A DNA stretch of 64,000 nt, from assembly GCA_963733195.1 (NCBI GenBank), contig CAVTCR010000056.1, positions 96,001 to 160,000 of the forward strand. Reading direction: 5' to 3'. Origin of the DNA: an uncultured delta proteobacterium (GTDB lineage: Bacteria > Desulfobacterota > Binatia > Bin18). The notes below the pieces were generated by a model, which saw only the letters and a list, made by a program, of their open reading frames with translations, searched no databases and was not told the DNA's origin. The translations under genes were made by a program, and so were the position numbers. Shown here piece by piece: positions 1 through 64,000 of this stretch; the first letter of the stretch is position 1; each line of letters begins with the position of its first letter.

Positions 1-101
1 TCCAAGAGCAAGAAGCGAACGGGGTTGATGTTCATTTTGTGAACGTCGATACCAACGACAACCGGGAGTACGAGCAGGCGTTGGTGAAATTGGTTAGATA
101 A
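1..101 (+). CDS. 3' end of an unidentified CDS running in from the left edge
   Basis: Open frame from position 3 reads QEQEANGVDVHFVNVDTNDNREYEQALVKLVR and ends at TAA 99-101. Confidence 0.5.
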   Translation, partial: QEQEANGVDVHFVNVDTNDNREYEQALVKLVR

Positions 102-149
102 ATAAAGCCACGTGGCGTTTTGTCATCGGATAATGCGACCGCTCGCTAT

Positions 150-233
150 TGTCATTCTGAGTGGAGGGAAGAATTCTTCGACAGGCTCAGGATAGGTCTC
201 TCGGAAAGACCCTTCGTTTCACTCAGGGTGACA
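150..233. repeat. REP-like palindromic intergenic element between convergent genes
   Basis: TGTCATTCTGAGTG (150-163) is an imperfect inverted repeat of CACTCAGGGTGACA (220-233); CTTCGACAGGCTCAGGAT lies between them. Confidence 0.55.
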
Positions 234-314
234 GACACTTCATATTAGTCTTCTGTGGTCTGATTCTGCCTCTTTTGAGGAAGCATGGTTGTGCGCCCCT
301 CTTCTTCGATAAAC

Positions 315-1148
315 CTACTTCTCGATCTCAAACACGCGATCCATCAACTGCTGCGTTAACGCAGCACCAGGAAGTGCCAAATCGAGATCGTGCCCGAGTT
401 CAAGCGCAAGCCGTAAATCCTTGTGGATGAGTTGCAATAGCCCCTGCGGTCCACTGGTGTAGGTATCTTTTAGTCTACGCTGCTGGGTCCAGTTGTCAGC
501 AATGCGGCTCTGCGCAGCTCCGGCGTGGACGACTTGCTCCATTGCTTTAAGATCTACTCCAGCCTTCTCGGCGAGTCGCATTCCTTCTGAAGCGGCTAAC
601 ATATTGACATAGACAATCAAGTTGTGAGCCAGTTTCGCGACTGCGCCAGACCCAAGATCACCAAGGTGAAAGATATTTGCGCCGGAGGTGGCGAAGAGCG
701 GACGACACTTCTCGAATACCTCTTTGTCACCTCCGACCATGTAACACAGCGTCTTTGCATACGCGCCGCGTTCACCTCCGCTGACTTCCGCGTCAATGAC
801 ACTTACGCCCTTAATCTTGGCAAGTTCGGCAAGCTTGCGCACAGTTTTGGGATGAACCGTACTGTGAACAGCAATGACACTGCCTGGTTTCGTGCCGTTA
901 AGAACACCACCTTCCCCAAGAGTGACAGCCTCTACTTGTGCATCATCTACGACGACTAATTCAATGATCTCTCCGTGTGAACCGATCTCTTGTGCCGAGT
1001 GAGCGATTTTCGCTCCGAGCCCGGCCAGTTCCTGTACAGGTTCCGGTCGTACGTCGTAGACCATCAGATCAAAACCCGCCTTGGCGACATTAATCGCCAT
1101 CGGCTTGCCGATATTGCCTAGACCGATAAATCCAACTCGTGTTGCCAT
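315..1148 (-). CDS. NAD(P)-dependent oxidoreductase, 3-hydroxyisobutyrate dehydrogenase/tartronate semialdehyde reductase family
   Basis: GFIGLGNIGKPMA Rossmann motif, DAEVSGG, and AKLAHN with the catalytic Lys. ATG at 1148 follows a GGAGG RBS. Confidence 0.9.
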   Translation of the reverse strand: MATRVGFIGLGNIGKPMAINVAKAGFDLMVYDVRPEPVQELAGLGAKIAHSAQEIGSHGEIIELVVVDDAQVEAVTLGEGGVLNGTKPGSVIAVHSTVHPKTVRKLAELAKIKGVSVIDAEVSGGERGAYAKTLCYMVGGDKEVFEKCRPLFATSGANIFHLGDLGSGAVAKLAHNLIVYVNMLAASEGMRLAEKAGVDLKAMEQVVHAGAAQSRIADNWTQQRRLKDTYTSGPQGLLQLIHKDLRLALELGHDLDLALPGAALTQQLMDRVFEIEK

Positions 1149-1430
1149 AACGTTCCCTCCACTATTAAAGACAGTAATGAGCGATGAGTAATGAGTACTG
1201 AATTTCAAGTTGAAGATTCACACACAAAATACTGACCGATTCCTTTTTGTTATTCGGTTGCGCAGTTCTTCTGGGCTCAGGCATGGTGCGTCTGGCGTCG
1301 CCATATGGGCATACTCCTTTTGTTACGCACTGTGCCGGCTTAATGATTCTGCCGCAAGCACGATAGATTGATCTAGACCGGACACGCATGAACAGGCATA
1401 GGCCGCTGCGAAAGGCATGAAGAGGCATCT

Positions 1431-2189
1431 ATGAACAAACGTGTGAAGGTTATCATTCCCTTTCCCTTTGATGAAAAAGGGATCGCTAATCGCCGTGCCC
1501 AACTTCCCAGCGAGATCATTCATCCGGGATTCGAGGTTGAGTTTGTGCCGGTAAAAAATAGCTGTGCATACGGAGGCAGTTATTACGATACTTTGCTGAT
1601 GGACATGTTCATCTTCGAGGCAGGATTACGGGCAGAACAAGAAGGCTATGCCGCGGTCTGTATTGATACTGTTAGTGACTCTGGATTGTACGCATTGCGG
1701 TCACGCCTCAAGATTCCGGTACTTGGTCCTGGTCAGGTTGCCTTTCATATCGCGGGAATGCTTGGACATAAGTTCTCTATCATTACGATGTGGGACGAAT
1801 GGTTCCATTTGTACAAAAAAACTCTGACTGAATATCGCCTATGGGATAAAGTTGCTTCGCTTCGCTCTATTAAGACGCGTCCTGATATCGAGGCACTTTT
1901 CACCGACAAAGAAGAGATCATCTTCGGTAAGCTTGAACAAGAATCACTGAAAGCAATAAACGAAGATGGTGCCGATGTGATTGTTCTCGGCTCAACGACG
2001 ATGCACCAATCCTACGGCTACCTCAAAGAACGTCTGCCGGTACCGGTGATTAATCCTGGCTTGGTAATGTACAAACTATGTGAAGTCTTCTTGGAGCTTG
2101 GCTTGTCGCATAGCAAGCACGCATTTCCCGCACCACAAATGTTAAAAGACGAGGTGATTTTTAGCCACTTGATGGGAGCAAAGCTCTGA
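1431..2189 (+). CDS. Asp/Glu/hydantoin racemase family protein
   Basis: AEQEGYAAVCID, LKIPVLGP, DGADVIVLGSTTM and PVPVINP match the family pattern. Confidence 0.85.
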   Translation: MNKRVKVIIPFPFDEKGIANRRAQLPSEIIHPGFEVEFVPVKNSCAYGGSYYDTLLMDMFIFEAGLRAEQEGYAAVCIDTVSDSGLYALRSRLKIPVLGPGQVAFHIAGMLGHKFSIITMWDEWFHLYKKTLTEYRLWDKVASLRSIKTRPDIEALFTDKEEIIFGKLEQESLKAINEDGADVIVLGSTTMHQSYGYLKERLPVPVINPGLVMYKLCEVFLELGLSHSKHAFPAPQMLKDEVIFSHLMGAKL

Positions 2190-2244
2190 GGAGATAACCT
2201 GTTCACCCTCTCCTTATTCGCCCCAACATTTTGGACTTTTGGTC

Positions 2245-4482
2245 TTACGCGTGTGGTGCCGGTTGAGGTTGAGCTAACAGATTGGCAATCGGCTTTACAT
2301 CAAGCCACCACTGTTCTTGTGGACGCTGCTGTGCCAAATCCATGAGACGTGGCAAATCGTCGAGAGGCTGGAATTGTATCTGTCCACCTTGTAACCCAAG
2401 ACACACTGCGGCGGGCGAGGGCTTCTGCGCTTCGGCAATCAGGAAATCAATACTCTGATCGGCAAGCCGCATAGCAAGAATGCGGTCGAACGGTGTTGGA
2501 CTACCCCCCTGCTGTAAATGCCCCAAGATCGCTTGGCGGACATCAAACACGCCTTTCCCTTCCTCCGCAAAGAGGGTGGAGATAAAATCTGTCGTATAGC
2601 GGGGATGGGCGTGTTCGTTACGGATCATGAGACTGAGCCGCTTGCCCTGTTGGAAGCCACGGGTCAAGAGAGCGATATCTTGTTGAAGGTCACTTAGAGT
2701 TATTTCTTCTTCCGGCAAATAGACCCGCTCCGCTCCGGAAGCGAGCCCGCTCATTTGTGCTAGATACCCGCACGTACGCCCCATGACTTCAACGACAAAA
2801 CAACGTCGTGAAGCGACGGCAGATTGTTTGATTTTGTCGACCGCTTCAACGATATTGTTTAGTGCAGTGTCAGCGCCGATGCTTAACTCAGAACCCGGCA
2901 GGTTGTTATCAATAGTTGCAGGCATGCAGAGCAGAGGGATATTAAACGCCGGAAAATTCTCACGCATGCGGTATAGTTGGTAGACGGCTTCATAGCCGGA
3001 CCAGCCACCAATCATCAGAAGTCCCTGAATATGGTGTTCTTCCAAAACTCGCGCTATCGCATAAAAATCCTTTGCACTGGGGATCTTCCGATTGGTTCCT
3101 AATTCGGCACCGCCTAAGAGAGCCCAGCCATTGACGCTCATCCAATTCATTTCGCTTAAATCGCCAGCGATAAGTCCCTGGAAACCGTTACGAACCCCAA
3201 ACATGATGTGACCTCTATCAACTCCTAATCGTACTACCGCACGGACGGCAGTGTTCATTCCTGGTGCTGGTGCTCCTGAGTGCATGACGGCTATACGCAC
3301 TCGTCGTTGTCCAGGTTCTGGGGCGTGCGGTAACGCGCGTACGAGGGTGCGTAGGGTGCGAAAGGCAGCTTGGTAGTTGCGGCCGCGTAGCGACAGGGCA
3401 GTGGAAAAATCACGATTGATGATGGCATTGGTTGTCGCGTGAGTTTTTTCGAGGCAGTCCTGCAATGGTGTCTGTATGATCCGGTTACCACGCATACCGA
3501 TGAGAACCGGGGGTGTCTCAGATGTCGCGGTACGGATCGCCTCAACTGCAGCATATCCTAGGAGTGTGCTGAGGTTACGATCAAACGCGCTAGGGGAGCC
3601 GCCGCGCTGCATATGGCCGAGGATTGAGATGCGTACATCCTCTCCGAGTCGCTCTTCTAGCACTTGTTTAATGTATGTGCTGGTGAGGCGATTCCCTTGC
3701 TGGTCCTGGGCGCCCTCGGCTAGGATAACAATACTGTCGCGGCGACCGGCAGCACGTCCTGTTTTCAATACCTCACACATGCGCGCTTCCCAGTGCTCTC
3801 CTTCTGGAGGACTGCAGGGGATGAGCGCCCAATCAGCTCCACTGGCGAGCGCTCCCATCAGCGCGAGGTAACCACAATGACGTCCCATCACTTCGACGAC
3901 GAACGTACGCTGATGGCTTGCGGCAGTGCTGCTGATAGCATCGACAGCTTCAGTAATCCGATGGAGGGCCGTATCTGCCCCAATCGTCATGTCCGTACCG
4001 GCGATGTCGTTGTCAATCGAACCAGGCAACCCGACCAAGGTAAGCGTAGCGTGGCGAGCCGCCAACTCAGGGCTGATATGGTTGTGCTCAACCAATTCGC
4101 GTATGAGTACGGGCCATTCTTGATGAAAAAGAGCGGCCCCAGCTAAGCTGCCATCGCCACCGATGACCACCAAATTGTCAATTCCATGGTGTAGGAGATT
4201 CTTTGCTGCCTGCAGGCGTCCTGTCCGTGTCCGAAATGCTTCACTACGTGCTGTACCGATAATGGTCCCACCGCGCTGCAAGATGCCACCCACCGCGTCC
4301 CAACTCAGTGGGCGTATGCGTGTGCCACCTTCTACCATCCCCTGGTATCCTTCATAGATAGCGTAGACTTCCATGCCGCGGTCTAAGGCTGTTCGTGTTA
4401 CCGCCCGTACGGCGGCGTTCATGCCTGGGGCATCTCCACCGCTGGTCAATACGCCAAGACGTTTATCGAGTGTATTCGACAT
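2245..4482 (-). CDS. pfkA: 6-phosphofructokinase, tandem two-domain (eukaryotic-type) form
   Basis: 745 aa with two PFK repeats: LTSGGDAPGMN / GGDGS / GSIDND / EVMGR, then HSGAPAPGMN / ATIDNN / EVMGR. Confidence 0.92.
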   Translation of the reverse strand: MSNTLDKRLGVLTSGGDAPGMNAAVRAVTRTALDRGMEVYAIYEGYQGMVEGGTRIRPLSWDAVGGILQRGGTIIGTARSEAFRTRTGRLQAAKNLLHHGIDNLVVIGGDGSLAGAALFHQEWPVLIRELVEHNHISPELAARHATLTLVGLPGSIDNDIAGTDMTIGADTALHRITEAVDAISSTAASHQRTFVVEVMGRHCGYLALMGALASGADWALIPCSPPEGEHWEARMCEVLKTGRAAGRRDSIVILAEGAQDQQGNRLTSTYIKQVLEERLGEDVRISILGHMQRGGSPSAFDRNLSTLLGYAAVEAIRTATSETPPVLIGMRGNRIIQTPLQDCLEKTHATTNAIINRDFSTALSLRGRNYQAAFRTLRTLVRALPHAPEPGQRRVRIAVMHSGAPAPGMNTAVRAVVRLGVDRGHIMFGVRNGFQGLIAGDLSEMNWMSVNGWALLGGAELGTNRKIPSAKDFYAIARVLEEHHIQGLLMIGGWSGYEAVYQLYRMRENFPAFNIPLLCMPATIDNNLPGSELSIGADTALNNIVEAVDKIKQSAVASRRCFVVEVMGRTCGYLAQMSGLASGAERVYLPEEEITLSDLQQDIALLTRGFQQGKRLSLMIRNEHAHPRYTTDFISTLFAEEGKGVFDVRQAILGHLQQGGSPTPFDRILAMRLADQSIDFLIAEAQKPSPAAVCLGLQGGQIQFQPLDDLPRLMDLAQQRPQEQWWLDVKPIANLLAQPQPAPHA

Positions 4483-4547
4483 CGTAATTGTTCACCGTTT
4501 CTTCACTGAGCTGTCTCAAACTCCTTTGATCAGGATAGGGCCTTAGA

Positions 4548-5403
4548 TAGTCTAATACTATAAAGCCCGATATGCTTTCTGCCCATGTTCCACTACGGTC
4601 CAACGCCGGTGATTGTTGAGCCAACTGAACGTCCGTTCCACTTTCCAGCGTTGGCGACATACCGCCCGTGATGCCGATCTTTGGGAGGACGGCCACGAGG
4701 AACCGTACATGATTTTTGCGATAAGGCGCGAGGGGAATAATCCGACGTTGCGCAAGGCGCGGCGGTGCGCCTCCTATCGTTCCTGTGTCCAGACCCCAGC
4801 GTTTAGGTTTGCGTTTGCGTTTGCCGATGCGAATGCCATCAATCGTCTCCCACAGTTTGATCAGATCATTACGGTTGGCAGTACTGAGCGTGCAGTTGAG
4901 CGGATGGCCATGGCGTCGCTGACCAGAGGGCGTTTCAGCCCATTAATTCGGTGTTTTCCCGCGTATCCGACTTCTTTTTTTGCCCCTTTCTCGATTTCAC
5001 GACCTGGCATCATGAGAACAATTCTTGAGATTCAGCCGCCCTCGACGATCAGCTTCTTTCCTCAACTCGGCCACCATGCGTTGCCAGACCCGACGCCGTT
5101 GGTACTCCAACACCCGCCGGTTACACGTCTTGGGGGAGGCACGAATATCGTGCGGCATATCTTCCCAACGACACCCGGTGGGCAAGACATACAAGATCCC
5201 ATTCCCACCTCTCGTTCATCGGCACGGGGCCGACCGGTCCGCGCAGGACGTGGGATGAGCCGTTGGAGATAGTGCCATTGACCATCGGTCAGATCGGACT
5301 GATACGGTTTGCTGGCATGTCCGCTAGCGTAGCGCAGCACGAATTTCGTCAGCAACTGCCCTTTTACCACATGAAATCACATCTGGCATGAGTGAGACAC
5401 TCA
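4548..5403 (-). mobile_element. IS5-family insertion sequence, frameshifted transposase (ends approximate)
   Basis: YQSDLTDGQWHYLQRLIPRPARTGRPR, TGCRWEDMP and RWKVERTFSWL lie in separate frames. Confidence 0.8.
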
Positions 5404-5903
5404 CTGAGAATTTTCTTTTCCATCAGTAGCAGAGAGAATAGTATCTGCAATCGGCGTTGCGGTCCCTGACGAAACCGCAATACCAATGCCAAGGCAGGGC
5501 GCAAGAGATAGAACTTCTCGTGTCAGCGGTAGACGGGAATTCCTCAGGCTTGGCGATCTTCTTCCTTGTCTAAGGGAGGAAGTAAGAAGATGAGAAAAAA
5601 GGCAGTTCGATAGCAAAGTGATGCTAGGGCAACACGTGGTAGGTAATGATAATAGCGAGAATGTGAAAAATCTTTGATTCTACAGATAAAGTATGAAGGG
5701 AAAATCTGGCATGCTTTCTGCTCTTCTCCTTACGCATGTCAGGCGTGGTGGTCGTGAAGAGAGAAGGTTTCCCTCCTTTCCCTCTCTTCATTTCCTGGGA
5801 CGGTGGCTCCCTACCACCGTCCCTCGTTTTCTCATTCTCACCAAGAAAAATGCTTTAACTCGCAAAGAGACGGACGGGAAGGGAGGCATGTTGTAGGGAA
5901 AGG

Positions 5904-6152
5904 ATGAAAAAGATCATGCTGAAACTAGTGAAAGCGAACGATATCGCTCTGAGTGATAGTGAAATGCACGAACGTATTGCTCATAAGGCGTACGAAATGT
6001 ATCTCCAACGTGGAAGTGGGCATGGATATGATCTTGAGGATTGGCTTACTGCTGAACGCCTCGTGCAAGACGAACTGCTCACTACGTCTCCTGCTGAGAC
6101 GAAGAGCAGAGCCGTTGCAAGCACGCAAAAAAAACTTCGTGTGAAGAAATAA
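5904..6152 (+). CDS. DUF2934-type small protein
   Basis: ERIAHKAYEMYLQRG..HGYDLEDWLTAE signature; GGAAAGG RBS. Confidence 0.8.
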   Translation: MKKIMLKLVKANDIALSDSEMHERIAHKAYEMYLQRGSGHGYDLEDWLTAERLVQDELLTTSPAETKSRAVASTQKKLRVKK

Positions 6153-7430
6153 GACTAGCGAGTGAAAAAGTGGGGAGCGGTGGAGGGGGCTAGGAGAGGG
6201 CTAGTGAGTGAGCGGAGGCAAGCTGGTGATTTTGAGTGGCGAACGAATGAGCGGTGGGAGGGGTCTTTTGAAGGACTTTACTGTTGCTGTGTCGCTTAGG
6301 GCGTGGTGACTGGGGAATTTGAGCGGCATTCGGTCAGTTTTATGCCGAACTGGGGCGGCCGGCGTTAGCAGGCTGCTCGTGGGGCTACCTATTTGAGATC
6401 TCTTATGTGAGTGATGAGGTGGTCGTGGCGAGTTGGGTGGAGAATCCGTATTGGCAGTATTTCTGTGGGGAGGAGTATTTTACCACGAGGTTCGTGTGAT
6501 CCGACGAGTTTAGTGAAGTGGCGGCACGGGTAGGCGTAGAAGGGAGCGAGAAGTTACTCAAGGAATGTTGGCGGCAGCGCACGGGAAGCGGTGCTCACGG
6601 CACAGAAGTGAAGCGTGTGAATGTGGATACGACGGTGCAGAGAAGGCGATCGCGTTTCCGACGGATGCGCGGTTGTATCACAGGCCCGGCAGCGCTGGTG
6701 CGGGTCGCGCAGAGTTGTAACTTCCAGTTACGGCAGAGCTACGAGGCTGGGGAAGCGGGCGTTGGTGACTCAAGGTCGGTATGGGGCGGCGCGGCAACTG
6801 AAGCGGGCGCGGCGAGAAACCCGCAACTGCGCACGTATTTGGGGCGCGGCGCGGAATGTGGAGCGAGGGAAATTGAAGCTGGCGATAAAGCAGCACAGGT
6901 GGTGAGCGTCGCGCGGCGGATCTTGACACAACAACGCCGAGATCACGGCAGGTCTATAGTGTTGATGCCCCGGAAGTGGAATGCATTGCCAAAGGCAAAG
7001 TGCCCAAGCCCTACGAGTTTGGGTGCAAAGTGCCGATCGTGACTACCTCGCGGCAGAACTGGATTGTCGGGATCGATGCCGTGCACGACAATCCTTATGA
7101 TGGTGCGACCTTGAAAGCGGCGCTCGCCCAAGTCAAGCGTTTGACGGGACGCAGCCCGAGGCAGCCTTGTCGATAAGGGCTTTCGCGGCCAGCGCTATCA
7201 TCCGAAGGGAGTTGCAGTCTATGTCGCAGGCCGCCGGAATCTCCCCCCACAGTTGAGCAAGCTGCTCAAACGCGCTCGGCGATGAGCCCGTCATTGGGCA
7301 CACGAAGCACGACCACGGGATGGACCGAACTATCTGTTAGGGAAAGTCGGCGATCGCATTAATGCCCTGCTCAGCGGCTCTGCCTGGACTCAAGAAACTC
7401 TGGCGCCATGTCGCACATCGCACCAGTACC
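6153..7430 (+). mobile_element. IS5-family element, heavily degraded copy of the IS at 27466-28870
   Basis: Colinear nucleotide similarity to the minus-strand copy; ECIAKGKVPKPYEFGCKV and WVENPYWQYFCG motifs; many deletions. Confidence 0.85.
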
Positions 7431-7547
7431 GGCAAGAAGATCTACGTACACAACGCACGAAATGTAGCAGAGTGCTCCTCTTCATCATTCCGGGTAAAGC
7501 CGCAGGCTGCGGACCGGAATCCAAGAGCTGCATCGAAAGTATTTCGC

Positions 7548-7880
7548 TTATTCGCTCCTCATCTCTGTCAAGCGCTCGTTCACAAACGTTAGTGTTCCTA
7601 AGGGGCGTAGCGCGCCGTGATAGACCCACACCTCTCTGCTTTCCTCAGAGCCAGTCGAGAAAGCCTGGCGTGACTTCGGTGGCCCGAGGCGTTTCAAGAC
7701 ATCATCCTCTGACATACCGAGACGTAAAGAATTGAACCGTTGAATCTGCTCATCTTCCTGTGAAGCAAAGTCCTCCGCCATTTGCTGCAAGTCTTGTGCG
7801 GCGCGGACAAGCGGGTCTTGCCGTTGATAACAACCAGAGCAGAGAACGACTAGAGCAAAGAAGAACACAACGTGTTTCAT
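7548..7880 (-). CDS. Lipoprotein with SmpA/BamE-like domain
   Basis: Signal peptide and lipobox MKHVVFFFALVVLCSGC; LRLGMSEDDVLKRLGPP..EVWVY motif; ATGA overlap with the upstream stop. Confidence 0.7.
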   Translation of the reverse strand: MKHVVFFFALVVLCSGCYQRQDPLVRAAQDLQQMAEDFASQEDEQIQRFNSLRLGMSEDDVLKRLGPPKSRQAFSTGSEESREVWVYHGALRPLGTLTFVNERLTEMRSE

Positions 7881-8863
7881 TTGCCAAACGTTTCTATGAG
7901 ACGGGAGAAATCCTCTTTCGTAATTTGACTCGTCGGTGGTGCGGCAAGAACAGGCAATTGCAGGCCGGCTTGCCGGAAGCGTTCGATATGGGCACGACAT
8001 TCTTCAGGAGTACCAAGAACATAGAGCTCGTCTACCATCTGGTCGGGAATAGCTGCCTCTGCCATCGCACGATTGCCGGCTCTCCAGTAGCGATGGACTT
8101 CTTCTAAAATGTCACCATACCCAAAGTGACGGAACCCTTGGATATATGTGTTCGCTTGACAATACCCGACTAACACTCGGCGGAGCTGCTTGAGTGTCTG
8201 TTCACGATTGTTCGTCACTGCGGTGTGAATGTAACAACCAATGTCGATATCTACCAGCGACCGTCCTGCGCGAGCTGCGCCTTTGGCGATCTCGGCAATG
8301 GAGAGAGAGACCTGCCGTGCTGGCAGCCAGGCAAGGAGGACACCGTCAGCGACTTCACCCGCAAGTTGCAACATCTGGGGATTCACTGCTGCGAGATAGA
8401 TGGGAATTCGACCTGAGGGTGGAGGTACACTGAGCTGAAACCCGTGTGGTTGGTAGAACTTTCCTTCATACGTGACGCGCTCACCGGCCAGCACGCGTCG
8501 CAGAATGCTGACATACTCACGGGTGCGCGAGACCGGATAATCCCAGGGAATGCCGTGAAAGTTATTGATGTTTTGTGTACTCACTCCCAGGCCGAGGCAG
8601 GTGCGCCCAGGAGCAATAAGGTCGAGCGTCATTGCTTGCATAGCCGTCAAGGTTGGCGGACGCAAGTAGATCGAGACGATACCCGTGCCAATATGGATGC
8701 GCTGTGTGCGGGCCAACAATGCACCCACCATTGTGCACGTTTCCACTCCCCAGGCTTCACCGACAGAGATATAGTCAAATCCTCGCGCTTCTGCTTGTTG
8801 GACGATGTCAGTGCAGAAATCCATTGGTAATCCGATCGGTGGGATGCCCAACCCTACACGCAT
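7877..8863 (-). CDS. LLM-class (luciferase-like) flavin/F420-dependent oxidoreductase
   Basis: AEARGFD, TQRIHIGTGI, GRTCLGLG, IPIYLAA, AGEVADG; ATG at 8863 with RBS. Confidence 0.9.
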   Translation of the reverse strand: MRVGLGIPPIGLPMDFCTDIVQQAEARGFDYISVGEAWGVETCTMVGALLARTQRIHIGTGIVSIYLRPPTLTAMQAMTLDLIAPGRTCLGLGVSTQNINNFHGIPWDYPVSRTREYVSILRRVLAGERVTYEGKFYQPHGFQLSVPPPSGRIPIYLAAVNPQMLQLAGEVADGVLLAWLPARQVSLSIAEIAKGAARAGRSLVDIDIGCYIHTAVTNNREQTLKQLRRVLVGYCQANTYIQGFRHFGYGDILEEVHRYWRAGNRAMAEAAIPDQMVDELYVLGTPEECRAHIERFRQAGLQLPVLAAPPTSQITKEDFSRLIETFGK

Positions 8864-8901
8864 TGCTCTTCTCCTATGTGAGTTTACGGCAGCACGCTCT
8901 G

Positions 8902-10901
8902 TTACGCGCTCATTGCTTCTGCCAGTTCTGTCCAAACGGCATACTGCTCTTCTAACGTCTGTTTGAGTGTTTCGTACTCTTGTGTGAGTTCACGTGCCCG
9001 TTGCGGATTTGTGAAGGTAGTGCCATCCGCCATCAATTGTTCGAGCGTGGACTTACGTTCTTCGAGGGTTGCCACTTTCTTTTCGATTTCCGTGAGCCGT
9101 CGTTCCCGCTTCTGCTGTTCTGCGCGTAAGCTTTCTGCTGTTCATAGGACAACTTGCCACGTTTAGCATCCTGAATGGCGGCTAGCGTTCCAGCTACGTC
9201 ACCAGAGGATCGCGGAGTGTGGATCATAGCTTGGGGATTAGAGGCACGAGCCTTCTTCTGCTGGACCTCGGACTCTGGACTCTGGATTCCGGATATTTTC
9301 TCTTTCCAATGCAGAAATTCTTCGAGAGTCCCAGGATAGACCACAAGCTGGCCTTGCTGCATTTCTATAACCTTGGTGACTAGGCCAGTCAAAAAGTAGC
9401 GGTCATGTGAGACGATCAAGAACGTCCCACCGAACTGTAATAAGGCTTCGCGCAGTACATCCTTGGTGCGCATGTCGAGGTGGTTCGTGGGTTCGTCAAG
9501 AATCAAGAAGTTCGACGGTTGCAGCAGCATCTTGGCTAAAGCTAGGCGACTTTTCTCACCTCCACTGAGAACCATGACTTTTTTATTGACCGCGTCTCCG
9601 GAAAAGAGGAACGCACCCAACAACGTGCGCAGCTCGGGGACCATTGCAAGTGACGCATTCTTGGCAATTTCGTCGTATACCGTACTGTCGCTGCTGAGCC
9701 GGTCGGCTTGTTGTTGAGCGTAGTAATCAAGCACAACCTGATGCCCGAGGCGACGCTCTCCGGTTGTGGCGTCTTCGACACCAGAAAGAATGCGGCTGAG
9801 TGTCGACTTGCCAGCACCGTTAACACCAACCAGCGCCACACGTTCTCCGCGTTCGATAATGAGATTCACATCACGAAAAACCTGCAACGAGCCGTACTGT
9901 TTCCCGACATTTTGTAGCTCTAGCACAACCCGACCACTACGTGGTGCCGGAGGAAAATGAAACCGCACCCCCTTAGGGAGACTTTGCGGCGGCTCGATAC
10001 GTTCAAGCTTATCGAGTTGTTTGACGCGACTCTGGACTTGCGAAGCTTTGCGGGCATTGTAACGAAATGTGTCGATGAAGCGTTGAATCCGCGCAATCTC
10101 TTCTTGTTGTTCCTCGTAGGCTTTCCTGTGGGCTTCGATCTCGAACTCGAACTGTCTCTCAAAGCTTGAGTAATTCCCGGTATATTCTGTGATCGTTTGG
10201 CGATAGAGCGAGGCGACGCGAGTCACGAGGCGATCAAGAAATTCACGGTCATGAGAAATGATGATGACGCTACCGACGTAGGCGCGTAGATACGATTCTA
10301 GCCAGAGCAACGAATCAAGATCAAGATGGTTGGTCGGCTCATCGAGTAACAAAATGTCAGGCTGCTGGAGCAGAAGTTTGGCGAGCGCAAGACGCATCTG
10401 CCAACCACCGCTAAAGGTTTCCGTTAGCTGTTCAAACTGTGATTCGCGGAAACCAAGCCCAGTGAGCACCTTTGCAACTTCTGCATCAGCGCGAAATCCT
10501 CCCAGTTCTTCGAAGCGATGTTGCAGATCTCCGTAGCGGGCGAGCAGCTCGTCATGTTCCTCGCTACTGGCATCGTTACGTTCGAGTGCGTCGTGAATCA
10601 CTGTCAGTTCACGTTGGATCTCGGTGAGTTGCGGGAGGGCTGCGCGAGCTTCGACAAACAGGGTGCGGCCAGTTAGGGTAATACCTTCTTGTGGCAAGTA
10701 TCCGATCGTCGCTTCGCGTCCACGTTGGACAGCCCCACTATCCGGTTCAAGCTGGCCGATGATCAGACGAAAAAGCGTGGTTTTACCCGCGCCGTTCGGG
10801 CCAACGAGGCCAACCCGTTCACCTTTACGCACATGCCAATTGAGGTGTCGAAACAGTTCCTGTCCACCAAACGATAAGGAAAGGTCAATAAATTGTAACA
10901 T
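8902..10901 (-). CDS. ABC-F family ATP-binding protein (apparent frameshift near 9125)
   Basis: Two ABC domains (GPNGAGKT / FSGGWQMR / LLDEPTNHLD; GVNGAGKS / LSGGEKSR). The C-terminal coiled coil (EQQKRERRLTEIEKK...WTELAEAMSA*) continues in another frame to TAA at 8902. Confidence 0.88.
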
Positions 10902-11016
10902 GAAAAATGAAATACTCGTGACGAGATTTCTGTGGATTGTAACAAAGGGGAGGAGGGTCAGGTAGGGGCGCGCTTTCACTTGCCTTGTTTTCCTCAATCT
11001 CCTACAGTGCACGGCA

Positions 11017-11592
11017 ATGATGAACTTTGTTCAATACCGTGGGCGTTATGAGGCTGAACTTACGCGATTAAAAGAAGCGTTTGCGCGACTGTCGATGCAG
11101 GAGAAGAGTCGCCGCGTACTCGGGCGCGACAATCCGCTTCTCTACTCATCACGTGCCGTTGGCGTGAGACTGACCGGGGCGGGGTTGTCTGAACAAGTGC
11201 TTTCACGTGAGCTTGAACGGCAGACTGCACAATTTGAGCAGACTGCTTACCAGACGTTGGTTCGCGCACCGCTCCGACAGTTGCCATTACCCGATGCACA
11301 ATGGATTTTTCTTGACTTCACTGGACAAACTGGTGGGTGGCGTTATCAGCGAGCTGCGGCGATCGAAAAATTCCGCACTGCCATCGCGGGTAAATCTCCG
11401 GAGACTATGTGTCGTTTCTTGAGTGGCGGAATTGTGAGCGCTGATTTGCTGAATCGACTCATATTTGAAGAGTTCTCGCGACCAGGAGCATCGTTTCAGA
11501 CAACAGCGAAGCAGCTCAATTGTCGCTTTCAGCTCTGGGTTGCACGCTCTCGTAGTGACATTCCGCGCGGTGCCTGCATTCGTATTGATTAA
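11017..11592 (+). CDS. Hypothetical protein (191 aa)
   Basis: Long ORF in an otherwise empty gap, followed by a terminator; no motif recognised. Confidence 0.65.
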   Translation: MMNFVQYRGRYEAELTRLKEAFARLSMQEKSRRVLGRDNPLLYSSRAVGVRLTGAGLSEQVLSRELERQTAQFEQTAYQTLVRAPLRQLPLPDAQWIFLDFTGQTGGWRYQRAAAIEKFRTAIAGKSPETMCRFLSGGIVSADLLNRLIFEEFSRPGASFQTTAKQLNCRFQLWVARSRSDIPRGACIRID

Positions 11593-11610
11593 TACGGGGG
11601 AATTGAAGAA

Positions 11611-11644
11611 AAAGAAAAAGGCCCTTGTTCAGGGCCTTTTCTTT
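11611..11644. terminator. Bidirectional intrinsic terminator
   Basis: AAAAGGCCCT-TGTTC-AGGGCCTTTT with A and T tracts, between convergent genes. Confidence 0.8.
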
Positions 11645-11680
11645 AGGAGTGCTTCGCTTCGAGGATGTTAGACTACTTGG

Positions 11681-11773
11681 TTACTTCTTTTTTGCGGGTG
11701 CTTTCTTCTTCGCTTTTGAAGCGGTCTTCTTTGCGGGTGCTTTCTTAACTACTTTCTTCTTTGCTGCTGCCAT
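11681..11773 (-). CDS. 30-aa Lys/Ala-rich histone H1-like small protein (not in the ORF track)
   Basis: MAAAKKKVVKKAPAKKTASKAKKKAPAKKK*; AGGAGG RBS 5 nt upstream of ATG; terminator downstream. Confidence 0.75.
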   Translation of the reverse strand: MAAAKKKVVKKAPAKKTASKAKKKAPAKKK

Positions 11774-11919
11774 AGAGGCCTCCTATCTTTCTGAGTGAGT
11801 TGTGGGAACCCCTCGTAACGAAATTTTTTGTGAAGCGAAGCTCCATACGTCGATCTTTGTAGCAGATCACAATTCATCTCGCAATAAAAAATCGTCACAT
11901 CGTGAAAAAAATTTAATCA

Positions 11920-13276
<1,357 letters not shown>

Positions 13277-13286
13277 CTACAAAATT

Positions 13287-13589
13287 ATGCGTACATTTAG
13301 AAAATTGTGGCTACCGACACTTCTTGTCCTCTACGTGCTCCTTGCACTCTCCTCTGCTGTTGGGGAACACGGGTTTGTCCACCTGTGGAAACTCCGCCAA
13401 GAACAACAGACACTTGAATCCGCAGCGGTGGCGCTGTTGCAAGAAAACAAAGATCTCCGGGATCGCATTACTCGGTTGCAAAATGACAACAGCTATCTAG
13501 AGAAAGTCGTTCGAGAAGAATTAAAGTTTACGAAAAAGGGAGAGATTGTCTATCTTTTCCGTGCTCCGTCTGAACCGTCAGAGCAATAG
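13287..13589 (+). CDS. ftsB: Septum formation initiator FtsB/DivIC
   Basis: N-terminal TM segment, GEHG, coiled coil, YLEKVVREELKFTKKGEIVY. Confidence 0.85.
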   Translation: MRTFRKLWLPTLLVLYVLLALSSAVGEHGFVHLWKLRQEQQTLESAAVALLQENKDLRDRITRLQNDNSYLEKVVREELKFTKKGEIVYLFRAPSEPSEQ

Positions 13590-13672
13590 TGGGAAAAAAC
13601 AGTGGGAGACGGAGTCCATGGACTCTCATCTGGCTCGACAGCTCGAAACCTTGCCGGTTGGTAGGCCTAGAC

Positions 13673-14068
13673 TTATTCGTCTTCGGCTCCGCCTCCACCT
13701 TCAGTAAAGTCTTCATATTCGTCCGGATCCATGAGATCTTCAAGTTCAGATTTGTCGCTCAGCTCAATTTCGAGCAACCATCCTTCTCGATAGGGATCTT
13801 CATTGACGAGAGCAGGTTGATCTTCGAGGTCCGCATTGGTTGCGGAAATTGTCCCACTAAGAGGAGCAATCAGATCAGAGACGGTTTTCACCGATTCGAT
13901 CTCGCCAAAGCTCTCTCCGCGCTCGAGGATGTCACCAACGTCCGGTAGCTCAACCGCGATAATTTCTCCAAGTTCGTCCTGCAGATATTCGGAGAGACCG
14001 ACCAGGGCGCGTTTTCCTGAGACGCGCACCCATAGGTGGTCTTCAGTAAACTTGAGATTCTCAGCCAT
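13673..14068 (-). CDS. gcvH: Glycine cleavage system H protein
   Basis: EIESVKTVSD lipoyl-Lys motif; VNEDPYREGWL. Confidence 0.93.
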   Translation of the reverse strand: MAENLKFTEDHLWVRVSGKRALVGLSEYLQDELGEIIAVELPDVGDILERGESFGEIESVKTVSDLIAPLSGTISATNADLEDQPALVNEDPYREGWLLEIELSDKSELEDLMDPDEYEDFTEGGGGAEDE

Positions 14069-14134
14069 GATTCCTGCTTTGCCTCCTAGGGTCAGTTGTT
14101 AGCGAGCTCCTCTCGCTCTGTCAAGAAAAGTTTG

Positions 14135-14941
14135 TTAGCGTCTCGCCTCTCTACGAAAGAATCGCGTTGTGCCGCGAGATAATACTAGTCCTTGCTCCAT
14201 TTCTCGAACAATTTGTCGCGTGACCTCACGGGGATCCTTCGCGTCACGGATCGGCTTGCCAACAACCAGATAATCCGCACCAATGCGCATGGCTTCTTCT
14301 GGAGTGAGGACACGCTTCTGATCATCCCATGTTTCACCTTGAGATCGAACACCCGGGACGACCAGCAGCAGATTCTTGCCGCATTCACGGCGAATACGGG
14401 TGATTTCCAGTGGTGACGCGACCACGCCATCCATTCCCGCTTCCTGAGCAAGTTTGGCTAAGCGGACGACTTGATTCTCGACTCCAGTGACGACACCCAT
14501 GCGCTTGAGATCGTCTTTGTTTAGGCTGGTAAGAACCGTGACCGCGAGAATCTTGGGCCGACGCAGACTCTCAGTTCTACACACTTTGTTCACGTCAACC
14601 AAAGTCTGATGCATCATCTCCAAACTGCCCGAGGCGTGTAGATCAAACATGCGTACGCCTAACCGTGTGGCCTCGACGCCGGTGCGTGCAACAGTGCGTG
14701 GAATGTCATGAAATTTTAGATCGAGAAATACTTCACCACCTTTATTGTGAATAAAGCGAACGACTTGCGGCCCGCCGTGCAGAAAGAGTTGCTTCCCCAC
14801 CTTGAAGAGGCCGACCTCGTCCTTGAGCAGCGACACATATTCTTTGACCTCAGCCATAGAGGCTACATCAAGGGCAAAGATCAAACGCTGCCTGACTTCA
14901 CTCTGTCGTGAAGAAAGGAAAGGCCATGAGAGGCGTACCAT
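14135..14941 (-). CDS. pyrF: Orotidine-5'-phosphate decarboxylase
   Basis: LIFALD, FKVG, FLDLKFHDIP, VTVLTS, DDQKR, DYLVVG. Confidence 0.95.
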   Translation of the reverse strand: MVRLSWPFLSSRQSEVRQRLIFALDVASMAEVKEYVSLLKDEVGLFKVGKQLFLHGGPQVVRFIHNKGGEVFLDLKFHDIPRTVARTGVEATRLGVRMFDLHASGSLEMMHQTLVDVNKVCRTESLRRPKILAVTVLTSLNKDDLKRMGVVTGVENQVVRLAKLAQEAGMDGVVASPLEITRIRRECGKNLLLVVPGVRSQGETWDDQKRVLTPEEAMRIGADYLVVGKPIRDAKDPREVTRQIVREMEQGLVLSRGTTRFFRREARR

Positions 14942-16656
14942 TATGTGTTTTCCCGGCTCAGCGACACGAGCGTCTCAACAATCTGACCAACACTAACCTC
15001 GGTTCCTTGCTTCTCTGTTCTGCGTTTCAGTTCGACCATCCCACGTGCGAGAGATTTCGCCCCAATGGTAACGCGCAGTGGAGTGCCGAGTAAATCTGCA
15101 TCTTTGAACTTCACACCTGGACGCTCGTCACGATCATCGAGCAAAGTATCTACACCAGCAGTGAGGAGCTGAGTGTAAATACTTTCTGCTGTCATCCGGC
15201 TTTGTTCGTCACTCCAGTTTACTGGGACAATCTGAACGGCAGCAGGAGCAAGAGGTAACGGCCACTGGATACCATCGGCATCGTGATGCTGCTCGATGGC
15301 TGCGGCAACAGTCCGCGTGATACCGATGCCATAACAACCCATTTCCATCGGATGATCTTGACCTTGCGCGTCCTGATAGGTCGCATTCAGCGTTTTACTA
15401 TACTTCGTTCCGAGGTAGAACGTTTGCCCAACCTCGATTCCGCGGTGAGTGGTAAACGTACCCGTCTCACAACGAGGACACTGATCACCAACCCTGGCTT
15501 GCCGCAGATCTGCGAAACGCAAGTTGGTCAAATCACGTCCGAAGTCGAGTCCAGTCTGATGGTAATCCCGCTCATTTGCTCCACAGACCATTCCCACAGC
15601 ACTGCGTAGCTCATTATCGCTCACCAGCGTTGCCTTAATGCCGATGGGGCCGGCGAATCCAGTTGGAGCGCTAGTGGTGCGAACAACAGTGTCTTCATCT
15701 GCGAGCGCGACCCATTGGCACCCAAGCACATTCTTGAGCTTAGGTTCACTCAGTTCGTGATCTCCGCGAACCAGGGCTGCGATGACGGCTCCAGTATCGG
15801 TCACGTAGATCAGAGTTTTGACGAACCGTTCAGGTGGTTCGCCGAGAAACTTCGAGACTTCTTCAATGGTTCGTTGGTCGGGAGTATGAACTTTCTTCAA
15901 TGACTGCGGACTGCGGACTGCGGACTGAGTGACCGGAGGCGGCAGTTCTGCTTTTTCCACATTGGCAGCGTAGTCACACTTGTCGCAACTGACGATGGCA
16001 TCTTCGCCTGAGTCGGCAAGCACTTGAAACTCGTGTGACATAGTGCCACCGATCGCGCCGGTATCGGCCTCGACGGGACGATAGATGAGGCCACAGCGAT
16101 CAAAGATGCGCCGGTAGGTGTCATACATGTTTTGGTATTCACGACGACAGTCTGTGAAATCTGTGTGAAAGGAATAGGCATCTTTCATAATGAACTCACG
16201 TCCTCGCATGAGGCCGAAGCGTGGACGGACTTCATCGCGAAACTTGGTCTGGATTTGATAGAGGTTTAGTGGCAGATCCCGGTAGGAGCGAATTTCGCGC
16301 CGCACGATATCTGTAACCACTTCTTCATGCGTGGGACCAAAGCAAAAGTCTCGCTCATGGCGGTCCTTAATCCGTAGTAACTCTTTTCCGTAATGCTCCC
16401 AGCGGCCACTTTCTTGCCACAACTCGGCAGGGCATACCGATGGCATCAGGATTTCTTGAGCGCCGGCTCTATTCATTTCTTCGCGAACGATCGCCTCGAC
16501 CTTTCGTACGACTTTCAGTCCAAGCGGAAGAAAGTCGTAAATCCCACGTGCGACCTGGCGAATCAGACCAGCACGTACGAGGAGTTTGTGGCTAATCACC
16601 TCCGCTTCCGTAGGATCATGGCGAAGTGTGGGAATAAACGTATGACGATAGCGCAT
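14941..16656 (-). CDS. proS: Proline--tRNA ligase (with INS editing domain)
   Basis: GPTHEE, FRDEVRPRFGLMRGREFIMKDAYSF, MGCYGIG. Confidence 0.97.
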   Translation of the reverse strand: MRYRHTFIPTLRHDPTEAEVISHKLLVRAGLIRQVARGIYDFLPLGLKVVRKVEAIVREEMNRAGAQEILMPSVCPAELWQESGRWEHYGKELLRIKDRHERDFCFGPTHEEVVTDIVRREIRSYRDLPLNLYQIQTKFRDEVRPRFGLMRGREFIMKDAYSFHTDFTDCRREYQNMYDTYRRIFDRCGLIYRPVEADTGAIGGTMSHEFQVLADSGEDAIVSCDKCDYAANVEKAELPPPVTQSAVRSPQSLKKVHTPDQRTIEEVSKFLGEPPERFVKTLIYVTDTGAVIAALVRGDHELSEPKLKNVLGCQWVALADEDTVVRTTSAPTGFAGPIGIKATLVSDNELRSAVGMVCGANERDYHQTGLDFGRDLTNLRFADLRQARVGDQCPRCETGTFTTHRGIEVGQTFYLGTKYSKTLNATYQDAQGQDHPMEMGCYGIGITRTVAAAIEQHHDADGIQWPLPLAPAAVQIVPVNWSDEQSRMTAESIYTQLLTAGVDTLLDDRDERPGVKFKDADLLGTPLRVTIGAKSLARGMVELKRRTEKQGTEVSVGQIVETLVSLSRENT

Positions 16657-16907
16657 GAGTAATATTCTGTCGCAACTAGCAATAATTTCGGGAACATTAG
16701 ACAGTGCAAGGGAAAGGTGTCAAGCCGGGCGAAGGGAGGAGAGAAATGGGAAGAGGCGAAAATCTTTTTCCTTCCCCGAACGAAAGCGTGTACACTAGGA
16801 AAGTTATGCTGTTTCTTGCCAACAACCGTGCAAAACCTCCTTCTTTCTGGTCGATATTCTCTAGGAGATCCTTCGTCAATACTTCTCATGCGAAAGACCT
16901 CCCGGCT

Positions 16908-17144
16908 ATGAGCAATTTTTTTGGCAGACGCGTCAAAATCCTTCTGGTGATTCTAGGCCTCGGGGCCGGGATTGGTATTTTGTACTCAATCCACCGTGAC
17001 GCTGGGATCGGTGCAGCGATTATTGCTACCTACGGTGGACTGTATTACCTCTATCGGAAAATCGGGAACCCGAAGCAGAAAGATCACTACCCGATCGTTC
17101 GTTATCGGGGATACCCAGTACGGAAAAAGAAGTTTTTCTTGTGA
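16908..17144 (+). CDS. Small two-TM membrane protein
   Basis: Two hydrophobic segments and a basic tail; stop overlaps the next start (GTGA). Confidence 0.55.
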   Translation: MSNFFGRRVKILLVILGLGAGIGILYSIHRDAGIGAAIIATYGGLYYLYRKIGNPKQKDHYPIVRYRGYPVRKKKFFL

Positions 17145-17497
17145 AACTCTTTGTTGGGCTCCTGACGGTTATTGCTCTGGCCAGTGTTGCGTGGGCTGGG
17201 ACGCTCAGCGAAGCCGAGAAGATTGAGCAACTTCTCAAATCGGTTGAGGTAATGCAAGCTCGTTTCATAAGGAACGGGACCGAGTATGACGCTAAACAGG
17301 CCGCGGATCACCTTCGCCTCAAAATACGCAAAGCCGGTAGTCGGATACAGACTGCCGAAGACTTTATCAAGTATTGTGGATCGCAATCCTCAATGTCTGG
17401 GGAAAAATATCGGATCAAATTTGCTGACGGGCGTGAGATTGAGTCTGAAGCGTATCTGCGGGAGAAGCTCAAAGAGATCGAGGCTGGGTCGGAGTAG
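17141..17497 (+). CDS. Secreted DUF5329-like protein
   Basis: Signal peptide; FIRNG..AADHLRLK..TAEDFI..SSMSGEKY. Confidence 0.75.
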   Translation: MKLFVGLLTVIALASVAWAGTLSEAEKIEQLLKSVEVMQARFIRNGTEYDAKQAADHLRLKIRKAGSRIQTAEDFIKYCGSQSSMSGEKYRIKFADGREIESEAYLREKLKEIEAGSE

Positions 17498-17506
17498 ACA
17501 TTTCCA

Positions 17507-17640
17507 ATGTGGCAACATCAAGGCAAGCGTCGTGAAGCTCACCGTATGTTATCCGAGATCTACAACTGGTTTACCAAAGGGTTTCACACGAGAGATTTGC
17601 AAGCAGCGAAGGCGTTATTGGAAGCGCTACATTGGACTAC
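17507..17640 (+). pseudogene. Remnant of the C-terminus of an adenylate cyclase/AAA-ATPase/TPR-type protein
   Basis: WQHQGKRREAHRMLSEIYNWFTKGFHTRDLQAAKALL resembles the family tail WFTEGFDT.DL.EAKALL; no upstream body is present. Confidence 0.6.
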
Positions 17641-17678
17641 GAATGGCTTGGCACACCGCCGTGTATCCGCGCTTCATC

Positions 17679-17822
17679 CTAGACATAGTCATCCGTCCGG
17701 TTGCGATTCTGTGGACACGAACTACAGCCAGGTTTTTGCTTGCGAGCTGGCCACAACGAACGACTCACATACAGTGCTGCCACAGTGATAACGACGAGAA
17801 CAATGAGAGTTTGAGTGTCCAT
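17679..17822 (-). CDS. FeoB-associated Cys-rich small membrane protein (47 aa, not in the ORF track)
   Basis: MDTQTLIVLVVITVAALYVSRSLWPARKQKPGCSSCPQNRNRTDDYV*: TM segment plus GCSSC, downstream of feoB. Confidence 0.75.
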   Translation of the reverse strand: MDTQTLIVLVVITVAALYVSRSLWPARKQKPGCSSCPQNRNRTDDYV

Positions 17823-17828
17823 ACGAAA

Positions 17829-17955
17829 AAAGTAGTCAGTAGTCAGCATTCAGTAGTCAGTAGAAAAAAGGCGAAACAACGAAAAGGGAAAAGGGCGAGG
17901 CCATGGCGATCTGTGTTCATTTTTGACTTTTGCCCTTTGACTTTTGCCTTTTGAT
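17829..17955. repeat. Short tandem heptamer/octamer repeats
   Basis: (CAGTAGT)n at ~17829-17862, AAAAGGCG-like octamers, and (TTTTGAC/TTTTGCC)n at ~17921-17955. Confidence 0.75.
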
Positions 17956-17970
17956 TTTTCCTTAGTTTTC

Positions 17971-20190
17971 TTACATTCCTATCAGCCTGCTCCCCACCTG
18001 ATATACCACCAAAGCTCCCAGATACGCTAAGCTTGTCATGTACACAAAAGTAAAGGTCGCATACCACCACGATCCAGTCTCTCGCTTAATGGTCGCCAGG
18101 GTTGCACCACACTGACAGCAAAGAGCAAAGAACACCATAACTGACAAGGCCACTATCGGTGTGTATACGGGCCGACCATCCGGCCAGCGTTCTGCTTGCA
18201 TCGCACTGCGCAGTTCTACACTTTCTTCGCTCTGTTCGTTGCCCAGATTGTAGATGGTCCCAAGTGCGGCGATAATCACTTCTCGTGCAGGGAAACTGGC
18301 TAACGTCGCCATGCCAATCTTCCAATCCCAGCCCAATGGACGAACCAACGGTTCAATCGCATGTCCAGCTTGACCGAGATAGCTCTCACGCAAACGTATC
18401 CCAGCCTCTTCGGTTGCCAAACGGGCTTGTTCTTCGGTTGTTGCGGTTGCTCGTCTATTACGGAACTCTTCGGTGAGTTGGGGTTGAGTTGGATAATAAG
18501 AGAGTGCCCATACGAGGACAGTTGTTGCCAGGATAATCGTTCCGGCGCGACGAAGAAATGCGAGACTCCGGTCATACATACGAAAGAGCACCACCCGCCA
18601 TGCAGGGATTTTGAAAGGCGGAAGTTCAAGCAAAAAAGGAACAGATTCTCCACGTAGCATGGTTCGTTTCAGTAACAGCGCGATAGGCGGAGCTACAATC
18701 AAGCCGAGGGTATACATCACAAACAAGGTCAATCCTTGGAGTCCCACCACACCCCAGATCGTGTGGTTGGGAATAAAAGCCGAGATGAAGAGGACATATA
18801 CCGGCAGTCGCGCACTGCAACTCATTAGTGGCGCGATGAGAATGGTAGCAATACGATCGCGATGGTTATCGATCGATCGTGTCGCCATGATCCCAGGGAC
18901 CGCGCAAGCGAAAGAAGACAATAATGGGATAAAGCTCCGGCCCGAGAGGCCAAAGCTCGCCATAACACGGTCCATCAAAAACGCGGCGCGCGCCATATAG
19001 CCAGAGTCTTCAAGAAGAGCGATGAGGCCGAACAAAACCGCAATCTGTGGAACAAACGTTACGACGGCGCCGACACCCCCAATGACTCCATCGACGATGA
19101 GACTCTGCAATGGACCGTCAGGGAACAAGGTGCGCACTTTTGATCCCAGTACCAAGCAGGCCCCCTCGATGGTGTCCATGAGCGGTGCTGCCCAGGAGAA
19201 AATGGACTGAAAAGTAAAGGCCATTGCCACAAGGAAGACAAGCAGGCCCCAGAATTTATGGGTGACAATCTGATCAATGCGATCCGTCCAGGTCGGACTG
19301 ACAGTGAGTGGTTGGCGGACGACTGCCGCAATTGTTTCCGTAATCCACTGGTAACGGGCATTGGTTTCGATTTGTGGCAGTGACGTTTCTGTAGTGACGA
19401 GCCGTTCTCGGGCAGCGCGGACAGTAGTAACTATACTCTCTCCCAGTTCACGCACGAGTTCCTGTTCGATCGATCCTCCGGCATCGATGAGCAAACGTTC
19501 GATGAGAAAGCGTGGCAGTTGGCGTTGCCCATTGGCAAGCGCAACTTCGACCGTATCAACTTCACGGGTAAATGTTTCGGGCAGCCGAATGAGCGAGGGA
19601 GGGGAGGCCTGTGTCCGGATCGCCTGTCGTAATTTTTGTTGAAGGGCAGAAAGCCCCACACGTCGAGCGGCGTGGACAGGGATCACCGGAATGCTAAGTC
19701 GTTGTTGCAACGCTTCGACATCAATGAGAATCCCTTGCTTCTGCGCCAGGTCCATCATCGTTAAGGCGACGACCACCGGTCTTCCGGTTTCCAGGACTTG
19801 CGTGAGCAAATAGAGATTACGATCGAGATTGGTGGCGTCGAGAACACAGAGTACAGCATCTGGTGCAGGAATGTCTTTGCCATAGCCAAGAAGCACGCTG
19901 ACAGCAAGCATCTCGTCTGGCGCGCGTGGAGCCAAGGAATAAGTTCCAGGAAGATCGACGGCAAGAAACCGATCGCCGTCGATGGTCAATTCGCCGAGTG
20001 CACTTTCAACTGTGACGCCAGGATAATTGCCAGTGTGTTGGCTCAGGCCAGTGAGGGCATTGAAGAGGGTCGTCTTGCCGGTGTTCGGGTTTCCGATAAC
20101 TGCAATGAGGTAGCGTCGTTCAACCAACCGATGCGATAGCGGAGTAGTGTTGCCAATAGGAGTAGCGGAGCGAGAGGCCGTTGCGGCCAT
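17971..20190 (-). CDS. feoB: Ferrous iron transport protein B
   Basis: GNPNTGKTTLFNALTG, NYPGVTVE, DLPGTYSL, LEDSGYMARAAF, CSARLPVY. Confidence 0.96.
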   Translation of the reverse strand: MAATASRSATPIGNTTPLSHRLVERRYLIAVIGNPNTGKTTLFNALTGLSQHTGNYPGVTVESALGELTIDGDRFLAVDLPGTYSLAPRAPDEMLAVSVLLGYGKDIPAPDAVLCVLDATNLDRNLYLLTQVLETGRPVVVALTMMDLAQKQGILIDVEALQQRLSIPVIPVHAARRVGLSALQQKLRQAIRTQASPPSLIRLPETFTREVDTVEVALANGQRQLPRFLIERLLIDAGGSIEQELVRELGESIVTTVRAARERLVTTETSLPQIETNARYQWITETIAAVVRQPLTVSPTWTDRIDQIVTHKFWGLLVFLVAMAFTFQSIFSWAAPLMDTIEGACLVLGSKVRTLFPDGPLQSLIVDGVIGGVGAVVTFVPQIAVLFGLIALLEDSGYMARAAFLMDRVMASFGLSGRSFIPLLSSFACAVPGIMATRSIDNHRDRIATILIAPLMSCSARLPVYVLFISAFIPNHTIWGVVGLQGLTLFVMYTLGLIVAPPIALLLKRTMLRGESVPFLLELPPFKIPAWRVVLFRMYDRSLAFLRRAGTIILATTVLVWALSYYPTQPQLTEEFRNRRATATTEEQARLATEEAGIRLRESYLGQAGHAIEPLVRPLGWDWKIGMATLASFPAREVIIAALGTIYNLGNEQSEESVELRSAMQAERWPDGRPVYTPIVALSVMVFFALCCQCGATLATIKRETGSWWYATFTFVYMTSLAYLGALVVYQVGSRLIGM

Positions 20191-20208
20191 AAGTGTTCAT
20201 GCCTCGCA

Positions 20209-20436
20209 TTATGCTGGATCAAGAACGATCCGACGGGCTTCATTGCGACGGAGCGCGATATTGAAGCCGCGAATCCGTATCTGCATTGGATCGCCGAGCG
20301 GCGCGAATCTGACAACTTGTACGGATTGGCCAGGGGTGAAGCCCAATTCAGAGAGTCGCTGGGTGAGGCCATCAAGGCCGCTGATAGAGCTGATACGCCC
20401 TGCTTGCGTTGGTAAAAGGTCAGCCAGAGTTTTCAT
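20209..20436 (-). CDS. feoA: Ferrous iron transport protein A
   Basis: RLSELGFTPG..APLGDP..IALRRNEA. Confidence 0.92.
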   Translation of the reverse strand: MKTLADLLPTQAGRISSISGLDGLTQRLSELGFTPGQSVQVVRFAPLGDPMQIRIRGFNIALRRNEARRIVLDPA

Positions 20437-20441
20437 GGCGT

Positions 20442-20463
20442 AAATGATAATGATTCTCAATTT
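20442..20463. promoter_or_regulatory. Fur box upstream of feoA
   Basis: TGATAAT-G-ATTCTCA (20445-20459) is a 7-1-7 inverted repeat with one mismatch to TGATAATnATTATCA. Confidence 0.8.
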
Positions 20464-20711
20464 CATTGTCAATCAAGAGTACAATCCACATCGCTCCCGC
20501 CGGAGTGCTTGCGGGCGCTACTTTCAGACGACGTGTTGTGTATACGTTAACCGTTACAGGATTAGGACAGTATGTAAGGCTTGCTGTCCGACCGTAGCTT
20601 CGTCTGACAAAAGCCCTATACCGCAACTCATCCAAAATATGCTAGGGTAAAAAACAAAGAGAAGTTCATCGGACTTGGAGGGGGAATCTCTTCAGTTCAA
20701 TAGGGAGTTTT

Positions 20712-22124
20712 ATGCGACAACGGCGACAAAAAACGCTTGGCCGGGTTCTTGCCTGTATCGGTCTTATTGGAGTTGGCTATTTCGGCGGACAAGGATTACA
20801 GAAGGTGTCGGCAGGGGGACAAGATCCGTACGAAGGACTGGAAGCGTTTACCAATGTGTTGGCGGTTGTGCAGAAAAACTATGTGGAAGACGTGGGAACC
20901 CAGAAGTTGGTCGATGGAGCTATCAACGGCATGCTCAACGCCCTGGACCCCCATAGCTCTTATCTGACGCCGGAGTCATACAGAGAACTGCAAGTCGATA
21001 CGGAGGGAAGCTTTGGCGGCCTCGGTATCGAGATCACTGTTCGTGATGGGTTGCTCACCGTCGTCGCGCCAATCGAAGACACCCCGGCCTACCGTGCCGG
21101 TGTCAAAGCCGGGGACCAGATTATCAAGATCGAAGGTGAGATGACGAAGGATATGAGCCTCGTTGATGCAGTGAAGAAGATGCGCGGCCCCAGGGGAAGT
21201 AAGATCACGGTGAGTCTTCGTCGTGAAGGAGTGTCTCGGCTCATGGATTTCCATTTGACCCGGGAAGTCATTAAGATCCAGAGCGTCAAGTCGAAAACCC
21301 TTGAGAAGGGCTATGGCTACGTTCGCATCACACAATTCCAGGATCGCACAGGAAGTGACCTTGATGCTGCGTTGAGCAAATTGGCACAGGAAAACGAAAA
21401 ACTTGAAGGGTTGGTTGTTGACTTACGTAACGATCCGGGTGGACTCCTCAGCCAAGCAGTGAAGGTGTCTGACACGTTCCTTGATTCTGGGCTGATTGTG
21501 TACACCGAAGGTCGCCTCGACAACCAGAAGCAGAAATATTTTGCCCACCAGGGCGGGCAGACAGATATTCCGCTGGTTGTAATCGTCAATGGCGGCAGTG
21601 CAAGTGCCTCGGAGATCGTGGCTGGAGCACTGCAAGACCACGGGCGTGCTGTTGTAGTCGGGACTAAAACCTTTGGCAAAGGATCAGTTCAGACGATTCT
21701 ACCGATGGAAAGTGGCGCAGCCCTACGGTTGACGACTGCGATGTATTTCACCCCCAGTGGACGCTCGATTCAAGTGACTGGTATCACTCCAGACGTTCTT
21801 ATCGATAATGATCCTGCCGCTCAAAACGAGCGGACGCAGAGAGAGATTCGAGAAGAAAATCTGCGCGGCCATTTTGGCCAGCCGACGCATGGTGCCATCG
21901 AAAAGGACCAACCGGAATCCGGTGAGAAGAAAGACCCTGCAGTTCCTTCAGAGACTCAGGAGCCGACCAGCAAAGAGGAAGGTGACAAGAAGGCAGAAAA
22001 AGCTCCCGAAGTGAAAGAGGGAGAATTAGGGAAGGATCCGCAGCTTGATCGAGCCATGCAGGTGCTCAAATCGTGGGAAACGTATAAGAAAAAGACTGCC
22101 GTCGCGACTGCACCAACCAAATAA
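20712..22124 (+). CDS. ctpA: Carboxyl-terminal processing protease (S41 family)
   Basis: LDPHSSYL, PDZ region, DLRNDPGG, SASASEI, TFGKGSVQ. Confidence 0.93.
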   Translation: MRQRRQKTLGRVLACIGLIGVGYFGGQGLQKVSAGGQDPYEGLEAFTNVLAVVQKNYVEDVGTQKLVDGAINGMLNALDPHSSYLTPESYRELQVDTEGSFGGLGIEITVRDGLLTVVAPIEDTPAYRAGVKAGDQIIKIEGEMTKDMSLVDAVKKMRGPRGSKITVSLRREGVSRLMDFHLTREVIKIQSVKSKTLEKGYGYVRITQFQDRTGSDLDAALSKLAQENEKLEGLVVDLRNDPGGLLSQAVKVSDTFLDSGLIVYTEGRLDNQKQKYFAHQGGQTDIPLVVIVNGGSASASEIVAGALQDHGRAVVVGTKTFGKGSVQTILPMESGAALRLTTAMYFTPSGRSIQVTGITPDVLIDNDPAAQNERTQREIREENLRGHFGQPTHGAIEKDQPESGEKKDPAVPSETQEPTSKEEGDKKAEKAPEVKEGELGKDPQLDRAMQVLKSWETYKKKTAVATAPTK

Positions 22125-22129
22125 GAATA

Positions 22130-22230
22130 AAAAGGGGAAATGGATAAAAGGAAAGAACGATATAAATTCTTAAACCTTTCGTTCTCCCGTTTCGCCGTTT
22201 CCCTATTTTGTCGTTTCCCCATTTCCCTTC
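22130..22230. repeat. Octamer-type purine/pyrimidine repeats forming an imperfect hairpin
   Basis: AAAGGGGAAATGGATAAAAGG faces TTCTCCCGTTTCGCCGTTTCCCTATTTTGTCGTTTCCCCATTT. Confidence 0.55.
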
Positions 22231-22273
22231 GGGGCCTTGCTCGTTCGATGATCTCTCTGTTACAAGGCACGCC

Positions 22274-23491
22274 ATGTCCACGATCCCGGCATGGCTTGAT
22301 CGCCCGAATGTTCTGACGATCTCCGATTTGACCACCCAGATCCGTGACCGACTTGAGGAAGATTTTAACGATGTCTGGGTCGTCGGAGAACTCTCAAGCT
22401 TCCGCGCCCCATCGTCAGGGCATCTCTACTTCACGCTCAAAGATGAAGAGAGCCAAATCAAAGCCGTCATGTTTCGTAGCTACGCTGGGCTGCTCCGCTT
22501 TCGCCCCGAAGATGGACTGGAAGTCATCATACGAGGGCGAGTAAGTATTTACCCAGCACGCGGCGATTTGCAGTTGTATGCAACGATCATGGAGCCGCGC
22601 GGGGTCGGTGCCCAACAACTGGCGCTTGAGCAACTCAAGGCAACGTTAGCCGCAGAAGGACTCTTTGCAGCGGAACGAAAGCGTCCCTTACCATTCTTCC
22701 CGCGCTGTATTGGAATCGTGACCGCGCTTACAGGAGCGGCCATTCAGGACATGTTGACGATTCTCTATCAACGCTGCCCGTATACACGTGTCATCGTGCG
22801 TTCCACAAAAGTGCAAGGGGTTGGGGCAGGTATTGAGATTGCCGCAAGTATTCGCGATCTGAACGAACATGGCGAAGTCGAAGTCATCATTGTCGGACGT
22901 GGCGGAGGATCGCGCGAAGATCTCAATGCATTTAACGAAGAAGTGGTGGCGCGGGCGATTGCAGCCTCGGCGTCGCCTGTCGTTGCCGCTGTTGGGCACG
23001 AGATTGATCTCAGCATCGCAGACTTAGTGGCGGATCGTCGTGCGCCAACGCCTACAGCCGCAGCGGAAATGGTTGTACCGCAGTGGGAAGATTTACGCAC
23101 GCATGTCGAGAATCGATATCAGGCACTTTTTTCCGCGATCTCCCGACAACTCCTCCAACGTCAGGACGAAGTGGAGTATTTACAAAAACGCCTCCGCGAT
23201 CCGCGACAGACGATTACCACAAAACGGGAACACTTGCGTACTATGGTCGCACGACTCACGACGGCCTTTGCGCGGCGACAGGAGCAGGCACGTAGTCAAT
23301 GGCAGGAATTAGCGACGGTTCTTAACAGTCTGAGCCCCCTCGCTGTGTTAGGCCGCGGATATAGTTTGACACGGACGATCCCCGACGGAAAAGTGATCAC
23401 TGATGCAACGACACTCACTTCTGGTGATTCGGTACGTCTGACCTTTGCGAAAGGGGAGGCTCGGGCCACCATCGATGAGGTCAATGGATAA
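22274..23491 (+). CDS. xseA: Exodeoxyribonuclease VII large subunit
   Basis: SGHLYFTLKD, GRGGGS.EDL.AFN, AVGHEID, TPTAAAE, VLGRGYS. Confidence 0.95.
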   Translation: MSTIPAWLDRPNVLTISDLTTQIRDRLEEDFNDVWVVGELSSFRAPSSGHLYFTLKDEESQIKAVMFRSYAGLLRFRPEDGLEVIIRGRVSIYPARGDLQLYATIMEPRGVGAQQLALEQLKATLAAEGLFAAERKRPLPFFPRCIGIVTALTGAAIQDMLTILYQRCPYTRVIVRSTKVQGVGAGIEIAASIRDLNEHGEVEVIIVGRGGGSREDLNAFNEEVVARAIAASASPVVAAVGHEIDLSIADLVADRRAPTPTAAAEMVVPQWEDLRTHVENRYQALFSAISRQLLQRQDEVEYLQKRLRDPRQTITTKREHLRTMVARLTTAFARRQEQARSQWQELATVLNSLSPLAVLGRGYSLTRTIPDGKVITDATTLTSGDSVRLTFAKGEARATIDEVNG

Positions 23492-23740
23492 ATGAAAAAA
23501 CCGCCGGCAAAATTTGAGGATGCGTTCCAGGCCTTAGAGACGATCGTGGACAAGCTGGAACGTGGGGATTTGTCTCTCGAAGAAGCGCTGGCTGCCTACG
23601 AAGATGGGGTGACCCTGGTACGTCATTTGGGGACCAAACTCACCGAAGTCGAAAAGCGAGTTGAAGTGCTCACGCGCGATGCAGCTGGGCTGTTTCAACT
23701 GGAACCTTTAACAGAAGACGAAGACAAAGACGAACAGTGA
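23492..23740 (+). CDS. xseB: Exodeoxyribonuclease VII small subunit
   Basis: FEDAFQALETIVDKLERGDLSLEEALAAYEDG. Confidence 0.93.
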   Translation: MKKPPAKFEDAFQALETIVDKLERGDLSLEEALAAYEDGVTLVRHLGTKLTEVEKRVEVLTRDAAGLFQLEPLTEDEDKDEQ

Positions 23741-24633
23741 ACTTAGAACGATACCTGAACGAACGCGGACGACTGGTCGATCGGACGTTAAACAAGCTTC
23801 TCCCTGCGGGGAAAGCTGTCCCTCGCACCCTCGATAAAGCGATGCGTTATAGCTTGTTTTCTGGTGGTAAACGGGTGCGACCGATTCTCGCACTCGCGAG
23901 TGGGGAGGCGGTCGGCGCCCCTCTTGCTCGCGTGCTACCGTTTGCCTGTGCTTTGGAGATGATTCATTCCTACTCGCTTGTTCATGACGACCTACCAGCG
24001 ATGGATGACGATGATATGCGCCGGGGGAAGCCCACGAATCACATCGTGTTTGGTGAGGGGATTGCTGTTCTAGCTGGCGACGGCCTCCTGACTGAAGCCT
24101 TTCGCGTGATGGCAGAGGCTGCCCTCCGCCCGGCACAGGATCGTACAGCTGCCGTTCGTGCGTTACAGGAAATTGCGTTGGGTGCCGGGGCTGGCGGTAT
24201 GGTTGGAGGACAGGTGGCGGATGTTGAGGCAGAAAATAAGAAGCCGACAAAAGCGCTGGTCGAATATATTCATAGCCGCAAAACAGCGGCTCTTCTCCGG
24301 GCCTCGGTCCGCGCCGGTGCATTGGTAGGAGGAGCTACACCACGGCAGTTCACGCGACTGGATCGCTATGGTACTGCAATTGGTCTTGCGTTTCAGGTCG
24401 CGGACGACATTCTTGATATTGAAGGTGGTACAGCGAAGACCGGTAAGCGGGAAGGACGCGATGCGGAGTTACAGAAAGTAACATACCCTGCCGCGGTGGG
24501 CATGACCAGGGCGAAAACCCGTGCCCGTGAATTACTCGTGGACGCACTCGCGGCGATTCAACCGTTGGGAGTGCGTGCCGAACCGCTCCGACAGATCGCA
24601 AAGTTCGTTGTCGAACGTGCAGTACAACTGTAA
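23737..24633 (+). CDS. ispA: Farnesyl/geranylgeranyl diphosphate synthase
   Basis: GGKRVRP, HDDLPAMDDDDMRRG, FQVADDILD. Confidence 0.93.
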   Translation: MNLERYLNERGRLVDRTLNKLLPAGKAVPRTLDKAMRYSLFSGGKRVRPILALASGEAVGAPLARVLPFACALEMIHSYSLVHDDLPAMDDDDMRRGKPTNHIVFGEGIAVLAGDGLLTEAFRVMAEAALRPAQDRTAAVRALQEIALGAGAGGMVGGQVADVEAENKKPTKALVEYIHSRKTAALLRASVRAGALVGGATPRQFTRLDRYGTAIGLAFQVADDILDIEGGTAKTGKREGRDAELQKVTYPAAVGMTRAKTRARELLVDALAAIQPLGVRAEPLRQIAKFVVERAVQL

Positions 24634-24635
24634 AC

Positions 24636-25376
24636 GTGGCAGAACGTAAACGTCTCGATCTTCTTCTTGTTGAGCAGGGACTGGCTGCTAGTCGAGAACA
24701 GGCGCGGCGATTGATCATGGCTGGGGCCGTGGTTGTTAATGATCAGCGTCTGGATAAGCCGGGAACCCTTGTTTCAACGGTAGCGGTCCTACGGATCAAA
24801 GAGGGGGGGCGCTCTCCGTATGTGAGTCGTGGAGGACAAAAGGTCGAAGCAGCGCTGCACGAGTTTTCTCTCGATGTGCACGGTATCGTGGCTCTTGATG
24901 TCGGAGCTTCCACCGGAGGATTCACTGATTGTTTGCTCCAGCATGGAGCACGGAAAGTCTTTGCCGTTGATGTTGGGTATGGGCAGCTCGCGTGGTCGCT
25001 CCGACAAGATCCGCGTGTTGTTTCCATCGAGCGGACGAACATCCGTACCCTTGATCCAACTGTGCTTGATGAAATACCAACTCTTGCAGTGATTGATGTT
25101 TCGTTTATTGCTCTTGCCTTAGTCATTCCTAAGGTTCTTGAAATGGTTGCGCCGCAGGGAAAAATTGTGGCATTGGTGAAACCTCAATTTGAGGTAGGGA
25201 AGGGGAAAGTGGGCAAAGGTGGAGTGGTACGAGACCCAGCGCTTCACTCCGAGGTCGTGGCTCGTCTCCGGATGCAAGCTGAAGAATGGAATGTGGAAGT
25301 GAAAGGCGTCATTGAGTCTCCTCTTCTCGGTCCCAAAGGCAATAAAGAGTTTCTTTTATACTTACAAAAACGCTAA
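24636..25376 (+). CDS. tlyA: TlyA family rRNA methyltransferase
   Basis: S4 domain, YVSRGG, DVGASTGGFTD, KPQFE, GPKGNKEFL. Confidence 0.95.
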   Translation: MAERKRLDLLLVEQGLAASREQARRLIMAGAVVVNDQRLDKPGTLVSTVAVLRIKEGGRSPYVSRGGQKVEAALHEFSLDVHGIVALDVGASTGGFTDCLLQHGARKVFAVDVGYGQLAWSLRQDPRVVSIERTNIRTLDPTVLDEIPTLAVIDVSFIALALVIPKVLEMVAPQGKIVALVKPQFEVGKGKVGKGGVVRDPALHSEVVARLRMQAEEWNVEVKGVIESPLLGPKGNKEFLLYLQKR

Positions 25377-25443
25377 ACTCGGGAGAAAGATATTGATGGA
25401 GCAACGAGGGTGGAGCCTGGTGCTTCAGTAGCTACTACAATCT

Positions 25444-25866
25444 ATGACTGGACCATCACACCGACTCATGGCAGCCTCCGGGGCGATCTTATTTGGTGCT
25501 TCACCCGTTGAAGCGGTAGTAGCCGTGTTAGGTGGGACGCTTCCTGATCGAATTGAAAGGGTCGGTCTTCCACATCGAGGGATTTCGCATTGGCCTTGGC
25601 CCTGGGCACTTGCCGTATGGTCGTTGTGGTCACAGCAGACCCCGTGGGGAACGCTGGCTGGCTGGTGGTTTGCCGGGGCACTGTTTCACATCGGAGCTGA
25701 TCTGTTCACCGTTGGTGGCGTGCCGCTTTTGCTGCCGAATTGGCGGTGGCGCTTGGGAGTCATTCATAATGGCAGCTATGGTGAGTACATCACGGTGGCG
25801 TTCTTTATCCTGGCTGCGGTCATGCGACTCTTTCATCTACAAATTGTTCCTGTCGATGGGTTTTAG
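25444..25866 (+). CDS. YdjM-like membrane metal-dependent hydrolase
   Basis: MTGPSH, LPD, HRGISH and HIGAD motifs with hydrophobic segments. Confidence 0.8.
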   Translation: MTGPSHRLMAASGAILFGASPVEAVVAVLGGTLPDRIERVGLPHRGISHWPWPWALAVWSLWSQQTPWGTLAGWWFAGALFHIGADLFTVGGVPLLLPNWRWRLGVIHNGSYGEYITVAFFILAAVMRLFHLQIVPVDGF

Positions 25867-25917
25867 CAGCACGAGAAGCTGCTGTACCTCGTACTTCGGA
25901 ATCTGTACTCTATACGC

Positions 25918-26577
25918 ATGAAACTGACTGAACGACTCCACCGTGCGACGGCTCTTATTTGGCAGAAAACCTTGAACCATCCGTTTGTGACAAAGTTGGG
26001 AGATGGTACTTTGCCGTTGGAAAATTTTCGCTTCTATATGTGCCAGGACTATGTGTTTCTAATCGAATACAGTCGCTTGCTCGCATTGGCGACGGCGAAG
26101 GCTCCAGATCTGACGACGATGGGACGGTTTGCCAATTTACTGGACGCGACGCTGAACCGCGAGATGATGCTCCACCGAGATTTTGCCGCACAATGCGGTA
26201 TCAGTACCGAAGCATTGGCGAATACGAAAGCGGCCCCAACCACGCACGCATACACACGCCACCTTGTGCGTGTTGCCGCGTTGGGCGACCTTGCTGAGGT
26301 CGTTACGGCGTTGCTCCCTTGTCAGTGGGGGTACTGCGAAATTGGCCAGATGCTAGCGAAGCGTGGGAAACCGATAGCTGCACCTTTCTATAGTCAATGG
26401 ATTGACATGTATGCGGCCCCAGAGTTTGCGGCACTCGCTGAGTGGTTACGTGAGCTTCTCGACTCGTTGGATGGAACTATTAGTGATGAACGCCTGCAAG
26501 AGATTTTCTCTACCAGTGCTCGCTATGAGTACCTCTTCTGGGATATGGCGTACCGCTTAGAAGAATGGCCCATATAA
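25918..26577 (+). CDS. tenA: Thiaminase II
   Basis: HPFV..GTLP, QDYVFL, LLPCQWGY, WIDMY, E..FWDMAY. Confidence 0.92.
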   Translation: MKLTERLHRATALIWQKTLNHPFVTKLGDGTLPLENFRFYMCQDYVFLIEYSRLLALATAKAPDLTTMGRFANLLDATLNREMMLHRDFAAQCGISTEALANTKAAPTTHAYTRHLVRVAALGDLAEVVTALLPCQWGYCEIGQMLAKRGKPIAAPFYSQWIDMYAAPEFAALAEWLRELLDSLDGTISDERLQEIFSTSARYEYLFWDMAYRLEEWPI

Positions 26578-26667
26578 TTCCTTTATTTCCGCATACTTCT
26601 CGCCATTGTAAAAACGCTGTCCTCAGTCGTGGTTGCGTCTGGGTTGCGGATGGTTGCCGGAGGAGCG

Positions 26668-26947
26668 TCATCTAACCGGTCGACGGCCTGTCTGTTCCCG
26701 CCTGGGACGAGGTGACCGTAGGTGTCCATGGTCATGTGAATGCTGTGGTGTCCAAGCTAGTCTTTGACATAGGCCAACGACTCCCCTTGCTGAATGAGTA
26801 AGGAGGCGTAGGTGTACCGGAGATCGTGAATGCGGATGTGTCGCAAGCTGGCCTTGGCCAATATCTTCGGCCACAGTCGGCCCGCAAAGTGGCTCCGATG
26901 GCGCGGGGTGCGGTCCTGACTGATGAAGACCCATGGTGGGACCTCAT
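26668..26947 (-). pseudogene. Tyrosine recombinase/integrase C-terminal remnant
   Basis: RHIRIHDLRYTYASLLIQQGESLAYVKD*LGHHSIHMTMDTYGHL carries HxxR, LGH and Y motifs with an internal stop near 26758. Confidence 0.8.
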
Positions 26948-26949
26948 CC

Positions 26950-27390
26950 AGGCTAACCTATGATATGCACGATTAGTCTCAACAAACCCTGAGAAAACAA
27001 CCCTTACTGGTTGCGCTATTTATGGGTGTTCGGTTTGGGACTTAAAAATCAGTGAAGCTACCACCCAGCGCGACCTTGTGATTACGCCAGAAGGTGAGGC
27101 AAAAATCACCGTGGATAATCTTGAGGTTGCTCAGTTTATTTATCTGCTCTTAAACAATGCACAAATCCGCGCTGTTATCGATACCATCACTGCAAAGATA
27201 GTCTTGATTCTCGGACGATTCACGAATGAGCGAAAGCGAGTACTTGATGCACTGAGAGCAGAACTCCTTCTCCATGACTATTTACCGGTGTTGTTCGATT
27301 ACGAGAAACCGACAAACCGCGACTTGACTGAGACGATCTCCACCCTTGCTCACATGGCACGGTTTGTGATCGCTGACATTACGGATGCGA
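26950..27390 (+). pseudogene. Truncated pentapeptide-repeat-associated protein (C-terminal part)
   Basis: LTGCAIYGCSVWD, then ITVDNLEVAQFIYLLLNN..VLILGRF..PVLFD..RDLTET..RFVIADITD; both ends are missing. Confidence 0.6.
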
Positions 27391-27465
27391 CAAAAGTACT
27401 ACCTTTTACTGTACGAAAAATTAAGGAAAAATGGACACCCACTCTGCCCTCCTGCCCTGTTCTCT

Positions 27466-28870
27466 GTAGTCCCTGAAAAAGTCAGGTTGCAGGTACTGGT
27501 AGCGGATGTGCGACAAAATGGCGCCAGAGTTTCTTGAGATTCCAGGCAGAGCCGCTGAGCAGGGCATTAATGCGATCGCCGACTTTCCCTAACAGATAGT
27601 TCCGGTCCATCCCGTGGTCGTGCTTGGTGTGCCCAATGACGGGCTCAATCGCCGAGCGTCGTTTGAGCAGCTTGCTCAACTGTGGGGGGAGATTCCGGCG
27701 GCCTGCGACATAGACTGCGACTGCCTTGGGATGATAGCGCTGGACCGCGAAAGCCTTTATCGACAAAGGCTGCTTCGGGCTGCGTTCCCGTCAAACGTTT
27801 GACTTGAGTGAGCGCCGCTTTTAAGGTGCACCATCATAAGGATTGTCGTGCACGGCATCGATCCCGACAATCGAGCTCTGCCGCGAGGTAGTGACGATGG
27901 GCACTTTGCACCCAAACTCGTAGGGCTTGGGCACTTTGCCTTTGGCAATGCATTCCACTTCCGGGGCATGAACACTATAGACCTTGCCGTGATCTCGGCG
28001 TTGTTGTGTCAAGATCCGCCGCGCGACGCTCACGACCTGTTGCTGCTTTATCGAGAGCTTCAATTTCCCTCGCTCCACATTGCGCAGCACGCGCCCCAAA
28101 TACGTGCGTAGTTTGCGGGTTTCTCGCCGCGCACGCTTGAGTTGCCGCGCTGCCCCATACCGACCTTGAGTCACCAACGCGCGCTTCCCTAGCCGTACGT
28201 AGCTCTGCCGTAACTGGAAGTTACAACTCTGCGCGACCCGCACCAGCGCTTGCCGGGCCTTGTGATACAAGCGCGCATCCGTGGAAACGCGATCGCTTCT
28301 CTTGCACCGTCGTATCCACATTCACACGCTTCACTTCTGTGCGGTGAGCACCGCTTCCCGTTGCGCGCCGCCAACGATTCTTTGAGTAACTTCTCGCTCC
28401 CTTCTACGCCTACCGTTGCCGCCACTTCACTAAACTCGTCGGATCACACGGAACTCGTGGGTAAAATACTCCTCCCCACAGAAATACTGCCAATACGGAT
28501 TCTCCACCCAACTCGCCACGACTACCTCATCACTCACATTATAGAGGTACTTCAAATAGTGTAGCCCCACGAGCAGCCGGGTGGCTAACGCGGGCCGCCC
28601 CAGTTCGGCATAAAACTGACCGAATTGCCGCTCAAATTGTCGCCCAGTTCACCACGCCGGCTAAGCGACACAGCGGATGGCGACGAGTTGAGGAAGTTCT
28701 TCAATAAGACGTCTCCCGGACGGGGCGCTCGATTTTTCGCTTTTCGCCACTTCATGAAATCACCAGCTTTTGTGCCTTTCTGCTCATTTTCTGGCGATTC
28801 TAGCGCCGTCTGCTTGCTGCTGTAGCCCTCGTCTGCACTGCGCTCCCTCCACTTTTTCAGGCTCGACTAC
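27466..28870 (-). mobile_element. IS5-family insertion sequence, frameshifted transposase
   Basis: KVYSVHAPEVECIAKGK, RRSAIEPVIGH. Terminal IRs GTAGTC(GAG/C)CCTGAAAAAGT occur at both ends. Confidence 0.88.
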
Positions 28871-29185
28871 CTAATTTTTTGGTGTTGGAGTGAGGCGCCT
28901 TTGCCTGTCACGCCAACGCGCTGGCTGCCGTTGCCCGCAAGAGCAGGAAGGAAGTGAAGAAAAATAGACAAACTGTGAAGCGAGACATGGCGACAGCGAC
29001 GGGAGCGGCATTGCACGACAAAGCACGCTTGGCTGGCAACGATGGTTGATTGCTAGATACCCTCAAGGCCCCTCCTGGCTCTCCCTCGAAAATAGCGGCT
29101 TCTCTCGGCTGTGCTGCAAGGCAATGGAGAGGCTCTCTGACGACACAACCCATTTTCATTATTCGTTGTGAACCGAGGTTCATGA

Positions 29186-29989
29186 GCCACTGTCGCAATT
29201 TTCAACTGTAAGCGAGCAAGATTATCACTTTTGTGTATCTATACAGCCAGGGCATAGAACTGCTCCGCCGGCGTTTGTGACTCATTCTCCACAGCGAGCA
29301 ACTGCCCCTTACGAATGACATGCATAACTTCTTTGCCGGCGATCGTACAGCGGGCGGACCAAAAGGACTTGAAGCCGAGCATCGGATGTGTGATCCGTTT
29401 CACCGCTCAATGATCCTGCTCCACGAGGTTATTGAGATACTTGGAGTGGCGGATAATGATGGCGGTCTTATGGGTCCTGTTGTAGCGTGTAATCGCTGCC
29501 GTATTCGCCCCACTCTGATCGATAGTGATTTTCTCTGGGAGTCCTTGATTGGGAATGGCTTTACGTAAGAAGGCTTCAGCGGCGTCGAGATCGCGCTGTG
29601 GCGTGAGCAGAAAATCAATGGTGCGGCCCTCTTTGTCGACGGCACGATAGAGATAGGCCCATTGCCCCTTGAATTTTTACGTAGGTTCCATCAAGCCGCC
29701 AGTTGCGTCCTACCCAGCGTTGTCTGCACCCGAGCTGCTTCTCCACCTCCGGCGCATATTTGATGACCCACTGGTCGAGGGTGGAATGATCCCCCGCAAC
29801 GCTACGCTCGCCCCTTATCTCCTCGAGCTGCCGATAGGAGATGGGATACGCGACATACCACCGCACGGCCCACAAGATAACCTCCCGCTCGAAGTGCCGT
29901 CCTTTAAAGTTCATCATGCCGCCGCTCCTCTATCTCAGAGATCAGGGGAGCAGCATAGCGGAATACCCATCACGGGCAACGTTGCGACA
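29186..29989 (-). mobile_element. IS6-family element (degraded); its left IR is split by the IS110 insertion, with the remaining bases at 31400-31404
   Basis: FKGRHFEREVILWAVRWY..SYRQLEE, WRLD.TYVK, YLNN.IE.DH. IR GCCACTGTCGCAA at 29186-29198 resembles IS26 GGCACTGTTGCAAA. Confidence 0.85.
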
Positions 29990-31399
29990 TATATGGACCG
30001 TACCCCCTTTGCAAGGTGATTCTTGAAGATGACAAGATAAGGATTCAGTTGCGGACATATATGCGGCTTTCGTCGGAAAGTACGGAGACTTTCCAGCCCT
30101 GAAGGATTCCGCGCGTGCTCGCCTCAACAAAACCCAGACCTCGAAAGGGCCGTGTCGCAACGCAGGCTCTGAGCACGCTGGTCTGACCTGTAATGCCATC
30201 ACTCGTTTCTCACCTTCGCAACCGTCGGTAAGCGGAACGCACAGATGTCACAGAAATGGTTAGTCCTCTCGCGCCAAGAGACCGGGCCTCTCCTACGCCG
30301 CTTTGCGGTACTCGGCCTCACTGGTCAACAATGCCCAGGCAATGCGCGCATTCTTGTTGGCAATCGCCACCGTCGCAATATTTTTGCCCCGGCGCTGTTC
30401 CAGACTCATGATCCACCGACTGCGGGCATCGGTCTTACGGCGGGCGCGGTGGACTGTCGCCCGCGCCCCGTGAATTAATAATGTTCGGAGGTAGCGGTCC
30501 CCCCGCTTGCTGATTCCTAACAGACGCTCCTTCCCTCCACTGGAGCATTGCCGGGGGACTAACCCCAACCACGCCGCCATATGCCGCCCATTGGCAAACT
30601 CCGTGGCGGTGCCGACCGCGGCGACCAGCGCGGTGGCGATCACCGGCCCGATCCCTTCCCCTGCGCCAGCTTCTGGCACTGCGGCACTCTCAGCAAAGAC
30701 ACGTTGCACCAGGCGGTCTGCACGCAGTAACTCGTGCGTCAAGCGCGACGAGCTGCTTCATACAACTCGCGCATCACTTCCCGAGCCAAGGGGGTCAGGG
30801 CGTTACCCTCATCTTCCACAATCACCGGGAGCTGCTTCCGCAGCCTGGTGATCCCTTGGGCGAATGACGATTCCCCGCTCCGCCAGCAGGCCCCGCACTT
30901 GATTGACCAGGGCGGTACGCTCTTTAATGAGGAGGCTGCGCATCCGGTGGATCGCTTGAATATCTTGGCTCTCCACGGTCTTGAGTGGCACGAAGCGCAT
31001 GTGCGGCCGCGAGACCGCCTCACAGCTTGCCTCGGCATCACGACTATCGTTCTTATTGCCTTTGACGTACGGCTTGACGAACTGAGGGCTAATCAACTTC
31101 ACCGTGTGCCCCAGCTGCTGCAACTCCCGCGCCCAATCTTGTGCACTCCCTCACGCTTCCATCCCAATGACACAGGGAGGTAGCTGCGCGACCGTTGCCA
31201 GGAGCTTGCTCCGCGTCACGCGTTTCTGTAGGGCGACTTTGCCGTGCTGCAGTTACCCCATGCAGTTGGAAGATGCTTTTGGCCAAATCAATCCTGAGTG
31301 TCGTGACTTTCATAGTGAACCCTCCCTCTCTCGTATAATGGTGGATATATTCTGATCCATCATGAGACCCTTGTGTGAGGGGGGCGGTCCATTCCATTA
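29990..31399 (-). mobile_element. IS110-family, IS1111-type element; transposase 30293-31313, frameshifted
   Basis: IDLAK, KGNKND..DAEA, GLVPRQCSSGGK, GISKRG. Subterminal IRs ATGGACCG(TA)CCCC; ends TAATGGAATGGACC...GGTCCATATA; ~300 nt 3' non-coding end. Confidence 0.9.
30040..30205 (-). ncRNA. Putative bridge/seekRNA of the IS1111-type element (boundaries approximate)
   Basis: Stem GCGTGCTC/GAGCACGC plus GCCT/AGGC encloses an internal loop whose two strands match the insertion-site flanks. A second loop contains CATATAT, matching the circle junction. Confidence 0.75.
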
Positions 31400-31433
31400 A
31401 AGCCTCGGAAACTCCTCCCGCCCCTTCGTCGGC

Positions 31434-31460
31434 TCAAGATTGCTGAGGAAGTGCCGATAC
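31434..31460 (+). promoter_or_regulatory. sigma28-like promoter upstream of ORF 31500
   Basis: TCAA-N15-GCCGATAC. Confidence 0.55.
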
Positions 31461-31499
31461 ACGGGAAGGAACAGGAATAGGTAAGAAGGAGGAAACCCG

Positions 31500-31883
31500 A
31501 TGGAAGCTGACAACGACCCCAACCTCAAGCAGGCGATGGCGGAGATCTCCGCCATTTGCCAGCACTATGGAGTCGGCGCAGCCGTCGCACTGGTCTCACC
31601 GATGCACGCAGAGTGGGCGTACCGCATGCCGCCGTGGGGGCGGGTCTCCTTTACCGACGGCGGGATTCGCATCCGCGCCGCGCGCACCGAGTTCCCCTCA
31701 CGTGAAGCTCATCGCCAGGCCGTGGAGCTGACAGCGCATCTCATCCTCCAACTGCGCGACATGGGCTACCAGTTCTACCGCGAGATGGCCGCGCTCGCCG
31801 ACCTGCTAGCCGAACAGGTCAAGATCGAGCACACGCCCTACGGCGGCGAGGACCAGAGCAGGCTGCGGCCTAAGGGCCACTGA
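31500..31883 (+). CDS. Hypothetical protein (127 aa), possibly of phage/mobile origin
   Basis: Strong AGGAGG RBS; visibly higher GC than its flanks; no domain recognised with confidence. Confidence 0.7.
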   Translation: MEADNDPNLKQAMAEISAICQHYGVGAAVALVSPMHAEWAYRMPPWGRVSFTDGGIRIRAARTEFPSREAHRQAVELTAHLILQLRDMGYQFYREMAALADLLAEQVKIEHTPYGGEDQSRLRPKGH

Positions 31884-32115
31884 GCATGAGCGGAACGTTA
31901 GTGCACAGACCCCAAACACCCTAAAAAAGGAATTTTGTGAGCAAAAGAAGGAACGACTTCGACAAAAATTCCTCTTTACTTGCTCGTCTAGGAAGGAGCG
32001 TTTGCGAGAACACGGTTGAGTTCAGATGCAAAAAACTGCACGAGAATCATATCGAAGAGGTGTCCATCCCACTGGGTGCCAGTGGGGTTTGCTCTGGGCG
32101 CTTTGATCGTTGCTC

Positions 32116-32892
32116 TTACGTGGCTTGTGTCCATACACCCTTATATTGATCCCGCGCTTTGACTCTACGCCAATCTGTGAAAGAGTGATGGACCCCACAC
32201 GCGAGGCACCGAGGCGAAGAGAACGCCTCCATGATCTTTCCGCTCTTTTGATAATACTTTGCTGCCATCCCACCAAATTTACTTTCGAGCGCAACACATT
32301 GTGAGAGATAAGTGGTAAGTAAGGTGATCGCTGCAGAGAGCGCTGGACAGGAGGGGCCTAACCAGCGTTGGCGCTCTTGATTCTCTCTCACAATCTTTGA
32401 GGCTTTGTACAAGCGATCACGTAAGTCCTTTCGTGCCGCCCGCGACCATTTTTTCTTGCACAACAGCCGTAGTGCAGTCACTCTACGCTGTAGCGCTGCG
32501 ATGGGAGGGCCTACGTGAGACAGTGCTCGTGCCAAGAGAGGGGGCACGGAGCAAAAGTAGAGGGTGGCATACACGGCATTCCTCTCAACTTTCTGAAAAG
32601 TCATAGTGAGGCGGGCCATGTGCGGATTCGAACTTGACTGTTCTAGTGGCGGAAGGAGAGATTCAACCTTCCTCCATCGTTCTGCGACCTCGGCCGCACC
32701 ACGGAGAAGAGCAGTTTCGTACTGCTGGTGTGCTGCTTCTGCACTCATCTTTTCTATAGCTTCGTCAGGGCGCTCTAGCCCTTGGCGGGTTGGGTCTTCA
32801 GGCGATGCTTCTAGAAGCTTTTGGAGACTAGGAACGTCTTTGAGTAAGCTCTCGGAGAAAAAAGATGCACTCTGCTCATCACCAGTAGGCAT
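32116..32892 (-). CDS. Hypothetical protein (258 aa)
   Basis: Longest ORF in the interval; no motif recognised. Confidence 0.5.
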   Translation of the reverse strand: MPTGDEQSASFFSESLLKDVPSLQKLLEASPEDPTRQGLERPDEAIEKMSAEAAHQQYETALLRGAAEVAERWRKVESLLPPLEQSSSNPHMARLTMTFQKVERNAVYATLYFCSVPPLLARALSHVGPPIAALQRRVTALRLLCKKKWSRAARKDLRDRLYKASKIVRENQERQRWLGPSCPALSAAITLLTTYLSQCVALESKFGGMAAKYYQKSGKIMEAFSSPRCLACGVHHSFTDWRRVKARDQYKGVWTQAT

Positions 32893-33292
32893 TTGCTTTT
32901 TTCGCGTCCGTGTTCGATGGGGAAGGAAGTTTTGGGGGAGGTGCTCAGTGCTTTCGTGTGCGCCACTACCTGCGCTTCTTCAGGTTGCTCCTGCTTGTAG
33001 AGAAGAGGGAAGGCGAGGCAGGAGAGACACCCGCTATGTCAGCTACGATGATCAGCTGTAGCCTATCCCCTTCAGATCGAGGTCAGTGTATGCCTACGTT
33101 CGCTTCCCGTCTACCTCCGTGTCAATGTCACAACCTGTGCGTTTACGTCTGGGTTGTGTGTCGTGCGTCACGATGCGCGATTTTGCGCAGGGAAGGTGTG
33201 GAAGTATGAAGAATATCACGGGCTGTGGTCACCTGGGATATGTCGTACCGGCTTGAGGAGTGGCCGATCTGATCGTTCTCTCACAAAGTTGG

Positions 33293-34834
33293 TCACGCTT
33301 CTAAGCGGATGCCGGTGCCGAGTTCCTCTCCGGCATACTGCTCGACGAGTCCATTGAGGGCCTGCCCGACTTCATGGAGGCGCTGCGCAGCTTTTTCGAT
33401 TTGTCGCATACCTTCGACGTTCTGCGAAGCCGCCTGTTTGACACTTCCCATTGCTTGGACAACTTGATCCATGCCCACAAGTTGCTCCTGGTTCGACAGC
33501 GCGATATGAGTCACTGACTGTGCTGTTCTAGCGATACTCTGCGAGAGTTCCTTAATCGACTGATGAGCCTCAATAGAGCGAGCGACCCCAGTTTCGATCG
33601 CATGCGTGCCCTGTTCAGTAACTAAAACGGCGGCGTGGGTAGCATGCTGGATTTCTTGGAGGATCTCTTTGACCTGAGCGGTCGCCCGCTTCGATTGCTG
33701 AGCAAGGTTCTTAACTTCGTGGGCCACAATGGCGAAGCCTTTCCCGTGTTCTCCGGCTTTGGCGGCTTCGATAGCAGCGTTCACAGCCAGCAGGTTCGAT
33801 TGCTCTGCCAACTCATTGACGGATTCGACAATCGTGCCGATGGCGTGGCTGTGTTCTCCGAGTGTGATGACGCTTTGAGCAATTGATGTAATTTGCTGAT
33901 TGGCCTGTTGGAGTCCAGAAAGTGCGGCATCAGTTGCGTGCTCGCCAGTTTTGGAAACTGAGGCTGCCTGCTGCGCCTCTGAGGACACCTCCTTCGCCCT
34001 TTGTCCGGCGATATAGGTTGTCTGTTTCACTTCTTCGATAGTCGTGGCAGTCTGGGTGACTGCGGCGGCTGTCTGTGAGGTACTAGCGAGCAGTTGTGCC
34101 AAAGAGCGCATGATTTGACTTGTCGATTCAGTAAGAATTTGCATTCCTGTATGAAGCTGTTCCTCAGCCAGCCTCCGTTCGCTGACCTTTCGCATGAGAT
34201 CTGTATTCAGGAGGTCAGTTTTTCGCTTTTCATCACGTAAAGAAAAGTGTAACTCTGAGGAGAAGATGATCGCCTGATTGAAAGTTTTTGCCGTCCGCAA
34301 GGTGAGGAGGACGAAGAGTCCGGTAAGGAGCGCGAGCCAAGCTGAAGAGGTACTGGATTGCCAAAGTAACACGAGTATGAGGGCAATGGGTGTAGGAATA
34401 ACCGCGAGCCAAATTGCTGGCAAAATCGTTGAGAAGGTCGCGGCCGCCGTTCTGCCGATAATGATGACGATCACGAAAGTGCGGTCGTCGCCTGAAAGGA
34501 ATGGTAAGAACAACAAGGGGACCAGCAGCCACACGAGCCCAATACTGATTGCTGCTCCCATACCCAGTCGATACCAAGACTGAAGATGCGCATCCTGATC
34601 ACTGTCCTGTTGGTAGCGATTTGCCAAGATAAGCCAGGTCGCTGCAGCTGTAAAAGCAAAAGCCAGCCAACTAAAGAAAACCCAGTGCGGGAGGAGGTCC
34701 CAAAGTGCTATTGCCATGAGGAATGCAACAATAATGAGGGAAATGTTCGAGACTTTGGCGTTGGCAAACAACAGTTTCACCTGTTCAGCGAGTACATAGT
34801 TTTCGCTTGAATGGATAGGCGTTGTATTGTTCAC
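33293..34834 (-). CDS. Methyl-accepting chemotaxis protein with a polytopic membrane N-terminus
   Basis: [34 protein letters not shown] hairpin tip; about six hydrophobic N-terminal segments. Confidence 0.92.
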
Positions 34835-35184
34835 AGCATGAACCTCTTATAAGGAGACCGATGGAGAAAGAGCGGATGCCTCACGCGCCTGTGGTTACCG
34901 AAACTGCATGATCATTCGAGAGTAAATATCCAATATGCGACCCGACAATCACCCCACTGGCTATATAATACAGAAGATCGGGTAATCTGGATGACATCTT
35001 TACGTTTCCAGTCAAGATCACTTCACGTGATATTTTATCCTCTACAGAGTCGGTACAGCTATTCTCGGGTCGGGACGATTGGGTCACACATAGGGTATGC
35101 TTTCGTATGCAACTCTACCCGGCGCAAAGAAGTCCGACAGAACGATCAGATCAAGCCTAGCGAATTTCCTACTCCCCAGGTTAT

Positions 35185-35211
35185 CTATCGGCGCATCCCT
35201 ATAGAGATTTA
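35185..35211 (-). promoter_or_regulatory. sigma28 (FliA-type) promoter upstream of the MCP
   Basis: TAAA-N15-GCCGATAG on the minus strand. Confidence 0.75.
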
Positions 35212-35371
35212 GTAGAGCTGAGGAAGAGAACAGAGTGCAGATGATGGCAACAAAGCGAGCGACCAACGAAAAATTTCTTAATGAAAGAGTTGGCGACCTG
35301 TTCGAGGTAGCAAGTGCTCCGAGGAAAACTGAAACGGGTAATCCATTGGCTACTGGCGAGTGAAACCGACT

Positions 35372-37477
35372 CTAAGCCGCAGCATGTAGCCGAAAGTCAG
35401 TTAACTGGGCCCGTAAGCGTGTAAGCTGCTCTTCGAGGTCGGTCAGCAGCAGGGGAGCAAGAGAGAGGTCTCCATGACGGCCCGTGAGTTCAAGACGGGA
35501 CGTGGTGTCGATGGCTGCGATGGCAGCGAAATTACCTAATGCGCCCTTTAATGCATTCGCACTATACGCTAATGCTTGACCATCTTGTCGTGTAATCGCC
35601 TCGTGCATCTGTCTGAGTGCCTTTGGATACTCTTCAAAAAAAAGCACAGTCATTTCATCGAACAACTCAGTATCGCCTTCAATACGAGCCAAGGCTTCGT
35701 GCAGATTTACCTCCATAGCCTCTTTATTTTTTGTCGGTGATATTGCAAGAGATAGTTGCTGTCCCCCTTTAGAAAGACTGCACCCGTCAATCGTTATCTT
35801 GAGACTTTCTGAGAGCAACGGTTTGCTCACAACGGCATCCATGCCTGCTGCAAGGCACTGAGCACGTCCGTCATCGCTCTGTGATTGGAGCACTCCGATC
35901 AACGGAGTATACACCCCTTCTTGCTGGTCGTGCTGACGAATCTGAATTGCGGCGGCGATTCCATCAATCCCGGGCATTTGTGTGGGGAGCAGCACGGCGG
36001 CATAGGGAAGGCGAGCATTCGCCTCTATGGCTTCACGCGCAGTTATGGCAACGTCAGCACGGTATCCTAATTCTTCAACGAGATGCACGGCATGTTTTTG
36101 GTCAGGGAGGTTACTATCAACAATCAGGATACGCGCCCGCCCACGCGTTCGTGCTTCTGCCAATGTATAGCGGGTGACTAGTGGTAAGTCGGGAGCGAGG
36201 GGCTGCGGTGGTTGTCCAAGAACTGAGGTCAGACACTCGAAAAGGAGAGGCGAGGAGACTGGGTACGTTAGGTATGCATCAAAACCGGCTTGACGGATCT
36301 GGCGTGCATCGCCTTTTTTCCCGCTTGTGGAGATGAAGACGAGACGCAGCGTCGCGAGCGCCTCGGTCGCACGAACACGCGCAGCAAGTTCCAGCGCGTC
36401 GGCCTCAAGTTCCTGACAGTGTATAAGAACGATATCGTAGGCTTGGTTTTCCTGGACGGCTGTTGTCAGTATCGACCAGGCTTGAGGGTAACGAAAGACG
36501 GAGCGGCTTGTCAGTCCCCATATGAAGGTATCTTCATCTGAGAGAGAGAAATCGCTGCTGACAAGGAGTAAACGGACTCCCGAGAGACTCGTACGGGGAG
36601 GCGAATCAGAAAACACCTTAGAAGGTTGCTTCTCTAGCATCAATGTGAACCAAATCGTTGTGCCGACATCTGGTGTTCTCTCGACTTCCAATTGTCCGCC
36701 GAAGGTTTTGACTAACTGTTTGCTGATCGCAATGCCATCCGCATGTTGGTCGTAGGGGGAGGAATATCCCCTATTTTCTGTCGTCGGCAGCTCCTGAGGA
36801 GATACTCCAGCGGGAAGAGTCGTCGAATTCAGGGTAGAGACAGAGAAGCGAAAAGTAGCATGGGTTGACGTTTGCTGCACGAGCATGCCACGTATCGTAA
36901 TCTCACCATGAGTGATAGTCGACATCGCATAGTCGATGAGATTTATTAAGATAAGTCGGATATCACCGGGATCGCCACGAAACGGCGTCGGACTGTCGGC
37001 AGAAAAGAGGCAGGAAAGTTCAATCTTTCTTTCCTTCGCGATGGTCGTGAAACGAGAAACGGTCTCTTCGACGGTTGTGCGCAAATTGAAATCGATTGGT
37101 TGAGAGGCAGCTAAATCAAAGGTGTAGAAATCTGCGAGCCGACGTTCAGGGGCAGTAGGAAGTGGAGGCTGTATGGAAGGCTCGTGGGGCGCGGTGACCT
37201 GGCGCTGCTGGATTGTCGGGCGTGGTGACGCAGGAGTACTGCGTGTGAATATTTCTTTTTGCCGAGAGCTGCGTTGAAACCTCAAAGCAAATCGAAAGCT
37301 TCCAATGAAGAGAGCTGAAAGAAGGGCGAGGCTGGGGAGGAGTGCTATATCGGTAACGTAAAGGCCCACAGTAACTATGAGAATCAGGAGAAAAAGCGAA
37401 AGTATCATAAGCAAAGACCGGGATGTTGGGACAGGTATGGGGGATTGTTCGACGGGAAATCTTTCTTTACTGGGCAT
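35372..37477 (-). CDS. Degenerate hybrid histidine kinase-like protein (TM-HATPase-like-REC-REC-Hpt-like)
   Basis: GDPGDIRLILINL, FGGQLEV..GTTIWF, two receiver-like domains and an Hpt-like tail; the canonical phospho-residues are absent. Confidence 0.8.
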   Translation of the reverse strand: MPSKERFPVEQSPIPVPTSRSLLMILSLFLLILIVTVGLYVTDIALLPSLALLSALFIGSFRFALRFQRSSRQKEIFTRSTPASPRPTIQQRQVTAPHEPSIQPPLPTAPERRLADFYTFDLAASQPIDFNLRTTVEETVSRFTTIAKERKIELSCLFSADSPTPFRGDPGDIRLILINLIDYAMSTITHGEITIRGMLVQQTSTHATFRFSVSTLNSTTLPAGVSPQELPTTENRGYSSPYDQHADGIAISKQLVKTFGGQLEVERTPDVGTTIWFTLMLEKQPSKVFSDSPPRTSLSGVRLLLVSSDFSLSDEDTFIWGLTSRSVFRYPQAWSILTTAVQENQAYDIVLIHCQELEADALELAARVRATEALATLRLVFISTSGKKGDARQIRQAGFDAYLTYPVSSPLLFECLTSVLGQPPQPLAPDLPLVTRYTLAEARTRGRARILIVDSNLPDQKHAVHLVEELGYRADVAITAREAIEANARLPYAAVLLPTQMPGIDGIAAAIQIRQHDQQEGVYTPLIGVLQSQSDDGRAQCLAAGMDAVVSKPLLSESLKITIDGCSLSKGGQQLSLAISPTKNKEAMEVNLHEALARIEGDTELFDEMTVLFFEEYPKALRQMHEAITRQDGQALAYSANALKGALGNFAAIAAIDTTSRLELTGRHGDLSLAPLLLTDLEEQLTRLRAQLTDFRLHAAA

Positions 37478-37520
37478 GGTTGAGAAACCTCTTATTAGCA
37501 TAAACGGAGGTTTGTGATCC

Positions 37521-39155
37521 TTATGCTGCTGCCTCCATTTTGAGCGTAGTGAGAAGTGGCGCGAGGCGTGCAAGTTCTGCCTCGAGTTCGGCGAGGGCGG
37601 TTTTTGCTTGTGTGAGGTTCCCTTGACGCCCAATTTTTTCCAACTTCAATGCAGCTTCGAATACGCTCGAGGCAGCAAAATTTGCGACTGACCCTTTCAG
37701 GGTGTGTACGGCGTAGGTGAGAGTTTGGGCGTTCCCGTGCGAAAGCGCGTCTTGCATCGTGACCAACAGGAGAGGGTATTCATCAAGGAATACACCGGCC
37801 ATCTCGCTCAATAACTCGCGATCACCATCAACACGATTGAGGGCTTCGTCGAGGTTCAACATGTGCTGAGATGAAGCGCTCCCAAGCTGCAGAGGCAGTG
37901 GGATCAAGGATCCTTGCGCTGACATTGCAGGAAAAGGTACCACTTTCGTCTGTTGCTCTTCTTTTTTTGAAGGGTCTTTTGCGATGGCAAATTGGGATGG
38001 GGCTGCAAAGGACTCAGATTGTTCGAGCAGAGAAGCCGAGGAGGAATACGCTAGAGAGTCATTACTCGCCACATCCGCAAATTGAAACTGAATAGCCGGA
38101 GAGGCAACACCTTGCAGTTCTGGTGTGGTCAGAGATGGCGACATAGAGATACTGACTGCAGATGGCGTAGATGAGGGTATGTCCTGAAATGCTGGAGAGG
38201 TCGGGACGTGATTCTCCAGGTTCTCTGTAGAGAAGGGCACAGAGGACGTGGAGGTCGTCTGCGAGAGTGGTGAGTATCCTGCCGGATAGTGCGTCGTAGC
38301 ATTATTTTCTGATTGAGGGGTCGATTGCATCCACGGAAGCACCGCCGTGTCCGTCGTTCCTGGCATGGTCCCTGGAATCGTGCTGGTTTCCAATCGTGAG
38401 GGAGTGGTCTGCGTGGCGATTCCCATTTTTTTCAGCGCTGCCCGCTTGGTCGTATCGCGGTAGACGCCTTGAAACCCAATGGGTACTCCATTTTTGTCGG
38501 TAATGGCACGCGTACGTGCTTCAATGGGTATCGCCGTGCCATTATGATGGAGTAGTTCGAATTCAAAGAGTGAAGGCATCTTTTCGCCGCCTTGAAAGCG
38601 GCGAATACGATCTTCGATGAGCGCGAGGGAAGAGATAGGAAGTATCGTACTATAGTGCTTACCGACGATCTCTTCTCGAATCTTTCCAAGCATAAGTTCG
38701 AATCCACGATTGACGCTGGTCAACGTCCCATCCAGAGAAATTGTAGCGATTCCATCGTTCGTATTTTCTACAAGCGTACGGTAAAATTCTTCGCTTGCCC
38801 GCAACGTTTCTTCGATCCGTCGTTGCTTGGCGAGTTCGGCTTTGAGCTCCATTACTACTTGTGTGAGCTTGGTCGCGCTCGCCTCGCCTTGTGCATTTGG
38901 GCGAACGGATGTGGAGAGTCGTTTTGCTCGCGCAATTATTTGTCCGAGAAAAAGGATGAGAAGTGGAATACTATCGATAAACCAGTGCAACGGTTGTGTC
39001 GTTTGTACTGCAAGGATGCTCGAGAATGAGAACGGCAGCCCATGCCGCAGGAGGTCAAGAACTGTTGCACCAATCGGTAAGCAACACCCGATTATCAGTA
39101 ACAGTGCGGTAGATTGATCGGCTGAAAACTTTGCCCGAATGGAAGATTTGTCCAT
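37521..39155 (-). CDS. Membrane PAS-Hpt phosphotransfer protein
   Basis: Two TM segments, PAS (SEEFYRTLVE...YRDTT), S/T/P-rich linker, Hpt AVHTLKGS. Confidence 0.82.
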   Translation of the reverse strand: MDKSSIRAKFSADQSTALLLIIGCCLPIGATVLDLLRHGLPFSFSSILAVQTTQPLHWFIDSIPLLILFLGQIIARAKRLSTSVRPNAQGEASATKLTQVVMELKAELAKQRRIEETLRASEEFYRTLVENTNDGIATISLDGTLTSVNRGFELMLGKIREEIVGKHYSTILPISSLALIEDRIRRFQGGEKMPSLFEFELLHHNGTAIPIEARTRAITDKNGVPIGFQGVYRDTTKRAALKKMGIATQTTPSRLETSTIPGTMPGTTDTAVLPWMQSTPQSENNATTHYPAGYSPLSQTTSTSSVPFSTENLENHVPTSPAFQDIPSSTPSAVSISMSPSLTTPELQGVASPAIQFQFADVASNDSLAYSSSASLLEQSESFAAPSQFAIAKDPSKKEEQQTKVVPFPAMSAQGSLIPLPLQLGSASSQHMLNLDEALNRVDGDRELLSEMAGVFLDEYPLLLVTMQDALSHGNAQTLTYAVHTLKGSVANFAASSVFEAALKLEKIGRQGNLTQAKTALAELEAELARLAPLLTTLKMEAAA

Positions 39156-39210
39156 GAGAGCCTCGATATCTAGTGAAAGGGATACATCTGCTCACCGTCA
39201 TTCACGAAAA

Positions 39211-39237
39211 CTATCGGGAAATCGGGAAAAACATTTA
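39211..39237 (-). promoter_or_regulatory. sigma28-type promoter upstream of the PAS-Hpt gene
   Basis: TAAA-N15-CCCGATAG. Confidence 0.7.
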
Positions 39238-39337
39238 CCCGAAAAAACCAGGTCGACGAAGCGGACCGAAGATCCTGGCATTGTATCTATTCCGACGACC
39301 TTCATGCTGCGTCTTAAGTAACAAGCAGTTCGACTGT

Positions 39338-42300
39338 TTACGCGAGTACCTCAGTCGTCAGTTTGCCCAAGGCGGGTGTCAGTCGCGAGAGTGCGGCTTC
39401 CAAATGGACAAGCGCATCAGAGGCCTGAGTTAAATCGCCATAGCGACCTATGCGTTCAAGGGTAAATGCTGCTTCAAATGCGTCACTGGCAGCGAAATTA
39501 CCAACTGATCCCTTCAGGGTGTGGGCTGCATATGATAGGGAGGACGAGTCTTTCTTGCTAATCGCCTCCTGGATTTGTGCTAAGAAACGAGGGTATTCTT
39601 CGAGAAACAGGGCTGCCATCTCGCCGAGCAGTTCTTTGTCTCCGTCAACTCTGGCTAACGCCTCCTGCGCATCAAATGCCTCTTTTACCTTTACTGGAAC
39701 GAGAGTTGTGACCGGAGGTGGACTTTCTAAACGAGGTGCCGATGCTTTTTGCAACCACCGGTCTAACGCAGCCTTAAGTTCTTCAGACCGGACGGGTTTC
39801 GATACATAGTCATCCATGCCTGCCGCGAGACAGCGCTCTCGATCCCCCTTCATGGCATGGGCGGTGACGGCGATGACTGGGGTATGGATTCCGTCTTGCA
39901 CATCACGCTTGCGGATCTCAGCAGTTGCTTCAAAGCCGTCCATTTCCGGCATTTGACAGTCCATCAATACGATGCTGTAGCCGAGTTGAGACATGGCTTC
40001 GACTGCCTCGATCCCGTTGGCGGCAACGTCGGCCTGATGACCGAGTTTTTCTAGCAGGCGAACGATGAGTTTCTGGTTGACCGGGTTATCCTCAGCGACC
40101 AAAAGCCGCGGTGTTTTAGGAACCGAGGGGGGTGTCGCAACGACATCTACAGGTACTTGTACGGGGTCTACTGAATTGGGCCGGATACCTTCTTGATCCT
40201 GTACATTCACTACAGGTACTAGAGAGGGGCGGAGCGCGACCTCTGACGAAGGGGAAACCAGCACGGTGGGTGGCCGTTTTTCTGCGGGCTTCTGTGGCAA
40301 AGCAGGAGCCTTAACCACTGAGACCTCTTGTGTGCGAGGAAGAAATCGATTGAGGGAGACCTTCAAATCATCAGACTTTACGGGTTTCGTGATGTAGTCG
40401 TCCATGCCTGCGGCGAGACAACGCTCTCGGTCTCCCTTCATCGCATGGGCAGTGACGGCGATGACAGGTGTATGCTGCCCTTTCTCGCTATCACGTTTGC
40501 GAATCACGGCAGTTGCTTCAAACCCATCCATTTCTGGCATTTGACAGTCCATTAAGACCGCTGCGTAAGAGACCCGAGAGAGCGCATCGATGGCTTCCAA
40601 TCCATTCGCCGCAACATCGGCACGGTAGTCCATTTTCTCAAGAAGCCGAGCGATCAGCTTTTGATTTACCGGATTGTCTTCAGCGACCAGAATTCGCGGT
40701 CGCGTTTGATGCTGTGCCTCCGCGAGGGTATGCCGCGTCACCAATACGGGCCGAGCAACTTCTTGCGGCTTTGCCGGTTGTCCCAGCACGGTGCGTAGAC
40801 ACTCGTAGAGTTGTGATTGCCGCACCGGTTTTGTGAGGTACGCATCAATACCAACATCTCGTGCTCGTTCGCCATCGCCGCGCCGACCGACTGAGGTTAA
40901 GAGCACTAACCGTGTGGCGGCTAGTGCAGGATTGTTGTTAATCTCTTTAGCGAGAGAAATCCCGTCCATCTCCGGCATCTGAAAATCAAGAATAGCAAGA
41001 TCATACGCACGGTCTTCTTCAGCGGCAGTCGCGAGCATTTCGAGTGCCTGGTGTGCGTCCTTAGCGGTGTGAGGTTTCATACCCCACGATGTCAGTTGAT
41101 GGCGTAGGATCGTCCGATTGGTCTGATTATCGTCGACAATCAGTGCACGCAGGCCATTGAGGTTGGCACGAAGCGGACTCGTTGGGAGCGTATCATGGGC
41201 TTGCTTCTCGAAGGGGATCGTAAACCAGAAAGTACTTCCTTTGCTTAAGTCACTCTCAACGCCAATCTCTCCTCCCATAAGTTCCGTGAGTTTTTTGCTG
41301 ATGGCCAAACCGATGCCTGTACCGCCGTACTTGCGCGTCGATGACGCGTCAACCTGAGAGAACGTTTGGAACAACCGATCCATACGCTCCGGTGGAATGC
41401 CGATCCCGGTATCAGAGATCGCAAACTTGACGATAGCATGCGTAGCGGTCTGACTGATGAGCATGACACGGAGGACAATTTCACCGTGTTCAGTGAACTT
41501 CAGGGCATTGCCGACCAAGTTATTCAAGACTTGACGAATACGTCCAGGGTCGCCTCGCAGGGCGGAGGGGACATCGTGATAAATGAGACACGCAAGTTCC
41601 AGCTTTTTATCGTCAGCCTGTGTGGCAAACAGGTCGACGACTTCTTCAACTGTAGGATGCAAGTCAAAGTCGATCACCTCGAGGTCGAGTTTGCCCCCTT
41701 CGATTTTCGAGAAATCGAGAATCTCGTTGATAATACTTAACAAGGATTCTGCGCAGCCTTTGACGGTTTCGGCATGCTCGCGTTGCTCCGGCATGAGTTT
41801 GGAGTCGAGCAACAGTCCGGTCATGCCCAAGATGCCGTTCATCGGCGTACGAATTTCGTGGCTCATGTTGGCGAGGAAATCGGACTTCGCCTGATCGGCA
41901 GCTTCGGCAGCTTCTTTTGCTTTTTGCAAGGTTTCTTCTGCTCGCTTGCGCTCAGTGATGTCACGCAAGGAGGCAATGACGGCAGTCTCTCCTTCCCAGG
42001 AGGTTTCCACGCCGCGCATTTCTGCAACGAGAATGTCACCGTTCTTCCGTGGGATGACAACCTCGGAAGTTTTACCGATCGAGATGGGGAATGCCAACGG
42101 TGTATTGAGAATAGCTTCTGCTGGTCGTTCCAGCAAAGCCTCAGCGGCTGGGTTAATGAAATGTACGATGCTATCTTGATCGACCACAATGATGGCGTCA
42201 GCGTTGTGCTCAAGTAACCGGCGATGATTCGCTTCCGAGATCGCGAGTTTCCGTGTCCGTTCCCTGACGCGTTGCTCAAGCTGTTCGTTGAGCTTCTTTA

Positions 42301-42859
42301 ACTCGAGTTGACTCTTGACTTGTTCGCGATTCGCGCGCTCAAGCTCGAGGTTCTTCTGGATCGCATTATCAAACGTAGACAAGAGGAGATCTATAATCTG
42401 CATGGGATCAGAGGCAAAACGGTACTTCTGTCCAGAGAAGAAGATCTCGATGCTCCCGTCTGTAGGAGGAGTCTTGCGGAGTTGTTGGTTGGCTAAGATG
42501 TACTGAAGACGGGAGAGGAGGAACTGCTCGTTGCACGGTTTGGTGATGAAGTTGTCAGCTCGATTCTCCAGGGCCTTAATCACATCGCGAGAATCGTTGA
42601 GTGTAGTGAGGAGAATAATTGGAATGTCTGCAATTGCCGGCTCCTCTTTGATCCGGCGGCAAAGTTCGTATCCATCCATTTCCGGCATGACGATGTCACT
42701 GATGACGATCGTGGGCCGATGTTCATGAATGGCAACTAACGCCTCGACGCCGTTTCGGGCAAAGGAGACGCGATAATCATGCTGCTCTAAGATGTGCCGT
42801 AACTGCACAGCTTGTGTTGGGCTGTCTTCAACGATCAGAATTTCAACATCGTTGCTCAT
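39338..42859 (-). CDS. Hybrid sensor kinase REC-PAS-HisKA-HATPase-REC-REC-REC-Hpt
   Basis: [37 protein letters not shown], four receiver domains, AAHTLKGS. Confidence 0.93.
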   Translation of the reverse strand: MSNDVEILIVEDSPTQAVQLRHILEQHDYRVSFARNGVEALVAIHEHRPTIVISDIVMPEMDGYELCRRIKEEPAIADIPIILLTTLNDSRDVIKALENRADNFITKPCNEQFLLSRLQYILANQQLRKTPPTDGSIEIFFSGQKYRFASDPMQIIDLLLSTFDNAIQKNLELERANREQVKSQLELKKLNEQLEQRVRERTRKLAISEANHRRLLEHNADAIIVVDQDSIVHFINPAAEALLERPAEAILNTPLAFPISIGKTSEVVIPRKNGDILVAEMRGVETSWEGETAVIASLRDITERKRAEETLQKAKEAAEAADQAKSDFLANMSHEIRTPMNGILGMTGLLLDSKLMPEQREHAETVKGCAESLLSIINEILDFSKIEGGKLDLEVIDFDLHPTVEEVVDLFATQADDKKLELACLIYHDVPSALRGDPGRIRQVLNNLVGNALKFTEHGEIVLRVMLISQTATHAIVKFAISDTGIGIPPERMDRLFQTFSQVDASSTRKYGGTGIGLAISKKLTELMGGEIGVESDLSKGSTFWFTIPFEKQAHDTLPTSPLRANLNGLRALIVDDNQTNRTILRHQLTSWGMKPHTAKDAHQALEMLATAAEEDRAYDLAILDFQMPEMDGISLAKEINNNPALAATRLVLLTSVGRRGDGERARDVGIDAYLTKPVRQSQLYECLRTVLGQPAKPQEVARPVLVTRHTLAEAQHQTRPRILVAEDNPVNQKLIARLLEKMDYRADVAANGLEAIDALSRVSYAAVLMDCQMPEMDGFEATAVIRKRDSEKGQHTPVIAVTAHAMKGDRERCLAAGMDDYITKPVKSDDLKVSLNRFLPRTQEVSVVKAPALPQKPAEKRPPTVLVSPSSEVALRPSLVPVVNVQDQEGIRPNSVDPVQVPVDVVATPPSVPKTPRLLVAEDNPVNQKLIVRLLEKLGHQADVAANGIEAVEAMSQLGYSIVLMDCQMPEMDGFEATAEIRKRDVQDGIHTPVIAVTAHAMKGDRERCLAAGMDDYVSKPVRSEELKAALDRWLQKASAPRLESPPPVTTLVPVKVKEAFDAQEALARVDGDKELLGEMAALFLEEYPRFLAQIQEAISKKDSSSLSYAAHTLKGSVGNFAASDAFEAAFTLERIGRYGDLTQASDALVHLEAALSRLTPALGKLTTEVLA

Positions 42860-42908
42860 GGCAGTTCCTTCACTCTTCCTTCGCACGCTCCGTTCTACCA
42901 GCGGGCTA

Positions 42909-43961
42909 TTAGACTTTCGGCACGAGCTTCACTAACGCCTCCACAATACGCTCCGGAGACAGCACATGCACAGCAGCTCCGAGGTGAATGGCCTCGCCCG
43001 GCATGCCATGGACAGCAGAGCTTTCTTTATCTTGGGCGATCGTGATTGCTCCTTTTTCACGGAGAACTTTGAGTTCTGCCGCTCCATCTTTTCCCATACC
43101 TGTCAATAACACTCCAATGGCTTGATTACCAAGAGTCTCGGCGACTGAACGAAATAGATGCGAAACGGCAGGTCGCAGGTTATTTTCCGGAGGAGTTTGG
43201 CTAAGTATGGCACAAGGCCCACGCTCGATGCCAAGATGAAAACCGTCCGGAGCCAAGTACGCATGGCCGGGCAACAGGAGATCTCCGTGGGCAGGAATAC
43301 GAACTGGGAAATGGGTGACTTGGCTTAACCACTCGACCAGACCCGGTAAGAATCCGACGGCAATGTGTTGGACAATGAGAACGGGCACAGAGAAGTGTTT
43401 CGGGAGACTGGAAAGCAAGATCTGGAGAACCGGTGGTCCACCCGTGGAAGCTCCGATGGCGACCACTTTTATTGCCGTTGTGGGGTGGGACATTTCTGGC
43501 AGCGGCGGAACGACGAGCTGAGCAGGCTGTTCGATCTGTCGTCGCGGCCAACGTCGTACCACTTTGACTTCCGACATGAGCTTGATGGTTTGCACGAGCT
43601 GCTGGGCAGTTGATGCAAAATCCTTATGCCCAAGTCCGCGGGGTTTCTCAACGCCGGCTAGCGCTCCGGCCTCCATTGCACGAAACGTAGTCGCAACTTC
43701 CTGCGGATCCCAATTGGCACTGACAATCACAATTGGTACCGGCGTGGTTTCCATAATTCGACGTGTCGCGTCGAGCCCATTCATCTGCGGCATATTGAGA
43801 TCCATAGTGATCACATCTGGACGTTGCCGCGTCACGAACTCGACGGCCTCTGCGCCATTATTGGCTGTCCCAATGACACTGACCTCAGGATCGGTGCTCA
43901 GAATATGCCCAATGAGTGCTTGTTGGACCGGAGAATCTTCGACAATGAGGACTTTGACCAT
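42909..43961 (-). CDS. cheB: Chemotaxis methylesterase with receiver domain
   Basis: REC domain plus GASTGGP, VQHI, LTGMGKDG, HGMP. Confidence 0.95.
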   Translation of the reverse strand: MVKVLIVEDSPVQQALIGHILSTDPEVSVIGTANNGAEAVEFVTRQRPDVITMDLNMPQMNGLDATRRIMETTPVPIVIVSANWDPQEVATTFRAMEAGALAGVEKPRGLGHKDFASTAQQLVQTIKLMSEVKVVRRWPRRQIEQPAQLVVPPLPEMSHPTTAIKVVAIGASTGGPPVLQILLSSLPKHFSVPVLIVQHIAVGFLPGLVEWLSQVTHFPVRIPAHGDLLLPGHAYLAPDGFHLGIERGPCAILSQTPPENNLRPAVSHLFRSVAETLGNQAIGVLLTGMGKDGAAELKVLREKGAITIAQDKESSAVHGMPGEAIHLGAAVHVLSPERIVEALVKLVPKV

Positions 43962-43983
43962 AGTGACGGTTCCTTCTTCTTTT

Positions 43984-46900
43984 TTAGATCAGTCGCTGGA
44001 TGACATCCAGCAGGTTGCTTTGATCGAAGCTGGTTTTCACGATGTAGGCATCCGCACCCACGGTGATGCCACGCTCGCGGTCTTCGCGCGAATCGAGGCC
44101 GGTGACCAAGACGACAGGGATCTGTGCTACCTGCTCGGTCTCGCGAATCTTTGCGGTGAGTTCGAATCCATTCATCCGAGGCATTTCGACGTCTGACACC
44201 ACGAGATCAAAATCCGTCTTTTTCAGGAGGGAAAAGGCGTCAGCGCCATCGACGGACGTGGTGACTTGATACCCCGCTGACTCAAGAATGCCTTTGAGCA
44301 GCATACGTGAGGTGACGGAATCTTCGGCAACGAGGACGGACTTTTTGAGCACCTCGTTGTCGTCGTCGGCTGTGAGCATAAGCGTATGCCTCCCTCCTGT
44401 TTCACTTGCAGACTTCAGCAGGTCCGGAACATGGAGAATAGGAACAACCTTTCCTGAACCCAAGACGGTTGCTCCTGCTACATTTGGCACCTGAGATAGA
44501 AACGTCCCAAGACCTTTAAATAGCACTTCTTGTTCGTTTTCTACTTCATCAACGCAACACGCGATCCGCTTCTCTGCTGAACCAAGAATGAGCGCAAGCT
44601 GGCCGTCCTCGTCTGCATGTTGAGATCTTTTGCGCGGGAGTTGTAAGAGCATGTCAAGATTGACGAAGGCGATTGGGCGTCCGTCGAGAAAAATAGTTTC
44701 TTTGCCTTCGATTGTTTTGATGTCCCCTCGCTTGATCCGTGCCACACGTTCGATACTGGTTGTGGGGATGACAAAGGTATGGCCAGCGGCTTCTACGAAT
44801 ACGCCTCGAAACGTTGCGAGGGTAAGGGGAACGACAATCCGGAACGACGTGCCTTCACGGAGATGCGTCTCAACCGAGATCTGTCCGCCTAGTTTCTCAA
44901 TCTTCTCTCGAACAATGGCCATGCCAAGCCCACGGCCGGAGATGTCCGTGACAATTGGACTGGTGGAAATCTCGGACTGGAAGATCAGGGCAAGCGCGGC
45001 TTGCTCATCAAGTGCTTCTGCAGCCTGTGCAGAAAGGTACCCCTTCTTTACAGCCGCCTGTGCCACTTTTTCATGATCGATTCCTCCGCCGTCATCGGAG
45101 ATGACAATCTCGACTGAACTGCCACTAGTCTGCGAAACGGTAATGACGATGGTCCCACGTGGTGGCTTTTCGTAGTGCGTGCGCACCTCCGGGGTTTCAA
45201 TCCCGTGGTCAAGACTGTTACGAAGCAGATGGACCAGCGGCGTTTTCAGTTCTTCGAGAATGCGTTTGTCGATTTCTACCTCACTCCCTCGGGTGAGTAA
45301 TTCGACTTCTTTGCCGAGACTGCGCGACAAATCTCGGACCATCTTCGGAAAAATTTCAAGGAGTGAGGAGAAGGGCATCATGAGGACACGTTTGGTATTT
45401 TCCAGCAAATTATCAACTAGTGCTCCGACTGTTTGCTGGTCGTGTTCCGCAGCTTTTACTAATCCCTTCAGTCGATTCTCGATAGCAATGAACTGCTGCT
45501 CATTCCAGTAGATGAAGTCGACCAAAAGTGGCCCTGTTTGTGTGTACGAGTCATTGTGTTGTGCCCAATCGTCCGTAGCCTCAAATAACCGTTGCATTTT
45601 GCGGACTTCGGATGAGATTTTTGACCATTCCTTGCGCCATTCTCCCAACAGTCCCATCATGTCTTTGAGGTCCGAGGCGTGTTGGTTGAGCGAAAGTTTC
45701 GCAGATAACATCTCTTCCGCTTGTAGGAAGAGCGAATCGAGCTTGGCGGTTGTCACTCGAATGGTGTCTTCTCCAACCGGTTTCGCTGGCACATTTAGTT
45801 GATCGCTATGACCACTGCTTTGCCCAAGTGTAACCGTCTTTTCCCTAGTGCGGTCAGCACGCGAGTGCTCTATTGGTACCGCGGGAGCGGATGACACAGG
45901 AGAAAGGGTCGGTGAGAGGTCTGCCCCAAGTGGTTGAGAGGGTGCGACAAGAGGAGGCTTTTGTGTTGGTGCCGCCGGATTGGCTGGTGCTGGGTGTTGG
46001 TCCACCCCTATGGCTCCATCGGTTTCCAATCGAATTAATCGTTGAACCGCTTCCGCGATTTGCGTTGCATGTGGCTCGTTAGGTTCACTTAACAGCACCT
46101 CGACGGTATCAAGGCTTTGGTGAATAGCATCGAATCCTTCGAGGGAAAGCTGAAGCTCGCCACGCTTGAACCGTGCAAAGACGCCTTCCAGTGCTTGGCA
46201 TACGGCTTCCACATCCGTCAGGTCGACAGCACGAGACGCACCTTTGAGACTGTGCGCCTCACGGAAGATTGTTTCTAACAGAGGCTGTTGCTCGTCAGGT
46301 CCGTTCGCCTTCTCCAATGCCACTACCCCGGCGACCATAGCTTTGAGGTGCTCATCGGCTTCCAGACGGAAGGTCGCAATCAGTTTCTCGAGGAAATCAC
46401 TAGTAGAACCTGCTCCTACAAGTTGTGAGACACTAGGCAGTGGTGCTTGCAGAAAGTTACCTTTGGACGAGGTTGCATCGATGGGTGAGGGGGCTGCGGA
46501 AAGAAGGGTGTAGGGTTCCTCGCCCATCGAACTTGTGGGTGAGGTTGCATGTGGAGGGGACGAGGGAGAGAGGCTGTGTTCTGCAGGAAGAGAAATGGTT
46601 AATGAGGTCTGAAGCGCAGTCTCCTCTGATACTGAAGAGGTGGTTTCAATCTTCGCCGATGGAGCTGTTCTTTGGTGGCTCTCAGTTTCTAATTGGGAAA
46701 GCCTTTGTACCGTCTCTGCGACCTGTGTCGCGTGAGGTCCATTGGGTTCTGCTAATAGTGCGTCCACTGTGTCTAACGCATGATGGACGATATCGAAGTC
46801 TGCTGGTATCAGTACCAGCTCCTGGCGCTTCATCTTTGCAAAGACCCCTTCCAATGCCTGGCATACCGCTTCGACTTCTGTGAGATCGACCGCCCGTGCC

Positions 46901-47079
46901 GCACCCTTGAGACTATGAGCTTCGCGGAAAATGGTTTCTACGATCGGTGTCTGTTCGTCCGGAGTCGTGGCTGTCTCCAGGGCAAGCAACCCACTGATCA
47001 TAGCTTTGAGGTGCTCGTCGGCTTCTAAACGAAAGGTGGCAATTAACTGGCTCAGAAAATTACTGTTCGCGCTGCTCAT
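43984..47079 (-). CDS. cheA: Hybrid CheA (2x Hpt, HATPase, CheW, REC)
   Basis: FREAHSLKG twice, HLLRNSLDHGIE, SGRGLGM, C-terminal receiver domain. Confidence 0.95.
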   Translation of the reverse strand: MSSANSNFLSQLIATFRLEADEHLKAMISGLLALETATTPDEQTPIVETIFREAHSLKGAARAVDLTEVEAVCQALEGVFAKMKRQELVLIPADFDIVHHALDTVDALLAEPNGPHATQVAETVQRLSQLETESHQRTAPSAKIETTSSVSEETALQTSLTISLPAEHSLSPSSPPHATSPTSSMGEEPYTLLSAAPSPIDATSSKGNFLQAPLPSVSQLVGAGSTSDFLEKLIATFRLEADEHLKAMVAGVVALEKANGPDEQQPLLETIFREAHSLKGASRAVDLTDVEAVCQALEGVFARFKRGELQLSLEGFDAIHQSLDTVEVLLSEPNEPHATQIAEAVQRLIRLETDGAIGVDQHPAPANPAAPTQKPPLVAPSQPLGADLSPTLSPVSSAPAVPIEHSRADRTREKTVTLGQSSGHSDQLNVPAKPVGEDTIRVTTAKLDSLFLQAEEMLSAKLSLNQHASDLKDMMGLLGEWRKEWSKISSEVRKMQRLFEATDDWAQHNDSYTQTGPLLVDFIYWNEQQFIAIENRLKGLVKAAEHDQQTVGALVDNLLENTKRVLMMPFSSLLEIFPKMVRDLSRSLGKEVELLTRGSEVEIDKRILEELKTPLVHLLRNSLDHGIETPEVRTHYEKPPRGTIVITVSQTSGSSVEIVISDDGGGIDHEKVAQAAVKKGYLSAQAAEALDEQAALALIFQSEISTSPIVTDISGRGLGMAIVREKIEKLGGQISVETHLREGTSFRIVVPLTLATFRGVFVEAAGHTFVIPTTSIERVARIKRGDIKTIEGKETIFLDGRPIAFVNLDMLLQLPRKRSQHADEDGQLALILGSAEKRIACCVDEVENEQEVLFKGLGTFLSQVPNVAGATVLGSGKVVPILHVPDLLKSASETGGRHTLMLTADDDNEVLKKSVLVAEDSVTSRMLLKGILESAGYQVTTSVDGADAFSLLKKTDFDLVVSDVEMPRMNGFELTAKIRETEQVAQIPVVLVTGLDSREDRERGITVGADAYIVKTSFDQSNLLDVIQRLI

Positions 47080-47263
47080 CGTTCCCTCGCACGTGCATTG
47101 GATCTCGACTTCCTATCCTCGGTGGCTCCAGCGTGCCTTGCGACTCCCGAGTGAATACACTCGTGCATGCTGTTTGAGAAGCAAGATCGTGCCTTGTCTG
47201 CTAGGACAATGATGATGCTCACGAGGATTGTGGTACCCCCTGTGGACTGGACCTCAGAGTGTA

Positions 47264-47290
47264 ATATCGAGAGAAAGAGGGGAATCTTTA
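47264..47290 (-). promoter_or_regulatory. sigma28-type promoter upstream of cheA
   Basis: TAAA-N15-CTCGATAT. Confidence 0.6.
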
Positions 47291-47336
47291 GAGAAAACGG
47301 GGTACATCATAACGAGAGTATCTTAGTCCTCCGGAG

Positions 47337-47984
47337 TCACTCCTCGTGGTTGCCAAGTCGTATACTAGTCAGCAGTTTAGTTGCATCTAAAACTACCACT
47401 CCCTCGTTCGTGATCCCTTGAAGATAGCGAGCGCGTGAATTGGCTAGAGTTGAGAGTGGCGGATGGATTGTTGCTAGAGGAAGACTGCGGATACCTATGC
47501 CCAGATCCGTGACAATCCCGACCTCGAGCTCCCCAGCTTTCATCAGGATCACCGTGCTTTGCTCAGATATCTGCCGTCTGGCTAAGCCGAGCACAGAGGC
47601 GAGATCAACGACCGGAAGGATACGACCGCGGACATTGATAACGCCAAGAACAAAAGCAGGAGTACATGGGAGCGGTGTGAGCCCCTTGAGTGGATATACC
47701 TCGCGGATAGCGATCGAGGGAAGGGCATAGGTTTCCTCCCCAAGATGGAACTCGGCAACTTCGAGTTGGAGCCCCGTGGCCTCCGTCTCTTCTCGTGGAC
47801 GTGCGAGGGTTTGGGCACGTGCTTTCAACAGTGAGAGTTTCTCTTCTGTAGTTAACCCAGTTCTTTGCTGCGTTGCCTTTTGCATCTGTGCCATTTTCTG
47901 CTGGACCGCCTGCCAATCGATCGGAGTACCAGAGGAAATCCCAGTGGTCTGCAGAGAACTCTTCGTCAGGTTCGGATTCATCAT
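47337..47984 (-). CDS. cheW: CheW adaptor with N-terminal extension
   Basis: TPLPCTPAFVLGVINVRGRILPVVDL. Confidence 0.9.
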   Translation of the reverse strand: MMNPNLTKSSLQTTGISSGTPIDWQAVQQKMAQMQKATQQRTGLTTEEKLSLLKARAQTLARPREETEATGLQLEVAEFHLGEETYALPSIAIREVYPLKGLTPLPCTPAFVLGVINVRGRILPVVDLASVLGLARRQISEQSTVILMKAGELEVGIVTDLGIGIRSLPLATIHPPLSTLANSRARYLQGITNEGVVVLDATKLLTSIRLGNHEE

Positions 47985-47998
47985 TACACTCCTTAGTA

Positions 47999-49576
47999 TT
48001 ATCGCGGAAGCATCGTGCGGATGAGATCGGATAATCTCCCGGCTGTCAGACCTTCGGATTCTGGAATAATCCTCGCATGCTCGTACCGATGAAGTAGCGC
48101 GAGTGCATTCTGGAAATGTCGACGGGCGTTCTTAATTTTCTTTTGTCGGAGAGAGAGGTTCCCCAGGGTGAAATGCGCGAGTATAAACTCGCTATCGAGG
48201 TATAATGTTTGTCTGAGAGCCTGGGTTGCTTCTTCTTCCCGGCCTTGCTCGAGGAGGACGGTAGCTAAGAGGTAATAGAATCGCGGATTCAATACATCTG
48301 TGGCGATCGCTCTGTGGCACCAGGCAATGGCTTCGTCAAGTGCACCTTGGTTCGTACAGGTGCGAATCAGCAGGAGCGTTTCCTCTTGATTAAGAGGAGA
48401 CGGCTCTTGCTCCTGGGACAACAACACGTCGCGTAATTTCTCGCTCGCCTCAGTATAGTGACCTTGTCTGTATAGAGTTTGTGCTTCTGCGTAGGCTGCT
48501 GACGCCTGATTCGACACTGGAAACAGTTTGCCCTCGAGTGTCGGAGTAGAATTCGGGAGTATTGCCACAAGCTGTTCGTTTTCCTTGATCTGTGTGGAGA
48601 ACAATGGCTCAGCCAGGGCTTTCAGATCAGACAGGTGTTGAGCGTGCGGACGGCTGGAGGTCCCTGCCAGTGACGGTAGGGCAAGTGGCTTCTCTCCGAA
48701 CGCTGACTGATGGGGATGTACACCTTTGCGATGGACAATGATGCCCGGCAAGGGGATGGCCGTAAAAGGGGACTGTGAGAGATACGGTGTCTCACTTGGA
48801 CTGACGATTAACCATCCACCCTCAGCGAGTGTATAGTGGAAATTACGAATCACCGTTTGTGCTCGTTCTGATGAGAAATAAATGAAGACGTTGCGACAGA
48901 AGATGACGTCAACCGTAGCCGTGGTGTTCAGCGGGGGAGGAAAGACTTCGTCTGCGAGATTGAGCGGGAAAAAAGTCACCATTTGTTTGATCTCTGGGCA
49001 GATCACGAACCGACTGTCAGTCGTACGTTGAAAGTAGCGGGTCTTGATCCATTCTGGGGTGTTACGGAAGGACCAGTCGGTATACACACCGCTTGTGGCA
49101 CGCTGTAAAAACCGAGGGTTAATATCCGTTCCGATGATTGAGACACGCCAGTCGGAAAGCTGTGGACTCATCGTGGCAAGCGTGATGGCGATGGAATACG
49201 GCTCCTCGCCGGTACAACAGGCGGCGCTCCAAATACGGATGTGTCGTTCCCCGGATTGTCTATCCTGTATGAGTGCTGGAAGGATCTGTGTCGTCAGCAC
49301 TTCGAGTCCTCGATGTTCACGAAAGAAGTAAGTCTCACCTACAGTGAAATGGTCAGCGAGTACGGCGATTTGTTGCTGCGTGAGCGGAGCGGAATGTAAC
49401 CAGTCAATACAGGCCTGGACATCGGAAAAGCCAAGATCGCGGGCGGCTGCACGAATCCCACGTTCGAGATCGTGCCAGCGGTCAGACGGGAAATGCCATC
49501 CCATTCGCGTGGCAATGAGACTACTGAATTGTGCAAGGACAAAATCTGGAAGCGAAGTGACGGGCATACCCCCCAC
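47999..49576 (-). CDS. cheR: CheR methyltransferase with C-terminal TPRs (WspC-like)
   Basis: VGETYFFRE, WSAACCTGEEPYS, IFCRNVFIYF, TPR helices. Confidence 0.93.
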   Translation of the reverse strand: MGGMPVTSLPDFVLAQFSSLIATRMGWHFPSDRWHDLERGIRAAARDLGFSDVQACIDWLHSAPLTQQQIAVLADHFTVGETYFFREHRGLEVLTTQILPALIQDRQSGERHIRIWSAACCTGEEPYSIAITLATMSPQLSDWRVSIIGTDINPRFLQRATSGVYTDWSFRNTPEWIKTRYFQRTTDSRFVICPEIKQMVTFFPLNLADEVFPPPLNTTATVDVIFCRNVFIYFSSERAQTVIRNFHYTLAEGGWLIVSPSETPYLSQSPFTAIPLPGIIVHRKGVHPHQSAFGEKPLALPSLAGTSSRPHAQHLSDLKALAEPLFSTQIKENEQLVAILPNSTPTLEGKLFPVSNQASAAYAEAQTLYRQGHYTEASEKLRDVLLSQEQEPSPLNQEETLLLIRTCTNQGALDEAIAWCHRAIATDVLNPRFYYLLATVLLEQGREEEATQALRQTLYLDSEFILAHFTLGNLSLRQKKIKNARRHFQNALALLHRYEHARIIPESEGLTAGRLSDLIRTMLPR

Positions 49577-49578
49577 TT

Positions 49579-50037
49579 TCAGGCGGCTTGTAGGGCCTTG
49601 TCCAAAGTACGCTCTTCGTCGAACGACAAGCAGGCCTCGAGGTCATGAATGAGGATGACACCATCCTCTTGCTTTACTGCACCAGTCACGTGTTCTATGG
49701 AAGGCAGGATATCGGCTCGATGGACGATAGCCTGTTTAGAAATATCGATAACGCCGATGACCCTATCGACGGTCAGTGCGACCGTCCGCCGCGGCGTGTG
49801 GGCGATGATAAACTGATCTGCCGGGTCAAGGGTACGCTCGGGTAGCTGAAAACGCCGTCGCAGATTGATCACTGGTATCACTTGTCCTTGAACGTTAATG
49901 ATCCCTATGACAATGCCTGGAGCCTTGGGGAGTGGGGTGACATAGGCAGCAGGGACGACTCGCTCAACGTTCGGTAACGGTAAGGTGTACTGCTGATCAT
50001 CAAGGGTGAAGATCACATGTTGGTCAAACAGGCCCAT
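49579..50037 (-). CDS. cheW: CheW adaptor
   Basis: TPLPKAPGIVIGIINVQGQVIPVINLR. Confidence 0.9.
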   Translation of the reverse strand: MGLFDQHVIFTLDDQQYTLPLPNVERVVPAAYVTPLPKAPGIVIGIINVQGQVIPVINLRRRFQLPERTLDPADQFIIAHTPRRTVALTVDRVIGVIDISKQAIVHRADILPSIEHVTGAVKQEDGVILIHDLEACLSFDEERTLDKALQAA

Positions 50038-50228
50038 AACTCCTATACCTCCAATATGTGGATGCGCGGAGGGTCGTGCGGGTGCCGTCGGTGTCTGACT
50101 CGCCTCACAGAATAATGATAGAATATCACTTTAAGTGAATATTAACCAACAAATATCTTCTACCTTGTCATCATCTCGCGGCAGAAAGAGGCAGAGTGAC
50201 CTACGCAACTGCCGACACTTGCTGCAGT

Positions 50229-50255
50229 ATATCGGTAGCTTTCCCTGTGTCCTTA
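50229..50255 (-). promoter_or_regulatory. sigma28-type promoter upstream of cheW-cheR-cheW
   Basis: TAAG-N15-ACCGATAT. Confidence 0.6.
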
Positions 50256-50294
50256 ATCGACCTGTAGGTCGCACCTGCAGTGACCAGTACGTAT

Positions 50295-52554
50295 CTACGC
50301 TGCGGATTTCTCGTATTCTTTGGAACGGAGTCCTAACTCTTCAAACATCCAGCGTGGCCGTGAATCAAACTCATCACGTCGCACATTGGCAAGCGCCTCT
50401 TCCACCGACGTGATTCCTTGACGGGCCTTCTCCATGGCATCCCAGTAGAGAGTTGTCATATCGGTGTTCTCGATAGCCATGCGTTTGAGGGCTTCCGAGG
50501 TGATGCCATGCTGGTTAATTGCCTTACGCATAGCATCATCCGGGACGAGAAGTTCATGAATACCGACTCGTCCCTTATAGCCTGTCCCATTACATGCCGG
50601 ACAGCCTTTGGAGCGATGGAGGGTGACCTCGGTGTCATGGTCGACGCCAATGAGGTGTCTCTCATCGCTGTTTGGCTGGTACTCTTCTTTGCACTCTTTG
50701 CACAGCCGACGCAGCAAACGTTGAGCACAGATGAGCACGAGCGACGAACTCACCATGAACGGTTCGATGCCCATTTCAATGAATCGGGTGACAGTTGAGG
50801 GGGCATCGTTGGTGTGTAAAGTAGATAGGAGTAAGTGTCCAGTCAGAGCTGCTTCAATCGCGATATCCGCGGTTTCTTTATCGCGAATTTCACCGACGAG
50901 GATGATATCGGGGTCTTGGCGTAGATAGCTACGCAGCGCACGTTGAAAGGTCAGCCCGATTTCTCGATGAATCTGCATTTGATTAATGCCCGCGAGTGTA
51001 TACTCGATGGGATCTTCGCAGGTCTGAATGTTGACTTCCGGAGTCTGGACTTCGTTCAATGCCGCATACAGAGTCATCGATTTTCCAGAACCTGTCGGAC
51101 CCACATGCAGGATCATACCATAGGGGGTTTCAATCTTATCGCGATACAGCGCCAGATTGCGGGAAGAGAAGCCGAGATTGGCCAACGGCATGACCGCTTT
51201 CTGTTTATCGAGAATACGCATGACGACTTTTTCACCGTAGTTCATCGGCGCGGTCGCAACGCGCAAGTCGAAATCAAATCCACGAGAGGTATACTTCTTA
51301 AAAATGATACGCCCGTCTTGCGGTAAACGACGCTCGGAGATGTCGAGGTCACTCATGATTTTGAGTCGAGCCACGAGCGGACGGATGAGGGTCCGAGGCG
51401 TGAAGCGGTTAACGATTCGCATCACACCGTCCACACGATAACGAACTAGAATCTCATTCTCCCAAGGTTCGATATGTATGTCCGAGGCGCCCATCGTATA
51501 GGCGTTTTCGATCAGCTGGTTGACGAGAACAATCAAAGGTTCAGATTCTTCGGTCGAGCCGTCCAGGACAGTCGCTGAAGTATCTTCTGCAGGTTGGTAG
51601 CGTTCGCGCAATTTCTTCTCAATATCCGAAATTGCAACCTGCGCGGTTGGAGCCTGCTGAGTAGCCGAGACCCCGCCCTTAAAGAAGGCAAGAATATTCT
51701 TGGGTTCGGTGATGCTCAGCTGCAAAGGGTGGGAGGACGTTTCGTACTTCTTGAGTAAGCGTAGTAACTCCCAGTTAAACGGATTCGAGAGGACAAACGT
51801 CCGTTTCTGTTCATCGGTGAGCGGCAAGACTAGATTCGTCTTACAAAATGGAGGCGGTAAGACGCCTAACGCCACTTTCTCAGCGCCGACAGTTGGGAGG
51901 TAGGGATAGTTGCAGAAACTCCGCTACCCATTTGGCAATCTGTTCGTCCCCGATTCCAAGATCTGAAGAGAGAGGATACAAATCTTTCGGGTTCAATCCC
52001 AGGACGCGCTCTTGTTTCCCTGGTGGTATCGCTGATTGCTTGGCGAGAAAAAGCCGAAATTGGGGAAAATCAGAGCGGAGAAGCCCGGCACTACGATGCG
52101 CGACTTCTGCGTTAGGGGAGGGATCTGTAGGCTTGGTCGTATTTTCGTCTTGGTCTAATTCCTTCCAGCGAGCGTGGGTTTCCAGATGAGAAGCCACCTT
52201 TCTGAGGAGCGTCTCTTTCTGAATTGGTTTAGTAATGTAATCGGCTGCTCCAAGAGCGAAGGCTTTTGCCTTATCTTCCTTTTGTTCAAGCGAGGTAACA
52301 AAAATAACCGGAATGCTGTTGAAATCTTGGTTCTGCCGCAGCCGGGCACATACTTCGTAGCCATCGAGGCCAGGCATCATGGCATCTAACAGGATGAGAT
52401 CTGGTTTGACACTTTGCAGGGTCTGGAGCGCGCGATTACCACTATCGGCTGTGAGGACCATATAGCCATTTGTGAGTAACGAACGTTCAATAGCGCGAAG
52501 GGTCACACGATCGTCGTCAACACAGAGGATGCGTGGCTTTGCTTGGGACTCCAT
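50295..52554 (-). CDS. Receiver-domain-fused PilB/GspE-type assembly ATPase (apparent one-base insertion near 51903)
   Basis: N-terminal REC; ASDIHIEP, RLPQDGR, GPTGSGKS, ILVGEIRD, STLHTN, CKEC/CPAC. Removing one base joins the two ORFs as LSYLPTVGAEKVALGVLP. Confidence 0.85.
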
Positions 52555-52605
52555 GAATTCTCTCCGTCCGGTAGCGATAATGGTCAGGTGAGCCGAGGAA
52601 TCGGT

Positions 52606-55169
52606 CTACGCAGTCGCTTCCAGTCGTAAATTTTCCAGCTCTGGAGTCAATTGTGCGAGCACGTGTTCCAGTTTGACGACTACTTGAGAGGCCAGGTCAA
52701 TATTGCCTTGTCGTCCCAACTGCTCAAGCGTCCGTGCAACCTCAAAGGGTTCGCGGGTTGTGAAATTTCCCACAGAACCTTTCAAGGCATGAGCTGCTTG
52801 TGTCAGCGCAGTGAGATCGGCTTGTACGACCGCTTCTTTGATACGCAACAGGTACCCTGGGTATGATTCCAAAAACAATTCTGCCATTTCGGATAACAGC
52901 ACCTTATCTCCATCCACACGGTCGAGGGCTTCGTTCAGATCGAAAACTGAGAGGTCCGTTTGTCTCGGGAACCGGAATCCATCCTCAGGTGCGAACGGGA
53001 TGTTTTCATCCGCCACGGAAGGTTCTTCTGTACTGTCATGCAGAGATTGATACTGAAATGGGTTTCCCTGCGAGAGGGACGTGTCATTGTTAGTGCTGAC
53101 TGGGGCTTCGTCTGTGGAGCGGAGTGAATATCCATCGTCTTCTGTTATGAGAGGTGGTGGAATAATATGGAAGCCTGTCTCTGAAGGAGAAGGATCCTGG
53201 GTCTCAAAGATGAGCACAGTGTTGTCACGTGCCTCTTCTGAGTCACTTTCCCCTTTTTCAAACGAAAGGTCCATGTCGAAGATGAGCGCAGTATTGTCAC
53301 GTGCCTCTTCTGAGTCACCCGTAGTTTGCGAAAACTGGGATAACGGATGGAACATGGGTGCTGCAGTCGGTGCCTCGATGTTTTGTGCGGTGAACGAAGC
53401 TGTTTCATTGCTGGCTGGGGTGAAAAGATTACTGTCGAGAGGAGCAGCTGTCACCGGTGCCACCACGGTAGCGGATTGTGTTTTCGCCCATGCGACCCAA
53501 TGCGCTAGTATTGTCTGCAGCTTATCGGGATTCAGCGGCTTGGAAAGGTAGTCGTCCATACCCGCAGCGAGGCAACGCTCACGATCCCCGGGCATAATAT
53601 GGGCGGTCAAGGCAATAATCGGGAGATGGGGAAGGTTCAATGTCGTTTCGCGCACGCGGATTTCCCCGGTTGCAGAGAGGCCATCCATCTCTGGCATCTG
53701 ACAATCCATCAGTACTGCTGCGTAGGAGTTGGTTACAGCTTCTTCGAACGCTGCTCGGCCATTAAATACGACTTTGGTCCGATAGCCAAATTTTTCCAGC
53801 AACCGACTGATGAGTTTTTGGTTGACCGGGTTATCTTCGGCAACAAGAATTGCGAGTTGTTCTTCAGTCGTGCTAGGGACTGTCGAAGGCAACGTACCGG
53901 GAAGTACCGGAGTGACCATTTCCTCTGTTGCCGCGGCTTGATGATGCAAACATACGGTAAACCAGAAGGTACTTCCTTGTGCCGTCCCGCTGGTGACTCC
54001 AATCTCTCCACCCATGTGTTCAACGATGCGCTTGCTGATTGCGAGTCCGAGGCCGGTTCCTCCATACCTCCGGGTGGATGAGGGATCACCTTGTGAGAAG
54101 GCCTGGAAGAGATTAGCGAGGCGGTCCGTTGGAATCCCAATTCCTGTATCAGTAATAGTAAAACGGAGAGTGACAGTGCTACCTGCAGTTTGCACGAGTC
54201 CAGTATGCAGAGATACTTGACCTGTTTCGGTGAACTTAAGCGCGTTTCCGAGGAGATTGATCAAGACTTGGCGGAGGCGTGTCGCATCTCCACGAAGCAG
54301 GGAGGGAACATCGTCGTGGATAAACGAGGTGAGTTCAAGTTTCTTCTTTGCTGTTGTTTCCGCGAAGAGGTCGAGTACTTCTTCGATTGTGTTGCGAGGC
54401 GAAAACTCTTTTTCTTCGAGTTCGAACGTTCCAGTTTCTAACTCCGAGAAGTCGAGCAAATCGTTAACAATGGTGAGCAGCATATCTGCGCTAGTACACG
54501 CAGTTTCTGCATAGTCCTTCTGTTCAGGAGTCAAGTCGGTATCTAATAACAACTGAGTCATGCCGATGACCCCGTTGAGCGGGGTACGGATTTCGTGACT
54601 CATATTGGCCAAGAAGTCAGACTTTGTCCGGTTGGCTGCAGAGACTTCTGTTCGTGATTGTTGCAACGCCTTTTCGAGTTGGACACGTTCCGCAGTCGCG
54701 CTTTGCAACGCGCTGGAAGTCTGCAACAACTCTGCTGCGTGCTCGTCTGCACGTGCGGTAAGAGTCTCTGTTGCCTTTCGCAATGCCTCTTCTGTCTGTC
54801 GATGCACGAGAATTTGTGCTTCCAGTTCACGCTTCGCTTCCTCGAGGCGATGCGCCCGTTCAAGCAGTCCCTGATGGGCGCTTTCTGCTCTTTGTCGTGC
54901 TATGCTCACCTCAGCGAGTTTTTCTTGTACTCCGACATGTTTCCGGCGGACAAGAAACGCTCCGAGAATAGCAACCGCAGTGCCAACACCAACTGTGAGA
55001 GCTTGCCCAGTAAACGCGTGGTAAAGGCAAGCGCCTCCTGTAGCATCTCACTTCCAGCAAGAATGAGGAATGCGACGAGGGCGATCTGGAACAACGATGG
55101 GGCGCCGGCCTCAGGTTTTTTCGAAGTTGTTGGCTCCGAGTGTCGCGATGATTGTCGCAGGTTACGCAT
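52606..55169 (-). CDS. Membrane hybrid kinase TM-HisKA-HATPase-REC-Hpt (apparent frameshift near 55030)
   Basis: [36 protein letters not shown]. The main frame stays open upstream through a TM segment ([18 protein letters not shown]) that joins ORF 54906-55169. Confidence 0.85.
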
Positions 55170-55193
55170 AGTCGTAGTGATCCTCAGGTTTGT

Positions 55194-58100
55194 TTAGGCT
55201 GCGAGCTCCGCTTTCAACGACGAGAGCGCCTCTCGCAACCGTGCTAGTTCCGTTTCGAGAATGTCTACAGCGGGTGAAGCCTGCTCGATGTTACCGCGTG
55301 TCCCTATTTGTTCTAACTGCGCGATAGCCATGAGTGCTCGTTTCGCTGCGAAGTTGCCCACTGAGCCTTTCAGGGTATGGATTGTGTACGCGAGTGAGTG
55401 AGGGTCTTTGTCGCTGGCAGCTGCCCGCATTTGCTCCAGCAGTTTCGGAGAACTTTCCCAGAAAAGGTCGGTTAATTCTGTCAGCAACGTAACATCACCA
55501 TCGACCAGGGAGAGCAGCTCAGTACGATCAAAGATCTCTTCTGGAGTGGGGGGAGCTTCCTCTTGTTGGCCCATTGCGGTGCTCTTCCCTTGTTGGGCAA
55601 CTTGTTCCAGCGTGGCAAACAATTCTTCTGCTCGCAACGGCTTACTGACGTATCCATCCATGCCAGCCGACAGGCAATGTTCTTTGTCTCCTACCATCGC
55701 GTGCGCAGTCATGGCGATGATGAAGATGTGGGTCTCACTCTTTTGCTCGTACTCGCGAATAGCTGCGGTTGCTTCCATACCATTCATGACCGGCATTTCG
55801 ACATCCATAAGGATCGCATCGAACGGGCCGTTCTGGAGAAAACTCTCGTATGCCTCTTTCCCATTGGTCGCGACAACTGCCTCGTGACCCCATTTCTGTA
55901 AGAAACGCACGGCTAGTTTCTGGTTGACGGCGTTATCCTCGGCTACCAATAGCCGCAACACGCGCCGACTCTTTTGTGCGAATGGAGTTTTCGATTTGCG
56001 TGTTTCCTCGACGACTTTGCCTCGTGCCTTGAGAAGCGCCGTCAATAACTCTGACGGGCGAATTGGTTTCAACATGAAACCCGAGAGGCCCATCTGTTGA
56101 CATCGATCTCGCTCTTCTTTCTGGTCGGATGACGTCAACATCATCAATGTTGCCCCTGCAATCGCCGGTGTTTCGGTGATTTGCTGGGCAAGTGTAAACC
56201 CATCCGTCTTTGGCATGTGCCCGTCAATCAGCACGAAGGCGAACGGTTGGGCTTTCGTCTTTGCCTCTTGCATGAGGGCAAGGGCATGTTCTGCCGAATC
56301 GGCAAGATGTGGAACCATCCGCCACGAGGTCATGAGATCTTTGAGAATGCGTCGGTTGGTAGCGTTGTCGTCAACGATCAGCACTGGCAACCCTTGCAGT
56401 TCTTCAACGGCGACAGGGGTGGTCTCTTCTTGCCGGGTACCGATGCCGAGTCGGGCAGTGAAGTAGAATGTTGAGCCTTGATTCTCTTCGCTCTCAAGCC
56501 ACAGATAACCCTCCATCAATCTCACAAGCTGGGTCGAGATTGCAAGACCAAGGCCGGTTCCTCCGTACTTTCGATTGATGGAAGTATCGGCTTGAGAGAA
56601 CGCTTGAAAGATAAGGTGCTGTTTGTCCTTGGGGATACCAATTCCGGTGTCGCGGACAGCAAAACGTAGCTCTACCTCGTGTTCCTCGCCCCTTGTTTTT
56701 TCGACATGGACAGCGACCTCGCCCTTCTCGGTGAACTTGAGTGCGTTGCCGACCAGATTGGTGACAACTTGACGTAAGCGGCTGGAGTCGCCAATCACGA
56801 GGTCTGGAACATCTGCGGCGACTTCATACAGCAGCTCCAAGCCTTTTTGGTGTGCACGAAAGGCGAGTGCTTTCATTGCGTCACCGAGATTCTCACGGAG
56901 AGAGAAATTCACCGACTCCAGATCCAGTTTGCGGGCTTCAATTTTGGAGAAGTCGAGAATGTCGTTCAGAAGCGCAAGTAAGGCTTCGGCAGAACTTTTT
57001 ACGGTTTCTGCGTACTCACGCTGCTCTGAGGTCAGAGAGGTATCGAGAAGGAGCTCAGTCATGCCGATGACACCGTTCATCGGTGTACGGATCTCATGAC
57101 TCATATTGGCCAAAAATTCCGATTTTGCCTGGCTCGACTGTTCGGCGATTTCTTTTGCTTGTTGAAGCGAGAATTCGACCTGTTTGCGATCGGTAATATC
57201 TCGCCCAGTAACCACGACCCCACTGACTTGGCCATTGGCCTCTGTGAGCAGGGCGGCTTTCCAATGGTACAGCGCCGTAGATCCGTCTTTCCCAAGAAGT
57301 ACTGCCTCCAGCGTTCGTTGGCTTTCGCTGCTCTCTTCAGAGAGCATTGCCGTGATACGGTCGTGTTCCTCTTCTGCGAAGAACTGAATCGCCGGAAGCC
57401 CTGACAGTTCATCGCTAGAGTAGCCTGAAGCATGCTCGAACGCCGCGTTCCATTTGCGTATCCTCCCCTGTTGGTCGACAACAAAGAAGGCATCTGGGAG
57501 TGCTCTGGTGAGTACCTCGTGCTCGCGGAGAGTGTGGGTCAGTGTCTCTTCGCTGTGTTTGCGTTCTGCAATCTCAGCATGGAGGGCTGCGGTATCCTGT
57601 TCAAGGTCGACGGTATGTTCCTGTAATCGCCGCTCGAGATCTTCCTGAAGTTGGTGCAGGGATTCTTCCAACGTGTGCCGTGTGGTCTGTTCATTATGAA
57701 GCGAGGCTTGGAGCTGCTCAACTTCAGCCACCTGCTCATGGAGACGCCGCTCGAGATCTTCCTGAAGTTGGCGCAGGGATTCTTCCAACGTGTGCCGTGT
57801 GGTCTGTTCATTATGAAGCGAGGCTTGGAGCTGCTCAACTTCAGCCACCTGCTCATGGAGACGCCGCTCGAGATCCTCCTGGGTCTGACGTAATGCTGTT
57901 TCTGTTTGCTGGCGTGCTTCTCGTTCGGCTTCTATAGCACTATTGGCTTGAGCTGTTTCCCTTGTGTGTTCCTGGGCTTGATGGTCGAGCTGCTCTTGTG
58001 CCTGGCGGAGAGAGGCTTCGAGGGTTTGTCGTCCGACCTGATCATCGTACAACGTCGCCTGCAATTGTTCGATTTCAGCGGTGCGTTCTTGAAGGCGACG

Positions 58101-58838
58101 TTCGAGGTCACTCTGACCCTGACGGAGTGCTTCTGCAGCCTCACGCTGCGTTGCTAACTCACTCTGAAGTGTTTCATTTGTTTGGGTAAGTTCTCGTGTC
58201 CGTTCCTCGATGAGTTGCTCTAACTCCTGTGCTTGAAGAAGGACCTCTCCAGCTTGACCCTGAGAGGCATCCCACTCAGGAGCATCTTCAGGTGTTGGCC
58301 CGTGTTTGCCATTGGCAAGTGCGGGGGTGCCGGCTGACTGATCAAGGGTTGGCGGCTGTAGTTGCTGTCCTGCCACTAGGTGAAGCGTCGGAGGAGAGGA
58401 AGGTTCGACCAGGGCAGGTTTTTGGGAACTCGGTATTGTTCCTGCACCGATATGGAGCGCGACCTTCCGGAGAAGAATGTCTCTTTGAATGGGTTTAACT
58501 AGGTAGTCAGCGGCCCCAAGGGAGAAGGCCTTTGCCCGTTCCTCTCCTTCTTCCTGGGCGGTGACAAAGATGATGGGGATGGTGGCAAGGGTTGGGTTCG
58601 TTTGAAGATGTGAGCATACCTCGTAGCCATCCATGATTGGCATGATGGCATCGAGCAGAATGAGGTTCGGTTTGATCTTCTGCAGGGTTGTTAAGGCACG
58701 CGCACCACTGTCGGCAGTGAGTACCGAGTACCCATTACTTATGAGTGAGCGTTCGATTGCCCGCAGTGTCACCTTGTCATCATCAACACACAAGATGATT
58801 GGGGCTGTGGAGCCATCCATGAATCTCTCCCCCATCAC
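55194..58838 (-). CDS. Hybrid kinase REC-coiled coil-PAS-HisKA-HATPase-REC-REC-Hpt
   Basis: [25 protein letters not shown], three receivers, TIHTLKGS, long E/Q/R/L-rich coiled coil. Confidence 0.93.
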   Translation of the reverse strand: MMGERFMDGSTAPIILCVDDDKVTLRAIERSLISNGYSVLTADSGARALTTLQKIKPNLILLDAIMPIMDGYEVCSHLQTNPTLATIPIIFVTAQEEGEERAKAFSLGAADYLVKPIQRDILLRKVALHIGAGTIPSSQKPALVEPSSPPTLHLVAGQQLQPPTLDQSAGTPALANGKHGPTPEDAPEWDASQGQAGEVLLQAQELEQLIEERTRELTQTNETLQSELATQREAAEALRQGQSDLERRLQERTAEIEQLQATLYDDQVGRQTLEASLRQAQEQLDHQAQEHTRETAQANSAIEAEREARQQTETALRQTQEDLERRLHEQVAEVEQLQASLHNEQTTRHTLEESLRQLQEDLERRLHEQVAEVEQLQASLHNEQTTRHTLEESLHQLQEDLERRLQEHTVDLEQDTAALHAEIAERKHSEETLTHTLREHEVLTRALPDAFFVVDQQGRIRKWNAAFEHASGYSSDELSGLPAIQFFAEEEHDRITAMLSEESSESQRTLEAVLLGKDGSTALYHWKAALLTEANGQVSGVVVTGRDITDRKQVEFSLQQAKEIAEQSSQAKSEFLANMSHEIRTPMNGVIGMTELLLDTSLTSEQREYAETVKSSAEALLALLNDILDFSKIEARKLDLESVNFSLRENLGDAMKALAFRAHQKGLELLYEVAADVPDLVIGDSSRLRQVVTNLVGNALKFTEKGEVAVHVEKTRGEEHEVELRFAVRDTGIGIPKDKQHLIFQAFSQADTSINRKYGGTGLGLAISTQLVRLMEGYLWLESEENQGSTFYFTARLGIGTRQEETTPVAVEELQGLPVLIVDDNATNRRILKDLMTSWRMVPHLADSAEHALALMQEAKTKAQPFAFVLIDGHMPKTDGFTLAQQITETPAIAGATLMMLTSSDQKEERDRCQQMGLSGFMLKPIRPSELLTALLKARGKVVEETRKSKTPFAQKSRRVLRLLVAEDNAVNQKLAVRFLQKWGHEAVVATNGKEAYESFLQNGPFDAILMDVEMPVMNGMEATAAIREYEQKSETHIFIIAMTAHAMVGDKEHCLSAGMDGYVSKPLRAEELFATLEQVAQQGKSTAMGQQEEAPPTPEEIFDRTELLSLVDGDVTLLTELTDLFWESSPKLLEQMRAAASDKDPHSLAYTIHTLKGSVGNFAAKRALMAIAQLEQIGTRGNIEQASPAVDILETELARLREALSSLKAELAA
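57628..57881. repeat. 117-bp in-frame tandem repeat (about 2.2 near-identical copies)
   Basis: CGCCGCTCGAGATC recurs at 57628, 57745 and 57862; it encodes the 39-aa unit QEDLERRLHEQVAEVEQLQASLHNEQTTRHTLEESLRQL. Confidence 0.92.
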
Positions 58839-58923
58839 ATAAGAAGTCTCTCTGGCCGAGATTGAGGTGGTTTTTCTGTTGATCGTTGGCCTTTCTCTCT
58901 ATGCCAGCGGCTTCTCTCTCCTT

Positions 58924-58950
58924 ACATCGGCGATCGTTTGGTTTTGTTTA
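58924..58950 (-). promoter_or_regulatory. sigma28-type promoter at the head of the signalling cluster
   Basis: TAAA-N15-GCCGATGT. Confidence 0.75.
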
Positions 58951-59286
58951 CTATGGAAACATCTCGCTCCAGTTTCCACACAACACGCACGCTCATTACC
59001 TACCTATTCAATGCGAATGTACTCAGACGAGAAGGGAGAGATTCTGGTGAAGGTGTATTCTCCAGGCGGTGAACCACCAGGCTATGCACCTGGATGCCTG
59101 TTTCCAAGACAAGTTGGCCGTAACAGCTCCCACTCACCCTCTCTCTCGCTTGGGATGCGATCGGTGGTGACAAAAAAAACTTTAGTCAAGAGGGGCTCCT
59201 CTGTACAGTCTTCTGTTAGTTGCAATTTTTGATACGGAATTCTATCCTAGTGGAGTTAACATCACAGGAGAGATAAGGAGGTGTAT

Positions 59287-59655
59287 ATGAGGTGGTCTAC
59301 AAAAGTCATTGCGACAGTAATTGGCATGGGGATGCTGTATCCGACTCTCAGTATGGCGCAGCCAGCAGGAAGGACCAAAAGCGGAGAGTATGCACGAGGA
59401 TTAGCTGCTCCGCTGCTGAGTGTTGGGTATTTCCCCATCAAGTTTGTGGTCGGAGTGGCTGGAGCGGTCCTGGGTGGAGCAAGCGGATTCCTCACTGGTG
59501 GAAGTGATCGTGCTGCCGAAGGTATTTGGTATCCGATGACAGGCGGGACATACTTCATCACGCCGGAGATCTTAGAAGGAGAGCGACGCTTCCTACCACT
59601 TGATTACGGACCAAGTACGCCTCCTCGGGTGCATTCCGAATACATGCAGCCCTAG
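59287..59655 (+). CDS. Exported/membrane hypothetical protein
   Basis: AAGGAGG RBS, signal peptide ending SMA-Q, Gly-rich hydrophobic segment. Confidence 0.7.
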   Translation: MRWSTKVIATVIGMGMLYPTLSMAQPAGRTKSGEYARGLAAPLLSVGYFPIKFVVGVAGAVLGGASGFLTGGSDRAAEGIWYPMTGGTYFITPEILEGERRFLPLDYGPSTPPRVHSEYMQP

Positions 59656-59715
59656 GCGATTGTTCTACCAGCTGATAACGAGACTACGCCACGACCGACA
59701 CGCATCACTAGAGAC

Positions 59716-59744
59716 TTGACAGGTGTAACGTAGCGCAGTAAGAA
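59716..59744 (+). promoter_or_regulatory. sigma70-type promoter of the pyr operon
   Basis: TTGACA-N17-TAAGAA. Confidence 0.65.
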
Positions 59745-59751
59745 CATCCCA

Positions 59752-59784
59752 CCTTTTAATCTATCCCCGCGAGGTTAGGAAAGG
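59752..59784 (+). promoter_or_regulatory. PyrR-binding RNA loop (attenuator)
   Basis: CCTTTTAATCTATCCCCGCGAGGTTAGGAAAGG resembles the CUUUAA..RUCCnGnGAGGYU..AAAG consensus and lies upstream of pyrR. Confidence 0.8.
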
Positions 59785-59793
59785 TGCAAATGA

Positions 59794-60414
<621 letters not shown>

Positions 60415-60426
60415 CCAGGAGGGCGC

Positions 60427-61368
60427 ATGATGTTTACTCAACCTCATCTCCTCGGACTCGAAGGACTGCAGAAGGACGAGCTGCTGTTCCTCCTTGATAC
60501 TGCCGAATCCTTTCGGGAAATCTCCGAGCGGGAAGTCAAGAAAGTCCCGACGTTACGGGGCAAAACTGTGATCAATCTGTTCTACGAATCGAGTACACGT
60601 ACGCGAACCTCGTTCGAGATCGCTGCCAAGAGGCTGTCGGCGGATGCGATCAACATTACCGCTGCAGCAAGTAGTGTTACCAAAGGTGAAACTCTCCTCG
60701 ATACGGCCCGCAATCTGATTGCCATGCGTCCAGCTGCGATCGTCATTCGTCACCCTTCATCTGGAGCGCCGCACTTTGTGGCACAGTTGGTCGATTGCCC
60801 GGTGATTAATGCTGGAGACGGAACGCATGAGCACCCGACGCAGGCATTGCTTGATATGCATACGATTCGCGAGCGTAAAGGCAAAATCGCTGGACTGATC
60901 GTGGCGATCGTGGGCGACATTCTTCACAGTCGTGTGGCGCGCTCGAATGTGTTGGCGCTGACGACGTTGGGTGCAACGGTGCGCCTGGTTGGCCCACGGA
61001 CATTGTTGCCGCCGGAATGTCGTACGTTTGGTGCGGAGCTGTACACCGATCTTCGGGCTGGGTTGGCAGGGGCAGATGTGGTGATGGCCCTACGGTTGCA
61101 GCAGGAACGTCAGGCGCGGAATTTTTTCCCCAGCGTCGAGGAGTACGCCCGTCGTTTCTGCATTACGCCGACCGCCCTAGCCGAAGCACAGCCCGATGTG
61201 TTGATCATGCACCCAGGACCGATGAATCGCGGGATTGAGATCGACTCGCGCGTTGCCGACGGTCCCTATTCGGTCATTCTCGATCAGGTCACTAATGGTG
61301 TTGCGGTGCGTATGGCGGTTCTCTTTCTCTTGACGACGCGAGGGAAAGAGGTGCGGGAGGAGGAGTAG
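60427..61368 (+). CDS. pyrB: Aspartate carbamoyltransferase catalytic subunit
   Basis: [37 protein letters not shown]. Confidence 0.96.
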
Positions 61369-61489
61369 GAAAGATAATGACAATCGGAGAAACGGCGGGT
61401 GGGAGGAACATAGACGTGCGGTAATCCTCCGTCGATTCCCCGGGTCTCCGATTCTCCGTTTCATTTTAGGTCTCGTGTAGTGAATTGTT

Positions 61490-62773
61490 ATGAAGCTTGT
61501 TATCCAAAACGGAACTGTGATCGATCCAGCGAATAACCTTGACGCACCTTGTGATGTATTGATCGAAGATGGTGTCGTGCGTGCAGTCGAGCAACCTGGA
61601 ACGTTTCGTAAGATCGAAGCTGAGATTCTTGATGCCAGTGGTCTCATCGTCGCCCCAGGATTTATCGATATTCATGTACATCTTCGTGAACCAGGGCAAG
61701 AGTATAAAGAAACAGTGCTGACCGGTACCCAATCTGCCGTGGCTGGCGGATTCACTGCTGTAGCCTGTATGGCGAATACCAATCCTGTCAATGATAATGG
61801 TGCAGTGACGCGCTACATTATCGAGCGAGCACGGGAAGCCAACCTAGCTCGGGTATTCCCAATCGGCGCGCTGTCGAAAGGGCTAAAAGGGGAAGAACTG
61901 GCATCGCTCGGGGAAATGGTCGATGCTGGAGCGGTGGCTATTTCTGATGACGGACGTCCGGTGATGAACGCAAATCTGATGCGGCGCGCATTGGAATACT
62001 GCTCAATGCTTAACGTACCCATCAGTGTGCATGAAGAAGATCTCCACCTTGCAGGTGGCGGTGTAATGAACGAAGGGCCAATGGCATTGCGCCTCGGATT
62101 GTGCGGAATCCCTAATGCCGCGGAAGATGTGATGATTGCGCGCGATATTACGCTTGCCCGGTTAACTGGGGGACGCGTGCATATCGCTCATCTCAGTACC
62201 CGTGGTGCAGTTGCGTTGGTCCGCCAAGCAAAAGCCGAAGGGTTGCAGGTTTCAGCTGAAGCGGCACCGCATCACTTCACACTGACCGAAGAAGCAGTGA
62301 ACGGCTACAACACTAACGCAAAAATGGCTCCACCATTACGTCTCGCAGAAGATGTCGAGGCAGTCAAAGACGGCTTGCGAGATGGAACCATCGATGCGAT
62401 TGCGACTGACCATGCACCCCATCATCGTGATGAGAAAGAGGTGGAGTTTGATCAAGCTGCCAACGGCATAGTGGGATTGGAAACGGCATTGCCGCTCACC
62501 ATGAAATTAGTGGACACCGGCGTCCTCTCCTTATCGGAAGCAGTACGGAAGCTCACCATCAATCCAACACGGATTTTCAACTTACCATATGGAACTCTCA
62601 CTGTTGGTGCTTCTGCGGACGTGGTGATTTTTGACCCGGCCTGTCAATGGCGAGTGGACGCTGCGAAGTTGCAATCGAAGAGCAAGAACTCTCCGTTCGA
62701 TACATGGGAACTGAAAGGGAAAGTTGTGGTAACAGTGGTTGGAGGACGCATTGTCTATGACAGCAGACAGTAG
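61490..62773 (+). CDS. pyrC: Dihydroorotase
   Basis: DIHVHLREPG, KMAPPLR, IATDHAPH, KSKNSPF. Confidence 0.95.
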   Translation: MKLVIQNGTVIDPANNLDAPCDVLIEDGVVRAVEQPGTFRKIEAEILDASGLIVAPGFIDIHVHLREPGQEYKETVLTGTQSAVAGGFTAVACMANTNPVNDNGAVTRYIIERAREANLARVFPIGALSKGLKGEELASLGEMVDAGAVAISDDGRPVMNANLMRRALEYCSMLNVPISVHEEDLHLAGGGVMNEGPMALRLGLCGIPNAAEDVMIARDITLARLTGGRVHIAHLSTRGAVALVRQAKAEGLQVSAEAAPHHFTLTEEAVNGYNTNAKMAPPLRLAEDVEAVKDGLRDGTIDAIATDHAPHHRDEKEVEFDQAANGIVGLETALPLTMKLVDTGVLSLSEAVRKLTINPTRIFNLPYGTLTVGASADVVIFDPACQWRVDAAKLQSKSKNSPFDTWELKGKVVVTVVGGRIVYDSRQ

Positions 62774-62871
62774 GCCATAGGCTTGAGGGCTTCCTTTTCC
62801 TCTAACCTGAAACCTCTCACCTAGAGCGATTTTAATGAGAGCTGATAGTTGACTACTGAAAACTTAAACTC

Positions 62872-64000
62872 ATGAAAGCTATACTCGCACTTGCAGACGG
62901 AACCGTTTTTACAGGACTCTCCTTTGGAGCTGAAGGGAGAGGTGACTGGTGAAGTGGTGTTTAACACTTCTCTCACTGGCTATCAGGAGATCCTGACAGA
63001 CCCTTCGTACAAAGGTCAGATAGTGACGATGACGTATACCGAGATCGGCAACGTCGGGGTCAATCCTGAAGATGTTGAATCGCGTCAGCCGTTTGTCGAA
63101 GGTTTCATTGTCAAAGAATACTGGGAGCGGCAAAGCAATTGGCGCGCCCAGAAGAGTCTTGGACAGTATCTGCGAGAACACAATATCGTTGGCATTCAAG
63201 GAATTGATACCCGTGCCCTTGTCCGTCACCTGCGGGATCATGGTGCTCAACAAGGGGTGATTTCGACCATTGATGATAATACGCAACGATTGATTGCCAA
63301 AGCGAAAGCTGCGCCGAGTCTTGTTGGTCGTGACTTGGTGAAAGAAGTGACGTGTGCCCAGCCATATAACTGGCACCAGGGACGGTGGGAACTTGGAAGG
63401 GGGTACAGGGAACAGGGGGTGGGGGGTAGGAATGAAGAAAGTCTAGAGTCTAGAGTCCAGAGTCCAGAGCCGGAAACCCAACTCCTGACTCCTGACCCCC
63501 AACCCCCGTTTTTCGTTGTGGCCTACGACTTCGGCATCAAATACAACATCCTCCGCAATCTGGTCGATGCGGGGTGTCGTGTTCGTGTGGTTCCTGCCCA
63601 CATGCCTGCTGCCCAGGTACTCGCGATGAAGCCGGATGGCGTTTTTCTTTCCAATGGCCCTGGTGACCCTGATGCAGTTCCTTATGCACGAGAGAATGTA
63701 GCGGCATTGGTGGGAGAAGTGCCGATGTTCGGCATTTGTCTTGGGCATCAAATCATGGGGCTGGCCTTGGGCGGACAAACATACAAGCTCAAGTTCGGAC
63801 ATCGTGGTGGGAATCATCCGGTTATGGACATGCAAACTCGTAAGGTCGAGATCACGTGTCAAAATCACGGATTTTGTGTTGATGTCGAATCGTTGCAGGG
63901 AAGGGCAGATGTGACCCACCTGAATCTCAACGATCGTACAGTCGAGGGGCTGTCTCACAAGGAGTATCCTCTATTCTCTGTGCAATACCACCCTGAGTCC
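62872..64000 (+). CDS. carA: Carbamoyl-phosphate synthase small subunit (frameshift near 62935; runs off the right edge)
   Basis: [10 protein letters not shown], then [49 protein letters not shown]. Confidence 0.93.

Follow-up and report, generated by a model that had tools for sequence, protein, structure and literature searches.

In all likelihood, the window (the whole stretch of 64 000 nucleotides analysed here) preserves an RNA-guided insertion of an IS1111-type element into the left repeat of an IS6-family insertion sequence, both of which have since decayed. According to this reading, a formerly active IS1111-family element would have entered the IS6 left repeat between its fifth and sixth bases, guided by an RNA derived from its own 3' non-coding region. 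The guide RNA is predicted to fold into a conserved scaffold of stem, internal loop and hairpin, in which the 5' side of the loop would pair with the top strand of the right half-site TGTCGCAACG and the 3' side with the bottom strand across the junction GGCTT/TGT (the slash marks the insertion point throughout), the two matches overlapping at the crossover, an arrangement already published for seekRNAs of the IS1111 type. Since then, the inserted element and the IS6 host have decayed into pseudogenes, leaving a fossil. The same scaffold, directed at other IS6-type repeats, is found in relatives with intact transposases, so that IS6 ends would represent a recurrent natural target.

The inserted element occupies 1410 bp of the minus strand (29990–31399), as delimited by its sub-terminal repeats, its terminal extensions of 7 and 3 nt and the uninterrupted IS6 repeat of another copy in the genome (contig C73, C73:129991). 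On this strand its left end consists of the extension TAATGGA (31393–31399) and the sub-terminal inverted repeat ATGGACCGCCCCCC (31379–31392), and its right end of the repeat GGGGGTACGGTCCAT (29993–30007) and the extension ATA (29990–29992); the repeats, of the form ATGGACCG...CCCCC and GGGGG..CGGTCCAT, and the asymmetric extensions are those of the IS1111 family, in which the sub-terminal repeats measure 11–13 bp. Between them lies a gene (30293–31313, minus strand) for an IS110-family DEDD (RuvC-like) transposase with the C-terminal Transposase_20 domain expected of an IS1111 element, fragments of which match PF01548 (DEDD_Tnp_IS110, 36.9 bits) and PF02371 (Transposase_20, 82.2 bits). Read through its breaks, the transposase is 78% identical over 318 residues to an intact relative of 338 amino acids, against which it shows three defects: the frame changes near codon 21, an in-frame TGA interrupts it near codon 54, and approximately codons 150–195 are out of frame. 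The gene is therefore a pseudogene, and with a broken transposase the window copy is a fossil. The leader upstream of the gene measures 86 nt against 303 nt of non-coding sequence downstream (29990–30292, minus strand), and such a long downstream non-coding region is again a feature of IS1111 elements. Sub-terminal repeats, 7/3-nt extensions and downstream region all match the family description in PMC11187229. The element is present as a single copy in the 6.9-Mb genome, the other IS110-family genes of which are only 28–40% identical to it, and over the C-terminal part.

The minus-strand flanks of the element are GGCTT (31404–31400) and TGTCGCAACG (29989–29980). As the first-pass annotation had noticed, taking out positions 29990–31399 joins these halves into GGCTTTGTCGCAACG, a complete IS6 left repeat like that of the C73 copy (GGCTTTGTCGCAAC). 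The outer five nucleotides of the split repeat thus lie at 31400–31404 (minus strand), its inner part at 29981–29989 (minus strand) and the rest of the IS6-family element at 29186–29989 (minus strand), ending in the right repeat, which reads GCCACTGTCGCAA on the plus strand (29186–29198), again as first annotated. The host belongs to the IS6 family by its IS240/IS26-type DDE transposase and its short repeats of the type GG...TGTYGCAA (here GGCTT/TGTCGCAAC and GCCACTGTCGCAA), and PLSDB matches to this part of the window carry the annotation 'IS6 family transposase'. Its transposase gene (29245–29917, minus strand; PF13610, 113.9 bits) is also a pseudogene, with one TGA and one TAA inside the PF13610 region and a frame change near codon 81–84. 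The C73 copy, to which the window IS6 element is 76% identical at the DNA level, retains an open frame of 242 amino acids and starts at C73:129991 with the uninterrupted repeat.

Because the C73 copy serves as an empty site, the ends of the inserted element are fixed to within one ambiguous T (31399 or 29989), which can be assigned to neither element nor flank; this T is all that the flanks GGCTT and TGTCGC have in common and there is no target-site duplication. The ends so defined agree with the rule of 7 nt on the left and 3 nt on the right given for the IS1111 family in PMC11187229. Splitting the repeat probably disabled this IS6 end and, by analogy with IS5075/IS4321 in Tn21-type repeats, may have immobilised the host IS. 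Two dead left-end stumps of related elements in the same genome (C30:16174 and C85:~9790) abut GGTTC and GGATC, respectively, the initial five bases of IS6 repeat types that occur in this genome as well. The half-site TGTCGCAACG occurs four times in the window (both strands) against 0.15 expected, a number reached in none of 100 shuffles; the flank and the RNA loop described below account for two of these occurrences.

Relatives were gathered from a protein database, genome contigs and metagenome contigs. The protein database holds many intact relatives of 338 amino acids at 80–88% identity, all metagenomic, and the best relatives on genome contigs are at most 62% identical. On metagenome contigs, close relatives (81–89%) were found at only five of 80 loci, both ends being recovered in just one of these (L105). 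Nothing in named genomes or plasmids exceeds about 57% identity to the transposase, and a DNA search with the whole element against 401 genomes of the same phylum returned only short patches. Using the sub-terminal repeats, we located both ends in 116 of the 161 sequences, 104 of which had enough flank on both sides.

Alignment of 91 distinct scaffold regions from this family revealed a common structure with an 8-bp outer stem, a short second stem and an inner hairpin. In the window, on the minus strand, the outer stem pairs GCGTGCTC (GCGTGCUC as RNA; 30171–30178) with GAGCACGC (30113–30120), and the second stem pairs GCCT (30167–30164) with AGGC (30124–30121). Stems and loop segments lie where the first-pass annotation had put them (30113–30178, minus strand). 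It had likewise recognised the hairpin between the two guides (30137–30151, minus strand), and this feature stands, with helices 3 and 4 paired in 94–97% of the cells of the 91 sequences; instead of its UUCG tetraloop the family consensus favours a slightly different form, 4 bp (30151–30148 with 30140–30137) closed by a 7-nt loop, which leaves the substance of the claim unchanged. All eight pairs of the outer stem show compensatory changes among the 91 sequences. Overall, 89.0% of cells are paired as against 31.5–38.3% with slid partners, and the covariation score is 0.643 as against 0.062–0.141, with none of 500 shuffles attaining 0.643. The minimum free energy fold of the single sequence keeps both outer stems, pairs the two guide segments together and has an unremarkable energy (z −1.2 for 73 nt; z −0.18 for the whole 307-nt tail). 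Since the single-sequence fold is not unusually stable, the case for the scaffold rests on comparison.

A covariance model (R1) was built from 80 of the 91 sequences, with the window, the other four targeters of IS6 repeats and the poorly aligned L025, L062, L064, L071, L106 and L154 excluded. This model has a single, full-length match in the window (30097–30188, minus strand; 60.4 bits, E 1.6e-11), which is also its single match in the whole genome, so that the scoring by covariance model suggested in the first-pass annotation comes out in its favour. An Rfam scan of 28000–33000 at E up to 10 gave chance-level matches only, none of them near the gathering score. The right end of the element contains, at 30097–30188, a conserved structured scaffold of the IS1111-type seekRNA/bridge RNA kind with its target-binding loop.

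The loop holds both putative guides, in the places and with the pairing first claimed for them. The top-strand guide, CGTTGCGACA (CGUUGCGACA as RNA; 30153–30162, minus strand), is an exact complement of the right flank TGTCGCAACG (10/10). The bottom-strand guide, GGTTTTGT (GGUUUUGU as RNA; 30127–30134, minus strand), matches the target GGCTT/TGT at seven of eight positions, the remaining C/T difference placing a U opposite a bottom-strand G. The top-strand guide (30162–30153) precedes the bottom-strand guide (30134–30127) and the two overlap on TGT, which is the seekRNA order: IS1111-type seekRNAs have the top-strand match on the 5' side of the bottom-strand one, with an overlap in the target (PMC11187229).

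These two loop positions follow each element's own flanks across the 104 related elements. The tail contained an exact complement of the right flank of at least 8 nt in 40 of the 104, compared with 12 of 2044 mismatched pairings, and an exact junction-spanning word of at least 7 nt in 61 of the 104, compared with 146 of 2044. Matches occur at fixed positions approximately 23–28 nt apart, the top-strand one first. In a fixed register (83 elements), the bottom-strand guide equals its own flank at 83–94% per position from L-5 to R2, the controls giving 25–31% at L-5 to L-1, 53% at R1 and 76% at R2. The register of the top-strand guide shifts by one base between subgroups, resulting in lower per-column figures, and 26 of the 104 relatives have no exact top-strand match of at least 5 nt, in part because of such shifts or of misjudged ends. 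The RNA was probably made and probably guided the insertion.

The donor is probably held by segments further downstream that match the element's own ends. The candidate donor guide of the window is CAUAUAU (30057–30063, minus strand), which is made up of the right end CATATA and the base with which the left end begins. A word of this composition (6–8 nt) is found in 89 of the 91 tails; in the 15 rows inspected it follows a conserved CAGGG motif by about 28–38 nt and changes with the right-end extension (ATA, GTA, CTA or ACA). Immediately upstream of CAGGG, a segment is complementary to the left end at a mean of 6.5 of nine positions against 5.9 in controls, a weak signal, and in the window this complement is degenerate (5/9). 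The donor loop is a predicted one.

Five of the 104 elements, namely that of the window and L105, L112, L117 and L133, occupy sites of the form GGNNN/TGTYGC, all with identical placement and orientation with respect to the repeat, as expected of a site- and orientation-specific element. In the window, GGCTT/TGTCGCAACG goes with the guides CGTTGCGACA and GGTTTTGT; in L105, GGTTT/TGTCGCAAAC with TTTGCGACA and GGTTTTGT; in L112, GGTTC/TGTCGCGTTG with AACGCGACA and GGTTCTG; in L133, GGCTC/TGTTGCAAAA with TGCAACA and GGCTCTG; and in L117, GGATG/TGTCGCAAAT with TTTGCGACA, the bottom-strand guide matching at only 6/8 positions. The flanks of the four homologues therefore rebuild IS6-type repeats with loops that co-vary, the outcome on which the first-pass annotation had suggested testing its claim, and none of the homologues showed the same loops at an unrelated site. 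Together with the 60.4-bit match to R1, the co-varying guides of the five elements bear out its central proposal of a 3' RNA programmed against IS6-family repeats.

IS6 transposase genes were found in the flanks of L112, L117 and L133, i.e. the three others with enough flank; the right flank of L105 is just 30 bp long. The N-terminus of the IS6 transposase follows in L133 and its C-terminus, on the other strand, in L112 and L117, so both IS6 ends are targeted. The five IS6 targeters sit at three places on the transposase tree, requiring at least three changes of state, and a single clade of the five, a group named after the first tree had been seen, was rejected by the AU test (p 2.4e-12). Two further elements were considered and not counted: L062, with an IS6 gene 75 bp after its right end, because the IS6 repeat begins 17 nt past the insertion site, and L153 (right flank TGTTGCACGACG), the flank of which lacks an IS6 gene. 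Queries spanning the junctions of the window element and of L133 matched PLSDB in the IS6 gene part only, with no record covering 80% of either. Contigs of four soil sequencing runs contained only short fragments at 80% likeness, bridging neither junction by 31 letters.

The sites of most other relatives are palindromic and REP-like. In one group, to which a common Klebsiella plasmid element (L209, NZ_CP124705.1) belongs, the site is an end repeat of an IS5-family element and the guides match it. L209 has a 57% identical transposase and the same scaffold as the window element, and its site GGCTTTGT/TGAATAAAT, which agrees with the guides UUUAUUCA and GCUUUGUUGA, lies within one end of an IS with the annotation 'IS5 family transposase', a host family different from the IS6 host of the window. 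We take the host repeat of L209 to be of the IS903 type.

The single imperfect position of the window's bottom-strand guide bears on a further proposal of the first-pass annotation, that U-rich guide positions are adapted to cover C/T variants of the IS6 repeat by G:U wobble. Against GGCTT, the window guide GGUUUUGU places a U opposite the bottom-strand G, and the identical guide of L105 is a perfect match to GGTTT, as such an adaptation would have it; the alternative is a near-cognate match or a later mutation. Over the family, 54 of 574 bottom-guide cells are mismatched, 14 of them of wobble type and 14 non-wobble transitions, and hence there is no excess of wobble. Non-wobble mismatches occur in L107 (guide GGTTGTGT, flank GGTAG) and in L117. 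The data thus neither support nor refute wobble tolerance, and we regard an adaptation of this kind as unlikely.

For the insertion itself, the transposase protein alone might recognise the IS6 repeat or a structural feature of it, the matches between loops and flanks being by-products. Recognition by protein alone was the default view for IS4321/IS5075 before 2024, and it would fit with the lack of an Rfam match and of any RNA sequencing run with the stretch (all shares in the sequencing runs were ≤0.14). Against it, over 104 elements with widely differing targets, the loop sequences at fixed positions of the scaffold vary together with the flanks and, in IS1111-type relatives, the RNA has been found by experiment to be essential and reprogrammable (PMC11187229). 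A role for the protein alone therefore seems highly improbable.

The complementarity could also be a scar, had the 3' region captured target DNA, for instance by imprecise excision. A second stretch, GCATATATGTCCGCAAC (approximately 30064–30048), does resemble the right junction CCATATA/TGTCGCAAC and was considered as a second end or as captured target, but it is a conserved family motif and elements with other targets have it too, for example L209, inserted in an IS5-family repeat, where it reads GGATCTATGGCTGCAATCGA. Moreover, the guides lie in the internal loop of a co-varying scaffold and in opposite senses, an arrangement that no captured fragment would give, and we attach very little weight to this origin. 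Insertion of the IS6 element beside a pre-existing IS1111 element, the reverse order of events, would account for two abutting and decayed elements but not for an IS6 repeat that is split, with 5 nt beyond the 1410-bp element, and the joined halves of which form the intact repeat of the C73 copy, making it scarcely conceivable.

The RNA-guided insertion that we favour has close counterparts among characterized elements. As described by Siddiquee et al. (2024; PMC11187229), the IS1111 seekRNA elements ISEc11, ISPa11, ISKpn4 and ISPst6 have in common with the window element a DEDD transposase, sub-terminal repeats, 7-nt/3-nt extensions, a long non-coding region downstream of tnp and a top-strand match 5' of, and overlapping, the bottom-strand match. 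However, the window target is an IS6-family terminal repeat rather than a REP sequence or attC, and the window copy is dead and its RNA a predicted one. IS4321 and IS5075, also of the IS1111 family, insert in transposon terminal inverted repeats (Partridge and Hall, 2003, as cited in PMC11187229 and PMC5034289) and, like the window element, they take one position and one orientation inside the terminal repeat of another transposon. A transposon with such an insertion is 'deficient in further mobilization' according to PMC5034289. IS4321 and IS5075 reside in the 38-bp repeat of Tn21-subgroup transposons of the Tn3 family in a resistance plasmid setting, whereas the host of the window element is an IS6-family repeat of about 14 bp in an environmental one.

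The bridge RNA of IS621 (IS110 group; Durrant et al., 2024, PMC11208160) is likewise a structured RNA from a non-coding end, with loop halves that bind opposite strands of both target and donor, and both features have a counterpart in the window. In contrast to IS621, the window RNA lies in the right end, where PMC11208160 predicts a bridge RNA for 93.0% of IS1111 elements, its guide order is reversed, the sub-terminal repeats are long, donor and target have a single T in common at the crossover instead of a CT dinucleotide, and the donor loop is only predicted.

The open-access papers and preprints searched contained no report of IS1111 or IS110 elements in IS6, IS26 or IS6100 repeats. The seekRNA/bridge RNA mechanism has already been published for both groups (PMC11187229 and PMC11208160) and the targeting of transposon terminal repeats is known from IS4321/IS5075, but IS6 ends seem to be an undescribed target.

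The window copy, being a fossil, is of value as evidence and not as a working system. The five variants of one repeat provide clean guide/target pairs for studying the mismatch tolerance of IS1111-type elements. IS6-family elements, of which IS26 is the best known, are major gene movers in bacteria. It is quite possible, although we advance this tentatively, that IS6 ends are a recurrent target acquired or kept in at least three transposase lineages by the rewriting of two short RNA loops. The elements concerned would then be RNA-guided hyperparasites, splitting and silencing ends of the IS6/IS26 type, and intact relatives of the L105 type may offer a ready-made natural scaffold addressed to that class of repeat. 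An RNA-guided element landing in IS6 end repeats would amount to one class of insertion sequence preying on another by means of a rewritable address.

The IS1111-type element L209 (NZ_CP124705.1, 2420–3800), whose transposase is 57% identical, is inserted at GGCTTTGT|TGAATAAAT, which lies at the end of an element carrying an IS5-family annotation, and both of its guides agree with this insertion site. By tblastn, many Klebsiella plasmid records encode a transposase of the L209 type with approximately 57% identity; the insertion site was inspected in L209 only. Three further related loci (L147, L149 and L155) were grouped with L209 as IS1111-type elements in the end of an IS5-family element.

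Two related IS1111-type elements persist as dead left-end stumps in other contigs of the window's own genome, one adjoining GGTTC (C30, approximately 16114–16176, minus strand) and the other, which retains about 25 codons, adjoining GGATC (C85, approximately 9790–9936, plus strand). Both pentamers are the initial five bases of IS6 repeat types present elsewhere in this genome. IS6-family fragments also occur there in a head-to-head arrangement (C73:128286–130743 and C12:92793–94870), with other, distant IS110-family genes lying within approximately 1.5 kb of them.

Among the related loci collected for comparison, L062 (at 4268–4300) was ruled out as an insertion inside an IS6 repeat: its IS1111-type element lies within a GGCC...GGCC palindrome and adjoins the IS6-family left repeat GGGTTCTGTCGAAAA, 17 nt outside it. 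The bottom guide of the close relative L107, GGTTGTGT, stands opposite the left flank GGTAG. Similarity to L107 ends approximately 90 nt past the scaffold, from about position 3735 onward, as if this relative had been interrupted by another insertion.

Within the element under study, GCATATATGTCCGCAAC (window approximately 30048–30064, minus strand) resembles the right junction CCATATA|TGTCGCAAC; the portion past the donor-like word is the conserved family motif TGNCNGCAA, which is found also in elements with other targets. The 10-nt word TGTCGCAACG, shared by the right flank and the guide loop, occurs four times in the window against an expected 0.15, a striking excess. The two further exact copies lie inside long reading frames of 1182 amino acids (40133–40142, plus strand) and 525 amino acids (48889–48898, minus strand), with no inverted-repeat pair around either, and probably arose by chance despite this excess.

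At all loci, as judged by eye from the listing, elements beginning TAATG are followed by a right flank that begins with T, and those beginning CAATG by one that begins with C. This correspondence between the first base of the left end and the first base of the right flank suggests that a single base, rather than a dinucleotide core, is common to donor and target at the crossover.
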